64,000 nucleotides of DNA. It comes from Candidatus Poribacteria bacterium (lineage in GTDB: Bacteria > Poribacteria > WGA-4E > WGA-3G). The stretch lies in contig CAXXUA010000004.1 in the NCBI GenBank assembly GCA_963663765.2, positions 416,001-480,000 of the forward strand, in the 5' to 3' direction. The notes beneath the pieces were generated by a model. It did no database searches, was not told the origin of the DNA, and worked only from the letters and a program-made list of their open reading frames with translations. Shown one piece after another: positions 1 to 64,000 of this stretch (its first letter is position 1; each line of letters begins with the position of its first letter). The position numbers and the translations under genes are program-made.

Positions 1-4
1 CCAA

Positions 5-331
5 TCAAGTGAATAGTTCTAACCAAACGAAGAACAAAATTATAATAACAAATTGGCTAACAAAACCTATAGCAGCCCAGACTTGTTGAATGCTTTTTGC
101 CTTGATTTTATAGTTATCTGAATAATACGCAATGTATTCTGGTGTGCATTCAAATAAATATAAACGTGATGTTGGGGCTGATGGTTCAATTACAGCAGCA
201 ATGATTACACCAAACAAGTTTCCAACGATACCCACAAGAAACCAAAGTAATTTGTTTATATCTTTTTTGGCATCATAATAGGCGTCAACGTGTGCTTTGT
301 GCAAATCGTTGTTCATACTTATTTTCACCAT
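5..331 (-). CDS. small two-TM hypothetical membrane protein
   Basis: Two hydrophobic segments; paralog of 482-817 (DA..DA..DIN..LW...G...P..P..RL...EY.A.Y.D.Y). Confidence 0.7.
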   Translation of the reverse strand: MVKISMNNDLHKAHVDAYYDAKKDINKLLWFLVGIVGNLFGVIIAAVIEPSAPTSRLYLFECTPEYIAYYSDNYKIKAKSIQQVWAAIGFVSQFVIIILFFVWLELFT

Positions 332-481
332 CCAGAAAAAGCGGTTAGGTATTGAAAGTAACTATTGGATTCTACCTGAATAGCGCTTAGGATGTCAACG
401 TTTTTTATTGTATGTCCAGAGTTAGTTGAAATCATAACACTTTGTCATGAACAACACATAAAACTCTTGATAACAGAAGAT

Positions 482-817
482 TTACATAATCCATCGGTAA
501 ATATTAGTTTCCATAACAAATATAACTACTACGACTAATAAAAGAACGACAACACCTAAACATGCAAAGTTAATCCGTATACTTCTCCCTTGTGCTATAT
601 AAGCATCGGTGTAAAACGCGGTGTATTCTTGTGATTTTTCATATTCTTGTGATTTTACATATAAACGTATTGAGGGTGGCATAGGTTGACATATACATGC
701 TATTAAAATAGCAATTATGCTGAATAAAAAACCTGCAATTAACCACAAAAAAGTGTTGATGTCTTGATATGCATCATTTACAGCATCAATGCGGGCTTGG
801 TCTCGTGGATTGTTCAT
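482..817 (-). CDS. small two-TM hypothetical membrane protein (tandem paralog)
   Basis: Same motif pattern as 5-331. Confidence 0.7.
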   Translation of the reverse strand: MNNPRDQARIDAVNDAYQDINTFLWLIAGFLFSIIAILIACICQPMPPSIRLYVKSQEYEKSQEYTAFYTDAYIAQGRSIRINFACLGVVVLLLVVVVIFVMETNIYRWIM

Positions 818-944
818 TTTACACCTTTTATTTTAAGTCTATTTTGATGAGATTATTCAGCTTTGTAGTTTGGATTGAGGCACGAAACCCAATAAAAAAA
901 CGCTTGGACATACTGGAAAAGTTGAGTTTCACCTGCGGTTCAAC

Positions 945-1286
945 CCATGGGTGTCAACTTAGCGATTCATATTATTTGTAGGAGGGAAACCTTGAAATCC
1001 CGATTTTCTCACTCAAGGTAGGCGTGCTTTGTAAGCGCGCCCCTCAACTGTACTCAACTGCAGGCGTGATTTGTAAGCGCGCCCCCTACTCACACGCACT
1101 CAACTGCAGGCGTGATTTGTAAGCGCGCGCCCCAACTGCACTCCCATGCAGGCGTGCTTTGTAAGCGCGCCGTTGCCAATAGTAAGCGCACCGTTGCCAA
1201 TCCTGTGTTTATCGGCGCACTTACAAAGCACGCATACCGGGATGGGATATTTAGCACTTGACTTTTTCTTAAGTTGACACCTATGG
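945..1286. mobile_element. 342-bp MITE-like element carrying a REP cluster, with 18-bp flanking direct repeats
   Basis: TIRs CCATGGGTGTCAACTTA / TAAGTTGACACCTATGG (16/17 match); TTTCACCTGCGGTTCAAC at 927-944 and 1287-1304. Confidence 0.75.
1017..1240. repeat. cluster of REP-like palindromes (GYAGGCGTGMTTTGTAAGCGCGCC)
   Basis: Four direct copies plus an inverted copy, separated by related short linkers. Confidence 0.8.
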
Positions 1287-1317
1287 TTTCACCTGCGGTT
1301 CAACCCAACATACAAGA

Positions 1318-1964
1318 CTAATTTTGTTCTGCAGTTTTAAAACCGTAAATCTCAATTTCACGAATTCTGCCTGGTCTATGCATAGGTGTGCTAATATTGG
1401 AAATAACTGTTCTATCAAGCCTTCCTGAACCTAATAAGGTACTAAATGTAAATGTTTTTGACTTTTGAACAGGTGAATTAAAAGTTCTCAATATACGAAT
1501 CTTTATCTGATTAGTATAATATGGCTTCCTTAGTTTAAGGTCGATTATTTTAGACCTTACATCCCGCATCTCTATAATATGTTCCCAATTTTCTCCTTTT
1601 GCCCTTTTACCCTCATTCACATATACAACAAAATGTTTTAAATTATCCGAGTGAAGTATAATCCTATAGATTTTTTTCCTTTCTGGTAATGAAACAACCA
1701 CTATAGAATCATTTCGGAAAAATTCTGCATTATCCTTCGCTGCAGACACTTTTGCTGCATACTCTTTATTATTGATGTTAACGATAACGCTGCTTCTCCT
1801 ATAGTCTCAAAATTTCCATCAATCATTTCCGGACTCGTTGATTGTACTCCATCCATAAGTGCATAATTATTACTCCATTCTTGTGCTGAAAAAATCGTGC
1901 TACATCCAGTAATCATACAAGAAATACAAAACATAAAGAAGCAATCGAAACATTTATTGAACAT
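1318..1964 (-). pseudogene. frameshifted lipoprotein, paralog of 42853 and 43685 genes
   Basis: ORF 1701-1964 has a lipobox (ITGC) and QEWSNNYALMDGV; ORF 1318-1749 has LPERKKIYRIILHSDN and IREIEIYGFK; frame change near 1780-1790. Confidence 0.75.
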
Positions 1965-2021
1965 AGTCTATCCGATGATATTAACCTGTATATTTCCGTG
2001 CGATGCTGTGCATTTCACATC

Positions 2022-3671
2022 TTATACGGTTTGCAAGTTGCTTATAGAAAGCAACCAGGGTTCATCTACCAAAGCACGCAAAAATATCCCGCGTGCGCCA
2101 TTTAAGTCTCTGTCCATCTTGAGTCCCATGCTATCTTTTATTATCTTTCGTCCACCGAGTGATTTTCTAATCTCACCATTCCACGAAACTGTTTTTGATG
2201 TGTATGCTTCACAGACATCAATGACGAGACATCCAGTCTCTTTCGCTTTGTGCTTTAGAAAATGTTTGAATCTGTAGTGCGACAGTGTCAACATTTGTCG
2301 GGCAGACTTCTTGTGTAGTTTGCGGTTTCCACGCATTACCATATCTGAAGTCTCAAAAGTAGGGAGTAGGATAATATCAAAGGTATCCACAAGGAAACGT
2401 GCTATTTTATGATGCAACTCGTCAACAAGATATCTGATACGTTTTCTGATGCGATTTGCAGCACGTCTCATATTCTTGCGTGATTGTTGTGTCGCTTTTA
2501 TTGCACGGGATAAAAGATTATCAAGGTATGAACAAAGTCTTTGAATCCGATTGATAGCATGGTGTCCAAGCCATCCGAAACCACGCTCATGGAAATATGT
2601 GAGGAATGTTCTCACGCCAGGGTCTAAAGCAACAACACTTCCGTTTGGTTTTCGCTTCGGAGTTGTCACAGTATAGGAAACACAGAGATAGTATTTATCA
2701 TTCTCTTTCACGAGGCGTGAGTCACAGATATTATCAGGTAACATCTCTGACATTTTGAGATCACCAAGCACTGTGTGATAAACACCGCGAGGTTTTATAG
2801 CAGACTTTGGTATGAAAATACTATCTGATGGATGACGTTTGGATTTGAAAAAAACAGACTGATATTGACCTGTTTTCTTGCATTTTCGCTTTGCTTCTCG
2901 GACAGCAATACAAGCGTCACGGATAGCAACAGATTTCACTTGATACGGTGTTTCTTTGCTCCAATCAGGAAGATCGTGAAGAATACCTGTTTTTATCGCT
3001 TTCCAATTCGCTTTTGTGTCTGTTTCGTTCAACAAAGCAATTGTTTTATTATAAGTAAAACGTGCTGTGCCAAACCACTGACGCAGTGTTTCACGTTGTT
3101 CTGTTGTCGGATAAACTCTTATCTTCTTTGATTTTGTCACGGTAACTTCGGAGTCCGTGCATTCTGTAACTGAAGACGTGCAGGATTGCGAGAAGATCCG
3201 ACGTGAGTTCTTCTTGCGGACTGTGTTCTGTTTGATCGAGAACCACGAGTTCGCCACCGTTTTGTTCAATGAGGTATTGTATAAGGTCGATACCGAAGCG
3301 GGCGAGTCTATCCCGATGGGCAATAACAACTTGGAGCTTATCACCTTGCATAAGCCGTTCCAATAAGGTTCTAAGCCCTTTTCTTTTGAAGTTGATTCCG
3401 CTTCCGATGTCTCGGATAACTTCTGCTTCGGGGTAGATACTTCGCATATATTCAACTTGTCGTTCAAGGTCTTCTCTTTGCTTTGTGCTGGATACTCTGC
3501 AGTAGCAAACAGTTGCAATTGATGTGGATTTGCTTTTGATGTATCCGTCAACATCATAGCGTCTGTGTCCGCCTCCTGTGCGGATAATATCAATCTTTCC
3601 TTCATTTGCCAACCTCCGTAAATGGTCAGGTGTATAATCCAGCAGCTCACTTGCTTTGCGCGCTGATACAT
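2022..3671 (-). CDS. tnpB: TnpB RNA-guided endonuclease, Fanzor-like clade (start uncertain)
   Basis: KIRVYPT HTH start; RuvC-I VALDPGVRTF; CEAYTSKT; RuvC-III DRDLNGARGI. Confidence 0.9.
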   Translation of the reverse strand: MYQRAKQVSCWIIHLTIYGGWQMKERLILSAQEADTDAMMLTDTSKANPHQLQLFATAEYPAQSKEKTLNDKLNICEVSTPKQKLSETSEAESTSKEKGLEPYWNGLCKVISSKLLLPIGIDSPASVSTLYNTSLNKTVANSWFSIKQNTVRKKNSRRIFSQSCTSSVTECTDSEVTVTKSKKIRVYPTTEQRETLRQWFGTARFTYNKTIALLNETDTKANWKAIKTGILHDLPDWSKETPYQVKSVAIRDACIAVREAKRKCKKTGQYQSVFFKSKRHPSDSIFIPKSAIKPRGVYHTVLGDLKMSEMLPDNICDSRLVKENDKYYLCVSYTVTTPKRKPNGSVVALDPGVRTFLTYFHERGFGWLGHHAINRIQRLCSYLDNLLSRAIKATQQSRKNMRRAANRIRKRIRYLVDELHHKIARFLVDTFDIILLPTFETSDMVMRGNRKLHKKSARQMLTLSHYRFKHFLKHKAKETGCLVIDVCEAYTSKTVSWNGEIRKSLGGRKIIKDSMGLKMDRDLNGARGIFLRALVDEPWLLSISNLQTV

Positions 3672-3678
3672 AAGTCAT
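3091..3678 (-). CDS. tnpA: IS607 transposase (MerR-like HTH + serine recombinase)
   Basis: RTGGGHRRY HTH; YCRVSS catalytic motif; DIGSGINFKRKGL; HRDRLARFG. Confidence 0.95.
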   Translation of the reverse strand: MTYVSARKASELLDYTPDHLRRLANEGKIDIIRTGGGHRRYDVDGYIKSKSTSIATVCYCRVSSTKQREDLERQVEYMRSIYPEAEVIRDIGSGINFKRKGLRTLLERLMQGDKLQVVIAHRDRLARFGIDLIQYLIEQNGGELVVLDQTEHSPQEELTSDLLAILHVFSYRMHGLRSYRDKIKEDKSLSDNRTT

Positions 3679-3813
3679 GTATATAGTAGCACATAAATAT
3701 CAAGGAATGTCAAGAAATATGTAGATATTTAGATACTGTCACTCTACCTTTTTGTTAATTTAGATATAATAAAGATTTACATAATTTGGTCTGAAGGTGA
3801 ATGCAGTATTAGA

Positions 3814-4863
3814 TTATGTTATCTCAATTGCACGACGTTCGATTGTTGCTTTTCGTGCGGCATCTATGATAGCAAGATTGTGATATGCATTTTCTGCACT
3901 GATTGGCATTGGTTTGTCTGCTGCAAGTGCATTCAAGGTTGCGGTAAAATATCCGATGTGTCCGCTTGCATCTTTGAGTCCCTCTTCATCAAGATTTGTG
4001 AGTTCCAATTGCTTCCATCCATCTGCTCTTGTATATTGACGAAGTGCGTCGCGGACATTATAGCGATGGCGCACTTGAAGGGAACCGTTTTTTGCATGCA
4101 CTTCGCACCAACCAAAATCGGTTTCGGGGACACACCATGCACCAGAAACTGTTGTAATAGCACCGTTTTCGTGTTCACAGAGTAGCATTGCGATGTCGTC
4201 AACATCTATATCAAAGCACATTGTCTTGACGCGTGCTTCAACGTACCGAACTGGTGATTGGATCAGTGTCGTGACGGCATATATTTCATGATAACTGGTA
4301 TCGCTAACACATCCGCCACCTTTTGCCTTGCTTGCGCGCCATGCAAACGCAGGTGTTGAATGGTCGGGAGAAAAATCTGTAGGTTTTAATCCCATTCCGG
4401 TGCTGCGTCCAAAATGGGGTTTACCTATTTCAGATAGTAGTGAAATTGCTCTTTGCATTCCAGCAGTAAAAAGATAATTGTGAATCACTGTGTATGGAAC
4501 ACCGTTTTTGCTGATGGATTCTACAATCCTGTCTGCTTCTTCAAGGGTTGTCGCCATCGGTTTTTCAGAGATAATCGCTACCCCCGCGTTAGCGGATTCA
4601 ATCACCTGTTCAGCATGTAGTGAATGTGGTGTTGCAATTGTAACTGCGTCAATATCGGATTGTGCAAGCATATCCCGATAGTCAGAGAAAAGATTTTCTT
4701 TTGAAACAGCAAACTGTTCACCAACCTTTTCCATATTCTCTGTTATTACATCTGTAAGAGCAGTGACTTTGACGGTATCTGCAAGTGAAAGATAGGCGCG
4801 AGCATGGGTTTGCTGAACGATTCCTCCACACCCTATTAGTCCTAAACGTATCGGTTTTCTCAT
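3814..4863 (-). CDS. Gfo/Idh/MocA oxidoreductase
   Basis: GLIGCGGI Rossmann motif; EKP motif; GGG..D...H. Confidence 0.9.
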   Translation of the reverse strand: MRKPIRLGLIGCGGIVQQTHARAYLSLADTVKVTALTDVITENMEKVGEQFAVSKENLFSDYRDMLAQSDIDAVTIATPHSLHAEQVIESANAGVAIISEKPMATTLEEADRIVESISKNGVPYTVIHNYLFTAGMQRAISLLSEIGKPHFGRSTGMGLKPTDFSPDHSTPAFAWRASKAKGGGCVSDTSYHEIYAVTTLIQSPVRYVEARVKTMCFDIDVDDIAMLLCEHENGAITTVSGAWCVPETDFGWCEVHAKNGSLQVRHRYNVRDALRQYTRADGWKQLELTNLDEEGLKDASGHIGYFTATLNALAADKPMPISAENAYHNLAIIDAARKATIERRAIEIT

Positions 4864-4981
4864 CTCAAACTCCTTTGTTAGAGTTTACCACAATCAGATA
4901 AATTATCAAACAATTTTGTAACACCTATATTAGGAAATGTGCTACAATGACATACAAAATCTGCAAGGAAAGGAACTACGC

Positions 4982-6478
4982 ATGAGTAAAGAAGAAAAGA
5001 AAGATTCTGATGAGCAAAAGTCTGAAGAAAAGGACAACTCAACTCCTGATGATAACCTTTCTGTTACGCACCATAGTGTAACGATAAACGGTAAAGAGTT
5101 GAAGTATACTGCGACAGCAGGGACACTTGTCTTGAAGAAAGAGGTTGACAAAGAGGGTGAGAAACCGAAAGCGTCAATTTTCTTTGTTGCATATACGTTG
5201 GACGATGTGGAGGATAAGTCTAAACGTCCAATAACATTTTCATTTAATGGGGGACCGGGGTCATCATCGGTTTGGCTACACTTGGGTGTATTAGGTCCAC
5301 GGCGCGTTAAGCCGGATGAGGATGGAAATCCACCCCAACCACCGTATGAACTGACCAACAACGAATTTTCCATTTTGGATAAAACGGATCTGGTCTTCAT
5401 TGATCCTGTGAGTACGGGATTTAGTAGAGCAGTACCAGGTGAAGAAGCAAAGCAGTTTCATGGATTACAAAAGGACATTGAATCGGTTGGCGATTTTATT
5501 TTACTATTTTTGGGTAGGTATAAGCGATGGCGGTCTCCGAAATTTTTGATTGGTGAAAGTTATGGGACAACGCGTGCATGTGGATTATCTGGGTATCTTC
5601 AAGACAGAAATGGTACTTATTTGAACGGCATCATGTTGGTTTCGGTTGTGTTAAATTTTCAGACAATTCGGTTTGCGGTTGGGAACGACCTACCGTATAT
5701 CCTTTTTCTGCCAACATATACTGCGACAGCATTTTGGCACAACAAACTTAGCGAGATGGATACAAAACAGGAAGGCAGTTTTGAAAAAATCTTGGACGAA
5801 GCAAGGTCGTTTGCATTAGGGGATTACACCGTTGCATTGATGCAGGGAACAAACCTGACAGATCGCAGAAAGCAAGCGATTGTTAAGAAGTTGTCAACAT
5901 ACACTGGACTTTCCACCGATTACATTGAAAAAACTGATCTTCGTATTCGGATAAACAGGTTCTGCAAAGAGCTTCTGCGAGAAGAAGGACAAACGGTTGG
6001 TCGTTTTGATAGTCGTTTTACTGGCATCGACCGAGATTCCGCTGGTGAGAATTATGAGTATGATCCGAGTTCTGCAGTAATTCAAGGTGCATATACTGCT
6101 ACACTTAATGATTATGTGCGGTGTGAACTTGGGTTTGAAAGCGATCTCCCTTATGAAATCCTTAGTGGACGTGTGCATCCTTGGGACTATAAAAGTCATC
6201 AGAACGAGTATGTGAACGTTGCAGATACACTACGCAAGGCAATGACGACAAATCCTGCGTTAAAAGTGTATGTTGCAAATGGATATTTTGATTTAGCAAC
6301 ACCATTTTTAGCGTCTGAATACACATTTTCGCATCTTGGATTGGACAAGTCTTTACAGGACAACATCACTATGGCTTACTACAAAGCTGGACACATGATG
6401 TATATTGATATGGACGAATTGAGAAAGATGAAAGAAGATATGGACGCATATCTTGATGGTGTACTTGCTGATAATTAG
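4982..6478 (+). CDS. S10 family serine carboxypeptidase
   Basis: [17 protein letters not shown] motifs; start moved to the ATG after AGGA. Confidence 0.9.
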
Positions 6479-6510
6479 GAATTGAATGTAATGAGATTCT
6501 AACAAAAGTT

Positions 6511-7557
6511 ATGAGTTATCAAAGAGACTTTGAGAAAAGGCTTAATGTTGCTGTTGTTGGTGTTGGTTCACATGGATATCGGAATGTCCTACCAACAATG
6601 ACATTTCTACCAATTTGTATAAAAGCGTTCTGTGATGTGAACATTGACCGTGCTAAACTAACTGCTGAACAGTATGGTGTTAAGTCGTGCTATGCTGACA
6701 TGGCTGAGATGTTGCGGCATGAGAAATTAGATGCGATATTCCTTTGTGTTCCACCCCGTCTTCACCCTGAACTGACTTGCGAAGCGTTGGATGCGGGGAT
6801 GCATGTTTGGTTGGAAAAGCCACCTGGTATGTTTGCAAGTGAAGTTGGGGAGATGATAAGTCATCGCAAAGACCGTGTCGTTGTGGTTGGTTTCAAAAAA
6901 GCGTTTATGCCTGCTACACAGAAAATCATTGAAATCTTCAATTCGGATGAATATGGTCCACTGCGGACAATGTTGGGTGTGTATCCGATGGCGATTCCGA
7001 GTGATGGTGAACGTATTCTTCGTGAGCATGAACATACGAATTGGCTTCAAAACGGAGTGCATCCGTTATCATTGCTGCTTGCTGTTGGTGATAAGGTTTC
7101 TGGCGTTACCGTCCACCGTAGCAAACTTGGTGGTGGTGTTTGTATTATAGAGTTCGCAAGCGGTGCGATTGGTAACTTTCATCTTGCAGACGGTGCAAGA
7201 CATGGACAACCATCTGAACTGTATCAATTCTTTGGTGATGGTTGTCATGCTGAAATTCGGAACGGAACTCAGATTGTTTTACAACGCGGTATGCAATTCG
7301 ATTATCATGGCAGCACAAGTTTTGTCGCTGAAGGTTATGACAGTGGGGCAATTGTATGGGAACCACAACACAGTCTTGGAACACTTGAAAACAAAGGTCT
7401 TTTCATTCAAGGATTTTACCAAGAAATGCGTTATTTCTGTGATTGCATTTTGGACGGTAAACCTGCTGAAAAAGGTTCGCTTGAGTTTGCATTAGAGGTA
7501 ATGAAAGTATATGAGGCTGGACTTCGTTCTGAGGGAGATACAATAACCATTGCGTAG
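6511..7557 (+). CDS. Gfo/Idh/MocA oxidoreductase
   Basis: VVGVGSHG; WLEKPP. Confidence 0.9.
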
Positions 7558-7581
7558 GTTTCACACTTTGCTGGAGAGAAA

Positions 7582-9288
7582 ATGCTAACGAAGTTGATCT
7601 GTCGAAATTTTAAGATGTTTGACGAAATAGAAGTTGAATTAGGGAATCCGGTTGTCTTCATCGGTCCAAATAATTCTGGTAAATCGACAGCGTTGCAAGC
7701 TTTGGCATTATGGGAGATTGGTCTAAGACGGTGGAATGAAATTCGAAAGGGAAAATCTATTCCAGAAAAACAACCGGGTGTTGTCATTAACCGTCGTGAC
7801 CTAATCTCTGTTCCAGTGCCAGAAGCACGATTGCTTTGGCGAAATTTGCAAGTGCGAGCTAAAAAGAACATTCGTATAGACATTATTGTTGAAGGTGTTA
7901 CCAATAATAAGACATGGCAATGTGGTTTAGAATTTGATTATGCAAATCAGGAATCCATTTATTGTGGTCCGTTAAGAAATACAGAAGGAAGTGGTAAAGT
8001 TAGCAGTCGAATGTCAATTCCTGAAGAAGTAGGAAACATGTCTTTTGCTTTTCTTCCACCGATGTCAGGACTTGCATCTAATGAAACACGACTTGATCCA
8101 GGGGCTATTAATGTTCGGATCGGAGAAGGACGAACAGCAGAGGTGCTTCGTAATCTTTGTTACCAAGTAGCGGAGAAATCTGAGACTTGGGATAGACTGT
8201 GTGAGCAAATCAGAGATTTGTTTGGTGTTAATCTTGACTTACCCAATTATATTCAGGAACGTGGCGAGGTTACAATGAACTATCGTGATAACTCTGGAAA
8301 TGCTTTAGACCTTTCCTCTTCAGGTCGTGGTTTTCAACAGACATTACTATTACTTGCGTATATCGCTGCACATCCTGGTTCTGTCCTATTACTTGATGAA
8401 CCTGATGCTCATCTTGAAATCCTTCGGCAAAGGCAAATTTATCAAGTACTCACAGAATCAGCTCGTGAATATGATAGTCAGATTATTGCTGCCAGTCATT
8501 CTGAAGTGATTCTGAATGAAGCTGCAGACCGGGATGTTGTAATTGCTTTTCTTGGAACCCCTCACCGAATTGATGACCGTGGGAGTCAGCTGCTGAAATC
8601 GCTGCGAGATATTGGTTTTGAACAATACTATCAGGCAGAACAACAGGGATGGGTTCTCTATCTTGAAGGATCAACGGATCTTGCAATTCTGCGATCATTT
8701 GCAAAGAAACTATCACATCCTGCTGCAAGTCTGTTAGAACGTCCTTATGTTGATTATGTTTCCAATCAACCAACAAAAGCTCGTGAACGCTTTTATGGAT
8801 TAAGGGAAGCAAAAAAAGATCTATGTGGGTTCTGTTTGTTTGATCGGATTACTGATGAACTCAAGACACGTCCAGAATTAATTGAGTACGCATGGAAGCG
8901 ATGTGAAATTGAGAATTACATAGTTTACGACAAACAAGTGCTAATAGATTGGGCTTGGGAAGAAGCACCTAATCATGAAGTAGGTCAATTATTTGGTGCA
9001 AACTGGATAACAATTATGGAAGACACAATTAAAGAAATAGAAGATGCCCTTGAAACACTAGGGAAAGGTTCTCCATGGTCACCGGTTGTTAAAGTAAGTA
9101 CTGATTTTCTTGACCCGTTGTTCGCTTCATTCTTCAAAAAGATGGAGTTACCTAACCTCATGCAAAAGACAAATTATCATACACTCGTCAAATTTGTACC
9201 TACAGATCAAATTGATCCAGAAGTTTCAGTTGTACTTGACGCGATATTAGAAGTAGCGAATAAGGCAAAACCGCTTAGTAGTTTGTAA
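7582..9288 (+). CDS. ABC-type (AAA_15/21) ATPase fused to TOPRIM-like nuclease domain (OLD/PARIS-like)
   Basis: Walker A GPNNSGKST; signature SSGRG; Walker B LLLDEPDAHL; SHS; C-terminal YLEGSTD...FDR...EIENY. Confidence 0.8.
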   Translation: MLTKLICRNFKMFDEIEVELGNPVVFIGPNNSGKSTALQALALWEIGLRRWNEIRKGKSIPEKQPGVVINRRDLISVPVPEARLLWRNLQVRAKKNIRIDIIVEGVTNNKTWQCGLEFDYANQESIYCGPLRNTEGSGKVSSRMSIPEEVGNMSFAFLPPMSGLASNETRLDPGAINVRIGEGRTAEVLRNLCYQVAEKSETWDRLCEQIRDLFGVNLDLPNYIQERGEVTMNYRDNSGNALDLSSSGRGFQQTLLLLAYIAAHPGSVLLLDEPDAHLEILRQRQIYQVLTESAREYDSQIIAASHSEVILNEAADRDVVIAFLGTPHRIDDRGSQLLKSLRDIGFEQYYQAEQQGWVLYLEGSTDLAILRSFAKKLSHPAASLLERPYVDYVSNQPTKARERFYGLREAKKDLCGFCLFDRITDELKTRPELIEYAWKRCEIENYIVYDKQVLIDWAWEEAPNHEVGQLFGANWITIMEDTIKEIEDALETLGKGSPWSPVVKVSTDFLDPLFASFFKKMELPNLMQKTNYHTLVKFVPTDQIDPEVSVVLDAILEVANKAKPLSSL

Positions 9289-9306
9289 TGTTGAGTCGGA
9301 GGAAAT

Positions 9307-10326
9307 GTGGAATACAGGAGATTAGGTAAGAGCGGATTGAAGGTTTCCGAAATATGCTTGGGGACAATGACATTCGGTCATGGTGCAGATGCATCAGAAT
9401 CGGAACGGATGGTGCATCTTGCATGGGATGCTGGTGTGAACTTCTTTGACACAGCTAATTCCTACGGTGAAGGACAGTCAGAGATAATGCTTGGAAAAGC
9501 ACTCAAGGGTAGGCGGCGCGATGCTGTAGTTGCTACAAAGTTTTTCAATCCAATGGGTTCAGGTCCGAATGACTCTGGTATGTCACGTGTGCATATCATG
9601 CAGGCAATCGATGATAGTCTGAAGCGACTACAGATGGATTATGTTGACATCTACTATATTCACCACGTTGATACGCAAACACCTTTAGAGGAGATGCTGA
9701 GAGCATTACATGACCTTGTTAGGCAAGGTAAAGTTAGGTACACAGCATGTAGTAACTACCAAGCATGGCGATTGTCAGAAGCGCTGCGGATCAGTGAATC
9801 TCAAAACTTAGCGAAGTTTGTGTGCTATCAACCCTTGTATAACCTTGTCGTAAGAGATATTGAGCAGGAATTGGTGCCACTCTGCGAGTACAAAGGATTA
9901 GGCATAGTTGTGTGGAGTCCTTTAGCAGGTGGGTTTCTCTCTGGTAAATACAAGCCTGGTGAACGTACGCAAACAGAGTCTCGATCGGAAGAAGGATGGG
10001 CATTTCCACAACGATACTTTGCAGCAAACGCAGATGAGATATTAGAAACCTTGTTGACGGTTTCAAAGGAAATTGGATGGACACCTGCGCAAGTCGCACT
10101 CAGATGGGTGCTTCAGCAACCAACGATCACCTCAGCAATTGTTGGTGCAAGACATGTGGCACATTTAGAGGACAATCTCGGAGCAGTTGGAGGGGAGTTG
10201 AATACTGAGAATCTGCAAACACTATACAAAGTATCACAACTTCCTGACCGTTATCCAGAAGCGATGGAAAAGAATATGCACGAACGCAGGGATAATGCTG
10301 TTGATATGGCACTTCGGATGCCTTGA
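9307..10326 (+). CDS. aldo/keto reductase
   Basis: RRLGKSGLKVSEICLGTM; FDTANSYG; ATK; WSPLAGG. Confidence 0.95.
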   Translation: MEYRRLGKSGLKVSEICLGTMTFGHGADASESERMVHLAWDAGVNFFDTANSYGEGQSEIMLGKALKGRRRDAVVATKFFNPMGSGPNDSGMSRVHIMQAIDDSLKRLQMDYVDIYYIHHVDTQTPLEEMLRALHDLVRQGKVRYTACSNYQAWRLSEALRISESQNLAKFVCYQPLYNLVVRDIEQELVPLCEYKGLGIVVWSPLAGGFLSGKYKPGERTQTESRSEEGWAFPQRYFAANADEILETLLTVSKEIGWTPAQVALRWVLQQPTITSAIVGARHVAHLEDNLGAVGGELNTENLQTLYKVSQLPDRYPEAMEKNMHERRDNAVDMALRMP

Positions 10327-10560
10327 AGAAGGAAGATTATTTGACTAAATTGAGAAAAAAACACACAATCAACTAGTGCTTAGTCACGTGTTTATTGATG
10401 GGTCTAAAAAGAAGTCGGGAATCGGAGTTCCCTCCTACAATACACACAATACACAAGACTTCTGTAGGAGCGATCTCCGAATCTCAACCTACAATAGTAT
10501 GTTGACTCAACACTAGTTGTACATATACGAACATTTCTTCTAAACAATTGACTACAGCGT

Positions 10561-10644
10561 TTCTCATAAATGCGAATTTGTTCAAATTCACAGGATTGTG
10601 TGTCTGGCAAATCGGGTTAAATACCCCTCCTACCATTTATGAGA
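10561..10644. mobile_element. short MITE-like repeat (TCTCATAAAT...ATTTATGAGA), inverted relative at about 40841-40927
   Basis: Terminal inverted repeats; related internal GGGGTT..AACCCCGA-type palindrome in both copies. Confidence 0.5.
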
Positions 10645-10709
10645 TAGGTTGTAAATATAGTGTGGTAATTAAGATTTAAATACTGTATTTTCTTTATTCT
10701 CTAACATGT

Positions 10710-11070
10710 ATGTTTGCTGTGGTATCATTGCTTGTTAGTAGAAATGGTATATTTATTATAATGCTGGTTTCTGTTACAGAACGAAGGAGATTGGTTTACG
10801 TAAAACGGTCGGTGCACAAAGGCTTGATATCCTTGCTCAATTTCTGGTAGAATCTACTACGTTAGCACTAATAGGTGGTCTTGTGGGTGTAGGTGTTTGC
10901 ATTGTCGGTGCTAAAATGGTTCCGTCACTTTGGGGTTGACGGACTGTCATCTCACCAATTTACGGGTTTCTCTCTTTCGTTGTAAGTGCATTGGTAGGTG
11001 TTTTCTTCGGTGCATATCCTGCGTGGAAAGAAGCGAAACTTCATCCGATAGATGCGCTAAGGCACGAATA
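10710..11070 (+). pseudogene. remnant of MacB/FtsX ABC permease C-terminus
   Basis: Across frameshifts reads [32 protein letters not shown]...[24 protein letters not shown]. Confidence 0.8.
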
Positions 11071-11140
11071 TACATCCTGATGTTAGGAAGTCATGGATTT
11101 TCAATTTTGATAGTACACATTGTGTATAGGAGGATTCAAC

Positions 11141-11857
11141 ATGTCAAAAGTTGCAGTGATTGCAGGTGTAGGTCCTGGTTTAGGTGCGGCGATTGCACGG
11201 AAATTCGCGAGTGAAGGGTGCAACCTTGCATTGCTATCGCGTTCTTCTGCTTATAGTATCAACTTATCAAACAGATTGGAAGAAACAGGTATAACAGCCA
11301 TCCCGATTCCAACTGATATTACGGATGCTGCGCAGGTCGCTGCAAGTTTTGCACAGATTCGTGAGGAGTTAGGTGCTCCAGATATTTTGGTCAATCATGC
11401 GGGAAATGCGGCATGGGGCAATCTATCAGAACTGACACCCGTTGCATTCGAAAACTCATGGCGTGTCTGTACACTCGGTGCATTCATTTGCACAAAGCAG
11501 GTCGTGCCTGGGATGATTGCTAAAGGTAGTGGAACGATTTTGTTTTCGGGTGCGACTTCTTCTGTGCGTGGAAGAGCGGGTGCGATTGCATTTAGCAGTG
11601 CAAAATTCGCGATGCGCGGATTAGCTTCTTCACTTGCTCGTGAGGTAGGACCACAAGGTATCCACGTTGCACATGTTATCATTGATGGTGTAATTGATAC
11701 CCCTGGTGTGCGGGAACGGTATCAACTAAAAGAAGATGAACCGCTGCTCTCCACGGATTCTATTGCGGATACGTATTGGGCATTGGTGCAGCAGGAACGT
11801 AGCGCATGGAGTTTTGAGATAGATGTCCGACCATACAATGAGGAATTCTTTACATAG
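11141..11857 (+). CDS. short-chain dehydrogenase/reductase
   Basis: AGVGPGLG; LVNHAG; FSSAKFA; RBS AGGAGG. Confidence 0.9.
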   Translation: MSKVAVIAGVGPGLGAAIARKFASEGCNLALLSRSSAYSINLSNRLEETGITAIPIPTDITDAAQVAASFAQIREELGAPDILVNHAGNAAWGNLSELTPVAFENSWRVCTLGAFICTKQVVPGMIAKGSGTILFSGATSSVRGRAGAIAFSSAKFAMRGLASSLAREVGPQGIHVAHVIIDGVIDTPGVRERYQLKEDEPLLSTDSIADTYWALVQQERSAWSFEIDVRPYNEEFFT

Positions 11858-11865
11858 TCTATAAA

Positions 11866-11904
11866 TATACTTTAGGCGCGCTATTTGAGCGCACCTAAAG
11901 TATA
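11866..11904. terminator. inverted repeat between convergent genes
   Basis: TATACTTTAGGCGCGC...GCGCACCTAAAGTATA. Confidence 0.65.
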
Positions 11905-11926
11905 ATGACTTGACAATTTTGTGGTC

Positions 11927-13297
11927 TTAAAAAGTACTCTCCCGATTTGTTATTGGACACCATCGTGTTGTTTGAAGGTGTTGGAGCAATACATTTTTCG
12001 CTTTTGGGGTGCCGATACGGTATAATGCATGTACTGTATCACCACGGACGTAGCGGTTCTCATGAAAAAGTAGATTTTCCAATCCTTCAACTGCATCTGC
12101 TGCGTTTTCACCTATCCGTGCTAGCGCGATAACTGCATTTCGTATAATACCTCCATTCCCACTTTCCAATGCTTCAATTAATGCTGGTACTGCCGCCGTG
12201 CTTGATTGACTGGTTGTACCTAACGCCTCAGCAGCTCTTCCCCTGACATTCCCTGATCCATCTTGTAATGCTTCAATTAGTGTAGGTACAGCAGATTCAG
12301 CTTTCGTCCCCAGGTCCCCCAGTGCTTCTGTGGCGTTTGCACGGACCTGTTCAGGAGAGTTTTCCAAAGCATTTTGTAAAGCATTTACTGCCGGTTTTCC
12401 TACTGCATTCAGTGCATAACTTGCATTTCGTCGGGTCATATCCGATTCTTCAAATAAGCATCTAATCAATGGGCGTACTGCTTCTTCACCAAACTTTGAT
12501 ATATGGTATGCAGCCTGCAATCCTGCTGACTCATTTGTGTCGTTTAGAGTGCTAATTAATTCAGACAACGATTCCCCATTAGGTGATGGTTTATCTGCAT
12601 TCTTTTCACCGAGATGCCAATTCCAAAGATGTTTGAACATCTCCTGATGTTCTGCTGGTCCGTGTTCTGTGCCGTTAGTCCATTCAGTTTCTTTGTTATC
12701 CCAAGTCGGTTCCGGTGGTTCGGTCATACGTAGATAGAGAAACTTCATCATATAACGTTTATGATCTGTCTGATTCGGCATTGCGCGGTGCCATAAGTCA
12801 TAATTTGCAAAGGCAACCGTCCCAGCTTTTCCTGAGATTGGATATTCGGGAGCTACCTCCTTGCCTTCCTGCGTGCTAAAGTAATGACTGATTGGAACAA
12901 CCCCTGTCGGACCTCGTTCAACGGGTGTATCTTGTGGATAATAGAAAGCAAGCAACCTACGTGTGTGGTGCGACCAGCGTTTACCACCGTCCTGATGTAA
13001 CCCTTGTCCCTTGCTACCGGGCGGATTGTAGTGCGGGTGACGGTGCGGTTGCATATAGTAATCTGGTCCTAACAAACTTGTCAATGCTCCTATTACATTC
13101 GGATCATCAAAAACGCACTGAATCTCGGGTATTCTGGGTAAAAGGTTATTGCCTGGATTGCCTTCCTTATCAAAAACGTTGACGGTTTTATTAAAGATTT
13201 CCTCATGGAATGTAATGGGCAAGTCAGTTGTAACGGTGATGAAACCGTTGACAACGAATTGTCGCATCTGCTCATCTGATAATAGGTTCTCAGCCAT
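11927..13297 (-). CDS. PhyH-family Fe(II)/2OG dioxygenase fused to HEAT repeats
   Basis: HQD...LWHR triad; C-terminal AVPALIEAL HEAT repeats. Confidence 0.85.
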   Translation of the reverse strand: MAENLLSDEQMRQFVVNGFITVTTDLPITFHEEIFNKTVNVFDKEGNPGNNLLPRIPEIQCVFDDPNVIGALTSLLGPDYYMQPHRHPHYNPPGSKGQGLHQDGGKRWSHHTRRLLAFYYPQDTPVERGPTGVVPISHYFSTQEGKEVAPEYPISGKAGTVAFANYDLWHRAMPNQTDHKRYMMKFLYLRMTEPPEPTWDNKETEWTNGTEHGPAEHQEMFKHLWNWHLGEKNADKPSPNGESLSELISTLNDTNESAGLQAAYHISKFGEEAVRPLIRCLFEESDMTRRNASYALNAVGKPAVNALQNALENSPEQVRANATEALGDLGTKAESAVPTLIEALQDGSGNVRGRAAEALGTTSQSSTAAVPALIEALESGNGGIIRNAVIALARIGENAADAVEGLENLLFHENRYVRGDTVHALYRIGTPKAKNVLLQHLQTTRWCPITNRESTF

Positions 13298-13447
13298 TTT
13301 CAATTCCTCCAAAGGTTCGCTATTTTCTAATTTCAAATCACAATTTTGAATAATTATGTCATAATTCTGGGTGATTTACAACAAAAAACGTTCCTTCAGT
13401 TGGAAATTGTGGTATACTAATTCTCAAATTGCGTTGAGGAGACTTAC

Positions 13448-14647
13448 ATGGGAAGGTCTTTTGAGAAATCGTTAGCATGGCGTGAACGTGCAAGAGCAGC
13501 GTTAGTCGCTGGAGGGCAAGTGCATAAACAGAGCAATCCTCCGCAACCGATTATGATCGCTGGTGGGAAAGGTTCACACTTCTGGGATGCTGATGGAAAT
13601 GATTATATTGACTATCTGATGGGTTATGGTCCGATGATTCTCGGACATGCTTATCCTACCGTGATTGAAGCGGTTGCTAAAGCATTGGAACGCGGAAATG
13701 TATATAACGTAGGGCACACGTTGGAAATTGAACTTGCTGAGAAACTGATTGAGATAATTCCATCTGCAGAGAGAGTCGCTTACTTTGTTGGTGGTTCCGA
13801 TGCAACGACTGGTGCTTTGAAGTTTGCACGCGCTTATACAGAAAAGGAGAAGGTGATCCGCTGCGGATACCACGGTTGGCACGATTGGTGTCATAACACT
13901 CGTGGACACTTACTCAGTAGTGCTGCAACAACGTTAAGCGTTCCTTTTAACGATATGGATTCACTGGAGGATCTCTTCAAGGAACATACAGGGGAAATTG
14001 CGTGCATGATAATGGAACCTTCTGGACACGACTTACCTGCAGATGGATATTTGGAAAATGTTAAATCAATTGTAAATGCAAACGATGCGCTGTTGATTTT
14101 TGATGAGGTTAAAACTGGATTCCGATACGGTTTAGGTGGTGCGCAAAAGTATTTCGGTGTAACACCCGATATGTCGGTCTTTGGAAAGGCACTTGCTAAT
14201 GGGTTTGCCACTGCTGTTGTTGTTGGTAAGCAAGAAATAATGGACGAAGTTGCTGACGTTTGGGTTGCTGCTACCTTCCACGGAGAGGTCTCACTTGTTG
14301 CTGCCGCTATTGCTACAATTGCAGAATTGGAAGCGAAGGACGGTGTTGCTTTTATGTGGAAACAGGGAGAAAAACTGTTAAATGGTTTTATGGAAATGAC
14401 GCACCGATTGAGTATTAATCATGCCCGTTTTGGTGGGATCGGTCCGATGCCTTTTTTCGGTTTGAATGCAAACAACGATCAACAAGGTCGGTTCCGTAGA
14501 ATATTTTATGAACAAACATTAGATGGAGGATTATATCTACCTGAAGGACATATTTGGTTCATGTCTCTTTCTCACACGGATGAAGACATTGCAAAGACAC
14601 TGAGTGTAACAGAAGATGCACTCAAACACGCTAAAGCGAGAACATAA
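13448..14647 (+). CDS. class III aminotransferase (GSA aminomutase-like)
   Basis: WDADGNDYID; GYHGW; LIFDEVKTGFR; FGKALANG. Confidence 0.9.
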   Translation: MGRSFEKSLAWRERARAALVAGGQVHKQSNPPQPIMIAGGKGSHFWDADGNDYIDYLMGYGPMILGHAYPTVIEAVAKALERGNVYNVGHTLEIELAEKLIEIIPSAERVAYFVGGSDATTGALKFARAYTEKEKVIRCGYHGWHDWCHNTRGHLLSSAATTLSVPFNDMDSLEDLFKEHTGEIACMIMEPSGHDLPADGYLENVKSIVNANDALLIFDEVKTGFRYGLGGAQKYFGVTPDMSVFGKALANGFATAVVVGKQEIMDEVADVWVAATFHGEVSLVAAAIATIAELEAKDGVAFMWKQGEKLLNGFMEMTHRLSINHARFGGIGPMPFFGLNANNDQQGRFRRIFYEQTLDGGLYLPEGHIWFMSLSHTDEDIAKTLSVTEDALKHAKART

Positions 14648-14671
14648 ACAAGCAAGAAAGGAAGTACATAT

Positions 14672-15544
14672 ATGGAACAAACGATAGATTACACAAAACC
14701 CTTTATCGTTGATAAAAACTTAGGTGCGGCACTTGATATCGATAATACCTCACTACCACAAACAACCTCTGATGGAACACCTGTTGTGCCACCAACTCAG
14801 GAGCAGAAATACTTGTTTGATATGCGCGGGTGGCTTTTAATTCCCAGTGTGTTGTCTGGTGATGAACTTGAAGAAATGCAGGAATTCTGTCATCGTCTCC
14901 GCAACGATCCGGAATCTATTCCAGAGCATGAACGTTCACCGCTTGGGGGACCGATGCAGAAGTTAGCTGATCACCCCAATGTTGTTGGATTTCTGAACGA
15001 GTTTCTTGCTCATCCAGCTTTATCAAGTCCAGAATGTTACGGTTTCAGGATGGAATCGTGCCACATGTTCCACCGTACTGTAGGAGATGGTAATTTTGGT
15101 CCTCACAACGGGAATGGTCTGTTACGATTTCCCGGTGATTCGCATCTGTATCGGTGTATACCGGGTAGAGGATACAGTGGATTGACTCGGATTGTTTGGG
15201 AGCTCAACCCAGTCAAGTATAGACAAGGTGGAACACTTTTTATCACTGGAAGTCATAAGGCAGTTTATACTGCGCCAGAAAGTATCCGTACACCTGATTC
15301 CCCAATTTGGGATACATACGAGTGTCCAGCAGGTTCGTTGCTATTCTTCACAGAGGCGCTGACACATAGTACACACAAATGGACGAATGAGGAAAATAAC
15401 CGTTTAGCGATTTTTAGCTGCTATAACACTGTAAATAGTAAATGGCATCAATGGAATCCGCATCCGAAGTTGCTTGAGGAAATGCCGCCGAAACGACAAA
15501 CACTATATAGACCTGTTCGTGCAGCAAATAACTTGATTCAGTAA
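14672..15544 (+). CDS. PhyH-family Fe(II)/2OG enzyme with HxG motif
   Basis: YLFDMRGWL; GGTLFITGSHK; AGSLLFFTEALTH; first metal motif H-N-G. Confidence 0.8.
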   Translation: MEQTIDYTKPFIVDKNLGAALDIDNTSLPQTTSDGTPVVPPTQEQKYLFDMRGWLLIPSVLSGDELEEMQEFCHRLRNDPESIPEHERSPLGGPMQKLADHPNVVGFLNEFLAHPALSSPECYGFRMESCHMFHRTVGDGNFGPHNGNGLLRFPGDSHLYRCIPGRGYSGLTRIVWELNPVKYRQGGTLFITGSHKAVYTAPESIRTPDSPIWDTYECPAGSLLFFTEALTHSTHKWTNEENNRLAIFSCYNTVNSKWHQWNPHPKLLEEMPPKRQTLYRPVRAANNLIQ

Positions 15545-15665
15545 AGGTTTGTTATCATGATTAAACATTTTGGTTTTTCTTGAATTCTACTCCGATATGT
15601 GATAGAATTTTCTGCAATAGTTATACTAAGGACCTATCTACAATATTAGCAACTAAGGAAGTGCT

Positions 15666-16400
15666 ATGATGACAGCTAAAAATGGAAATCCACAACCATC
15701 TCCGAATATAGATGTCGGCTATCGCATAGGTCATGCACCGACTTTAGAAACGGATATATACTATCCAGAATCGGATGGAAAACCTATGGCAGAGACAGAC
15801 CTACATCGAGATGCAATGATAAAAACGATTCAAATACTTTCTGAGTATTACAAAGAATACTGGGATGTGTATATATCTGGTAATCTCATGATGTATTATA
15901 TCAAAGGCAATCCTCGGAAATCTATTTCACCTGATGTATTTGTCGCTTTTGGAGTCGGTAAAAAACAAAAAAGAACATACCAAATTTGGAATGAGGGTAA
16001 ACCACCAGACTTTGTCTTAGAGTTTTCAAGTGAAAATACTTATAGAAATGATCTCAATGCAAAAAAGGATTTATATGCGTCAATAGGAATAACTGAGTAT
16101 TTCCTTTACGACCCTGAAAGATGCCATTTACCATCACCGCTGATGGGATTTCGTCTTGTAGATGGTGAGTATGAAGACATTCCTCTTGATGCAGATGGTC
16201 ACCTGTTTTCAGATTCGTTAGGTTTGTCTTTGCGTTTACGAGGAGAGGGTCTGGGTTTCTATGATACTACAAAGGACAGATGGTTAGAAACACCCGCTGA
16301 AGCAGCAGCAATCCGAGCAGAACAAGAAGCTGCAGCAAGAAAGCAAGCAGAAGCAGAAATAGCAAGACTCCAAGAGGAAATTAATCAGTTAAAAGCATAA
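15666..16400 (+). CDS. Uma2 family endonuclease, copy 1
   Basis: YPESDGKPMAE; SPDVFV; LEFSS; GITEYFLYDP. Confidence 0.9.
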   Translation: MMTAKNGNPQPSPNIDVGYRIGHAPTLETDIYYPESDGKPMAETDLHRDAMIKTIQILSEYYKEYWDVYISGNLMMYYIKGNPRKSISPDVFVAFGVGKKQKRTYQIWNEGKPPDFVLEFSSENTYRNDLNAKKDLYASIGITEYFLYDPERCHLPSPLMGFRLVDGEYEDIPLDADGHLFSDSLGLSLRLRGEGLGFYDTTKDRWLETPAEAAAIRAEQEAAARKQAEAEIARLQEEINQLKA

Positions 16401-16480
16401 TTGACATTCTCAAATTCAAATCCTCAAGACTAATTGTAATTAGACTCTGTCGCTATTCTACATACTAAGGAGGTGCGATA

Positions 16481-17254
16481 ATGGCAGATAAAATAGGGAA
16501 ATCTAATAATTCATATATTTCTGATACCGAAAAACGCCTACGATATGCACCGACTTTAGAAACGGATATATACTATCCAGAATCGGATGGGAAACCTATG
16601 GCAGAGACAGACCTACATCGAGATGCAATGATAAAAACGATTCAAATACTTTCTGAGTATTACAAAGAATACTGGGATGTGTATATATCTGGTAATCTCA
16701 TGATGTATTATATCAAAGGTAATCCTCGGAAATCTATTTCACCTGATGTATTTGTCGCTTTTGGAGTCGGTAAAAAACAAAGAAGAACATACCAAATTTG
16801 GAATGAGGGTAAACCACCAGACTTTGTCTTAGAGTTTTCAAGTGAAAATACTTATAGAAATGATCTCAATGCAAAAAAGGATTTATATGCGTCAATAGGA
16901 ATAACTGAGTATTTCCTTTACGACCCTGAAAGATGCCATTTACCATCACCTCTGATGGGATTTCGTCTTGTAGATGGTGAGTATGTAGACATTCCTCTTG
17001 ATGGTGATGGTCACCTGTTTTCAGATACATTAGGTTTGTCATTACGTTTGCGAGGAGAGGGTCTGAGTTTCTATGATACTACAAAGGACAAATGGTTGGA
17101 AACACCCGCTGAAGCAGCAGCAATCCGAGCAGATGAGGAAAAAACACGAGCAGAGCAAGAAGCTGCACGAGCAGAACAAGAAGCTGCAGCAAGAAAGCAA
17201 GCAGAAGCAGAAATAGCAAGACTCCAAGAGGAAATTAATCAGTTAAAAGCATAA
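16481..17254 (+). CDS. Uma2 family endonuclease, copy 2
   Basis: Near-identical core to copy 1. Confidence 0.9.
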   Translation: MADKIGKSNNSYISDTEKRLRYAPTLETDIYYPESDGKPMAETDLHRDAMIKTIQILSEYYKEYWDVYISGNLMMYYIKGNPRKSISPDVFVAFGVGKKQRRTYQIWNEGKPPDFVLEFSSENTYRNDLNAKKDLYASIGITEYFLYDPERCHLPSPLMGFRLVDGEYVDIPLDGDGHLFSDTLGLSLRLRGEGLSFYDTTKDKWLETPAEAAAIRADEEKTRAEQEAARAEQEAAARKQAEAEIARLQEEINQLKA

Positions 17255-17334
17255 TTGACATTCTCAAATTCAAATCCTCAAGACTAATTGTAATTAGACC
17301 CTGTCGCTATTCTACATATTAAGGAGGCGCGATA

Positions 17335-18129
17335 ATGGCAGATAAAATAGGGAAATCTAATAATTCATATATTTCTGATACCGAAAAACGCCTACGATAT
17401 GCACCGACTTTAGAAACGGATATATACTATCCAGAATCGGATGGGAAACCTATGGCAGAGACAGACCTACATCGAGATGCAATGATAAAAACGATTCAAA
17501 TACTTTCTGAGTATTACAAAGAATACTGGGATGTGTATATATCTGGTAATCTCATGATGTATTATATCAAAGGTAATCCTCGGAAATCTATTTCACCTGA
17601 TGTATTTGTCGCTTTTGGAGTCGGTAAAAAACAAAGAAGAACATACCAAATTTGGAATGAAGGTAAACCGCCAGACTTTGTGTTAGAGTTTTCAAGTGAA
17701 AATACTTATAGAAATGATCTCAATACAAAAAAGGATTTATATGCGTCAATAGGAATTACTGAGTATTTCCTTCACGACCCTGAAAGACGCCATTTACCAT
17801 CACCTCTGATGGGATTTCGTCTTGTAGATGGTGAGTATGTAGACATTCCTCTTGATGCAGATGGTCACCTGTTTTCAGATACATTAGGTTTGTCATTGCG
17901 TTTGCGAGGAGAGGGTCTGGGTTTTTACGATAATACAACGGAAAAATGGTTGGAAACACCCGCTGAAGCAGCAGCAATCCGAGCAGATGAGGAAAAAACA
18001 CGAGCAGAACAGGAAGCTGCTGCAAGACAGACCGCTGAATCTATAGCACTGCAAGAAGCCGCTGCAAGAAAGCAAGCAGAAGCAGAAATAGCAAGACTCC
18101 AAGAAGAAATTAATCAGTTAAAAGCATAA
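17335..18129 (+). CDS. Uma2 family endonuclease, copy 3
   Basis: Near-identical core. Confidence 0.9.
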   Translation: MADKIGKSNNSYISDTEKRLRYAPTLETDIYYPESDGKPMAETDLHRDAMIKTIQILSEYYKEYWDVYISGNLMMYYIKGNPRKSISPDVFVAFGVGKKQRRTYQIWNEGKPPDFVLEFSSENTYRNDLNTKKDLYASIGITEYFLHDPERRHLPSPLMGFRLVDGEYVDIPLDADGHLFSDTLGLSLRLRGEGLGFYDNTTEKWLETPAEAAAIRADEEKTRAEQEAAARQTAESIALQEAAARKQAEAEIARLQEEINQLKA

Positions 18130-18209
18130 TTGACATTCCCAAATTCAAATCCTCAAGACTAATTGTAATTAGACCCTATCGCTATTCTACATATTAAGGA
18201 GGCGCGATA

Positions 18210-19025
18210 ATGGCAGATAAAATAGGGAAACCTAATACTTCATATATTACTGATACCGAAAAACGCCTGCGATACGCACCGACTTTAGAAACGGATATAT
18301 ACTATCCAGAATCGGATGGGAAACCTATGGCAGAGACAGACCTACATCGAGATGCAATGATAAAAACGATTCAAATACTTTCTGAGTATTACAAAGAATA
18401 CTGGGATGTGTATATATCTGGTAATCTCATGATGTATTATATCAAAGGTAATCCTCGGAAATCTATTTCACCTGATGTATTTGTCGCTTTTGGAGTCGGT
18501 AAAAAACAAAGAAGAACATACCAAATTTGGAATGAAGGTAAACCGCCAGACTTTGTCTTAGAGTTTTCAAGTGAAAATACTTATAGAAATGATCTCAATG
18601 CAAAAAAGGACTTATATGCGTCAATAGGAATAACTGAGTATTTCCTTCACGACCCTGAAAGACGCCATTTACCATCACCACTGATGGGATTTCGTCTTGT
18701 AGATGGTGAGCATGCAGACATTCCTCCCGATGCAGATGGTCACCTGTTTTCAGATACATTAGGTTTGTCATTGCGTTTGCGAGGAGAGGGTCTGGGTTTT
18801 TACGATAATACAACGGAAAAATGGTTGGAAACACCCGCTGAAGCAGCAGCAATCCGAGCTGATGAGGAAAAAACACGAGCAGAGCAAGAAGCTGCACGAG
18901 CAGAACAAGAAACTGCTGCAAGAAAGACAGCTGAATCTTTAGCACAACAAGAAGCAGATGCAAGAAAGCAAGCAGAAGCAGAAATAGCAAGACTTCAAGA
19001 GGAAATTAATCAGTTAAAAGCATAA
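18210..19025 (+). CDS. Uma2 family endonuclease, copy 4
   Basis: Near-identical core. Confidence 0.9.
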   Translation: MADKIGKPNTSYITDTEKRLRYAPTLETDIYYPESDGKPMAETDLHRDAMIKTIQILSEYYKEYWDVYISGNLMMYYIKGNPRKSISPDVFVAFGVGKKQRRTYQIWNEGKPPDFVLEFSSENTYRNDLNAKKDLYASIGITEYFLHDPERRHLPSPLMGFRLVDGEHADIPPDADGHLFSDTLGLSLRLRGEGLGFYDNTTEKWLETPAEAAAIRADEEKTRAEQEAARAEQETAARKTAESLAQQEADARKQAEAEIARLQEEINQLKA

Positions 19026-19105
19026 TTGACATTCTCAAATTCAAATCCTCAAGACTAATTGTAATTAGACCCTGTCGCTATTCTACATATTAAGGAGGCG
19101 CGATA

Positions 19106-19978
19106 ATGGCAGATAAAATAGGGAAATCTAATAATTCATATATTTCTGATACCGAAAAACGCCTACGATATGCACCGACTTTAGAAACGGATATATACTA
19201 TCCAGAATCGGATGGGAAACCTATGGCAGAGACAGACCTACATCGAGATGCAATGATAAAAACGATTCAAATACTTTCTGAGTATTACAAAGAATACTGG
19301 GATGTGTATATATCTGGTAATCTCATGATGTATTATATCAAAGGTAATCCTCGGAAATCTATTTCACCTGATGTATTTGTCGCTTTTGGAGTCGGTAAAA
19401 AACAAAGAAGAACATACCAAATTTGGAATGAAGGTAAACCGCCAGACTTTGTGTTAGAGTTTTCAAGTGAAAATACTTATAGAAATGATCTCAATATAAA
19501 AAAGGATTTATATGCGTCAATAGGAATTACTGAGTATTTCCTTCACGACCCTGAAAGACGCCATTTACCATCACCTCTGATGGGATTTCGTCTTGTAGAT
19601 GGTGAGTATGTAGACATTCCTCTTGATGCAGATGGTCACCTGTTTTCAGATACATTAGGTTTGTCATTGCGTTTGCGAGGAGAGGGTCTGGGTTTTTACG
19701 ATAATACAACGGACAAATGGTTGGAAACACCCGCTGAAGCAGCAGCAATCCGAGCTGATGAGGAAAAAACACGAGCAGAGCAAGAAGCTGCACGAGCAGA
19801 GCAAGAAACTGCACGAGCAGAGCAAGAAACTGCACGAGCAGAACAAGAAACTGCTGCAAGACAGACAGCTGAATCTTTAGCACAACAAGAAGCAGATGCA
19901 AGAAAGCAAGCAGAAACAGAAAACGCACGGCTACAAAAGGAAATTGAGCGGTTGAAGGCACTAACCACATCCATCTAA
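19106..19978 (+). CDS. Uma2 family endonuclease, copy 5
   Basis: Near-identical core; longest tail with a distinct C-terminus. Confidence 0.9.
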   Translation: MADKIGKSNNSYISDTEKRLRYAPTLETDIYYPESDGKPMAETDLHRDAMIKTIQILSEYYKEYWDVYISGNLMMYYIKGNPRKSISPDVFVAFGVGKKQRRTYQIWNEGKPPDFVLEFSSENTYRNDLNIKKDLYASIGITEYFLHDPERRHLPSPLMGFRLVDGEYVDIPLDADGHLFSDTLGLSLRLRGEGLGFYDNTTDKWLETPAEAAAIRADEEKTRAEQEAARAEQETARAEQETARAEQETAARQTAESLAQQEADARKQAETENARLQKEIERLKALTTSI

Positions 19979-20033
19979 CCTTGACTTCAGGGTAATGATT
20001 AATTTTATATATCCGGAAATGTTTGTAGAACGA

Positions 20034-20738
20034 CTAAAAAGTCTTTATCAGTTCCGGCAATTCAGAGAGACTCCGAATCGTTTCATGCCATCTGCCGACT
20101 TGCGAACCTTCACGATCAATTAGAATTGGACGAATACCGACGTTCTTTGCTCCGATAATATCCGCTTCGTAAGTATCCCCAACATGCACAGTTTTCTCTG
20201 CTGAAACACCAACTGCCTTAAGTGTATATTTAAAGATGTGTGGATCTGGTTTTGCTGACCTAACACGTTCGTCGTGTGATGAGGTTATCGTATCAAAATA
20301 CGTGTCAATCCCCAACCGTTCTGCAAGGGGGTCTAATGGGGTATCCCAATTTGAAACAATTGCTAACTTGTACCCATCATCCCGTAAACGTTGAAGTGTC
20401 GGCACAACGTCGTCGTAGAGTTTAGCAACATTTGCAGCAAAAAGTGAGTGTCCTGCTTGCAACAATTCCCATGCCATTTGATCCGCAAGTTCCTTAACAC
20501 CAAGATTTTTCATCAAATTGCTGTAACTTTCAACAATTCTATCCATCGTTGATAACAGTGAATGATTGGCAGGATCAGTGTCAGACGCTTCTGCAAACAG
20601 ATTCAGGACAACCTCACCATAGAGATCCCAATCAATTTCAAAGTTGTATCTATCGGCTATCTTCTGAAGACTCTCCTCAAGCGGCAGTCCCCAAACACAT
20701 AGCGTATAATAAAAATCAAAGAATATGGCTTTTATCAT
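20034..20738 (-). CDS. HAD-IA family hydrolase
   Basis: AIFFDFYYT; IVSNWD; KPDPHIF; [13 protein letters not shown]. Confidence 0.9.
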
Positions 20739-21465
20739 GTTGTTTTGCCTTTCGTTTATAAGGGGTTGGGTCAGTGATACCAGCATCTTCAAAACCTTTC
20801 TTACGAAGTTGGCAGCTATCACAACTACCACATGCCCTACCCTCTGTGTCAGGATCATAACAGCTGAGTGTGAGGCTATAGTCTACACCGAGTGCTGTAC
20901 CGATACTGATAATTTCTGCTTTCGTTTTTTCAAGAAGTGGTGTTCTGATAGTAAGTTCTGTATCGGCTTCTACTGCAGCTTGCGTTGCAAGGTTTGCCAT
21001 CTTTTGATAGGCGAGGATATATTCAGGACGGCAATCGGGATAACCGCTGTAGTCAATAGCATTCACACCGATAAATATGGTATCTGCAGTAAGCACTTCA
21101 GCCCATGCAAGCGCGTAGGACAAGAAGATAGTATTCCGTGCGGGTACATAAGTTATCGGAATGTTCCCAGACATGTCAATTTCTGATCTCTCTTTAGGTA
21201 CATCAATATCCGCGGTCAATGCTGATGCACCAAAGATACGTAGATCAATATCAATGATGTTATGTTGTTTTGCACCAAGTGCCTTTGCTATGTTTTCTGC
21301 GCTTATGAGTTCTATTCTGTTTCGTTGCCCGTACCGAAAACTCATGACATAGGTATCATAACCCTCTGAACGTGCGATTGCTAAGGTTGTTGATGAATCC
21401 AATCCGCCGCTGAGTAGGACAACAGCTTTTTTTGATTTATTGTAATGAGTTGTTTTTGTAGTCAA
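20716..21465 (-). CDS. queC: 7-cyano-7-deazaguanine synthase
   Basis: SGGLDS; TYVPARN; GYPDCRP; SCY...CGSCDSC. Confidence 0.95.
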
Positions 21466-21516
21466 TTTCTTGTAGTAGAATAGGGGCAGTTGTTGCTGCC
21501 CCTGAAAATGTAAAGG

Positions 21517-22044
21517 TTATTCCTTTTCAAATTCAAGTTTTGCGAATCTGAGAAAGATACCGCCTCCCGGTTTTCCAAAAGGTCCGTTGACTGCTAAGCA
21601 TGCGATGACATGTTTTGCACCAGGTTCAGCACTTTCGGATACGATAACGCGTTGCGGCGCGTTGAAACCAGAAGCAGCACCACGTCCTGACTTACCAAAT
21701 GCCAAGTCAATATTACCATCTACCCAAACTTCACCGTAATCGTCAATGCATGTGTGAAACCACACTTTTGAACCTGCGACAGATTTTCCATCTACTTCTT
21801 CGGGAAGCGTAACGGTGATGCGATACCAACCAAAACATAATCCCGACAGAACGATTGCTTGTATGTTTTCACACACATCCCATTCTGAATCGTCGTAATC
21901 TGCGAGACGTGCTCGTGTTTCCGGTAATCGATCAACCAAACCGCCATTCGGTTCACCAGGGACAAGACCATCCGCATAACGCCATTGTGCGTCCGTGAGT
22001 TCAAGGTGTTCAGCATTTTCTAAATCAAGTTCAGCTATAATCAT
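21517..22044 (-). CDS. hypothetical protein, galactose-binding-like jelly-roll
   Basis: YDDSEW...WYRITVTLP...IDDYGEVWVDG resembles the GH2 sugar-binding domain pattern. Confidence 0.6.
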   Translation of the reverse strand: MIIAELDLENAEHLELTDAQWRYADGLVPGEPNGGLVDRLPETRARLADYDDSEWDVCENIQAIVLSGLCFGWYRITVTLPEEVDGKSVAGSKVWFHTCIDDYGEVWVDGNIDLAFGKSGRGAASGFNAPQRVIVSESAEPGAKHVIACLAVNGPFGKPGGGIFLRFAKLEFEKE

Positions 22045-23237
22045 AAATGTTCCTCTCTAAGTTTAGTATTTGTATGCCAAAGTTTGTAGGCAATACATGT
22101 TGAACATATCAGGAAAAATCCTGCGACAATAAACGGTAGATGTGTTGAAATGTTAATTAAGAATCCGCTTGCGACAAACCCAAGAAAGAACCCGGTACTC
22201 CATGCTAAGTGTGTTATACCGACACCGTGTCCTTTCTCATGGGGATCGGTAAATTCATTGATAAATCTTGGGATCGTGATTGAGAGTGCCCATGCAGCTC
22301 CCGCGCCAAGTACCCCAAATAATTGGAGAAAAATTACAGAATTGTGATAGAAAACTAATCCAAAAGCCAGAAATGTCACAACTATATTGGTAACTAAAGC
22401 AGTGATACGGTGACCGACGACATCACATATTCTTCCTGATATAAATTGGCATGTAAAAGCAAATAGCAAACTCATTGCCCCGTAATAACCCGTTGCTTTG
22501 TCTCCTGCCATGCGATAAATCAGGAGTGGTAGTAAGAAGTTTACTGAACCCCAATAATATGTTGGAAAAACACGTAAACCTATTAACTTTTGAATGTCAG
22601 TTCTGCGGCACAAGTCTAAGTATTTTCCTATGTCTATGGTGGACTTCCATATACTTTTCCGTTCATTTTGTTTGTTATTTTCTTGCTGACTAACACGCGG
22701 TAGAAATGTCCAAGCAAGTGCAAAGAGTATAATTGTAAAAAAGACCGCGTTTGTACCGAAAACTGTGTAATTTATCCGGGAGATAGTCTCACCAGCAATG
22801 ACATCGCCAATTGCGTTTCCAACTGTGCTACTAATAAAGTATAGTGCTGTTGCTCTACCCAAATAATTTGGTGGCACTGCACTGATAAGATATGATTGTC
22901 CTCCTGCCGTCTTAAATCCTGAAGCGATCCCTTCATAGCATAGGATACCCCATATAAATAAAGGCAATTGTGTGGTAAATAAACTACCGATAACAACAGC
23001 ACCGGTCATGCCGATAAGCAGTGTTGGTTTTCGTCCGAATCGGTCACTAAAAGTGCCACCTATAAGTGCAGTTAGACCTCCAAGAACGATAGGTAATGCA
23101 CGCAATAGAGAAGTATATAGTGGGTTTTTACCTAAAACTGATTCAACGTAAACTGGCAAAAACAGATGAACTGGTCCTGTAATCAGACCGACTACGAACA
23201 CAACGAGACAGAGAGCGATAAATCCGCGTGTCCACAT
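22041..23237 (-). CDS. MFS transporter
   Basis: About 12 TM segments; GTFSDRFGRK motif A. Confidence 0.9.
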   Translation of the reverse strand: MWTRGFIALCLVVFVVGLITGPVHLFLPVYVESVLGKNPLYTSLLRALPIVLGGLTALIGGTFSDRFGRKPTLLIGMTGAVVIGSLFTTQLPLFIWGILCYEGIASGFKTAGGQSYLISAVPPNYLGRATALYFISSTVGNAIGDVIAGETISRINYTVFGTNAVFFTIILFALAWTFLPRVSQQENNKQNERKSIWKSTIDIGKYLDLCRRTDIQKLIGLRVFPTYYWGSVNFLLPLLIYRMAGDKATGYYGAMSLLFAFTCQFISGRICDVVGHRITALVTNIVVTFLAFGLVFYHNSVIFLQLFGVLGAGAAWALSITIPRFINEFTDPHEKGHGVGITHLAWSTGFFLGFVASGFLINISTHLPFIVAGFFLICSTCIAYKLWHTNTKLREEHL

Positions 23238-23302
23238 CAGAATGTACCAGAAAATGTGGTCGAAATGATAATACGTCTATCCTGCCTTTAATGTAGTGTG
23301 AT

Positions 23303-24931
23303 TTATCCTGTTATTCGCATCAAACTATCTGTAATATTAGGAGCAGCAGTTCCAAGTCCACAAGCACTTGTCTGTTTCATGACTGTGCCTATTTCTAACA
23401 TCAACCTTTTTGACTTTGCATGCATAGGACCGGATAACAGTTCAGTAAGGCGATGAGTGCCGATTCGGCAGGGAAAGCATTTACCACAAGATTCTTCTGC
23501 GAAGAACTCCATTGCATTATGTGCTACTTCATACATATCCCGCGTATCATCAAATACCATGATGCCACCTGCCCCGAGCATAGCACCAACCTTTTGAAAA
23601 CTTGGTTCATCAATTGTAATATCCAGTTCCTTTTCTCCTATAAACCCACCCGATAGACCTGCTGATGAAATCGCTTGAATTGCACGACCTTCGTGTGGAC
23701 CACCTGCCCATTCATATAGAAGCGTTTGCAATGGAAGACCAAACGGCACTTCGTAATTCCCAGGTCTTTGTATATCTCCAGATAAACTTATGATCTTTGT
23801 TCCAGCGATGTTTTTATCATAACTAAGATTTTTATACCACTTTGCACCGTGTCGTAATATTTGTGCTGTAGCTGCCAAAGTTTCTACGTTATTAACGACG
23901 GTGGGTAAGTTTTCAAAACCATGTGTTACAGGATATGGAGGACGGTTTCTTGGGAAAGGGTGTTTTCCTTCCAAACTGTTCAACAACGAACCTTCCTCAC
24001 CACAAACATACGCACCTGCTCCGCGTCGAATATAGATGTGAAAATCAAATTGTTCTCCAAGGATAGTATCACCTACCAAACTTTTTGCTTCAGCATCGGA
24101 TATGGCTCGTTCAAGCGTTTTTAGGGTTTCTGGATATTCATATCTGAGATATATAAATCCCCATGTTGCACCTGTTGCGTAAGCTGCAAGTGTCATTCCT
24201 TCAATAATTGCGTGAGGATCATAGTCAAGAATCACTCTATCCTTAAAGCAACCGGGTTCACCTTCATCTGCGTTGCAGACGATCGTTTTAGGTTGTCCGG
24301 GTGCATTGAGTACAGATTCCCATTTCGTACCTGTTGGAAATCCTGCACCACCTCTGCCTGCAAGTTGGCTCTCTTTTAGTGTATCAATCACTTCCTGTGG
24401 AGTTAGATTTGATATTGCATGTTTCAATCCTTCATATCCCCCAGTCTGTTGATACCCTTCAACCGTATTACGTATCGGATTCCTGATATCTGCAAAGATA
24501 CATTCCTCTTTGTCCCCAGGATAAAGTGGTGGTAATGGTGTTGGATTGACAGAGAGTGAGTCTACACCTTTACCTATGAGAACCTGATGTTCTTTGAGAA
24601 CTGGGATACAATCATCACATCTCCCAGCACAAGGCATCGCAATTGCTCCTTCAGATTTTAGTGCATCCAGTATTTCTAAACCTCCTTGTAACCGACAGAT
24701 AGGACCTGTGCAGACGCGCGGTGCTTTTTGTCCTGGTTCTTCACGTGCAAAATGATGATAGAAAGTTACGGTACCAAAGAGTTCTGCAAGCGGAATGCGA
24801 AGACCTACTGCAATGTCGCGCAGGGCATCTTCAGAGATATATCCATCTCTATCATGGAATGCGTGGAGTAGACTGAGTAGTGGTGCAGGTTCGTCGCACC
24901 ATTGTGCAATCAGTTCTTCATTAGTTTGCAT
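23303..24931 (-). CDS. NuoE/NuoF (HoxE/HoxF-like) fusion NAD(P)H diaphorase subunit
   Basis: TFYHHF, CTGPIC and CAGRC [2Fe-2S]; GRGGAGFPTG; NADEGEPG; GAGAYVCGEE; ESCGKCFPCR. Confidence 0.9.
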   Translation of the reverse strand: MQTNEELIAQWCDEPAPLLSLLHAFHDRDGYISEDALRDIAVGLRIPLAELFGTVTFYHHFAREEPGQKAPRVCTGPICRLQGGLEILDALKSEGAIAMPCAGRCDDCIPVLKEHQVLIGKGVDSLSVNPTPLPPLYPGDKEECIFADIRNPIRNTVEGYQQTGGYEGLKHAISNLTPQEVIDTLKESQLAGRGGAGFPTGTKWESVLNAPGQPKTIVCNADEGEPGCFKDRVILDYDPHAIIEGMTLAAYATGATWGFIYLRYEYPETLKTLERAISDAEAKSLVGDTILGEQFDFHIYIRRGAGAYVCGEEGSLLNSLEGKHPFPRNRPPYPVTHGFENLPTVVNNVETLAATAQILRHGAKWYKNLSYDKNIAGTKIISLSGDIQRPGNYEVPFGLPLQTLLYEWAGGPHEGRAIQAISSAGLSGGFIGEKELDITIDEPSFQKVGAMLGAGGIMVFDDTRDMYEVAHNAMEFFAEESCGKCFPCRIGTHRLTELLSGPMHAKSKRLMLEIGTVMKQTSACGLGTAAPNITDSLMRITG

Positions 24932-25848
24932 CTATCTCTCCACAGTCGTTTGTGTTATTCCATTCAAAGACTATCATGTTAACAAAAACCTGCAAATTAG
25001 AATATCAAATTATCTTCTTAAGGTCAACGTTTTTTGAATTGAGTGTTAAGAGTTTTTTTCTGAACCAGGATTTACAGGATTATCAGATTTTCAGGACTAT
25101 CCTATCAAGGACTTTGATGCGCGTTGATCTTTTCTTTTTGACATGGATTTGATGAGGTAGATCTTGGAAATCTGGAAATCCTGTGAATCCTGGTTCAGAC
25201 AGTCTCGCGTATTTTACGGATGACGCGGAGAAGATACCCGCAACAGAACGCCAACCTTAGAAAACGCGTATCCTAACCTAAAATATATTAGCAAGATGTT
25301 TTATCCGCGTCGCTTGCGCTATCCGTGTCATCCACTATTCTGAAATCGGGGTTGAAAACCCCTCTCACAAGAAGAATGACTCCTACCCGTTGATAGGTTA
25401 TACCATTTCTAAATGACAAATTATCATAATAAACTTTACTATAGTTTCCTTGTTTTCGTCCAAACATGTCGGGATCCAGTTGATCAATGAGAGGTTATCA
25501 ATCCCAGTCCCTATCTGATTTCAAAAGGGATCGAAAGGTCTCAAATCACGATACCCTACCTTTGAAACCCACATCATGACTGGGTACCAACATTTTCAAG
25601 GCATCTTTGTTATCGGAAAAAGCGATAAAATCGTAGTTTTTGTTTCCTTTTTCTTTGAAAGGTTCGTTCAAGTTCTGTGCTACCTTTTGAGGTATTATTT
25701 TCTCAATGCGGGTATGGGTTTGTGTGTGCTCATAGTTGGTATGGTTTTCCACATTCATTGGACAAAAACAAGGTAGTTTGTACATATTCCGTTTGTTGCA
25801 AGTTGGTTTTCAAAGGTGTTTCTATTTTTCTACAAGTTTCGTATATTC

Positions 25849-26122
25849 ACGACTTGTGCCAGTTAACCCATTGTTTTCAAAGTTTTTACATATATTAGGT
25901 TTATAATGCACACATATCGTCCCTACGGGACTAAAGAGGATGTACTATGACATTTTCTATAAACATATCGTCCCTACGGGACTAAAGAGGATGTACTATG
26001 ACATTTTCTATAAACATATCGTCCCTACGGGACTGAAGATCGTTTCAAACTATGAAGACACCTGCGAAACGTCATACTTATGTGAAACAATGATTAACAT
26101 ATAGTTATTTAGCACAACTCGT
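25849..26122. mobile_element. MITE with ACGACTTGTGC/GCACAACTCGT ends and 7-bp TSD
   Basis: TATATTC on both flanks; inverted second copy at 39325-39708; internal 51-bp tandem GTCCCTACGGGAC repeats. Confidence 0.75.
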
Positions 26123-26694
26123 TATATTCGTGAAACTGAAGAAAAGGCTGCACTCCAGCGGAGTGCTATGTTTATAGAAAACGGAATATCCACATTCTTG
26201 CACTCCAGCGGCGTACTATGAGCGGCTCCCACATACCGCTCCGCTGGAGCGGAGTTGTCAGTTGACAATGTGACTATAAACATATTGCTCCGCTGGAGCA
26301 AAGAGGGTTTGCGTTTAGTTCGTTGTGTCTTGATTTGGTAACATAAGCGGTGAACCAATTTCTTATCAACACATGTTTGGAAAAAAATTGTCCAAACTAT
26401 ATTATAGCTTATAGGAATCAGGTATTTTGTTTGCACAAGAAGTGGAGATATGTTAGACTGAATCCACCTCCTTGAATCCTTGTTGCAAATCAATTAGCAG
26501 GAAAAATCAACACCAGACGTCGGTTATATAAACAACAGTACTTGATAAATGGAGCAAAATTTGATAAAGGATGCAACGTCACACGTATCATCTTGTAGAT
26601 TCACGAGCAGTTTAGATGCCGCTTACATTCAGACAGTCGTTTATAGAAAACAATCTATCTTTTTAATTCTTCAGAACATAAAATAAGAATTTGT

Positions 26695-27228
26695 ATGCGC
26701 AAAAATCCGTCTCCGAAACACAAGGATTGGTTCTTCATAATCATGGTGATAGAATGGTGTTTTTTCACTGCTATATCGCTCATTTTTAGTGATTTAGTTA
26801 TAAAAGTGGTGTTTTATTCATTTCTTTTTTTACAGATTGTAATAAATTGGATAAAAAAGAAATGTCATGCTTTTTTTAGGGGGACGATACACGGAAAAGT
26901 CGTTATGAAAAATAGCGATACAACAATTACCCCACTCCGTAATATTGAAGTATATTTTAGTTACCCTACAGCAGAACCACGTAAACCCGTATTTACCGAT
27001 GCCACAGGAAAATTTCGTTTTGAATGTGAGATACCTATAGGAAAAAGTATAACTGTGTCAGTTAAAATAAGAAAAACAGGAAAAAGTCGTTTCATACATC
27101 AAGATATTGGTGAGATTGAAGCTGTAAAATGGTTACTGGGTAAACGTTGGATTGGAATACCGATTTCTTCAGGTGATCTAAAACACGTTGATTTTGTTGT
27201 GACTGACTTTGAAAGAACATTCGTGTAG
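26695..27228 (+). CDS. membrane-anchored hypothetical protein (carboxypeptidase-regulatory-like domain)
   Basis: Two TM segments, then IHGKV...TDATGKFRF. Confidence 0.6.
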   Translation: MRKNPSPKHKDWFFIIMVIEWCFFTAISLIFSDLVIKVVFYSFLFLQIVINWIKKKCHAFFRGTIHGKVVMKNSDTTITPLRNIEVYFSYPTAEPRKPVFTDATGKFRFECEIPIGKSITVSVKIRKTGKSRFIHQDIGEIEAVKWLLGKRWIGIPISSGDLKHVDFVVTDFERTFV

Positions 27229-27394
27229 AAGGTGCGTTAAGTCGGTAATTTTGCAGTGAAGTCCGGCACGTTTACAAAACGCGCCTAATGAACTTTGACA
27301 ATCAAAAGAGGTAATTTATTTGGGAAATTTTACCGGAATTGAACGTCAAATATCATTAGGTGTAAAGTTAAGGAATATTCAGATGCATAAACCC

Positions 27395-28000
27395 TCTTTA
27401 GTCCCGTAGGGACGGAATGTTTATAGCACAACGTTGGCACCACCCTCTTTAGTTCCATAGGGACGGTATGTTTATAAATTGCGGTAAGAACAAACATACC
27501 GTCCCTACGGGACTAAAGAACTTTTCTTTGACGTTTTTCTATAAACATATCGTCCATAATGAAGATTAATAAATAAATGAGGTAATTCTATCAAACCCAC
27601 ACTGGTAGGCGGGGAATGCCTAAATGGCATTCATACCGTTGATTTGGTGCTTTGTATGCGCGCTTGCACATCAAGTCCCAACAGTGCGGTTAGGAAACCG
27701 CACCTACCGGGTTTGGGAAAACTAATACTACCCGTTTAATAACTTAATCTTCATAAGGGACTGAAGAGAGTTCCCACACTTAAAAATTACTTATAGTGAA
27801 ATATACAATTAAGTTTACACTTTTTCTGTAGGCGGGGAATGCCAATAGGCATTCATACCGTTGATTTCGATCTCCGAATCGCGACCGAACGCCTTGATAG
27901 TCGGGAATCGGAGTTCCCTCCTACACCTGAAAGTGTAAAAATAATTCTAAAATCCACTATAAGTTGACACGTATGGGTTGGGAGACCCGACCCATACGTT
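27395..28000. repeat. mosaic of nested REP/MITE repeats
   Basis: GTCCCGTAGGGAC palindromes; ATGAAGATTAA/TTAATCTTCAT ends; TTATAGTG/CACTATAA ends; GTAGG-type REPs. Confidence 0.7.
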
Positions 28001-28246
28001 TGCATTACCGAATTTGAATGTCAAAGTTCATCAGGGTTTGTGGAAAATTAGAATTGCCGAATTAATAAATTAATCTTCATTTATGTTGTGCAGAAACGGA
28101 GCACAACATAATAGGTTGTGCTGCAACACATGCAGTCCGTTTGGTTTGCTTAACGCACATAGCTCAAAGTCTTCAGGCAATTCTAAAATCTACTATAATA
28201 TTCTTCAGTTTTGTCATGCTTTTTAGCATTTGAGAGGATAGACCAA

Positions 28247-28654
28247 ATGAAATACGTACACAACATAGAAGATGCGGAAGTTGTTCGGATAGAAGGTGAC
28301 GCCCCGCGAACACTGTATACACTGATTGAACCGAATACGAGAAATACGAAACACTTTGCGATGGGATTGGAAGAAATTGACCAAAACAGTGAAATACCAT
28401 TGCACTCACATAGTGAAGCAGAAGAGATAATATTTGTCATTAGCGGTGAAGGGATAGTCTACATAGATGATGAAAAAGCAAACTTGAAAACGGGTACAGT
28501 TATCTTTATCCCTCCGAATGTTGAGCATCGGTTTGTCAATACGGGTGATGAACCACTCTGGATAACATGGACACTTTCACCACCGGGTTTTGAAAAACAG
28601 ATTAGGAAAATTGCAGATGGTTCAGCAGGAATGGAGGTGTATAGTGAGAAATGA
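28247..28654 (+). CDS. cupin domain protein
   Basis: HSHSEAEE; PPNVEHRFVN. Confidence 0.85.
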   Translation: MKYVHNIEDAEVVRIEGDAPRTLYTLIEPNTRNTKHFAMGLEEIDQNSEIPLHSHSEAEEIIFVISGEGIVYIDDEKANLKTGTVIFIPPNVEHRFVNTGDEPLWITWTLSPPGFEKQIRKIADGSAGMEVYSEK

Positions 28655-30748
28655 TTACGTCAACATAGATGATGGTGCAATGTCGTAATGTGAAAATTCC
28701 AATGTAAAAGCTCCACGTCCTTGTGTCATGGATCGCAGTCGGGTTGTGTATTGAAACGTCTCTGCTAATGGGATGATAGCGTTGATGATGTTGTTAGAAT
28801 CTTGAGAGGTCGTCTCACTGATCTGTGCGCGACGAGAATTCAGATCACCAATGACTTTACCAACATGTTCATCGGGTACAGTGATGTGAATTTGCATAAT
28901 CGGTTCAAGCAGTAAAGGTTTTGCTGACTTGACAGCCTTTTCAAATGCAAGTACTGCGGCTGCTTCATACGCCATCTCAGATGAATCCGTAGTATGGGTT
29001 GAACCCCCTGTAAGTGTTACCTTTATATCTTGCAAAGCGTATCCCAAGACCGCTCCAGAACCCATTGCATTTTCCAAAGCTGCTTCAATTGATGGGATAA
29101 ATTGGCGGTGAATCTGTGTTTCATCTGTCCTATCTTCAAACTCAAAGCCAGCATCACGTTCTAACGGTTCTACGGTGAGTTTCACATCACCATAAATGCC
29201 TTCTTCATCAGTCTTGTGGATATGTGTTGCGCGCCCTTCAGATTTCATACTGATTGTTTCGTGATATGCTACTTGGAGTTTACTGACGCGTGCATTCACA
29301 CCGAATTCACGAATCATGCGGTCGGTGAGGATTTCTAAATGAAGTTCTCCCATACCTGAGATAACCCGTTGTCCTGTTTCCTTATCAATGCCGACGGTAA
29401 AAGTTGGGTCTTCATCCATAAGTTTTTCAAGGGTTTCTTCTAATGCTTCAGCATCACTTGCCCGTTCAGGTTCAATTGCAACAGAGATGACAGGTGGTGG
29501 GAATTCAATAGATTCAAGGAGGAGTGGATGTGCGATATCGCTCAAAGTGTGTCCAGTTTTCGTGCTACGCATACCGACAAGTGCAACGATGTCCCCTGCA
29601 TAAGCCGCATCGCAACTTGCTTCTTTGTTCGCATGCATCTGTAAAATTCGGTTCACACGTTCCCTTTTCTCTGTAGCAACGTTATAGACAACCTCACCGC
29701 GTTTGAGTGTCCCTGAATAGACGCGACAGTAGACTAACTTATCCACTGTGTCATGACTTGCGACCTTAAATGCTAATGCAGAAAATGGTTCCTTATCATC
29801 AGGTTGTCGAACCACTATTTCAGAGGACTGGTCTGTACCCTTTTTTGTTGATTTGCTTTTTGATGTCTTTGTTATTTCACCTTCAATCGGTGGCACGTCT
29901 AATGGTGAAGGTAAATAACTTATGACAGCGTCAAGGAGCGGTTGGACCCCTTGATTTTTTAGCGAACTACCGCATAACATAGGGATTAAACTTCCCTTCA
30001 GAGTTGCATTGCGAATTCCAGCGATTAATTCAGTTTCTTCAATGTTTCCACCTTCAATATATTTTTCAAGCAGGTTGTCGTCTTCGGCTGCGACATTTTC
30101 TATGAGACTTTCACGCGCGATATTTGCATCATCCTGAAATTCACTTGGAACATCTACCATCTCATAAGTCTTGCCTTGATCAGTTTCATCCCAAATAATT
30201 GCTTTCATTCGTATCAAATCAATCACGCCTTCAAAGTCGCGTCCTTCCCCAAGTGGTATCTGGAGTGGTACTGGATTTGTACCGAATCGTTCCTGCATCA
30301 TCTCAGTCACACGACTGAAATTAGCACCTGCGCGGTCCATCTTATTTACGAAAGCAATTCGCGGAATCTGATAACGTTCAGCTTGATTCCAAACAGTTTC
30401 CGATTGCGGTTCCACACCACCGACTGCACAGAAAAGCGCGATGACGCCATCCAAAACCCGTAGTGACCGTTCAACTTCAACCGTAAAATCTACGTGTCCT
30501 GGAGTATCAATTAGGTGGAATGCATAATCTTGCCAGTAGCATGTGGTTGCAGCGGCAGTGATAGTGACACCGCGCTCACGTTCCTGCACCATCCAGTCCA
30601 TCTCTGCGGTGCCATCATCTACTGTACCGAGCTTATGTTTTTTGCCCGTGTAAAAAAGGATACGTTCGGTAGTTGTTGTTTTACCTGCGTCAATATGTGC
30701 AGCAATACCGATATTTCGTACTTTTTCTATTGGATATTCGCGTGCCAT
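28655..30748 (-). CDS. fusA: elongation factor G (orphan paralog)
   Basis: AHIDAGKTT; ERERGVTI; DTPGHVDF; NKMD; GMGELHL; LRSMTQGRG. Confidence 0.95.
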
Positions 30749-30819
30749 TTGTTGTTTGTTGTTTCCTTTGTGTACGTTTGGACGAATACACCAAATTCTG
30801 TTTCAGACAGATTATGATG

Positions 30820-31275
30820 TTACGGGTTCACAATACGCTGCTGTTCAAGCATCTCAATTCTTTGAACAAGTGTATCTATTTTTCTATCTAATTCCTTTTG
30901 TTGTCTGCCTTGCCACACAGAGATGACCTGTGGAATGTTTACTGCGACAACAATCAAAGCAATCAATCCATAGGTGATATTAATTCCTTGTGTTACTCGT
31001 TTATCAACACTCTCAATTTGTTTTTCAATACCTTCAAATCGTTTTTCAATTCCTACAAATCGTTTTTCAACGCCATCAAATTGTCTTTCAATACTGTCAA
31101 ATCTCACATTCACATAATCCTTCATCCGTGCTTCAGAGTCGGTGATCTCTTTCTTAACAACATCGTTGACAATCAACCTGATTTTATCTAGGTCATCGGG
31201 TTTGAGGGATACTTGGCTGAATGCTGGTACTGCGATTATACAACAAAAAAATGTTATTGCCCACATTGTTTTCAT
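30820..31275 (-). CDS. signal peptide + heptad-repeat coiled coil + TM protein
   Basis: ERQFDGV/EKRFVGI/EKRFEGI/EKQIESV repeats, then a TM segment. Confidence 0.7.
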   Translation of the reverse strand: MKTMWAITFFCCIIAVPAFSQVSLKPDDLDKIRLIVNDVVKKEITDSEARMKDYVNVRFDSIERQFDGVEKRFVGIEKRFEGIEKQIESVDKRVTQGINITYGLIALIVVAVNIPQVISVWQGRQQKELDRKIDTLVQRIEMLEQQRIVNP

Positions 31276-31894
31276 TGTCGTTGTTCCTTCATGCACAGTG
31301 TAGTCTGTATATTTGCTTGTCTAATGATTGTATTGTAACAGTGTCATTCAATAGTCGAAATGTGCACTTGTATTAAGAGTTTTCAACCCCGATTTTCCCT
31401 TTTTCTGTCTAATTGGAATACCCAAAATTGTGATCCCTGTCCCAAAAGTGGAATTTTTTAGGTGTTTTCTTGGTGTTTTTTGTGATTTTTTCACAAGTGT
31501 TCTCGATCCTGTCACAGTGCAGGTTTATGTGGGTTTTTTAAATTTACGATATTTTGAAAAAAACAACTAAATGGATGTTTTATCGTTTTTTACTGTGTAT
31601 TATTGTTTATGGTGAAATTTGAAAATAAGTTAACATTTCTACTAAGTATTCTATTCTTTTATTGGTAGGAGCGACCTCCTGGTCGCGACTGTTTTGAAAC
31701 ATTGTCTCCATACGGTCGCGACTGGTAAATTAACGGCATGAATACCATTAAAGCATTCCCCGGGTCCGATCCTACCAACGCAGAGAACGGTCGCGACAAG
31801 GAGGTCGCTCCTACCTGTACATGTATGTAATTAATTCCATAATTTACCATAGTAAGAAACAGTTCTGTGAAAATTATATTTTTTGCTGAAAGCG

Positions 31895-34237
31895 TTATTC
31901 ATCTTCGGAGTTCTCATCATTTTGGTCAAAATATTTGAACTTGTCGTTCTCATCAAATATGAAGGTAGCCGACCCTACTCCGTCAACACGCACTTTAATA
32001 TTACTATCTCTATCAAGTTCTATTCTAACATCACCTAAACCTAAAGTTCCTCCTCCACCAGAAATCGTAGAACTGCTATTTCCCTGTTTGAGCTGATATC
32101 CCTTACCTTTTTTCTTCAACTCAATCTGTTCTGTTTGCATCCAGTTGAGGATTGCTTTTGCTTCTTCAGCTTTGCTTGCATATTCTATCGGTGGTTTCGG
32201 TGGGATTATATTATGGCTTAGTTCCTTACCTTTAATCTCATTTCTTGCTTTAGTAACTATTTGATCCCAATCCCAAAGGAGTATTGTACCATCAGAACTT
32301 GCGGTAGCTAATGTCTTTCCATCATGAGAGAACTTGAGGGAATTGATTCTTTCTGTATGTCCCGTTAGTCTTCCAAGATTCCAACCCATGTTAGCATCAA
32401 TTAATTGGATCTCGTAATCCCAACCTATTCTTCTTGCGAAGAGTAGTATCTTACTATCAGGAGAGAATCCTAACTCGTCCCCTATTCTGGTGACCTCTAT
32501 CGTTCCAAGTTTTATTATCTCGTTTTGTTCAATCGTCCACAGAACGATGCCCTTTCGCGAACCAGTAGCCAGTCGTGTGTTGTCAGGAGAAAATGCTAAT
32601 GCTGTAGTCTTTTCCATATCTTGGTGTGTTATTTCCTTTTGTGTTCTTGCATTCCATAAACGTGTTGTCGCATGTGTGCCATAAGCTGCAAAAAGTTTTC
32701 CATTTGGGGAATATACCAACTCTCTTGGAAATGGTTCTATTGCATGAATGCTGAACACTTCCTCTCCAGTGTCAATGTTCCATGCAATAATGCCATCCCA
32801 GCCGACACATGCAGCTAGGACCTTCTTATCGTTGGAAAATACAAGTCCATTAATGGATTTCTCTATATTTTCCCACGGACCGGAAATCTCCTGATCTGTG
32901 GTAATGTCGCGCACTCTAACCCCATCAAGATTGATTTCTCCACCTCCGCTGAAACCAGAACTCAACGGATCATAAACCTTTATCCAGTTTTGGCTGCGCG
33001 TAGCAAGAAGCGTCGCATCATCAGATAATGTCACAACGTCTAAAAATTTATTTTCACCTAAATTGAAACTATTTATACTGCTGCCGTCTTTAACATTCCA
33101 AACATCTATTGTGCCATTCAAACCTACACTTGTAAGTATCGTGCTGTCTTTAGTAAATTCCATTGTAGAGACTGATTCGGAAAACCCAGTTGCAAAAGTT
33201 GAAATCTCAAAACCCGTGTTTTGGTCCCAAAATCGAATTGTTCCATCATAGCTACCGCTCGCAATCGTTCTACCATCTGGGGACGCGGTTAACGCACATA
33301 TCCCATTCGTGTGTCCTGCAAGTATTGCAAGTTCGTCATTCGTTTCTACTGACCATAGTCTGATGATACCTGCTGCATCACCACTTGCAAGGATTTCTCC
33401 ATTGTGAGAAAAAGTAACGGATAAAATCCGCGATCTGTGATTTTTTAGGATTGAGAGGTTCTTGCCATTTTCTGTGTTCCAAATACAGACTGTCTTATCC
33501 TCACACCCACTCGCAAGAATTTTTCCATCTGGTGAGAATGCTAATGTCCATACTTCCTTGTCTTCATTATTCAGTAATCCTGCGTGTCCTCTTAGTCTAA
33601 CACGGGTATTCCCTATTGTGTCAAATAGATTTATCCCTCCTACCCGATTGCCAGTCGCAAATCCGTTGTATTCTTTTGAGTAAGCAAGTGCTTCGAATGA
33701 TTCTAACTGACCAACTCTCTTTGATCTTGTTCCTGATTCAATATCCCAATGACTAATTGTTCTATAAGTGTTCATAGTAATAAATGTATTACCATCTTCA
33801 ACATAATCCAAGAATGAAATAGAGGCGTGACTTGATATAATATCCCTAATCTCTATATTTTCATTTGTTAAGTTAACATGCGATAGTTTTTTTGCTGTAT
33901 TTACATCCCACAGTTGTATGATAGGGTTAGAAAACCCTCCACTTGCAATTGTCTGTCCATCTGGTGAGAACGCAATTGCATTGACCTGTCCTTTATGTCC
34001 TGTAAACATAGCAGTCTCTTGACCTGTTTGGACATCATATAACCACAATCCGACATCTGTTCCCACGGCAAGATGTGATCCATCTGGTGAAAATCGCATG
34101 ATATTTATGCCACCTTTACCTAAACGTGCGATTGCTCCTTCAGGTAATCCTGCCTTCGTGTTGTCTTGGGCATAACTTAACGTGAGACATGTCATGATTA
34201 TCTGCAGAACAATGACAAATATAAGTTTCGTTTTCAT
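31895..34237 (-). CDS. secreted WD40-repeat protein
   Basis: Signal peptide; many GH...FSPDG..LASG..D..I.LWD repeats. Confidence 0.9.
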   Translation of the reverse strand: MKTKLIFVIVLQIIMTCLTLSYAQDNTKAGLPEGAIARLGKGGINIMRFSPDGSHLAVGTDVGLWLYDVQTGQETAMFTGHKGQVNAIAFSPDGQTIASGGFSNPIIQLWDVNTAKKLSHVNLTNENIEIRDIISSHASISFLDYVEDGNTFITMNTYRTISHWDIESGTRSKRVGQLESFEALAYSKEYNGFATGNRVGGINLFDTIGNTRVRLRGHAGLLNNEDKEVWTLAFSPDGKILASGCEDKTVCIWNTENGKNLSILKNHRSRILSVTFSHNGEILASGDAAGIIRLWSVETNDELAILAGHTNGICALTASPDGRTIASGSYDGTIRFWDQNTGFEISTFATGFSESVSTMEFTKDSTILTSVGLNGTIDVWNVKDGSSINSFNLGENKFLDVVTLSDDATLLATRSQNWIKVYDPLSSGFSGGGEINLDGVRVRDITTDQEISGPWENIEKSINGLVFSNDKKVLAACVGWDGIIAWNIDTGEEVFSIHAIEPFPRELVYSPNGKLFAAYGTHATTRLWNARTQKEITHQDMEKTTALAFSPDNTRLATGSRKGIVLWTIEQNEIIKLGTIEVTRIGDELGFSPDSKILLFARRIGWDYEIQLIDANMGWNLGRLTGHTERINSLKFSHDGKTLATASSDGTILLWDWDQIVTKARNEIKGKELSHNIIPPKPPIEYASKAEEAKAILNWMQTEQIELKKKGKGYQLKQGNSSSTISGGGGTLGLGDVRIELDRDSNIKVRVDGVGSATFIFDENDKFKYFDQNDENSEDE

Positions 34238-34729
34238 CTCTTAATCTATGCAATATGTTACTTAATCTATGCAATATGTTAGTCGTTTTGCGTTGTGCTA
34301 AACGAATGTTTATTTTTATTCAATGAAAGTACTGATTATCTGAATACATACCGTTGATATGTCGTGTAAAATAACTTTTAAGCCAGTCATAGTAAGGACT
34401 GAAAGGCATTAATTTTCCAGAAGATAATTTTTTATGTGGTTTATTGGTATTTGTTTTTTCAATCATTTATTTTTGAGTTAAATTTGACGATTCGTTTTTA
34501 AAATGTTTTCAAATGAAAACATTTTTCGTTTTTTGAAAACATTATATATATATTGCTATAAGCCCAGTCGTAGCAAAGGTTTTCAGATGTTTTATTGGAA
34601 ATTTAAAAAATATTTTTCGGTGAAATGTAACATTCTGTTATTTAGATGAGCAGTACGTTTCAACTCTATATATTTGTTATGTAATATGTATTATAACACA
34701 TATAAATATTCCTGTCAAGAATTTTTCGA

Positions 34730-34851
34730 CAGGACATACGCAGTTTTCATGATTTAATCAAGAATTGTGCTGAAAATGATGTAATTTCCAGCACAATTCT
34801 TGCTTCCAGCGCGCTTACAAAGCGCGCCTACCGTTGGGTGTTTAAGTCCTG
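34730..34851 (-). mobile_element. 122-bp MITE (CAGGACTTACGCA family), TSD TTCGA
   Basis: Imperfect TIRs; TTCGA on both sides; homologous to the 58079 and 58264 copies. Confidence 0.85.
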
Positions 34852-34884
34852 TTCGAAATAACTGATGCAGTTATAAAAGTATTA

Positions 34885-35886
34885 TTACATCTCATCATTC
34901 CATTGAAGAACAACCCCGAGTAGTCCAGGATTCCATTCCATTAGCAATTGATAGGCTTTCGGTGCGTCATGACCGGGAACACGATGACTAATCAATGGTG
35001 CAACATTGAACCTTTTATGTGCGATGAGAGATAACATCAACCGTCCATCATCTTCGCTGGTCCAGAAATTTGGTGCGGACTCTTGTCGTGGACGAATGGA
35101 ATTGTGTGCACCATAGAGTACTAATCCCTTTTTATGCACATCACGATAGAAGTTAACTTTTGGTGTTTCTCCACGTGTGCTTGCTAACAATACCAGGCGC
35201 GCTCCCCAACCTGCTGCAGACAACGCTGTTGTAATCGCATCTGGATGTCCCGTTGCTTCAATCACGATTGCTGGACCTTTACCCATGGTGGCATTTTTCA
35301 ATCTTTCAGAAAAATCTAAATCCTCTGGGTTTAGAGTATCATCAGCACCAACGCATTTTGAGAGTTCAAGACGGCTATCAGTTAAATCTGCTGCTATCAC
35401 GGGGATTGCACCACTCAATTTCGCAAGCTGCAGCGCAAGCAAACCGATGAGTCCTTGTCCTATGACCAATGCAGATTCTCCCAATTCAATCCGTGCTTTC
35501 CGTACCCCTTGTAGGGCAATTGCACTGAGATTGAAAAAAACTGCTTCTTCTGATGGGAAATCAGTAGAGTCAACTTTTAACAAGCGATTCGGAGATGTAA
35601 CAAAATGACTCGTATGTCCGTGTGTTGATGCAACGCGATCCCCTACTGCAAATCCACTCACACCATTTCCAACATCAACGATTTTACCGATATTGCTATA
35701 ACCGGGACGTGATGGATACCTTCCCATTGCATTTGGAAGACCCAATAAAAATGCACGTTCAGTTCCAGGACTGATGAGCGTACATTCTGATGCAACCAGT
35801 ACTTCATTGTCTTTTATCGCTGGAATTTCAAACTCTTCAATGTCAACTTTGGCACGTTCCAGCCAAATCACTCGTTGTCCTTGCAT
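34885..35886 (-). CDS. MDR/zinc-binding alcohol dehydrogenase-like
   Basis: ISPGTE; PGYSNIG; GQGLIG; IEATG. Confidence 0.9.
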   Translation of the reverse strand: MQGQRVIWLERAKVDIEEFEIPAIKDNEVLVASECTLISPGTERAFLLGLPNAMGRYPSRPGYSNIGKIVDVGNGVSGFAVGDRVASTHGHTSHFVTSPNRLLKVDSTDFPSEEAVFFNLSAIALQGVRKARIELGESALVIGQGLIGLLALQLAKLSGAIPVIAADLTDSRLELSKCVGADDTLNPEDLDFSERLKNATMGKGPAIVIEATGHPDAITTALSAAGWGARLVLLASTRGETPKVNFYRDVHKKGLVLYGAHNSIRPRQESAPNFWTSEDDGRLMLSLIAHKRFNVAPLISHRVPGHDAPKAYQLLMEWNPGLLGVVLQWNDEM

Positions 35887-35997
35887 AAAATATTCACCCC
35901 TTAAAAAATGAAGGATAATCGCTTATGGAGTATACCACAAAAACGACTATCCTTCAATTGAATATTTCATCTGAAGAAACGACACTATATTTGGATT

Positions 35998-37623
35998 CTA
36001 CCTGTCATTGGGTTTAATCCTTAATGTCTTATAATGTCCAGTGTTGTCTATTTCTTTGAAATAGATGAGCACAAGGCTTTCATCACTCTCTTTGAGTTGT
36101 TTGACGATTTTCTCGTAATCTTTAAAGTTATTTACAGGGTTATAATCTATCTCTTTAATGAGAAACCCTTTTTGTATACCTTTATTTGCTGCACTACTGT
36201 TAGGTTCAACCTTGGTTACAATTACACCTTCATCGTCCTTGTGTCCGTATCGTTTTGCGAGTTCAGGTGTTAGTTTTTCTACCTGCATGCCAGCAAAAGT
36301 TTCCTTTTCTTCATCCTTTTTTGGTATAACTGGATCCTCATTTTCAGTTACACTCGGATCAAGCGTAGCTAAAGCTTCTACTGTCCTTTGTTCTAATTTT
36401 GCAGTTAGCTGCTTGACTTTGCCTCTTCGGAGTATCTGTATCTGCACAGAAGCACCAACAGCAGTTGCACCAACAGCATGTCTTAAGTGTGCTGGATCCT
36501 GAATCTTTTCATTATTGAATACGAGTATAATGTCACCGCGTTTAATACCAGCCTTTTCTGCTGGACTCCCTCGTCCGACTTGATCAACAAGTACACCGAT
36601 TGGTTCATCAAGATTGTGTTTTTCTGCAAAATCATGGGTGATAGGTCCCATAGTTATTCCAAGCCAACCACGAATGATTTCTCCATTTTCAATGAGATCA
36701 GGGAGTATCTGCTTTACGAGATTGCTTGGAATTGCGAAACCTAAACCGATGTTGCCAGTTGTTATTCCACCAGTTGCAATGAAGGTATTAATACCAACTA
36801 GTTCTCCCCTGATATTTATCAGGGCACCACCACTATTCCCTTTGTTAATGGGGGCATCGGTCTGAATGAATCTTCCATAAGCAGTGAATCCTGTTCGTCC
36901 TTTTGCACTCACAATCCCGCGTGTTACCGATTGGGAATAGTTCAACGGTGTTCCAATAGCGATGACCCATTCTCCAACTTCCAGAGCGTTTGAATCTCCG
37001 AAAGGCAGCACAGAAAGTCCATCAGCATCAATCTTAATAACCGCTAAGTCCGAACCACCTACATTTTTCATAGCAGAATCGCTTCCAATTAACTCTGCTT
37101 TATATTCCTTACCGTTCGCTAAGGTTACAGAAATCTCTTCTGCATTTTCAATAACATGGTTATTCGTCAGAATATAACCGTCTTCACTGACTATCACGCC
37201 AGAACCGACTCCGCGGGGTGGAGTTGGGTTAGGTATATTCGGCATGTTCGGCATTAACTCTCTAAAGTCGAACTCAAACCAATCATCAGGTCTTCTCTGG
37301 TTGTCTCTATCCCTATCTTCCCGTGGAATTCCCTGAAATCTAAAGCGATTATTAGACTGGTTATTATTTTGCTTTATTTTCGTTGTAATTTGCACAACTG
37401 AAGACCGCGTTCGAGAAACAAGATTTATAAATGCACGATTGGCGCGATCAAGATATTGAAAATCTTCTGATTCTAAAAATGCATTGTCGGTTTCACCGAT
37501 AGCTGTAGGAATAACAAACTTATCTCCACCCTGTTGTATAATTAATCCTGTTACCAATACAAGTCCAACAAATACCAAAATGAATGCTGTACGTCTACCG
37601 AGTTTGTTTTTCAAATTAGTCAT
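35998..37623 (-). CDS. DegP/HtrA (Do) serine protease with two PDZ domains
   Basis: TNNHV; DLAV; QTDAPINKGNSGG. Confidence 0.95.
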   Translation of the reverse strand: MTNLKNKLGRRTAFILVFVGLVLVTGLIIQQGGDKFVIPTAIGETDNAFLESEDFQYLDRANRAFINLVSRTRSSVVQITTKIKQNNNQSNNRFRFQGIPREDRDRDNQRRPDDWFEFDFRELMPNMPNIPNPTPPRGVGSGVIVSEDGYILTNNHVIENAEEISVTLANGKEYKAELIGSDSAMKNVGGSDLAVIKIDADGLSVLPFGDSNALEVGEWVIAIGTPLNYSQSVTRGIVSAKGRTGFTAYGRFIQTDAPINKGNSGGALINIRGELVGINTFIATGGITTGNIGLGFAIPSNLVKQILPDLIENGEIIRGWLGITMGPITHDFAEKHNLDEPIGVLVDQVGRGSPAEKAGIKRGDIILVFNNEKIQDPAHLRHAVGATAVGASVQIQILRRGKVKQLTAKLEQRTVEALATLDPSVTENEDPVIPKKDEEKETFAGMQVEKLTPELAKRYGHKDDEGVIVTKVEPNSSAANKGIQKGFLIKEIDYNPVNNFKDYEKIVKQLKESDESLVLIYFKEIDNTGHYKTLRIKPNDR

Positions 37624-37738
37624 TTTCTAGTACCTCCACCAAATATAATCAATTCTGTATTGTAATATTTCTTTTTTTACCTAATTAAAACACACTTTTT
37701 AAGCATCAAAGTTGCAAAAAGTATATGTAAAAGTCTTT

Positions 37739-38095
37739 CTACTCTCCACGAGAAATCTTGTCTACATGTTCACGGACAATTTGTTCTGGGCAACTCTTGA
37801 TAAATATCCATGCTCCCGGTACCAAAATAATCAAAGCACCAATCAAGAGATCTTCTAACCTTCCAACAATAGGAAAGACATCAGGAATGAAATCAATAGG
37901 GATCACCAAATAGGCGATAGCAAATGCTCCAGCGAGAATTTCTGTAATTACAAGAATCGCCTTCCGATAGACAGGAACGCGCTCGTCACGAAATAACCGC
38001 ATAGTCAACCGAATAAAGTTCGGAAAATGGAGTAAGATGCGAAAAAAACGTATGAGACCCCGTCCTTTAGCACCAAAGAAAAATGGATTAATCAT
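37739..38095 (-). CDS. DUF1232/YkvA family membrane protein
   Basis: YLVIPIDFIPDVFPIVGRLED. Confidence 0.85.
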   Translation of the reverse strand: MINPFFFGAKGRGLIRFFRILLHFPNFIRLTMRLFRDERVPVYRKAILVITEILAGAFAIAYLVIPIDFIPDVFPIVGRLEDLLIGALIILVPGAWIFIKSCPEQIVREHVDKISRGE

Positions 38096-38299
38096 ATATC
38101 CATTTTACCAAAACAATAGGACACAGTGCAAGTCATTTTTCTTTGCTACTATGTTAAATAGCGTCGATTTAATTTTTCTTTTATTTTTTTGCAATTTGTG
38201 TTAGTATATTTTTTACTATTCTGGTAATAATTGTAATTATCCGTAACCTTTAGTGGAAATCAAAAACAGACGATATGTCACACAAGGAGAACTTCAGAA

Positions 38300-39091
38300 A
38301 TGAAAACTAATTACATCTTCACAATTTTGGTCCTTATAATGATGTTGAGTGTGTCTGTGTCATTGTATGCACAAGTGCAAAAAGAAAACCTTGTTGGGTG
38401 GTGGCATTTTGAAGACGAAACGGAAGAAACAGGTAACTGGAGTGATTTGATGCTTGAAGGTGCTACACTTGAGGGTGGTCAACTTGTCCTTGGAAACGGT
38501 ATGTGGGCACATACTGTTGAATACAGTGGACCTGACATCATAGAATTGACGTTGGCAGCTTGGGTAACATTAGATAACCTTGACGAAAAAAATGGTTCCG
38601 CATTAACATTGGATGGAAATAATAGAGATCAGTTTTGTGGAATAGTCTATGGTGAGAGGACTGCCAGACAGTGGATGTCCGGCAGTAGCAACTTTCTTCG
38701 GACACATGATTTTCCACAAGTAGTTACTGAAAGCAAAACTGGTGAAAAGCTTTTGTTAGCGATCACTTACAAGGATACTGGGAATAAGTACGAGGTCACT
38801 GGCTACCGGAACGGAAAAAGTATGGGGAGTTATAAAGCTAATCATCAAGGTAACCCTATGGTTCTCCAAACATGGACAGAAGATACTTCCGAGGCAATAA
38901 TGGGTACGCGCCATACTACTGGTGGAAATAATAAGGTGACTCGCAATTTCATCGCTGCACATCTTGAAGAAGCACGAATATACAATGTTGCATTGACAGA
39001 AGCAGATATTCAAAAAATGTATAGTGGTGACCTTCCAGTTGAACCACTCGGAAAACTTGCAACGCGTTGGGGAAAAATAAAATCACGGTAA
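38300..39091 (+). CDS. secreted LamG-like jelly-roll protein with conserved C-terminal tag
   Basis: Signal peptide; LVGWWHFE; EEARIYNVALT; VEPLGKLATRWGKIK. Confidence 0.85.
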   Translation: MKTNYIFTILVLIMMLSVSVSLYAQVQKENLVGWWHFEDETEETGNWSDLMLEGATLEGGQLVLGNGMWAHTVEYSGPDIIELTLAAWVTLDNLDEKNGSALTLDGNNRDQFCGIVYGERTARQWMSGSSNFLRTHDFPQVVTESKTGEKLLLAITYKDTGNKYEVTGYRNGKSMGSYKANHQGNPMVLQTWTEDTSEAIMGTRHTTGGNNKVTRNFIAAHLEEARIYNVALTEADIQKMYSGDLPVEPLGKLATRWGKIKSR

Positions 39092-39324
39092 GATTTGAAT
39101 ACTTTTGTAGGTGCGGTGTTCTGTCGTACCCTTATACGTCAATTTAAGGATTTTGACCTCTTGTGGGAGGGGTTTTCAACCCCGATTTAGCAATTTGAAA
39201 CCTGTATATTCGGGGTTGAAAACCCCTCCCACAAGAGAATATGCCATCAGCACTTTCTTAAATTGACGCTTAAAGTGTTGATTTCTATCTACCGTGAATA
39301 ATGAAGACTATTGTGTTTATATTG

Positions 39325-39708
39325 ACGAGTTGTGCTAATTAACTATATGTTAATCATTGTTTCACATAAGCATGACGTTTTGCAAGTCTCATTCATAGTT
39401 TGAAACGATCTTCAGTCCCGTAGGGACGATATGTTTATAGAAAAACGTCATAGTACATCCTCTTTAGTCCCGTAGGGACGATATGTTTGCATTATAAACC
39501 TAATATAACGCAAGTTGCTACCTATAAGGTTTAGACAAATAAGCACCTATTTTTATAGAGTATAATCCACTTTTCGGTAGTATTTGTAGCACAAACTGTC
39601 AGTTTGTGTTCACTGATGCACATTCTAACAGATTGTGCTACATTGGTAGCAACATAGGTTAATATATGTAAAAACTTTGAAAACAATGGGTTAACTGGCA
39701 CAAGTCGT
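39325..39708. mobile_element. second copy of the ACGA-TIR MITE with a nested insertion
   Basis: Reverse-complement match to 25849-26122; extra ~150 bp bounded by GTTGCTACC/GGTAGCAAC. Confidence 0.7.
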
Positions 39709-41009
39709 TATGTTACCAAATCAATACACTACGAACAAAACGCAAACCCTCTTTGCTCCAGCGAAGCAATATGTTTATAGCCACATTGTCAACCGAACAA
39801 ACTGAAAACTAACAACTGAAAACTACTGTAAATCTATTGGAAATCCCAATAAACAAACACCCAAAACCTTACCAACCCCACCCATAAACATATATAATAT
39901 AGACAATACAAAATACACGAAAAAAACACAAAATACATCAACAAAAAAACCGTACCGAAAAATAGAAAATATTTTCCAAAAAACCGCACAAAAAACAACG
40001 ATCAACATAGATGACAACTGGACGCAACGCGTGTTTTCAAAACCGTACCGCAAACCGAGAAAACCGTACCGCACGGTACGGTTTCAAATTGTAGAAATTT
40101 CTTATGAAATCTCAAAAAATAAACTACAATTTGCAGTCATTTTTCACTAAAAAAGAGCAAAATCTCACTAACTATCGTAAAGCATATAATTATTAGGACA
40201 TTTTGAGCATCAACCTGTTAATTTATGCAGAGGTGGACATAAACTACAGCATTCCATAGAGTATACTATAGTTTGGACAATTTTATTCAAACATGTGTTG
40301 ATAAGAAATTGGTTGACCGCTTATGATACCAAATCAAGACAAAACGACCAGTACAGAATCTTTCTTTGCTCCAGCAGAGCAATATGTTTATAGTCACATT
40401 GTCAGTCCACATCCCCGCTCCAGCGGAGCGGTATGCGCGGATATTCCGTTTTCTATAAACATAGCACTCCGCTGGAGCGCAGCATTTTCTACAGTTTCAC
40501 GAATATACGAAACTCGTAGAAAAATAGACGTTCTATTGAATACTCAACTTCTACAAACTGAGAATTGTCCAAACGATAGTATTTAATAGCAAAAAACAAA
40601 AATGTCACACTTTCCAAAATAAGAGTTTTTTAGATTCACACAAAAACACTTCTAAACCCTTACTATGACTGCGACTATAGCCAATATGAAATGTTACCAA
40701 AAAAACGATAAAAGTGTCCATTTGGAAACATTTTGTGAACAATAAAACGAAAATACATTGGAAATTTAACACCCGTTTGTCTCTGAATTAGAAAAAAGTT
40801 GTGCAAAAAATATGAGATTTCAAGTAAAATAACTACTACTTATCTCATAAATGGAAGAAGGGGGTTCTAACCGCGATTTAAAAGACACACGAAATGGCGA
40901 AGTGGAACAAAATCGCATTTATGAGATAGGGTGTATAGAAGGTTAATGTATACGATCAAAATAACAGTTTCAGACAAAATAACAGTTTCAGAATACATAA
41001 ACGGAGACA

Positions 41010-42521
41010 TTGAATATGCAAACACATTCAAACCTGTTAAGCGATAAACAGATGCAAGATTTCATTGTACGCGGATATGTCACTGTGAAAACGGAGCTTC
41101 CAAGAAGTATCCACGAAACCATCTACCGAAAAACACAGGACTGCACGGAGAAAGAAGGAAACCCAGGGAATAATATCTTACCAAGGGTGCCAGAACTTCA
41201 AGCAGTTTTTGATGATTCTAACGTACGTGGTGCATTTACCAGTATCTTAGGTAAGAATTATGTGATGCATTCACATCGGCATCCACATCGGAATGCACCA
41301 CATAGTAAAGGTCAAGGTTTCCACATGGATAGCTACTGGGGACATCAGAAGGTACGACACCATTATCCACGTTGGGCAATGGCGTTCTATTATCCACAAG
41401 ATACTCCACAGGAAATCGGTCCTTCGTCTGTCCTATCGGGAACGCAATACTACAGTCAACGGATTACGGATGATAACAACGGTGAAATCGTCTTGAGTGG
41501 TGAAGCAGGAACAGTATCCATCATCCATTTTGATTTGTGGCATCGTGCGATTGCAAATCAGACCGACAAAACACGTTACATGATGAAGTTTCAGTTTATT
41601 CGTCTGGATGAACCACAAAAACCGGAATGGAATGTGGAAAGCAATAATTGGAATACTCATGAATATGAATTAAATAAGAATCCTGCATCAGAAAAGCATC
41701 AAACCACATGGCGACATGTGTGGAATTGGATGACAGGAAATGGAAACAGACATGCCACCCAAAATACCAATGGTAATTTGGGGAAACACATTGAAAAACT
41801 ATGTGATGAGAACCCTAATGTCCGTTCTGATGCTGCTGATGAAATAGGACAGTTAGGTGAAAATGCATCAGATGCACTTCCCGCACTTAGTCAAGCATTG
41901 CATGATGAATATGAACCTGTACGACTAAACGCTGCTTATGCTTTGGGGGCAATTGGGGAAGAGGCAGTACCTGTTCTAATTGAGAATCTTGTCTCCGAAA
42001 ATGGACAAGTAAGACGTAAGGCTGCGTATGGTTTAGGCGCAGTTGGAGCACCTGCAGTACCAGCACTTATTGAGGTATTAGAACATGAAAATGATGATGT
42101 TAGAGTTGAAGCAACTTATGCATTAGCACAAATTGGAAATGATGCTAACCCCGCAGTTGCAGCATTGATTGCAAGATCAAAAGATAATAAGGTTGAAGTC
42201 CGTAGATATATTCCAGAAGCTTTTGGCAGCATTGGTGTAAACGCAGCACCCGCAGTACCAACGTTAATTGAAATGTTAGAAAATGATGAAGATGTACAAG
42301 TCCGTTTTGAGTCTGCATTGGCATTAGCACAGATTGGTCCTGCCTCTGTTGATGCAATACCAGTATTGACAAACGCTTTACATGATAAAAACCGATATGT
42401 ACGTGACAATTCTATACATGCACTCAGACAAATAGATACGCCAGAAGCTAAGACTGCACTAATGGATTACTTAGTGACAACGCGTTGGTGTGACATCACC
42501 AACAAGGACAGTAAATTTTGA
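41010..42521 (+). CDS. PhyH dioxygenase-HEAT repeat fusion (paralog of 11927-13297)
   Basis: NPGNNILPRVPE; HMD...LWHR; HEAT repeats; TTRWC.IT C-terminus. Confidence 0.85.
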   Translation: MNMQTHSNLLSDKQMQDFIVRGYVTVKTELPRSIHETIYRKTQDCTEKEGNPGNNILPRVPELQAVFDDSNVRGAFTSILGKNYVMHSHRHPHRNAPHSKGQGFHMDSYWGHQKVRHHYPRWAMAFYYPQDTPQEIGPSSVLSGTQYYSQRITDDNNGEIVLSGEAGTVSIIHFDLWHRAIANQTDKTRYMMKFQFIRLDEPQKPEWNVESNNWNTHEYELNKNPASEKHQTTWRHVWNWMTGNGNRHATQNTNGNLGKHIEKLCDENPNVRSDAADEIGQLGENASDALPALSQALHDEYEPVRLNAAYALGAIGEEAVPVLIENLVSENGQVRRKAAYGLGAVGAPAVPALIEVLEHENDDVRVEATYALAQIGNDANPAVAALIARSKDNKVEVRRYIPEAFGSIGVNAAPAVPTLIEMLENDEDVQVRFESALALAQIGPASVDAIPVLTNALHDKNRYVRDNSIHALRQIDTPEAKTALMDYLVTTRWCDITNKDSKF

Positions 42522-42852
42522 TAGTGGTTGTAATAACATTTTCTCAACCTATTGACACGGGTTGCGAACCTACCATAGACGTCAATTGAAGAAAAATGTG
42601 TTTGCGTTCTCTGTAGGATCGACCTCTCGGTTGTGACCGTATGGAGACCATATATAATAACAGTTGTGACCAGGAGGTCGCTCCTACCAAATAAAAGAAT
42701 AGAATACGTAGTAGAAATGTAAACTTATTTTCAAATTTCACTATAACTGCTTTTGCTCATTGATAGAAAAGATATGGAATAATAAGTATAGATTTGATAT
42801 ACTATAGAAATATATACCAATTTCATGGTGATCTTTACATAGGAGTTTAACA

Positions 42853-43545
42853 ATGCTCAGACGATTCATTTTATCCTGCTTATTTATCGGTTTTATCGTA
42901 TTTTCAATAGGTTGCCAAGCTATACTAACAGAACAAGTATGGAGTGAAAACTACGCACTTTTGAATGGAGTTACCTCATCAAGTCCACAGATGATTGATG
43001 GCGATATTGCAACTATTGGAGAAACTCAACATCTTAGTAACCAAAGGTTTGCTGGGTGGGGTACTGGTGTTTCAATCAAATTACCTGAAAAAAAGAACAT
43101 CCGTAAAATCGTTATACATTCCGACAATATCAAAAAACTAATTGTCTATGCTGATAAAGGTGGGACTGCTTTATCCCAGACAGATTGGCACATTATTAAA
43201 GAGGTCAGAGGCATAAAAAAATATCCGATTGTAATACCAATTTTACATTCTTTTCCAGTCGACCATATAAGAATTGTCGTTTCTGACACTTCAGACGATG
43301 GAATTCAACGACGACAAGAAAAAGCTGAATTCTACAGTCAAACTTCAACAAGAGATAGACAATTTATGGGAAATAACTTCAGTAATAGGATGAGAGGGAG
43401 AAGGAGTTTTTCTGCACGAATAGGTGAAATTGAACTCTATGGATACAAAGCCAAAACAGATGAGCCAATCAATACAGAAAACAAACGTGAAGAAGAACTT
43501 GATGCAATTCTTGAACCAAATCAAGATACTTCCAAATTTGAATAG
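42853..43545 (+). CDS. lipoprotein, discoidin/F5-8-like fold
   Basis: Lipobox SIGC; WSENYALLNGV; IDGD; IGEIELYGY. Confidence 0.75.
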   Translation: MLRRFILSCLFIGFIVFSIGCQAILTEQVWSENYALLNGVTSSSPQMIDGDIATIGETQHLSNQRFAGWGTGVSIKLPEKKNIRKIVIHSDNIKKLIVYADKGGTALSQTDWHIIKEVRGIKKYPIVIPILHSFPVDHIRIVVSDTSDDGIQRRQEKAEFYSQTSTRDRQFMGNNFSNRMRGRRSFSARIGEIELYGYKAKTDEPINTENKREEELDAILEPNQDTSKFE

Positions 43546-43684
43546 TTATTATTGAAAATCAGAATACTGAAATTATAAGAAAGTTGATTTAGTTGACATT
43601 TCGGTTATACTAAAGTTATAATGTTAATACTTGACAGAATTAGTCAATAATTTTCAAATTCATTACACACTCGGAGACAATAAA

Positions 43685-44377
43685 ATGAATATTAGATTTG
43701 TTCTAATGATCCTCGTATTTTGTGTTTGCGTACTTACCGCAGGTTGTAGTGCTTTGTTATCTCAACAGGAATGGAGCGATAACTATGCACTTCTCGACGG
43801 TGTTCACTCAACGAATATACAAATGACAGATGGTGATTTAAACACAGTTGGTGTAACTGGCTCCTCAGATGTCCCAAGAAATCGTGTAGGTAGAAACTCC
43901 AGTTCATCTCCTGAAGTAATCATCACCTTGCCTGAGAAAAAAGTCATACGACGTATTGTGATCCATTCAGACAATATAAAGAAATTTAACATATACGCAG
44001 ATAAGGGTGGAAGTGCCTTATCAAAAACTGACTGGCAATTAATAAAAGAAGAAAAAAGCGTCAAGTCCGGTCCTATTGTTGTTCCAGTCTTATACGCATA
44101 TCCTACAGACAAAATACGGATTGTGGTCTTAGGAACAACCGATGATGGTGCAATGACCCGTAGAGAAGTTGCACGTGGCGTCCAAAGTGCACTTCTAAGC
44201 TCACAAAGTGGTTCCACCTGAGGCACTGCGGACTGTGGGACTGGAGGTCCCACCCGTATCCGCGCAGCTGCAAAAATCAGTGAAATTGAACTGTTTGGGT
44301 ACAAAACCGTAAGCAATACAGATGATGACCCGATTGACGATCCCCAGCAAAAACAAATTGATTCTTTGCTGTTTTAG
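43685..44377 (+). CDS. lipoprotein with in-frame TGA (44219-44221), candidate selenoprotein
   Basis: Lipobox TAGC; frame stays open 51 codons past the TGA and encodes ISEIELFGYK, matching both paralogs. Confidence 0.7.
44222..44271 (+). promoter_or_regulatory. bacterial SECIS-like hairpin
   Basis: GTGGGAC-TGGAG-GTCCCAC (44235-44253) inside GCGGA/TCCGC; G-containing loop about 21 nt after the UGA. Confidence 0.6.
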
Positions 44378-44486
44378 TTGAACATGTTTTAGTTGAACAT
44401 TAGATACTCAGTTTCCAGTTAAGGTTATTTCTACTTGGGAATTGCTTTTTACTGGAAACTGACATCAAAATTACATATTTCCAACC

Positions 44487-44984
44487 ATGAAATACTTCGC
44501 TTATGGATCAAATCTTAATATTAAACAGATGACGTGGAGGTGTCAGGACGCTGACCCCTTAGGTGAGTTTACGTTGGAGGGGTATCAACTCGTTTTTCGG
44601 TATTATGCGGATATTGTTCCTGTGGCGGGAAAGTCTGTGAAAGGTGGTCTTTGGGAAATTTCAAAAGACGATGAGAAAGTCCTTGACAGTTATGAAGCGT
44701 ATCCACACCTATATGGAAAATACTACAAGAAAGACATCATGTACTATAGGATGCACGATAATGTCCGGCATTTAGAATTACCATCACCTGGATACCTTGC
44801 GGGAATGCTTGAAGGTATGGAAAATTTCGGTTTATCACCATTAGAAGATCTAAATCACAATCTTGGAAACGAACCCACTGATAAAACAAAAAGAAAAGGC
44901 GATCTTTTGCAACCAGCATTACAGATGATCGCAGACTCCATGGGACTTTCAATTGCAGAGGATGATTCAATCAATATTGAGTAA
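44487..44984 (+). CDS. gamma-glutamylcyclotransferase (AIG2/GGCT-like)
   Basis: YFAYGSNL; LDSYE; PSPGY. Confidence 0.85.
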   Translation: MKYFAYGSNLNIKQMTWRCQDADPLGEFTLEGYQLVFRYYADIVPVAGKSVKGGLWEISKDDEKVLDSYEAYPHLYGKYYKKDIMYYRMHDNVRHLELPSPGYLAGMLEGMENFGLSPLEDLNHNLGNEPTDKTKRKGDLLQPALQMIADSMGLSIAEDDSINIE

Positions 44985-45168
44985 TTGCAAGTAACCAATT
45001 GTTTAAGCAGGATTATTTTTGATAGATTATACAATTAATCCTATATTCTGAGTTGTAGGAGCGACCTCCTGGTCCCGATACTCTCAGAAAACGGGTATTA
45101 AGAGTAAAACTAAATATCCTAATGTTTAAGAGTTTTACTTTCTAAAAAATCTGTAAATAAGCGATTAT

Positions 45169-46119
45169 CTAAAGAATCTTTAATTCGTCATCTTCCCCAC
45201 TTTCCCGAAGAACTTTATCTAATTCCGCTGCAACAGCAGCAAAAGCACCTGTTTGTGGTGAATTTGGTTTACCCGCAACAATTGGCACACCAATATCCCC
45301 CGCAGTACATACTTCTGCGTCAAGTGGAATCTGTCCTAAGAGTGATACACTAAACCGTTCACTCATGTTCTTACCCCCATCGGAACTGAAAATCTCTGTC
45401 TTCTCATTGCAATGCGGACAAAGGAAATAGCTCATATTCTCAATAATCCCAAGTATCGGTACACCAAGCCGTTCAAACATGGCTACACCACGGCGCACGT
45501 CCGCAAGCGCAACATCCTGCGGTGTCGTTACAATCACAGCACCGGTCATGGGAATTGCCTGCGATAGGGTAAGCGCAACATCACCTGTTCCTGGAGGTAA
45601 ATCAATAATAAGGTAATCAAGTTCTTCCCATTCAACATCTGTGAGAAATTGGCGGATAGCACTATGCAACATCGGTCCACGCCAGATCATCGCTTGTTCT
45701 TCTGGAACCATAAATCCGATTGACATCAACTTAATATCGTGACGAACCAATGGAATTAACTTACGCTGCGGAGTTGTCTGAGGTTTATCCTTAATACCCA
45801 TCATCGTTGGAATACTGGGACCATAAGCATCTGCGTCCATCAAACCGACTGCAGCTCCGTTTTGTGCAAGTGATATAGCCAAATTGGTTGCAACAGTGGA
45901 CTTCCCAACACCCCCCTTACCGCTTGCAACTGCTATCTTATATTTTATGTTTGGTAATGTAATGTTCTGCTGTGACGTTTGTTGCTGTTGGGGTGATGGC
46001 TGCTGTTGGGGACGTTTCCCAGAAATTTCAGAACCACTGATAACTTTTAACTCAGGATGTGATTTTGAGGATTGGTTGGCTTTGTCAGTATCTTTGTCAC
46101 CTTTCTTAAAAAATTTCAA
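45169..46119 (-). CDS. Mrp/NBP35 (ApbC) Fe-S carrier ATPase
   Basis: SGKGGVGKST; WRGPM; DLPPGTGD; ENMS..CPHC. Confidence 0.95.
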   Translation of the reverse strand: MKFFKKGDKDTDKANQSSKSHPELKVISGSEISGKRPQQQPSPQQQQTSQQNITLPNIKYKIAVASGKGGVGKSTVATNLAISLAQNGAAVGLMDADAYGPSIPTMMGIKDKPQTTPQRKLIPLVRHDIKLMSIGFMVPEEQAMIWRGPMLHSAIRQFLTDVEWEELDYLIIDLPPGTGDVALTLSQAIPMTGAVIVTTPQDVALADVRRGVAMFERLGVPILGIIENMSYFLCPHCNEKTEIFSSDGGKNMSERFSVSLLGQIPLDAEVCTAGDIGVPIVAGKPNSPQTGAFAAVAAELDKVLRESGEDDELKIL

Positions 46120-46325
46120 TGTATTTGCTCCTTATTCAATATATCATTACATAATAATGCCATAAAAACATCAGAATTGCCAATCTTTTTTAGATTGTAT
46201 TATTATCAGAACATCTTCTAAGCTAACCAAAATATGCTCATCTGATTACTTACACGAATATTGATTACATTTTTATCAAGTTCTTGTATAATAACAACAA
46301 ACTATCTGAATTGAAAGGCAATATC

Positions 46326-46991
46326 ATGAATATACTAATGTTACGTCACTCTGTTGGTTTTGAACATAGTTACCTACCCGATGCGGAAGTAGCACTCAAG
46401 GCAATTGGTGATGTAAATGGATGGAGAGTCACAACGACGCATCGTTGTGATCGTATCTCTGAGGACAACTTAGCAAAACAGGATATCGTTGCATTTGCAA
46501 CAACAGGAAACTTACCTTTTGATGAAATGCAAAAAGCAGCTCTACTCAACTTTGTCCGGGAGGGAAAAGGTTTCTTCGGTATCCACAATGCTACTGATAC
46601 TTGCTACGATTGGCCTGAATTTGGGGAAATGCTTGGTGGGTATTTCAATGGACATCCATGGCATGAAGAGGTTAACGTCATCGTAGAAGATACTGAACAT
46701 CCTGCAACACGGATGCTCGGAGAAAGTTTCAAAGTTGTTGATGAAATCTATACATTCAAAAACTGGTCTCGTGAAAAGACTCATGTACTAATGCGTTTAG
46801 ACAACGACTCTATTGATGTTTCACGTGGGAACCGTGACGACAACGATTATGCCCTTGGATGGTGCCATTCTTACGGAAAAGGTCGCGTCATGTATACTGC
46901 ATTCGGTCATCCCGATGTGCTTTGGAGTCAACCCTGGTTCCGTGAACACATCACCGGATGCCTAAAATGGGTAGGTAGTTTAGAAGACTGA
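46326..46991 (+). CDS. ThuA domain protein
   Basis: GFEH; GIHNATD; GGYFNGHP; DEIY; YGKGRVMYTAFGH. Confidence 0.85.
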   Translation: MNILMLRHSVGFEHSYLPDAEVALKAIGDVNGWRVTTTHRCDRISEDNLAKQDIVAFATTGNLPFDEMQKAALLNFVREGKGFFGIHNATDTCYDWPEFGEMLGGYFNGHPWHEEVNVIVEDTEHPATRMLGESFKVVDEIYTFKNWSREKTHVLMRLDNDSIDVSRGNRDDNDYALGWCHSYGKGRVMYTAFGHPDVLWSQPWFREHITGCLKWVGSLED

Positions 46992-47005
46992 TAGAAATTC
47001 ATAGT

Positions 47006-47052
47006 TGTAGCAACAGTAGGAAGGTCTACGTACCTGCCTTACTGTTGCTACA
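47006..47052. terminator. inverted repeat between convergent genes
   Basis: TGTAGCAACAGTA...TACTGTTGCTACA. Confidence 0.65.
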
Positions 47053-47062
47053 TTTTCTGTTC

Positions 47063-48064
47063 CTATGATTTAATTAGACCCGTTGCCCGTAGCAATGTCT
47101 CCTGAACCAATAATTCATGAGATACCGGTCTATCAGGGGGTTGTTCTCCAGCAATTGTCGCCAAAAACGCTACCAATTCCAGCTCATATAAACGTTGTCG
47201 ACCTTCACCTACAATATTCAGGAACTGTTCTCCTTTAGAATATCCATCCTTTGCTTCCTGTAAACAGAGACGGATTGTATTGCCCGGTTCAAACGGTTCA
47301 ACGATGATAGCACTGCCTTCCGTGCCATACACCTCAAATCGGCGTGCCATGGGTCTCGGTTCTATAGCAGAAATCGTAATGAAAGCTATTGCTTTTTCAA
47401 ATTCATAAACAGTGAGTGTATTATCCTTGAATGGTTCTACCGATCCTCCATCATTGCGGAGAAAACTCGTTACCTTTTCAGGTCTACCTAACATCCACAC
47501 AATTTGATCCAGAACATGTCCACCTAAATCAAAAAAGATGCCACCCGTATGCTGACTTATCCGCATTCGTGCTTCTTGTGAGACATTAGTTGACATGTGT
47601 GCGCGAACTGAGAACACGTTCCCCAGAAAACCTGATCGCGCCCAGTCAGTCACTTGTTTGAAACTGGAGTGGTATCGCAACATATAACCCAACTGTACCA
47701 GTAGAGATTTTTCTTGAACTGTTTTGATAACACGTTGCCACTGTTCCCAGTTTTCACCAGCGGGTTTGTCGTACCATACATGTTTACCAGCATTTACAAT
47801 CTGTTCTGTCTGATCTAAACTTTCAATGTTGCTCCCTTCTGATGCCACCGCAACGATTGTCTCATCTTCTAACATCTCGTTGACATTTGCAAACCAGTGG
47901 ACATCATCAGACCAACCACCATTTGCTTGCAGTTTTAAGCGTTGTTCTTCGTCCGGTTCAAAAACCCCAGCAACCTCTACATTAGGATTGCTGAGCATTG
48001 CATGGAGTTTACCACGCGCATGTCCATGTTTGGTGCCGTATTGTGCCATTCGTATTTTTGTCAT
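47063..48064 (-). CDS. Gfo/Idh/MocA oxidoreductase
   Basis: GKHVWYDKP; GGIFFDLGGH. Confidence 0.85.
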   Translation of the reverse strand: MTKIRMAQYGTKHGHARGKLHAMLSNPNVEVAGVFEPDEEQRLKLQANGGWSDDVHWFANVNEMLEDETIVAVASEGSNIESLDQTEQIVNAGKHVWYDKPAGENWEQWQRVIKTVQEKSLLVQLGYMLRYHSSFKQVTDWARSGFLGNVFSVRAHMSTNVSQEARMRISQHTGGIFFDLGGHVLDQIVWMLGRPEKVTSFLRNDGGSVEPFKDNTLTVYEFEKAIAFITISAIEPRPMARRFEVYGTEGSAIIVEPFEPGNTIRLCLQEAKDGYSKGEQFLNIVGEGRQRLYELELVAFLATIAGEQPPDRPVSHELLVQETLLRATGLIKS

Positions 48065-48084
48065 ATCTTTATCCTATAAAAAAG

Positions 48085-48942
48085 TTAGCTTGCAAGTTTA
48101 CTATTCCGTTGAAACAACTTCCAACTACGACCTGCAATGTCACTATGAAATACCTCTACGTTCCCACGGTCAGCCATTGTTACATAACATGTGCGACCAT
48201 CAGGACCACCAAAAGCGATGTTCGTACAGAGTTTACCTTTCAATTCTACTTCCAATAATACCTCTCCTTCAGGTGAGAGTTTAGCGACTGTGCCTTTACC
48301 GTGTCGCGTGACATAGAGGTTGCCTTCTATATCACACCGCATACCGTCCATGTTGAAATCTGGGAATTGTATAAGCAAGTGTTTTTTGCTAATTTCTCCA
48401 TCGGGTGATAAATCATACACCCAGATGTTTCGTTGCACAGATTCGTTGACATAAAGTTTCTTCTCATCGGGACTGACTTCTATTCCATTTGTCGTTCCCA
48501 TGTCTGCTTCCAACAACGTAACCTTACCGTCAGTGTCAACTCTCCAGAGCTGACCAGTAGACTCACTCCAATTAGGGTCGCTTGCGTAGAGAATATCATT
48601 GGCACTAATTGCAAGGTCATTTGGTTGATTCATTTTCGGTTCGTGCGCATACACACTAATTTCATGAGTTTTCATATCCACCTTCAACACATTGTGATTT
48701 GTGTAGTCTGCAATAAACATGTATCCTGCGCTGTTGAATCTGATACCATTGCCGATACTTCCAGTAGGTAGTTCAACAAAAACACTTGCTTCACCTTCAG
48801 GTGTAACTTTGCCGATAGTGTGTTGTTGTTCAAAGTTAACAGCATATAGATTTCCATCTGCATCACAAGCAGGACCTTCTATTCCAGATGTAAACCCATT
48901 AGTTGAGGTGAATTCTTTGCTTTCAAATAGTTCGTGGTTCAT
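48085..48942 (-). CDS. SMP-30/gluconolactonase family protein
   Basis: EGP; PNDL; NGIEVSPD; DGMRCD.EGNLYV; TNIAFGG. Confidence 0.9.
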   Translation of the reverse strand: MNHELFESKEFTSTNGFTSGIEGPACDADGNLYAVNFEQQHTIGKVTPEGEASVFVELPTGSIGNGIRFNSAGYMFIADYTNHNVLKVDMKTHEISVYAHEPKMNQPNDLAISANDILYASDPNWSESTGQLWRVDTDGKVTLLEADMGTTNGIEVSPDEKKLYVNESVQRNIWVYDLSPDGEISKKHLLIQFPDFNMDGMRCDIEGNLYVTRHGKGTVAKLSPEGEVLLEVELKGKLCTNIAFGGPDGRTCYVTMADRGNVEVFHSDIAGRSWKLFQRNSKLAS

Positions 48943-48977
48943 GAAATGACTACCTTGTAATAAAAAATGACCTAAAG

Positions 48978-50030
48978 TTAGGGTATAAGACAGACTTTTC
49001 CAAAGTTTTTGCGGGATTCCAACAATTGATGTGCTTCAGCTGCTTGTTTTAAGGGTAATGAACGATCAATGATAGGGATAATTCTTTTCTGTTCGGCGAG
49101 GTGTACAAGCGTTCGCAATTCAGTTTGCGTGCCTAAGGCAGATCCCATGATAGTGAGTTGTTTTTGATACATTTTTCGGATGTTTATTTCACCGATGTTA
49201 CCTGTGGTTACCCCACATGAAACGAGTCTTCCATTTTTTGCGAGACTGCTGATACTCTGTTCCCAGGTTGTAGCTCCAACATGCTCTAAAACCACATCAA
49301 CACCTCGACCGTTTGTCAACTCAAGTATTACTTCAGAGAAATCAACATCCTTGTAGTTGATAGTGAAGTCTGCACCATATTCTTTTGCTTGTGATAGTTT
49401 TGCATCAGTGCTTGCAGTAGCAAAGATGCGAGCTCCAACAAGTTTTGCTATCTGTAAACCCGCACTTCCCACACTTCCGCCGGCACCGAGTATTAGGACA
49501 TCTTCACCTGCTTTGAGTTGCGCGCGTGTCATAAGCATGTGCCATGCTGTGAGATAAGCGATGGGTAAAGCTGACGCATCAACATAAGACAACGTATCTG
49601 CTATCTGAATCGCATTCTTGATAGGAGCTTTGACTAACTCTGCATAACCACCATCTGTTTGAAAACCAAGAAGCTGCTGTGTAACACACAGATTTTCATA
49701 ACCGTTGATGCAGTCGTTACAGACACCGCACGGAATACAGGGCGCAAGCAGTACACGATCCCCGATTGACAGTTGAGGATGAATACCTGATATCTCTACT
49801 ATTTCGCCAGCAATATCAGAACCTAAAATATGGGGTTTGCTTGTTTCGTCAAGTTTCTGCTTTATCTCAGGTCGGTCGCGTCGTGCGTGAATATCCAAGT
49901 AGTTAACAGAACATGACTTGACTTTTACAAGAATTTCATTAGGATTAAGGGTAGGAATGTCTACACCTTGGTATTGTAATACCTCAATTCCACCTTGTTT
50001 AGAAAACGCAATTGCTTTCATTACCATCAA
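48978..50030 (-). CDS. zinc-binding dehydrogenase/quinone oxidoreductase-like
   Basis: PHILGSD; CGVCNDC...C; GAGGSVG; FGKVCL. Confidence 0.9.
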   Translation of the reverse strand: MMVMKAIAFSKQGGIEVLQYQGVDIPTLNPNEILVKVKSCSVNYLDIHARRDRPEIKQKLDETSKPHILGSDIAGEIVEISGIHPQLSIGDRVLLAPCIPCGVCNDCINGYENLCVTQQLLGFQTDGGYAELVKAPIKNAIQIADTLSYVDASALPIAYLTAWHMLMTRAQLKAGEDVLILGAGGSVGSAGLQIAKLVGARIFATASTDAKLSQAKEYGADFTINYKDVDFSEVILELTNGRGVDVVLEHVGATTWEQSISSLAKNGRLVSCGVTTGNIGEINIRKMYQKQLTIMGSALGTQTELRTLVHLAEQKRIIPIIDRSLPLKQAAEAHQLLESRKNFGKVCLIP

Positions 50031-50404
50031 TTTCCCGATGAATCAGAAAATAGGCGCCAGATTGAATCGCTAAGTCTAAAATGACCAGTCCATTATTTTG
50101 TCTAATAGCCCAAACAAAATAGGACTGATTGTAAGACCGAGAATTCCACTAACGCAAATATATACACAAATACAAGAATAACAGAGCACTTTTATCAGAA
50201 GTTCAAAATCTAATGCAATCATAGATCAAATCCTTTCAAAAATTGTGGAAACTAATATCAAAATAGTAACCGTGTTGTTGGTGATAATACCCGTTATACG
50301 TGGGTATCTATGAAATTATAAAGATAACTTAATAGCGCAATACAAAGTTGTGACTATGCACAAGATGTGTGCAGTTTACTAACTGATACTTTGTGTAAGT
50401 GTGT

Positions 50405-51214
50405 CTAACCATAAGCACCATGACTGAGAAAACCCAACAATCTTCGAAGCCGCGGGCTTGCGTCCTGATATACCGATTCTGGCATATTGTAATTCATAAA
50501 CGGATAGAATTTATGACCAACCAGTCGACGGGCGTAAGTTACTTGAGTGATGTATCGTGTGCGTTGACTCTGATTAGGACCACCGCGATGCCATACCTGA
50601 TTGTTAAACATGATAACACTTCCCGCTTTGCCGAGGTTATATTGGATATTTTCTTCCCACTCAGTTCCCCCAATTGGGTTCGGGGGTGATGCCCCAAAAA
50701 GATGTGAACCCAGAACAACCTCTGTTCCACCATGTTCAATCTCAGTGACATCAGTAAGGTAGTAGTTTGCGGTAAAAAGCATAACAGGAAGTTTAACATT
50801 TTTGGGTGGATTGCCATCAGTTACGAGGTAGTGGGGTGAATCATCTTGATGCCATGACGTTATACCGCCACCAGGACGTGTTTGAAAGGAATTGTTGTGT
50901 ATTATGTGACATTCCCCTGGAATCAGTGCTTCTGCGAAAGAGACAATCGGTTCAAGATCAAATAAGCGAAGATTTGCTTTGCTGTGCTCAAACATGCGGT
51001 GACATAGATGCATGGTTGATTCATGGTTTCCACTGTTCAAGCCATTTGGATTGTTTTCAAGTGACCACTCCAAATCCTGACGAAGTTCTGCACAGTGATC
51101 GGGTGTTAACACATTTTGAAGGAATAGGCATCCGTCACGGTGAAAGGTTTCAACCCATTCCTGAATTTGTTCAGAACTGACGTTTTGTTCAGACAAGTAA
51201 GATATTCGTTCCAT
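50405..51214 (-). CDS. PhyH-family dioxygenase
   Basis: WHQD; GGT..V.GSH; VWHRGGPN...R. Confidence 0.9.
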   Translation of the reverse strand: MERISYLSEQNVSSEQIQEWVETFHRDGCLFLQNVLTPDHCAELRQDLEWSLENNPNGLNSGNHESTMHLCHRMFEHSKANLRLFDLEPIVSFAEALIPGECHIIHNNSFQTRPGGGITSWHQDDSPHYLVTDGNPPKNVKLPVMLFTANYYLTDVTEIEHGGTEVVLGSHLFGASPPNPIGGTEWEENIQYNLGKAGSVIMFNNQVWHRGGPNQSQRTRYITQVTYARRLVGHKFYPFMNYNMPESVYQDASPRLRRLLGFLSHGAYG

Positions 51215-51294
51215 CTATCGTCCCTACACTGTTTTACTTTTATGTCGATTAATTCCTATAAACTTATGTCGTATTACCATCAGTAAATCTGTTT

Positions 51295-51684
51295 TTAGTT
51301 AGAACGTTTGCCACCAATGATGATAAGGAAAGCACTATCCTCGTTGGCGTGTACTGAGTGAATAATATCTGCAGTAAAGGTAACAGATTCACCTTGGACG
51401 AGAGTAACATTATTGGTTTTTGATGTAAAAAGGATGTTACCGCTGAGTGTAATAACTGTAGCAGTCGCTGGAGCTGAGTGTTCGTCAAGGGTTTTCCCCT
51501 CTTTCATACAAACCAGAACCACAGTCATTTCATCACCACGTGCTAACGTCAACGATGCGCGACCAGAAGTAGCAGAATTAGCATCTTGCATCAACTGTTC
51601 TGCCATTGCTGTAAGTGGAAATCCCTTAATTTGGGATAGGTTGAGATCTATCGGTTTGTATGGTCTTTCAAAAGCTGTATTCAA
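51295..51684 (-). CDS. cupin domain protein
   Basis: LDEHSAP; HSVHA. Confidence 0.8.
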   Translation of the reverse strand: MNTAFERPYKPIDLNLSQIKGFPLTAMAEQLMQDANSATSGRASLTLARGDEMTVVLVCMKEGKTLDEHSAPATATVITLSGNILFTSKTNNVTLVQGESVTFTADIIHSVHANEDSAFLIIIGGKRSN

Positions 51685-51888
51685 TATGTAACTCCGTGTT
51701 GTTTATAGTTGTATGCAAAATGGCACCATGACAAAAATGTTGTATATAAGATATCTATGGTAAATTCTAATGAAATGAGATACATTCAATGAGCAGTGAG
51801 TGGTAAGCTATGGATTTTGACTCAATATGAATTTGTGTGTCTGAATAACATCAAAACCTACCATAGAAAATACATACTTACTAACCTA

Positions 51889-52230
51889 TCATCCCATAGC
51901 AGCTGCAACGATAATACCGAGTGAGACAAGGACACCCGCAACCGCAATCCCCGCGGCGACGTTGTTATCTTCAGCAATTTGTCGGTTCAGGTCATAAGGT
52001 GTTGACATGTCAAAAACCTTATATCCGACCATTAAAATGATCAGTCCAACGATACTAAAGATTGCTACTAAGATAATATCTCTTGCAATACCTACGAAGT
52101 CAAAAAGTAGCGGGCTATCGTCAGAAGCACTGTCATCCTGTGCATTTGCTGTCGTAACAAAGACTGCGAAGACACAAAGTGCTACCATTACAAGACAGAA
52201 GGTTGTGGATACGATTCTTTTCGCGTTCAT
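51889..52230 (-). CDS. DUF350 membrane protein
   Basis: VFD..TPYDL..QI.EDNNVAAGI. Confidence 0.85.
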   Translation of the reverse strand: MNAKRIVSTTFCLVMVALCVFAVFVTTANAQDDSASDDSPLLFDFVGIARDIILVAIFSIVGLIILMVGYKVFDMSTPYDLNRQIAEDNNVAAGIAVAGVLVSLGIIVAAAMG

Positions 52231-52338
52231 GATTCCTCCTATTGGGATAGAATCCCATTTCTATGTTTTTTATATTAATATAAACCCAATCAAAAATACT
52301 ATTACATTTCTTTAGACACTTTACACAAAAAGGAAAAT

Positions 52339-55300
52339 TTATTCAACATCTTTTAACAATTGGAACTGCAATATATCAGTTACGTGCAGTTGTTTTATCA
52401 AGATTGCGTCTTTTTCAGGTATATAACGCCAACCGGATGTCACCTCTTCAAGCGATTCTACTTGAGGGATTTCAAAAGATGAATTATCTTTTTCTCCTTC
52501 TGTCTCAGCGATTTGTGCCCGTATAATTGTCGGGGAATGACCGTATCCAGATATGAGTGTATTGCTTATTTCGTTTTTTGCGTAACTTAGAGTCCACTTT
52601 ACAGTACCAGTTTTTGAGACGGTAAACTCTTCAGGTGTTGCACCAGAACTCAGATGAACATTTCCTGATATTTTCGTTTTTACACCTGGATCCAGCCCGC
52701 GTTGTGAATAAACATTGACCATAATATCTTCAGGATTGAGATGGGGTCCTTTGCCTTCAGTACAAAATCCATAGTAACCATCAGGATAAGTACCTTTTAG
52801 TTCTCCATCAGTCCACTGCTGATACATGGCACTGATAGTAATTCCTTCGGCAATCTGACGCCATCTATCATCTTCTGTATGTTGATTGAGTTGCTGCAGA
52901 TAATATGCGTACACCAAACCGTTCCACTGCACAGGAACTCCAAACCATGAATGTGTATAAAAGGTAGTTCCAAATACTGGAATGGAAGCATACTGCATGC
53001 CGGGGCGATCAGGTAGATGCCAATGATAGAGGAAAGGTAATCCAGCATTAGCCCAATACTCTGCACGTTTCAAATATGTCTTATTTCCTGTGACTGCATG
53101 TGCTTCTACATACGCTCCAATAGCATGTGCAGCTGCAAGGATATCAGGTTCATATAACGGACATTCCCAACCTTGTGCGCCACGCGGTACAGTAAAGCGA
53201 TCCATATAAGACAGTGCTTTCTTACCAGATTCAAGAGAAGTCTTGTTTCCAGTAATGCGTGCATGTTTTAGCAGTTTTAATGCGTTAGCTGCACAAGTTC
53301 CTAAAACCACATCGCCAGTTTTTCCAAGTGTCTGGGTCTTATCTGAATTAGGTTGAAAACCCCATGCACCGTTGTCTGCTTGTGCATCAATTATTGGTTG
53401 TAATTCAGCTTCGTAGTATCCAAGGGCAGCGTCTATGTGTCCATAATAAAATGGAAACTCACCACCGAGAATATGACATGAACCGCGAGAAGCTAATCCA
53501 CCCGGATCCGAATCAGCAATTGTTTTTTGAGCAATCTCTTTCACCTGGTCTTTAACAGAATCAGATTTAGTAATTAGATAATCGTACCAAAGCAAGGTTG
53601 CAAATCCGGGTTCGTTACGTGAAGCCCAATCGACACAATGTCTGGATTGTCTTTTGTCTTCATCCCAGACTGTATGCATAAATCCGTGGCGTGATAGTAA
53701 AATCTGTTCTTTATCCTCACGTGGCGGATCAAGTTGTTTCGGTGTTCCATACGCTGATGTCCAATGTGCGACAGCATCTAATATAGTCGCGTTGTTGTCT
53801 GCAATGATCTCACATTCAAATTCAATAGGACTTTCAGGTGTCATGGTATAAGCGTTTTCGGCAATAAGTGTATTCTCTTCCACCCATTCTGGTATTGTCG
53901 GTAGAAAAACACCCATCAAATGATTTCTTTGGTGATGGACCGAATTGGGTGAAGCAAAAACTGCAGAAAGATTTTGATTTTGATCGTCCCATTGCTGTAA
54001 TGGATTCCAAACAATGCCGACCAGTGATTTCTGTATTTCTACTGCCATTACTGGTACAGTAATTTTATATGGATGGGGTACTAATCTGTTATTAATTGGC
54101 GGTGCTGCATCACGTGTACTTGAGGATGGTTCGTCTCCTTCAAGAAATTCGAGGCCTGGAAATAGTGCTGCAGTTTTCTTCTCACGTGTACTCTTATGTC
54201 CAGCATATAATTCCACTCCACGAAATGCTAAAAGTTCGCGCGGTTTGTCTACAGCCAATCGATACGATGTCTTTATACGTTTGGTATCTTCAGTGAGGAT
54301 CAACTGTACTTGAAGTGTCCATTTTACACCATCAGAATCTGTGTATTCATCCGACAAACGGACAATTGATTCGCCTAAACTATTTCCTGAGATTTGAATA
54401 TCATTCGGAATGAATATATGGTTATGTGTCTTACCATCTGAGATATGTGTTATCTCAGCAATCATATTAGATGTTGCAATTTGTTGATAGGAACTTCCCT
54501 TTGCAACATAGATTGCGTAATATTCAATTCCGGTCTCCAAATTATCCTGTACATTCTTAGGAGATTGATTATCCTTTGATTTGGATTGATCACCAGAATG
54601 TACGAACACTAAACGTAGGTGTTTGTTGCTTAGTACCACACTATCATCATGAGTGTAAGTGTGAAGTTCTGGAATAACTTGTGATTCAAGTTTTGGAAGC
54701 GCAGGTCGGATGTGAACTTCTCCTGTCATCTTCGCTGATCCCTCAATAAAACGTGTTCGTAAAGATACAGAGAAATCAATTGTCGTTGACCGTGAAACAC
54801 CACGAGCATACCATACATAAGTAGACAACTCACCTGGAGCAAGTGTCTTGATATATTGAGATGTTCTACCCCGTCGCAATTTTATGTTATGAATATTTAT
54901 TCGGGTTTTGCTGTCCTTTGAAAGAGGTCCTGTACCGACGTTTTTAATTGTGCATTGTATCTCATAAGCTTCACCCGTGCTGACCATTGCCGCAGTAGTT
55001 CCTACACTGACAATTTCTAATTTCGGTTGCGATGCATATAGTACCAATTCAATCGGTTCAGTTTCTAATTGGCTAATGATTTCCTCGGCAATTTCCTGTG
55101 CTGGTGTAAAACTATCCCGACTGAATTCAAAAAATGTTGTTTGCTCTTCAGGCAATTTTGCTATTGCAAGTCCACATTGGATTGTTGATGGTTTTTCTTT
55201 TTCTTCAATTCGGGTGAGTTTCAATAGCTTCGGTTCTCCCCACAGTCCCCACGCAAAATTGCTATTGCCTTCAACATTACATTGTGTGAGAAAGACAAGT

Positions 55301-56241
55301 TCAACTTTCTTGTCTGCATAGTGAGTCAAGTTCACACAGTTTTGAGTCCAACTGCATTCAGTTGAAGCGGATTCAAAACACTGTTCACCCGAAACTTCAA
55401 TAGAGAATTTTACACCACCGGGTTGTCTCTGTGGATCATCAAACACCACACCATCTCTCAGTCCAATACTGAAATATAAGCAAAGATTTTCGTTCTCATT
55501 GACTTTTGGAAGGTCCAAATGAAATACAATTCGCGAAGAATCAGTTGATGGCGGATGTTCAAGGATTGCAGGTTTTGTAACACCACCAGAAGAATCTACC
55601 ATGTTCACCGAAATATGATCGGTGCCGCTGTATTCACTATCCTCAAACATTGCGATGAAATCAAATAATTCCTCACTTTCACCTAAAGTATATTGGATTT
55701 GTGGTTGTCTGGAATCTGGTGTTTCCTCTACTTCAGGTATATTTGCAACCTCAGAGGTGTCTGGAACTTCTGGTACGACTTCAGTTTCTGTTGTCTCTGT
55801 TAAATCAGGTGTTTCCTCTACTGTAGCAATTTCTTCTTCGTCATCTACATTATGATCTTCAAACTCTTCTTGATCGGTAGATGATTCAACAGTATCAGAT
55901 TCCACCTCTTCTGTAGTTTTTTCTTCTGTTTCTGCTGTTTCCACCTTCACAGCAGGTTCAATGATTTCTTCAGCTGAAGCTATTTCAGAAGTTTCTTCAG
56001 GATGAGATTCTTCCTTAGTAGCGGATATATCTTGTGAAGATTCCGATTCATTTTCAGACTCTGGTTGAGGGTCGTCAGGAGTTTCCTCTTTATTAAGTTC
56101 TTCTTCATGTTGAGGTGCATCCAGAATTGGTGTCTCTTCTGAAGGTTTAGACTCCGGTTGCTCAGGATCAACTACCTCCTCTGTATTCTGTGTTTCTTCT
56201 TCCATTTTTCCCATAAGTACATTTTGGAAAAACGTTGACAT
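52339..56241 (-). CDS. 1300-aa multidomain protein (acidic N-terminus, beta-rich domains, possible helical-barrel C-terminus)
   Basis: Long uninterrupted ORF; E/T/P-rich first ~180 aa; IKNVG CARDB-like segment; AQADNGAW. Confidence 0.75.
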   Translation of the reverse strand: MSTFFQNVLMGKMEEETQNTEEVVDPEQPESKPSEETPILDAPQHEEELNKEETPDDPQPESENESESSQDISATKEESHPEETSEIASAEEIIEPAVKVETAETEEKTTEEVESDTVESSTDQEEFEDHNVDDEEEIATVEETPDLTETTETEVVPEVPDTSEVANIPEVEETPDSRQPQIQYTLGESEELFDFIAMFEDSEYSGTDHISVNMVDSSGGVTKPAILEHPPSTDSSRIVFHLDLPKVNENENLCLYFSIGLRDGVVFDDPQRQPGGVKFSIEVSGEQCFESASTECSWTQNCVNLTHYADKKVELVFLTQCNVEGNSNFAWGLWGEPKLLKLTRIEEKEKPSTIQCGLAIAKLPEEQTTFFEFSRDSFTPAQEIAEEIISQLETEPIELVLYASQPKLEIVSVGTTAAMVSTGEAYEIQCTIKNVGTGPLSKDSKTRINIHNIKLRRGRTSQYIKTLAPGELSTYVWYARGVSRSTTIDFSVSLRTRFIEGSAKMTGEVHIRPALPKLESQVIPELHTYTHDDSVVLSNKHLRLVFVHSGDQSKSKDNQSPKNVQDNLETGIEYYAIYVAKGSSYQQIATSNMIAEITHISDGKTHNHIFIPNDIQISGNSLGESIVRLSDEYTDSDGVKWTLQVQLILTEDTKRIKTSYRLAVDKPRELLAFRGVELYAGHKSTREKKTAALFPGLEFLEGDEPSSSTRDAAPPINNRLVPHPYKITVPVMAVEIQKSLVGIVWNPLQQWDDQNQNLSAVFASPNSVHHQRNHLMGVFLPTIPEWVEENTLIAENAYTMTPESPIEFECEIIADNNATILDAVAHWTSAYGTPKQLDPPREDKEQILLSRHGFMHTVWDEDKRQSRHCVDWASRNEPGFATLLWYDYLITKSDSVKDQVKEIAQKTIADSDPGGLASRGSCHILGGEFPFYYGHIDAALGYYEAELQPIIDAQADNGAWGFQPNSDKTQTLGKTGDVVLGTCAANALKLLKHARITGNKTSLESGKKALSYMDRFTVPRGAQGWECPLYEPDILAAAHAIGAYVEAHAVTGNKTYLKRAEYWANAGLPFLYHWHLPDRPGMQYASIPVFGTTFYTHSWFGVPVQWNGLVYAYYLQQLNQHTEDDRWRQIAEGITISAMYQQWTDGELKGTYPDGYYGFCTEGKGPHLNPEDIMVNVYSQRGLDPGVKTKISGNVHLSSGATPEEFTVSKTGTVKWTLSYAKNEISNTLISGYGHSPTIIRAQIAETEGEKDNSSFEIPQVESLEEVTSGWRYIPEKDAILIKQLHVTDILQFQLLKDVE

Positions 56242-56282
56242 TTCAAATCTCCTATAGTCTATCTATTGCAGGACATAGTAAG

Positions 56283-57431
56283 TTATTGTCTCTTTTGCCA
56301 CTGCTGTTTTTTCTCTATCATTTCATCATTGAGTGTGATGTCTGACAATTGGGTTTGGTTGCTTTCATCTAATATCCAATTGCCATCTTCGTCCTTCAGC
56401 ACAGGTTTACGTTGTTCTACTGGTAGCACATCAAACGGTTTGTGTGGCTCAATTTGATACCAATATGCGACTGAGGACATCTCATTTCTGAGATGGTTGC
56501 CATGACCGTGTTCAATTGTTACTCGAATTTCTTTTTCAAATCGGATAGGGTTTTCCAAGTGATACACATAAGATGTCTGATAGCCATTGGTATGGTTTTC
56601 ATGTATAGATGAACCGTTATGTGCGAATGCATTCGGCTGCATACCCCACGCTTGATTGAGATAATCTTCCGAACCTGTGCCATGCAAATCGGGTGGCCAC
56701 TTGTAACCGTCTATCCAAATCATATCATCGCCTTCACCCCACCATGTGCCTTGAAAGTTACTAACAGATAGATTGCAACCAATATAGTGACCCTTACCGA
56801 TTGCCGACAATATCACATAATTGTTTTCCCAAGCAAGACGTTCTGCATTAATGATGTTTGATTCTGGAGTATTGACATTGATCTCATGACCCCATCCGTC
56901 ACAAGGATTTTCGCGATGGAATTGTGAGTGAAGATATGCAACATCCTCTCCAAATTCTGCAGGATAAGTTTCATAGTCTATGTAAAAATACTGACGATGT
57001 GGGGTTTCACCTTCATTCACAAGTTCCACACGAGCGGAACGGTTAAAGGGCATTTGCAAATAGCAGTTCAGAGCACAACCCGTATTGAAGCGATTGTTGT
57101 GATGTGTAGATGCTGAGAACGGTATGGAATCGTAAGAGTTAACGATTTCATTTCCAAGTCCAAAAAAATCACCCAAAGGACATATCACACTTGGATGTTC
57201 TTCATCGTCCCAGAACATTTGAATCAATACGTTCCGATAGCCATTAGGTTGTGTCATCCATATATGATTGATACATCCTGGTCCTTTTATATCGGCAAGC
57301 ACGCGTGTTTCACCGGGAGCAATATTCCATGCATCGTTATTACGACCTGAGGTATCCCACGAGGAAGCACGTGATGTCCGCGCATCTTTGACACGTGTCA
57401 AAGATGACAATAATCCATCAATATAGTTCAT
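56283..57431 (-). CDS. DUF2961 / GH172 family glycoside hydrolase
   Basis: GPGCINHIWMT; PLGDFFG; WWGEGDD; HGTGSEDY; IEHGH; SVAYWYQ. Confidence 0.9.
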   Translation of the reverse strand: MNYIDGLLSSLTRVKDARTSRASSWDTSGRNNDAWNIAPGETRVLADIKGPGCINHIWMTQPNGYRNVLIQMFWDDEEHPSVICPLGDFFGLGNEIVNSYDSIPFSASTHHNNRFNTGCALNCYLQMPFNRSARVELVNEGETPHRQYFYIDYETYPAEFGEDVAYLHSQFHRENPCDGWGHEINVNTPESNIINAERLAWENNYVILSAIGKGHYIGCNLSVSNFQGTWWGEGDDMIWIDGYKWPPDLHGTGSEDYLNQAWGMQPNAFAHNGSSIHENHTNGYQTSYVYHLENPIRFEKEIRVTIEHGHGNHLRNEMSSVAYWYQIEPHKPFDVLPVEQRKPVLKDEDGNWILDESNQTQLSDITLNDEMIEKKQQWQKRQ

Positions 57432-57520
57432 TTAGTTTCCTTATTCTTATAGTAGACTTTAGAATTAATTGGACAATATGTTAGACAGAATACGCCAAAT
57501 CAAGTAATCAAGAAATCAAC

Positions 57521-57628
57521 GGTATGAATGCCTTTTGGCATTCCCCGGGTATGAATACCTTATGGTATTCCCCGGGTATGTATACCTTATGGTATTCCCC
57601 GGGTATGAATGCTATATAACATTCCCCG
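57521..57628. repeat. 4 x 27-bp tandem hairpin repeat
   Basis: GGTATGAATRCC-NNNN-GGYATTCCCCG units with no spacers. Confidence 0.85.
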
Positions 57629-58078
57629 TGTGGTATTCTGCATTGGTTAGGAAACAGAGCCTTCCAGGGGTTTTGATGCTCAAAAAGTCCAAATAATTAT
57701 ACGTTTACTATATTGCAGTAATCGTTCAAGTGGAGCACTGAGATTATTTCACAGAGATCATCTGACTTATAACTCGCTATCAGACCAGAAAAATTTATGG
57801 TGTAAAACTAAAGATCGTAGATGGAATTGGTTCGGTATTAATGATATGTTTAGAATAACTTATACCTATATCAAAACAAGATAGGAAATTTGCTCCTAAT
57901 AATCCGTGTGCATAAGTCTCATCGGGTAAATAACTCGTTGCAACTTCCATTCCTTCAAAAGTATGACCAATTACTGATATTCTGCTTACGGCAATAATTT
58001 CCACCTTGGTAGTTCCACTCACTGTGACAAACTCTATCTTATGTATATTTGGATCTGTATGATCATATCCTAAATCTG

Positions 58079-58200
58079 CAGGACTTACGCACCCAACGGT
58101 AGGCGCGCTTTGTAAGCGCGCTGGAAACACAAATAAAGTTGAAAATTACATCATTTTCATCACAATTCTTGATTAAATCATGAAAACTGCGTAAGTCCTG
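58079..58200 (+). mobile_element. 122-bp MITE, TSD ATCTG
   Basis: Perfect 13-bp TIR CAGGACTTACGCA/TGCGTAAGTCCTG. Confidence 0.9.
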
Positions 58201-58263
58201 ATCTGATAAAATTTCAGTGTTAATAGTCGTATAAGAGGCACAGTATCTAATATTAAATCTATA

Positions 58264-58385
58264 CAGGACTTACGCAAAAAAGGTAGGCGTGCTTTGTAAG
58301 CGCGCTGGAAACCCATAAAAACGCTGATAATTGCATCATTTTCAACATAATTTTTGATTAAATCAAGAAAACTGCGTAAGTCCTG
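58264..58385 (+). mobile_element. 122-bp MITE, TSD CTATA
   Basis: Perfect 13-bp TIR. Confidence 0.9.
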
Positions 58386-58510
58386 CTATAGTAATATGTT
58401 TGCTTAAGTCCAAGGCATGTATTGTAACTTGAACTATAATTAATCTGTCAGGGGTTAACTAAAAACGTGTCTGACTCATTTTATAACTGGCACAATCTCC
58501 CTTTTGGAAT

Positions 58511-58696
58511 CTATCCAGAATAACGTATAATGGCACCCCCTATAAGGGTGCTAAGTTCACTATAAACATCATCTCTGAAATCGCTATGTGCAGTAACTAT
58601 GCCCGATATAAGTTCTGAAGATTCATTATTTATTTCTGGATCAACAAAAAACAACCACTGATCAGGATACTTCTTTATCATTTCATCCAGCATCAT
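58511..58696 (-). CDS. small hypothetical protein (DUF5678-like) upstream of the protease
   Basis: KKYPDQW...G.V.AHS..RD.VY pattern. Confidence 0.55.
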   Translation of the reverse strand: MMLDEMIKKYPDQWLFFVDPEINNESSELISGIVTAHSDFRDDVYSELSTLIGGAIIRYSG

Positions 58697-59449
58697 ACTC
58701 TCTAACCCGCCACCGCGCGTCTTATTAATATCAAAGTGTTTTTCTAATTAGTCGTAGCTGTTTTATATTTATCCTTTAGTGTCTGGCAAATAGTGTCTGG
58801 CAAAGCAGTCTGGAGCATATTCTGGAATTCGTGATAAGTCATTATTTTTCAAACTACGAAGTGTAGTATAACACATTTTGCACGTCAATAGTAACCGAAA
58901 ATCGGTCAAAATATCTTATTAAAAAGTCCTATATTCAAATCAATTCAATTCGGTAATATTATAGCATATACCCAAGAAAAATCAAAACTTTTATTAACAG
59001 GGCCAGGGTTATTCAGTTTTAAAAGTTTTCTGTTATTGAGATTTACTGAAAGTTAATACCCAAATGAGGTTTCCTAACTGCACTTAACACATCAATTTTA
59101 GATTATTGAAACATAAACATCAGTCTTTAGTCCCGCTAAATGCCATACGGGGAATGCCTTTGGGCGAATGCGCGTGTGGCATTCGCCATGATTCATACCG
59201 TTGATTTGGCGCATTTGGCGTTGATTTGGTAGGGACGATATGTTTATTCTTCTATACCGTTCCTACGGAACTCCATAGGGATGGATAACATTTTTCTATA
59301 AACATATCGTCCCTACGGGACTAAAGACTATAAACATATCGTCCCTACGGGACTAAAGACATGGACAAGATGGCAACACATAAAATTAAGGTTATAGTAG
59401 ATAATTATCAAAAACACCTAAAACTGAATAACCCTATAACAGGACTGAG

Positions 59450-60240
59450 GATGTTAACTAACTAATGATATTTGGTTGTCCTCCGCCGAGATTTAAAATG
59501 TCAAATACGTCCGCATTGACACGGAACCGCGCAAACAAAGCAATCGTTAGGTCTACCATTTCCACGCTTTTGGATACAATAATGGACTTACGTTTGAACC
59601 TACCGAACCAATGCCGCATCAGACAGTTATTACGCTCAATACCGTGTTTCTCTGCTTTATCCTGAACATGTTTTGAAGTAGATAGGACGGTTTCATAGAC
59701 CTGCCACTTGTCAGTCCAATACCTCTTGACGTTGAAGACTGCAAGGCGATTCGTCAGTTTTGTAAGGGTTTCTGCGTTGCGTCCACCGCATTCACAATCT
59801 ATGAGGTGTCCCGTGTTTCTGTCCAATGCCTTCCATATCCAAAGTTTGTTTTTCTTGTTTTGGATGTAGTGCCACATCTCATCAAGTTCTAAACTAACAA
59901 GTGTACCGGGTGTGAGCGCGGGTTTCGGTGCGTGCTTTTCGCAAAGGTGCGTATCCAGTTCAGCACAGCAAGCACAGAGACATCAAAAAGTTTTGAGATA
60001 GCATGCATTGAAATGCCATGGCAAGAAAAAAGCACAGACAACCTTTTATGCGCGGGTGGGTGTCCTCGGGGTGTCGGGCGCGTCCATTGATATCCACAAA
60101 GTTTACATTTATGGCGTTGATTTTCGTTAATGAAACCATTTCTCACAAAGTCCTCATTTTGAATTCTTGGACACTTGTTCATGATATCCCCCTCGTAGAA
60201 GTGGGTTGTTTTGATGTGGATAAAAGTTTTCGGTAACATT
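59450..60240 (-). mobile_element. IS1-family element (InsA/InsB in two frames, possibly degenerate)
   Basis: InsA RNG...QRHKCKLC...VLNWIR; -1 shift near GCG-AAA-AG gives ELDEMWHY...WIWKALDR...TDKW...IERNN; imperfect ATGTTA.C.AA ends. Confidence 0.85.
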
Positions 60241-60383
60241 AAGTCAACGAAAATTCGTTTGATTTTATTTTGACTTTTTTATTAAATATGTTATCATTTG
60301 TTTAATTGTTTTGATACATCACAGTTTTGATGGACTGTGAGTTTTCGCATCATTATTTAGTTAACACCCTCAGGAGATTTTAC

Positions 60384-61469
60384 ATGTCTAAAAAAATGAA
60401 ATTGTGGTTCGTGACCCTCATCATTCTGCTGCTTGGCATTGGTGTGTTTTTCATCACAAGTGAGTTGGATTTCTTGAAGTTCAATGAAAAAATGGATACA
60501 GACGTTGCCAGAGATCCAGAGTCCGCTGAGAGTCACGACTCGGTTGCGTCTGAGAATGGAAAAAAACCACTTCTCATTGATCAGCTTGACGCAGTAGTCC
60601 CCTCTGAAAACGTTCCCAAAGCAAAGACGAAAACGGAATATGCGTCAGAAGTCAAGGGTTACGAGAAGGATGGTGTTGAAGGTATGTATGTTACGCACAT
60701 TCCGCGCGATCCGTCCCGTTTTGCGCACCTTCCGCCGCCGCCGCTGCCTCCCTCTGCGGTGCCAGAGGACTGCCCCGAACATCTCAACTTTCGCCCTGAA
60801 TGGATAGATGGGGTGTATCGTGGAGCGGAACCGCCACCCGCAAATGATCAATTCACTGAAGAAATAGGAGAACGCATAGGGAACATTCTACTGGAGATTG
60901 TTCGTGAACATAACCCGAAACGTCCCTATGCAGAGATATGGGATCAGTTTATTGAATATGAAAAGATGTATCGTGCGTATGCGGAATGGGAACTCGGTTT
61001 TACGCCATCTACTCATGGGGCGTGGTCTCGGTTAGATTGGATGTATAAACAGACATGGGCATTTCCTGAATTCACAGAATTGTTAATAGCAGAAAATGAT
61101 CGTCCTGATGGTGAAGAAGATCGTTTTGTTGCAACTTATGAAGTTGCTATGGGAATATTAAATCAGGACTGGAACAAGATCACGTTGAAAGATGGTCGTG
61201 ATTTTTTCATTAAAGGGAATTCGCGTTATGAGTTTTCGTATTCGGGTGTCACCGAAGATGGGAATGAGTGGGGGCAGGTCACGGGTTTTAGTCGTGTTCG
61301 TCTGACGGACAACACTCCTGTTGTTCATATTGATGTGTATAACACGTCGAATGAGGAGTTGGAGGCGATGATGGGTTGGGATTACAAGATCAACCCGATT
61401 ACGATGCGTCCGTTAGCCCATGATAGTTCTCATGTGCCGTTGTATCCTCGTTTTATGGAGGCAGATTAG
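60384..61469 (+). CDS. N-terminally anchored hypothetical protein
   Basis: RBS AGGAG; TM segment; Pro-rich linker. Confidence 0.75.
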   Translation: MSKKMKLWFVTLIILLLGIGVFFITSELDFLKFNEKMDTDVARDPESAESHDSVASENGKKPLLIDQLDAVVPSENVPKAKTKTEYASEVKGYEKDGVEGMYVTHIPRDPSRFAHLPPPPLPPSAVPEDCPEHLNFRPEWIDGVYRGAEPPPANDQFTEEIGERIGNILLEIVREHNPKRPYAEIWDQFIEYEKMYRAYAEWELGFTPSTHGAWSRLDWMYKQTWAFPEFTELLIAENDRPDGEEDRFVATYEVAMGILNQDWNKITLKDGRDFFIKGNSRYEFSYSGVTEDGNEWGQVTGFSRVRLTDNTPVVHIDVYNTSNEELEAMMGWDYKINPITMRPLAHDSSHVPLYPRFMEAD

Positions 61470-62006
61470 GTTGCTATTTTCTTTTTAGCAGCATATTTTC
61501 TTTTAACAGGACTGACGCACTATAATAGATTTGTGTTATACTATTCCATTATGATTACATTTACACTTTCTAAAAAGAAACAAAGTTTATATTCAGATTA
61601 TTGTCAATTTTTGTTATTATCTGCGTATTGGACTTGGTAGGTTTGTTTTAACTATAGTTAATTATCAGTTATTATACCCTCCCCATTCAATTTACAATCG
61701 TTAATATTTAATAATTACAAAACCGTCCCGCAAGCATTCGTGTTAGTGGTATTTTCGTGCCCGTACATTTCGTCGCGGGTTTTTGTTGTTGCATTGGAAT
61801 ACGTTTCAATGTTTGTCATCTATGTTGTGCATATACACAGCACAAGAATTTAACTGATAGTTTTATCTTGATGATATATCACAAAGGAGATATAATTGGT
61901 AACCATATTATTCCAGAACGGGGGTTCATCAACCCCATAGTAACGGAACCTTACCAGCAAGACGCATTTAGTTCGCAAGGGGACAAACAAAAAAGGAGTT
62001 TTTGAC

Positions 62007-62753
62007 ATGTCAAAACAATTACAATGGACAATAGGTGGACTCGTGCTACTTATAGTGGGTTTCGTGGCATTGCAAATATACTTGCATGTAGACATGAAAC
62101 AGTTCAAAGAGGAACTTGCCGGTCCAGAACCCAAAACGGAGACAGAACAACCCCCTCAACAGGTGCAAGTGCCTGAAGTGGATAACAGACCGCCACAGCC
62201 AGATGATGGACGTGAGTATGTGTGGCACGGGGATCACTGGCATGAAATACCGGTGGAGCAAAGAAAGGTGATTCCACGTAAGACTAACAAACAAGGGACA
62301 ACGGAAAGACTCAGCTATTATGAACGTATCTATAAGAAATATGGTGTGGTTCCACCACCACCAGGCTACCGGTACCGCATGACTGAACCGGGGGTTTTAA
62401 AATTAGATGAAAACAGAAAACCTATCCTATATAAAGAAGGCGAACCCGTTTTTGATATCCACAAAATACCTGGGTTCGCGCCAACGTATGAACAATATCA
62501 AGAATATGAAGCACTGATAAGACAACGGGATGAGGAGCGTTGGGCAGGCAATGATGCAAGAGCCGAACAACTCAACGCAGAAATTCGCCAACTCAAAGGA
62601 AAGGCACAAGGGTCAATCCCCTTTGTTACTGGTTCACTTGGTGTACCAACACATCTAAAAGAAGAGGCTTCGGCAGAAATGGATAGAAGAGCACATGAAG
62701 TTATAAAACAAGCCTACATAGATATGGGATTGGAACACATGGTTGAAGATTAG
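62007..62753 (+). CDS. N-terminally anchored hypothetical protein with WHGDHWH motif
   Basis: RBS AAGGAG; TM segment; His-rich motif. Confidence 0.75.
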   Translation: MSKQLQWTIGGLVLLIVGFVALQIYLHVDMKQFKEELAGPEPKTETEQPPQQVQVPEVDNRPPQPDDGREYVWHGDHWHEIPVEQRKVIPRKTNKQGTTERLSYYERIYKKYGVVPPPPGYRYRMTEPGVLKLDENRKPILYKEGEPVFDIHKIPGFAPTYEQYQEYEALIRQRDEERWAGNDARAEQLNAEIRQLKGKAQGSIPFVTGSLGVPTHLKEEASAEMDRRAHEVIKQAYIDMGLEHMVED

Positions 62754-62792
62754 TAGGTATTGAATAATTAATATTTAGAAAAGGAGATCATA

Positions 62793-64000
62793 ATGTTACG
62801 GAAAAAGCAATTTACATTGAGTCTATTCTTCTCTACGGTTATAGTGTTTGCGCTTATGTGGCCCCCCTGGTATCTTTACAAATGGGGATCATCCGCCTGT
62901 ATCCGTTACGACGATCATATACCCAGTTAATCCGGTTACACAGATGTCAACGGGTGCACAGATGTCAATTAACACCGACACGCTTACAAAGTATACTTAT
63001 TGTGCAATTGAAGAGCATTATGGGAATTCGTCGTGTGGGACAGCAACACCAAGCGACCACCCCTTTCAACCAAATGGGACCCCTCTCATAGAAGACTGAT
63101 CATTACCATAGAAGCGGATGTTGCTGCATACGGTCAAACGAAAGCCTCCGTAACATCCGGGCATGTAAATATAGGTGATCAGAAAGTAGAACTCACGAAT
63201 CTCGGTGGTGATGTCAAAAATGTTGGTACCTGGGATGACCCTAACGATGTTACGTCTCTAAAATATACCCCGATCCATAAAGCGTACTTCGAATGTCCAA
63301 AAGATGTAGAATCGGATAGTTACACTTATTCTGCTTCAGGCAAAGTTGAGATATCGGGAGTCTACTGGGAAGGTACTGGGACAATTTCAATTACCAGCAC
63401 TGTTGGTGTGTCGGTAGGGTTAGACATAAGTGGAACTTATCAAGTCAGTACAGGTGTTTCGGAAAGCGTTACCGGCGACGTATCTGGCAATACAAGTGAT
63501 AGTTTTAGAAACCATACAGATGTTACATGGACAGTTGCTCATAGCACATTATGTGGGCACGTTCAATGTTGGAAATCAATCACGGATCCTCATGCACACC
63601 ATTGGTGGTGTTGGGTGAACGAGAACGGGTGTGGAGATCATATTAAGTGTAAAGATTATATTCCTGCAGAACATGTTATACACGAAAAGTGCTGGAATCA
63701 CACTCATGGGTGTGAAGAAACAGATGTAAGAAGGTGTACCCATGAGTGTGCGTTTGCTGGTGTTTTTTTGAATGGTACAGATTTTAATGTTAATGACACG
63801 CTTACTGTCAAGGTTGTACGAAAAAACCTTGGTGCGACCACTGTATATTTTAAGAAACCTGGTGATACAGGAGAATTTGGCGTAAGAGTGGCATCTAGTG
63901 GCACCCCAGATGGAAACGGCATTGAAGACGATTTGATGGTATTTAATATAACGTTTTCAGAAGAAGATGTAGGAACTTTTACAATGAACATACATATTTT
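62793..64000 (+). pseudogene. secreted Cys/His-rich protein with two apparent frameshifts, running off the window
   Basis: RBS + ATG at 62793 with a signal-like segment; +1 frame open to 63099; original frame open from about 63012 to the window end. Confidence 0.55.

Follow-up and report, generated by a model that had tools for sequence, protein, structure and literature searches.

The window (the whole 64,000-nt stretch of Candidatus Poribacteria DNA that was analysed) carries a multi-copy IS607 element in which a pro-Fanzor TnpB occupies the +1 frame inside the transposase gene tnpA. This frame is under selection, which keeps it open in related elements of bacteria, phages and giant viruses. 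We consider it probable that a 527-aa nuclease is translated from a ribosome-binding site near tnpA codon 25 and that its overprinted part, as predicted, folds onto the core in the manner of the Fanzor2 RuvC-R subdomain. The extra N-terminal domain of Fanzor2 likely derives from this overprinted front third of tnpB.

The element, its copies and its host

The element and its two genes are as follows.

1972..3748, minus strand: IS607-family element, GG to GG with one GG target-derived; junctions common to five copies
Left near 3748 and right ...ATCATCGG at 1972, minus strand: element ends
3091..3678, minus strand: tnpA, IS607 serine transposase, 195 aa, with MerR-like HTH and resolvase domain; YCRVSS motif intact
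2022..3671, minus strand: longest tnpB ORF, 549 aa, +1 frame relative to tnpA
1972..2130, minus strand: putative omega/reRNA scaffold, placed by analogy with IS607 TnpBs (Yoon et al.) across the 3' end of tnpB and the right end of the element

The element is 1.78 kb long, with 1775 bp between the junctions in a comparison of five copies with differing flanks. These five genomic copies are 98.6-99.6% identical and occupy different sites, which implies recent mobility. All five junction pairs have GG cores and show no target duplication, and the left flank ends in RGG in 5/5 copies. According to the passages found in the literature, GG is the target of IS607 and GGG is the TAM of ApmFz2 and ISXfa1; the RGG flanks match both. 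RNA-library contigs from three studies (X1, X2, X10), which show presence only, span most of the element, and loose contig ends from RNA run X15 lie at 1972 and 3749/3750. The folding signal of the putative scaffold was weak (z -2.1, with 8/200 shuffles equally stable).

The host genome is bacterial (6.3 Mb) and not that of a eukaryote or eukaryotic virus, as a Fanzor2 host would be. The loci nearest to the TnpB core are from Poribacteria, with cyanobacteria next. A promoter consensus scan returned 2 sites vs 1.5 expected. Window positions 3679-3713 (minus strand), absent from the list of that scan, contain TTGACA, a 19-nt spacer and TG-n-TACTAT ending 4 nt before the tnpA ATG, without a Shine-Dalgarno sequence; judging by this arrangement, the tnpA mRNA may be leaderless.

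Several observations concern the insertion sites. In 4/5 copies (window 1964-1972; C2, C5, C13), the GG target precedes a downstream ORF (87-295 codons), at 7-11 nt from its start codon. The reconstructed empty site AGG|A resembles the Shine-Dalgarno sequence of the downstream gene in the window, C2 and C5, and the right-end CGG may restore it. Downstream in the window (1318-1964, minus strand), a short ORF at 1701-1964 with a lipoprotein-like N-terminus overlaps another at 1318-1749, and the pair looks like a single gene split by a frameshift. In addition, a contig of run X10 (record 6) has, close to an AGG site within tnpA, an insertion of about 280 nt that ends in the right end of the element (compare window 3597-3599 and 1971-2042), possibly a non-autonomous mini-element.

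TnpB core and catalytic signature

The core and its catalytic residues were located as follows.

2025..3134, minus strand: TnpB core (WED/REC/RuvC), without zinc-finger cysteines
2622-2624 (D of DPG), 2208-2210 (shifted E) and 2106-2108 (D), minus strand: TnpB catalytic residues

The sequence-only reading had assigned this protein to the Fanzors and their IS607-associated bacterial relatives on the basis of DPG plus a relocated Glu, and the alignments bear out both features. The RuvC-I DPG (residue 350 of the long ORF) aligns to the DPG of ApmFz2 and is invariant in 32/32 homologs, and E488 in EAYTS, some six residues ahead of the zinc-finger position, aligns with the Glu of VNEYLTTKTC in ApmFz2; RDLNG follows at residue 521. 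The details noted earlier, namely IILLPTF at the usual RuvC-II Glu site, the Glu in CEAYTS and the missing CxxC, were likewise confirmed by alignment. IILLPTF aligns with canonical IIAVEDL, so the usual Glu is replaced by Pro, and TSKTVSWNG aligns with TTKTCSNCG of ApmFz2. The cysteine-free form TSKTVSW[NT]G extends across the bacterial alignment, which thus lacks a C4 zinc finger, and CxxC is present in 75/116 more distant extension-bearing proteins. Since the zinc-finger cysteines are missing, nuclease activity could be reduced. Bao and Jurka reportedly list a C4 zinc finger for TnpB/Fanzor. In the passages found, the two-feature definition of pro-Fanzors by Yoon et al. (bioRxiv 10.1101/2023.08.09.552727) leaves the finger out.

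The best PDB match of TnpB was the mimivirus Fanzor2 9B0L (E 2.8e-25), from residue 170 on. Together with its IS607 setting, the protein groups with cyanobacterial elements and Fanzor2 in a quick tree (SH-aLRT 99 vs canonical TnpBs). Judged by its sequence, TnpB is of pro-Fanzor type with a catalytic triad, and RNA-guided cleavage is predicted. In four overlap-clade loci from Poribacteria (L139, L147, L151, L159), the first RuvC-I-like match in a scripted scan was CMDSG, not ALDPG.

Stop avoidance in the overlapping frame

TnpA is recognised by its own profiles (NF033518: 175 bits, E 1e-51, cut-off 110; PF00239 also matched). The ORF coordinates agree with the claim that a shifted tnpB frame overlaps tnpA for 581 nt without a stop. 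For this TnpA sequence and the codon usage of the host, the probability of zero +1 stops over the 193 overlapped codons is 7e-7, and only 29/7445 windows of 150 codons in host genes are open in +1.

The query that fetched 80 loci (81 with the window) was the TnpB core alone, so the overlap had no part in their choice. In 77/80 of them tnpA is in the same register. Over the 150 codons before the core, 1 stop was seen in +1 vs 496 expected from synonymous-codon resampling in the 54/81 loci with intact tnpA; the other 27 were left out of this count as having a broken, frameshifted or cut tnpA, and several of them are rich in +1 stops (e.g., L039, L045, L059-L061, L064). The +1 stops of most homologs cluster in tnpA codons 1-29, and the conserved overlap is therefore about 150-170 codons.

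IS607 loci picked by TnpA served as a control, with two loci with broken tnpA excluded. There, 17/24 loci of the overlap clade had no +1 stop (maximum 3 stops), vs 0/32 of the other IS607s, whose tnpAs had 4-16 stops each (mean 9.6); control tnpAs from the same phylum had no such open-frame pattern. The sequence-only reading had proposed a search for stop avoidance across homologs and had named common stops in the alternative frame as evidence against dual coding; avoidance was evident, and common stops were not found among the 54 intact loci. Chance or codon bias as the cause of the open frame was rejected on the P value above and on the stop counts in homologs and controls.

A similar arrangement was found in other sets. 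Among viral loci picked by core motifs (n=29), tnpA was in the same register in 28 and absent in 1. A second group of loci, in which CxxC is mostly present and giant-virus genome bins are represented, was retrieved by extension motifs and is therefore biased towards the trait; with a profile built solely on canonical TnpAs, a same-strand TnpA in the same register was detected in 101/101, and the tnpA body was free of +1 stops in 69/71 scorable loci. As the loci are related, these counts are not independent tests. The extension profile matches 1405 clusters at 50% identity.

Some loci depart from this arrangement. In L162 (NZ_CP020371.1), a non-DPG IS607, the tnpA +1 frame contains 7 stops and is nevertheless hit by the extension profile (E 3e-16); the TnpA of this locus may, by this match, be related to the overlap clade. 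Moorena loci (L044, L045, L048, L049, L053-L056 and others) have stops or frameshifts in tnpA and a TnpB core that aligns over most of its length, which suggests drift to non-autonomous elements. In viral loci L083, L090 and L103, tnpA matches only from profile position 70-93 on, just before the PYW motif; these are 5' deletions sparing the conserved part of the extension.

Selection on the second-frame protein

Two conserved motifs lie in the overprinted part.

3318..3368, minus strand: overprinted motif 1, PYWN...ISSKLLLP; predicted helix, RuvC-R-like (pLDDT 90, model residues 11-20)
3237..3251, minus strand: overprinted motif 2, NSWFS; aligned to ApmFz2 N82-S83-W84-Y85 (pLDDT 86, model residues 51-60)

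Four-fold-site divergence was 0.03-0.05 in tnpA codons 101-185, vs 0.156 in the tnpB core for the same pairs. It was less suppressed in codons 25-100 (0.07-0.14) and unsuppressed in codons 1-24 (0.15); in control elements the values were 0.37 vs 0.42. At the codon level, 35 dereplicated elements were compared. The second-frame residues Y81, L93 and P96 are fixed in 35/35, with varying TnpA residues beneath them: L/I105 gives Tyr, I/V/L117 gives Leu and A/T120 gives Pro in every element. Similarly, S120, W121 and F122 are fixed in 35/35 over TnpA I/L/V144, V/L/M145 and V146, which give Ser, Trp and Phe, respectively. The motifs also persist in L104, which has no tnpA, and in L300 and L301, whose tnpA contains a stop. 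These comparisons show that selection acts at the amino-acid level on the second frame, and both frames are open and under purifying selection.

There is only a very slim chance that TnpB starts at the core (e.g., at GTG 3140) and that an RNA or DNA element, or codon bias, accounts for the conservation of tnpA. Canonical TnpBs function without an extension, and one copy on a Nostoc plasmid has the short form in its RefSeq annotation. However, the constraint tracks second-frame amino acids while the nucleotides vary, stops are avoided over 150 codons, and same-phylum control tnpAs are without the pattern; moreover, 9/32 aligned homologs have no Val or Met at the position of GTG 3140.

Where tnpB starts

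The open frame contains an internal start with a ribosome-binding site.

2022..3605, minus strand: likely tnpB coding sequence, 527 aa from an SD-preceded ATG, 515-nt overlap with tnpA
3613..3617, minus strand: GGAGG Shine-Dalgarno-like site, 7 nt before ATG 3605, encoded by tnpA Arg-Arg codons

The anti-SD pairing at ATG 3605 is -10.2 kcal/mol. In 47/54 intact homologs a start codon precedes the core by 145-172 codons, with a pairing of -3.5 or stronger in 39. From these signals we infer that ATG 3605 is the likely start of tnpB, giving a 527-aa protein and a 515-nt overlap. ATG 3671 had been proposed as the point from which the frame is open, which holds for the window; as a likely start it gives way to 3605. 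The frame is open back to the 3671 position in only 8/54 intact homologs, and 3671 was rejected as a general start on that count.

In the second group, a second ATG lies within 30 nt before to 40 nt after the tnpA ATG in 56/71 loci (median +7; often ATGAATG), a placement that would fit leaky scanning in eukaryotic hosts. This ATG, present as at 3671 in the CxxC-intact giant-virus-like group, could also be taken to mean that TnpB is made from ATG 3671 or, through programmed +1 frameshifting, with the DNA-binding HTH of TnpA fused to it. The clustering of +1 stops in tnpA codons 1-29 would fit a shift just after them, and in one locus (L040) the interval tested contains no start codon. Set against the expected placement of a start codon and the SD-like pairing in most bacterial elements, and the few homologs open to 3671, both routes seem quite improbable, and we retain the internal start at 3605.

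Relation of the extension to the Fanzor2 N-terminal domain

In the passages found of Schargel et al. (PMC11832414), the N-terminal domain of ApmFz2 spans residues 53-130, with the RuvC-R part at 65-91 contacting the omegaRNA pseudoknot via Asn82 and Ser83; the extension is called unique to Fanzor2, and TnpA is not mentioned. The sequence-only reading had likened PYWN...LLLP...NSWFS to this N-terminus and proposed an HMM alignment to check it. The likeness held in structure, in full-length profiles and through intermediates, and not in direct profile comparison, where the similarity is weak. An extension-only profile searched against the PDB gave one chance match and none to Fanzor or 9B0L, and an NCBIfam search with the extension returned 0 families. 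Full-length profile alignments did place the motif, with SWF of NSWF on ApmFz2 S83-W84-Y85. Direct comparison of the extension with the N-terminus of the ApmFz2 clade (hhalign) was weak, with a probability of 2.6-8, and so was a later one (probability 24.8; score 21.6 vs a shuffle maximum of 19.1).

Short giant-virus Fanzor2s begin with KLWFP-x(11-12)-NSWF, and these sequences appear to bridge the extension and the ApmFz2 clade. The extension compared with the short-type N-terminus (unselected set A6) gave a probability of 84.5 (score 29.8; shuffle maximum 18.1), and short-type vs ApmFz2 clade gave 97.5. A short-type profile that included two overlap-type proteins gave an inflated 95% and was discarded; the value was 81% once both were removed.

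An AF2 model was built without templates from 135 overlap-type sequences, with ApmFz2-clade proteins left out. It has a pLDDT of 88; both motifs are confident and the loop between them is disordered. Much of residues 30-47 and 65-83 has pLDDT <50, as does the region matching the Fanzor2 basic thumb. With VIA-align, the model superposed on 9B0L with Z 28.6 and rmsd 3.4 over 414 residues (model 9-448 on chain 53-518, as ranges and not as a residue map). Against ISDra2 TnpB (8H1J), the match began only at model residue 85 (338 residues, Z 26.4), and a further comparison gave the same pattern. The model thus predicts a RuvC-R subdomain like that of Fanzor2.

It is also conceivable that the overlap is translated and selected and that the extension is not homologous to the ApmFz2 domain, W-x-P and NSWF having arisen twice or serving another role, e.g., TnpA binding. 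The weak direct profile scores, a motif spacing of about 25 vs 12 residues and an AU test that leaves the tree order unsettled are in line with this. However, the order of the motifs and their position before the WED domain are identical, the short-type proteins link both groups, and the template-free model superposes from chain residue 53, so that we regard independent origins as unlikely. The claim that a Fanzor2-like domain is overprinted on the recombinase gene is supported by stop avoidance, structure superposition and profiles.

Un-overlapped lineage and history

Short-type loci no longer have the overlap. Stops in the -1 frame number 8-18 around the motif in 12/13 of them (one not scored), and tnpA lies upstream on the opposite strand in 8/13, with 18-38 stops in its own +1 frame. 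A pattern scan of viral contigs gave no match for the ApmFz2 locus; mamavirus protein P0329 and loci L273-L297 were used in its place, and statements on its layout rest on these. L273 has the same divergent layout as the short-type loci, and L274, L277 and L282 have no tnpA in an overlapping frame.

The phylogeny that the sequence-only reading had called for set the group apart from canonical TnpBs, as given above. The quick tree (51 rows) also nested ApmFz2-type proteins among the overlap-type, and this part was not upheld: a separate overlap clade was not rejected by the AU test (p 0.92), and the constrained tree was 32 lnL higher. Because this test allows the two layouts as sister groups, the order of events rests on frame-age logic and not on the tree. 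A canonical-TnpA profile matches the overlapped frame, and the second frame is open in 0/32 control tnpAs. Every IS607 has the tnpA frame, whereas the second frame is not shared by all of them; on this ground, overprinting is the most plausible origin of the domain.

We lean slightly towards a fuller history, in which the Fanzor2 RuvC-R originated de novo from the second frame (+1) of an IS607 tnpA and then travelled as a dual-coding cassette in bacteria, in phages and in giant viruses. Its start would have been retuned from an internal SD to an ATG 4-7 nt behind the tnpA ATG, a placement compatible with leaky scanning, until separation and inversion of tnpA freed it towards mimivirus ApmFz2. 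If so, the steps leading from an overprinted frame to an independent RNA-contacting domain of a genome-editing nuclease could be traced. ApmFz2-type elements would later have separated the genes, with tnpA on the opposite strand, and lost about 11 loop residues.

Proposed working of the element

TnpA, initiated at 3678, and TnpB, initiated at 3605, would likely be translated from a single transcript. Transfer of the element from one GG site to another would fall to TnpA, as described in the passages found on IS607 TnpA (Chen et al., PMC6188088). By analogy with ApmFz2, TnpB with a right-end omegaRNA could cut the empty RGG|guide sites left by TnpA excision, so that retention of the element would be favoured; cutting of empty sites by other IS607 TnpBs is summarised in the available passages of PMC13565253. 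In the model, extension residues of about 1-78 are predicted to form a disordered tether that need only stay stop-free, and residues 80-96 and 119-128 a helix and a strand, whose motifs may brace RuvC and the RNA pseudoknot, with NSWF probably contacting the pseudoknot as in ApmFz2. The loop at 99-116 is predicted to be unstructured and lies over the conserved TnpA segment HRDRLARFG.

Comparison with known systems

Pro-Fanzors, the Fanzor2 N-terminal domain and overlapping IS607 ORFs in general are already known. The pro-Fanzor or TnpB2 proteins of IS607 elements described in the passages found of Yoon et al. share with the present TnpB the DPG, the Glu shifted beside the zinc-finger position, a serine TnpA and cyanobacterial relatives; the Poribacteria host and, in the present subclade, the absence of the zinc-finger cysteines are different. 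Those passages contain no tnpA/tnpB dual coding. ApmFz2 of Acanthamoeba polyphaga mimivirus (9B0L) is the best sequence and structure match, and is similar in catalytic layout, position of the NSW-aromatic motif and G-rich target flank. However, it is about 21% identical, retains CxxC and has a shorter W-x-P to NSW spacing, and its relatives with available DNA (L273, L274, L277, L282) differ in that no tnpA occupies the overlapping frame.

Canonical IS607, as far as the passages found describe it (PMC6188088; PMC3673617), has a tnpA-tnpB order, GG ends, no inverted repeats and two overlapping ORFs; the order and the GG ends are common to the present element. In contrast, the +1 frame of the tnpA body is closed in 32/32 control loci, and a near-full-length coding overlap is not given in those passages. 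In the part found of PMC3673617, Gilbert and Cordaux describe only an amoebal ORFB with 100 aa added at the N-terminus in comparison with ISArma1. Within the literature found, in part as excerpts and with ISfinder entries, figures, most supplements and subscription papers outside its scope, we found no account of a dual-coding region of 150-190 codons or of such an origin of the domain. Our results offer a likely origin for the N-terminal domain called unique in the structure paper.

The overlap also matters for annotation, which keeps one of the two frames. In a Nostoc plasmid record (L301, NC_003276.1), TnpB is annotated from the core only and the extension is dropped, although the frame is open through it; the same holds for L300 (OZ195714.1), and both have a stop in tnpA. 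Conversely, a Microcoleus phage (L299, OR578706.1) has an intact IS607 tnpA at 672-1187 that is unannotated under a 561-aa 'hypothetical protein', the long TnpB. Pro-Fanzors cloned from such records could be missing the segment that, by prediction, grips the guide RNA. The locking of the two genes may also constrain the evolution of the element and the setting of the TnpA:TnpB ratio.

Overprinted viral genes and a few long bacterial overlaps have a new frame on an older gene, with a largely disordered product and suppressed synonymous change. The present case differs from these known examples in that the overprint is the N-terminal extension of the next transposon gene and is free of the overlap in one lineage. 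It would be an example, widespread in nature, of overprinting giving rise to a structured domain.

Follow-up and report, generated by a model that had tools for sequence, protein, structure and literature searches.

A conserved in-frame UGA suggests a candidate new selenoprotein family of discoidin-like lipoproteins in Candidatus Poribacteria

Background

Most characterised selenoproteins have a thioredoxin-like fold (PMC13188914), and the published consensus for bacterial SECIS (bSECIS) hairpins comprises a loop of 3-9 nt, a stem of 4-16 bp, a G in the first two loop positions, a spacing of 16-37 nt and an MFE of at most -7.5 kcal/mol (PMC13188914). Standard discovery pipelines, as the deep-Sep report describes them (PMC12013277), depend on Sec/Cys pairs. 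We describe here a gene in a stretch of 64,000 nucleotides (the window: positions 416,001 to 480,000 of the forward strand of contig CAXXUA010000004.1, assembly GCA_963663765.2) from a Candidatus Poribacteria bacterium, for which a first-pass annotation, made from the sequence alone, had proposed a new selenoprotein.

The gene resembles those selenoprotein genes that use the SelB/SECIS route, including the fdhA, selD, AhpC/TSA, ThiF/MoeB and GrdB-like genes of its own genome, in several respects: an in-frame UGA and, 17-24 nt beyond it, a stem-loop within the coding sequence; a G in the first loop positions; Sec machinery in the genome; and, in most copies, a nearby Cys. It differs from them in that its putative Sec would lie in a flexible loop of a beta-sandwich and not in a thioredoxin fold or metal active site, in that the family appears to be new and without a detected Cys form, and in that its Cys partner sits at varying positions. 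The predicted fold is that of CBM32 and F5/8 type C domains (2xqx, the CBM32 of Streptococcus pneumoniae EndoD; 3nng; APC10/Doc1), from which the candidate differs by having no PF00754 sequence match, by being a stand-alone lipoprotein rather than an enzyme module, and by its putative Sec. Selenobacteriocin (SGUG) and DUF523 (SxSUG) also have Ser and Gly around Sec, a likeness confined to a short motif (PMC13188914); the candidate matches neither TIGR04081 nor PF04463.

Gene structure and predicted protein

The complete coding sequence of the candidate (43685..44377, + strand) begins with ATG at 43685, ends with TAG at 44375-44377 and would specify 230 residues with Sec179 at an in-frame TGA (44219..44221, +), past which, as the first-pass annotation had pointed out, the frame remains open for 51 sense codons; the orthologues were translated through the TGA in the same way. 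A likely ribosome-binding site, GGAG (43672..43675, +), lies 9 nt 5' of the ATG, and the equivalent Met starts the orthologues. Just 5' of the gene is a promoter-like TTGACA-18-TATAAT (43593..43622, +), the top scorer among 11 sites in 42600-44600, which agrees at 12 of 12 consensus positions and is a consensus match only. Upstream, a TGA-less tandem paralogue of 230 aa (42853..43545, +) belongs to the same lipoprotein family but to a separate clade of the tree; such a paralogue adjoins the TGA gene at 12 of 35 loci, and the same GGACT gene is downstream at 23 of 35. The tail encoded beyond the UGA includes the last beta-strand of the domain, AAAKISEIELFGYK (44264..44305, +; a strand at residues 197-207 of the structure model), which aligns with ARIGEIELYGYK of the upstream paralogue and with GRIREIEIYGFK of a third, frameshifted copy (1318-1964, - strand), so that the proposed likeness of the tail to the C-termini of both paralogues holds.

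The product is a predicted lipoprotein, about 210 residues long when mature. Its signal peptide ends in the lipobox LTAG-C (43685..43747, +), in which Cys21 is invariant and Gly20 nearly invariant across the 35-row protein alignment of TGA copies (A3). The assignment follows the lipobox rule, which we take to apply to LTAG-C (residues 17-21). Neither Pfam nor NCBIfam contains a family for the protein or its paralogue at E values up to 1, which includes PF00754 and PF22633; a hit to TIGR01901 (E 0.021, under its cut-off) was disregarded. The structure model (mean pLDDT 68.4, below 50 in the Sec loop) yields 40 Foldseek matches at E of at most 0.001, led by CBM32, APC10, muskelin discoidin and F5/8 type C domains, with 2xqx_A at the top (E 6.2e-5). 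The fold is accordingly modelled as a CBM32/discoidin-like beta-sandwich of the galactose-binding-domain-like type. A sequence-profile search of the PDB returned nothing significant (top, neuropilin-1, E 0.55), and in the ESM Atlas the paralogue has F5/8 type C clusters among its neighbours at 0.91, a lead only. The Sec position falls in a Gly/Ser/Thr-rich flexible loop with the consensus S-G-S/T-S/T-U-G, just before the last strand.

The first-pass annotation did not recognise the family as a selenoprotein family, and this was upheld: no match was found to the 119 catalogued prokaryotic selenoprotein families of 2026 (Table 1 of PMC13188914), in a comparison that covered the families listed there with Pfam, NCBIfam or TIGR models. 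Literature searches on Poribacteria selenoproteins or selenocysteine, and on bacterial discoidin selenoproteins with SECIS elements, returned only unrelated papers, and those combining selenocysteine, carbohydrate-binding module and SECIS, or concerning sponge-symbiont selenoproteomes, returned nothing. The candidate would add a family that is missing from the current catalogue.

Conservation of the in-frame TGA

Orthologues were checked for conservation of the TGA, as the first-pass annotation had recommended. All 35 copies found, which come from 30 of the 40 genomes of a single Candidatus Poribacteria genus (g1), share it in one alignment column at identities of 52-89%, and the 35 best matches in 112 genomes of the family contain exactly one in-frame TGA each; in the same search the TGA form was absent from the 72 genomes of the family's other five genera. 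Downstream of the TGA, residues E200, E202, G205 and Y206 of the EIExYGY strand are invariant in A3 while their codons vary synonymously, indicating that the downstream frame is under selection at the protein level.

In a tree that also holds 17 TGA-less rows, the 35 rows with U and two without it form a single clade (support 100/96) with two state changes. By this phylogeny the putative Sec form has a single origin within one Candidatus Poribacteria genus, followed by duplication and by one loss (TGA to CGA); the GGACT gene shared downstream by 23 of 35 loci also speaks for one origin. According to the first-pass annotation, a non-Cys sense codon at this site in orthologues without a conserved hairpin would refute the Sec reading. 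A sense codon of this kind, CGA (Arg), occurs in two genes, L062 and L063. The tree nests both among the TGA genes, which makes the Arg a secondary loss and leaves the Sec reading unrefuted, and they imply that at least one lineage can do without Sec. The converse possibility, that the TGA of L020 is a fresh CGA-to-TGA nonsense mutation, was ruled out, L020 being nested in the U clade and the Arg forms being derived.

Selenocysteine machinery of the genome

The genome encodes all four components of Sec synthesis and insertion that the first-pass annotation had asked for: selC (tRNA-Sec), detected by ARAGORN and by Rfam RF01852 (78.5 bits); selA (545 bits); selB, which is present in 107 of the 112 family genomes; and selD, which has its own in-frame TGA and would itself contain Sec. 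A genome scan for a TGA with hairpin and open frame recovered at least nine further TGA genes that have comparable hairpins and belong to recognised selenoprotein types, among them FdhA (SRAUH), a ThiF/rhodanese protein, a GrdB-like protein, three AhpC/TSA proteins with a U-x-x-C motif and one with U-G-C. In these genes the loop starts 17-24 nt past the UGA, and the candidate ranks second of the 27 scan genes by stem score. Reassignment of TGA was ruled out: it is an ordinary stop in this genome, terminating 273 of the 1513 frames that reach 400 codons or more, and the genome has prfB.

The hairpin downstream of the UGA

The SECIS-like stem-loop (44222..44269, +), recognised by its fold, the published criteria and covariation, follows the UGA directly. 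Its upper stem, GTGGGACT-GGA-GGTCCCAC (44235-44253), pairs 44235-44242 with 44246-44253 around the loop GGA (44243-44245), above the lower stems TGCGGA/TCCGCG (44227-44232/44259-44264) and 44222-44224/44267-44269. This is the nested GC-rich hairpin of the first-pass annotation, which had put the G-containing loop about 21 nt past the UGA; the loop does start at 21 nt. With an 8-bp stem, the loop GGA, 21-nt spacing and -11.7 kcal/mol it lies within all four published bSECIS criteria, and a fold of the 60-nt context in which the apical hairpin is enforced reaches -23.2 kcal/mol. Judged by the bulge-free stem, 17 of the 35 copies pass these criteria, the other 18 missing the -7.5 kcal/mol criterion, and 32 of 35 pass with the 60-nt context. 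In every copy the distance from the UGA to the loop is 17, 20 or 23 nt if a 5-nt loop is assumed, or 17-24 nt when counted to the closed apical loop, the loop motif used for spacing having been set after an unbiased stem search.

Across the copies the stem carries compensatory changes, which the first-pass annotation had proposed looking for: pair 11-19 is AU in 17, GC in 11, CG in one and GU in one, and pair 9-21 is GC in 14, GU in six, AU in five and CG in five. Paired cells of the 7-bp stem reach 86.6% versus 73.9% in shuffles, and its covariation score 0.495 versus 0.262 (each reached by 0 of 500 shuffles), in an alignment anchored on the loop motif and with a structure taken from the same sequences, which biases the comparison in favour of the stem; slid controls give pairing of at most 54.8%. 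Hairpin energy alone is a weak discriminator, both against shuffles (mean MFE z-score -1.3, below -2 in 11 of 35 copies) and against 16 TGA-less paralogues, which fold too in the same G/R-rich region (mean MFE -12.9 versus -15.9 in TGA copies; best-stem score 12.1 versus 16.3). A synonymous-site test detected no extra constraint over the hairpin, which is the 51st of 147 windows, and an Rfam scan of 44100-44400 at E values up to 10 gave two chance matches and no SECIS family. A blastn-short search of the genome with the 80 nt flanking the U found no donor segment, and so gave no hint of another selenoprotein gene as the source of loop and hairpin.

A possible cysteine partner

The first-pass annotation described a U-x4-C pair (STUGTADC), which is correct for the gene in the window but does not extend to the whole family, since the spacing varies between subclades. 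In 28 of 35 copies U has a Cys no more than 10 residues away, at offsets of +1, +5/+6, -6 or -8, and the remaining seven lack one; outside this vicinity the mature protein is nearly Cys-free. This distribution suggests that the nearby Cys and the putative Sec form a redox pair in the flexible loop, and the wandering partner offers a natural experiment on the evolution of the Sec-Cys couple.

In agreement with the original observation that the loop has no Cys in the paralogues, none of the 17 TGA-less tree rows has one, a region search with residues 160-215 found nothing, and no Cys-form homologue occurs among the 58 full-length relatives in the 120 best matches. To our knowledge, accepted selenoprotein families almost always include Cys forms. 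A family without one would be missed by pipelines that rely on Sec/Cys pairs.

Decoding of the UGA and its alternatives

Taken from sequence comparison, the best explanation, which we regard as highly probable, is that UGA codon 179 of a CBM32/discoidin-like lipoprotein specifies selenocysteine through the usual bacterial SelB/SECIS pathway. The stem-loop in the downstream coding sequence would recruit SelB with Sec-tRNA(Sec) to the UGA; failing Sec insertion, the protein would lose its last beta-strand. The Sec may pair reversibly with the nearby Cys as a selenenylsulfide or, in copies that have no nearby Cys, may form one with an outside thiol, and a glycan-binding-like extracytoplasmic protein would thereby gain a redox-active or thiol/metal-reactive loop.

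A bolder version, the 'selenolectin', supposes that Sec was born de novo, not from Cys, in the surface loop of a lectin-like lipoprotein, and that it serves binding and not catalysis; we consider it rather unlikely. If true, Sec, alone or with the relocating Cys, would link reversibly through a selenenylsulfide to thiols of the sponge matrix or of a partner, or might alternatively bind soft metals, and the protein may cooperate with the secreted Sec-containing AhpC/TSA-type lipoproteins of the genome.

The UGA might instead be read without Sec, for instance by a near-cognate tRNA for Trp, Cys or Arg, in which case the hairpin would do no more than slow termination and the full-length product would be free of selenium. 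This would accord with a hairpin energy only modestly better than that of the TGA-less paralogues, the want of a Cys-form homologue and of an Rfam SECIS match, and the Arg at this codon in the two nested genes. Such read-through is nevertheless quite improbable, given that the genome has the complete Sec machinery, that the spacing and G-containing loop are the same as in its FdhA, SelD and Prx-like hairpins, and that in 28 of 35 copies the sole other Cys of the mature protein keeps close to the UGA site, as fits a Sec-Cys pair. A sense codon would also be simpler than a leaky stop, yet TGA stands in 35 of 35 copies, and we know of no comparable programmed read-through in bacteria, which likewise counts against it.

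If the UGA were a true stop, the real product would be a truncated lipoprotein of 178 residues and the downstream frame a relic. Gene callers treat it so: among the 120 best database matches 62 are truncated, and 59 of these end exactly at the motif preceding U. TGA is also a normal stop in this genome. A relic would decay, however, and these 51 codons are open and conserved as protein in 35 copies whose divergence reaches about 48%; moreover, the truncated product would be deprived of the last strand of the beta-sandwich, which all TGA-less relatives encode. We find this reading hardly credible. Because public gene calls stop at the UGA, database entries lack the final strand of the domain.

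Finally, the TGA might be an artefact of assembly or sequencing, as the first-pass annotation had wanted checked, or a nonsense mutation peculiar to one strain. Nothing was found in favour of this reading; its probability is negligible, and it is already refuted by the presence of the codon in 30 independently assembled genomes and in two contigs from other studies, one of DNA and one, 549 nt long (43800-44348), of an RNA library. Further RNA-library contigs, those of X8 and X16, span parts of the gene and do not bridge the TGA, and the parts they leave uncovered carry no information; since RNA libraries may contain DNA, such contigs are no proof of transcription.

Implications and related observations

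Selenocysteine in codon 179 would place this residue in a membrane-anchored, non-enzyme-like protein with a modelled carbohydrate-binding-type fold, outside the usual selenoprotein folds. It would do so in uncultivated sponge symbionts with a rich, largely extracytoplasmic selenoproteome, which bears on selenium use in the sponge holobiont.

The genome contains a second discoidin-type selenoprotein candidate (G000:C6:336790-337464; PF00754, motif KWCUGP), likewise a small secreted F5/8 type C protein with an in-frame TGA, which is kept in 16 of the 48 matches listed among relatives, and with the same type of C-terminal strand (GEIEYFG). It has no detectable homology to the family described here (hhalign probability 0.9%) and differs in that its putative Sec lies in the N-terminal half and in that it has tandem Cys paralogues (KWCCGP), which the present family lacks.

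A 15-nt direct duplication (44371..44400, +; two copies) lies across the stop codon of the candidate gene and is single-copy in other strains; contigs of runs X7 and X8 have a 15-nt deletion at 44370.

Gene structure and read-through product

The candidate lipoprotein gene (43685-44377, + strand) has its ATG at 43685, shortly after a GGAG (43672-43675), and contains an in-frame TGA (44219-44221) beyond which 51 codons remain open before the final stop, TAG 44375-44377. The read-through product has 230 residues, carries an N-terminal signal peptide and the lipobox LTAG-C21, and ends in AAAKISEIELFGYK; the same strand terminates the TGA-less tandem paralogue (42853-43545, + strand) and closes a third, frameshifted copy of the family (1318-1964, - strand). 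All elements of the first-pass description (TGA, 51-codon tail, match to the paralogues, hairpin) are present in the window. Residues E200, E202, G205 and Y206 of the last strand do not vary across 35 aligned rows, Sec copies and TGA-less relatives together, and its codons vary synonymously (Ile ATT/ATC/ATA; Tyr TAT/TAC; Gly all four). This strand (197-207) is part of a beta-sandwich in the AlphaFold model, from which it appears that a 178-residue product ending at the TGA would be without its last beta-strand.

A promoter-like TTGACA-18-TATAAT (43593-43622, + strand) directly upstream of the gene matches the sigma-70 consensus perfectly (12/12), in a genome of 40% G+C. A 15-nt direct duplication (44371-44400) spans the stop codon; one copy is absent from the contigs of sequencing runs X7 and X8, and the stop is preserved with or without it. 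The third family copy is spread over two frames that overlap (1701-1964 and 1318-1749), either as a frameshifted pseudogene or through an assembly error, and adjoins a 549-aa ORF (2022-3671). Elsewhere, six successive, regularly spaced ORFs of 244-290 aa (14672-19978, + strand) look like a tandem gene array.

Conservation of the TGA

When 112 genomes of the taxonomic family were searched with the read-through protein, each of the 35 best matches contained exactly one in-frame TGA. Within the window's genus, 30 of 40 genomes have TGA copies; in the 72 genomes of the five other genera none was found, except for one match with both TGA and TAA that looks like a broken gene. Conservation of the TGA among orthologues, proposed in the first-pass annotation as a check, is borne out: 35 distinct copies were extracted (seven further loci are duplicates), with 52-89% identity to the window's protein, and a single column of the MAFFT alignment holds TGA in all of them. 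The same GGACT-family gene lies downstream in 23 of the 35 loci, and either it or the ParA/NUBPL-type gene beyond it in 25; therefore, the core of the TGA clade is orthologous by position. Some genomes carry more than one copy: G062 has four, G051 and G052 two apiece. Sequencing error is countered by independent runs: the TGA is unchanged in DNA-run contigs of another study (covering 43651-44600) and in a 549-nt contig from a metatranscriptome library (43800-44348); since RNA libraries can contain DNA, the latter contig corroborates the sequence without proving transcription.

In a maximum-likelihood tree of 52 family members, one clade (support 100/96) comprises the 35 TGA copies and two TGA-less genes, and two changes of the TGA state are needed. 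The two genes, L062 and L063, have CGA at the Sec site and are sister to the TGA copy L020. A non-Cys sense codon at this site, if without a conserved hairpin, had been named beforehand as evidence against selenocysteine, and a sense codon (Arg) does occur here; from its nested position it is a secondary loss of the TGA by one transition.

Among the 120 best of 284 database matches, 62 are without the last strand and 59 of these stop exactly at the motif preceding the UGA; where named, they are 'hypothetical protein' of Candidatus Poribacteria. These short entries extend the TGA clade into metagenomes and show that the family is annotated as truncated. The candidate is a genuine, conserved UGA-containing gene.

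Selenocysteine machinery and further predicted selenoproteins of the genome

The machinery on which a selenoprotein reading depends is complete in the window's genome: selA (545 bits), selB, a tRNA-Sec immediately after selB (selC; ARAGORN and RF01852, 78.5 bits), and selD, whose own in-frame TGA precedes the stem-loop GCTC-CGGGU-GAGC (loop 16 nt past the UGA). A selB match was found in 107 of the 112 family genomes; the two genomes without one among the 30 with a TGA copy are 81% and 73% complete. Reassignment of TGA is rejected, since the genome has prfB and, among 1513 open frames of 400 codons or more, 273 terminate with TGA.

Scanning this genome for TGA, hairpin and open frame on both sides yielded 27 candidates, of which 10 were sent to Pfam. 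They serve as internal controls: FdhA (SRAUH); four AhpC/TSA proteins, with U-x-x-C in three and U-G-C in one (a fifth locus, C5:1756190, duplicates the latter, and a sixth, C5:472220, lies outside the Pfam set); a ThiF/rhodanese protein with Sec at the MoeB-type position; a GrdB-like protein identified by Pfam match; a WD40 protein (GMTUGAC); an F5/8 type C protein (KWCUGP); and a 520-residue protein of no Pfam family. Control loops lie 17-24 nt past the UGA and contain GGA, AGU, GUU, GUC, GGUC, GGC or GUA; in stem score the candidate comes second among the 27, and two controls share its GGA loop. Decoding of the candidate's UGA would be by the ordinary bacterial Sec mechanism.

The selenoproteome of this genome (loci L065-L074, on several contigs) is large for a sponge symbiont and includes SelD and four or more AhpC/TSA-type proteins, of which several carry a signal peptide or lipobox; all hairpins of the set lie 16-24 nt past the UGA. 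L072 (G000:C4:880316-881878, - strand, outside the window) is a 520-residue frame of no Pfam family with its TGA in the motif DDESCUANGK and a 9-bp hairpin whose loop, GGTC, lies 24 nt past the TGA.

The SECIS-like hairpin

Directly 3' of the TGA, the hairpin GTGGGACT-GGA-GGTCCCAC (44235-44253) sits on a lower stem; enforcing the apical hairpin gives -23.2 kcal/mol for the fold of its 60-nt context. The homologous loop, counted as 5 nt, starts 17, 20 or 23 nt past the UGA in 35/35 copies. Two types occur: GGGAC-YGGWG-GTCCC (variants GGGCC/GGCCC, GGGGC/GCCCC and GAGAC/GTCTC), and (G/C)GGC-AGTTC-GCC(T/G) in one clade of 11 copies, whose peptide also differs (GGAVR or SLAAVR versus GTGGP). In a gapless 29-column alignment, 86.6% of cells of the 7-bp stem are paired versus 73.9% in shuffles, and the covariation score is 0.495 versus 0.262 (each reached by 0/500 shuffles), evidence weakened by anchoring of the alignment on the loop motif and derivation of the structure from the same sequences; sliding the 3' partner by 1-3 columns leaves at most 54.8% paired. 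The compensatory changes proposed as a further check were found at two pairs, 11-19 (AU 17, GC 11, CG 1, GU 1) and 9-21 (GC 14, GU 6, AU 5, CG 5). In pair 11-19, the first base of motif codon 2 (Thr/Pro/Ala) is matched with a synonymous position, the third base of a Gly codon (GGT/GGG/GGC), the pattern that an RNA constraint would predict.

Judged by the published bSECIS consensus (PMC13188914, section 5), the window's hairpin conforms in 4/4 criteria. On the bulge-free stem alone, 17 of the 35 copies pass; all 18 others miss the -7.5 kcal/mol threshold, and L054 misses the stem criterion too. With the 60-nt context folded around the hairpin, 32 pass. Hairpin energy by itself discriminates poorly: z-scores against shuffles average -1.3 and drop below -2 in only 11/35 copies, and the corresponding G/R-rich stretch folds in 16 TGA-less paralogues too (mean MFE -12.9 versus -15.9 in TGA copies; best-stem score 12.1 versus 16.3). 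Synonymous diversity over the hairpin is not reduced (rank 51 of 147 windows), and an Rfam scan gave no SECIS family match.

The putative Sec loop and its possible cysteine partner

The motif S/T-G-S/G-S/T-U is found in 32 of the 35 copies, and 28 have a Cys within 10 residues of U. The U-x4-C pair of the first-pass annotation holds for the 11 copies with Cys at +5 (one with an additional Cys at +9); elsewhere the Cys is at +6 (1 copy), +1 (5), -6 (6) or -8 (5), and seven copies have none within 10 residues. Apart from the lipobox Cys, a Cys farther away occurs in three copies only. A Cys that stays near Sec but shifts between subclades would be expected if the two formed a selenenylsulfide couple within a flexible loop. 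Against selenocysteine stand the Arg of L062 and L063 and the lack of any homologue with Cys at the site. As had been claimed for the paralogues, no Cys occupies it in 17 TGA-less tree rows, nor in 58 full-length proteins among the 120 best of 284 database matches, one of which (P0087) has a Cys four residues past the DD motif, outside the Sec loop; a search restricted to residues 160-215 found no Cys-form homologue. On comparative grounds, selenocysteine is nonetheless very probably what the UGA encodes, by far the best reading of it.

Fold, novelty and a second candidate

Neither candidate nor paralogue matches Pfam or NCBIfam models. The AlphaFold model (mean pLDDT 68.4; core strands 80-90; residues 27-72 poor; Sec loop 176-187 below 50) gave 40 Foldseek matches at E <= 0.001 (best 2xqx_A, 6.2e-5), among them CBM32 modules, F5/8 type C domains, APC10/Doc1 and the muskelin discoidin domain; in the ESM Atlas, the paralogue has F5/8 type C clusters among its neighbours (0.91), as a lead only. 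The predicted fold is therefore CBM32/discoidin-like, but the protein is not filed in PF00754. The loop before the last strand is presumably, from discoidin topology, at the ligand-binding end of the sandwich. The protein may act as an extracytoplasmic lectin-like lipoprotein with a loop that is redox-active or reacts with thiols or metals.

The family was claimed to be unrecognised among selenoproteins, and it is indeed absent from the 119 prokaryotic selenoprotein families or subfamilies in Table 1 of the 2026 review (PMC13188914), where no comparable family of discoidin-like, CBM or lipoprotein type is listed; no literature on the family was found, the supplementary family lists of BSepDB and deep-Sep lying outside the comparison. 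Novelty lies in the family itself, in its fold class, in a Cys partner that changes position and in the lack of a Cys form among the homologues searched.

A second discoidin-type candidate, absent as PF00754 from the same table, lies outside the window (G000:C6:334552-337464; loci L073, L077). It is a 225-aa secreted protein matching PF00754 (E 6.7e-8) with the motif KWCUGP, its two adjoining tandem paralogues have Cys (KWCCGP), and its TGA is kept in 16 of the 48 matches listed among 41 related genomes.
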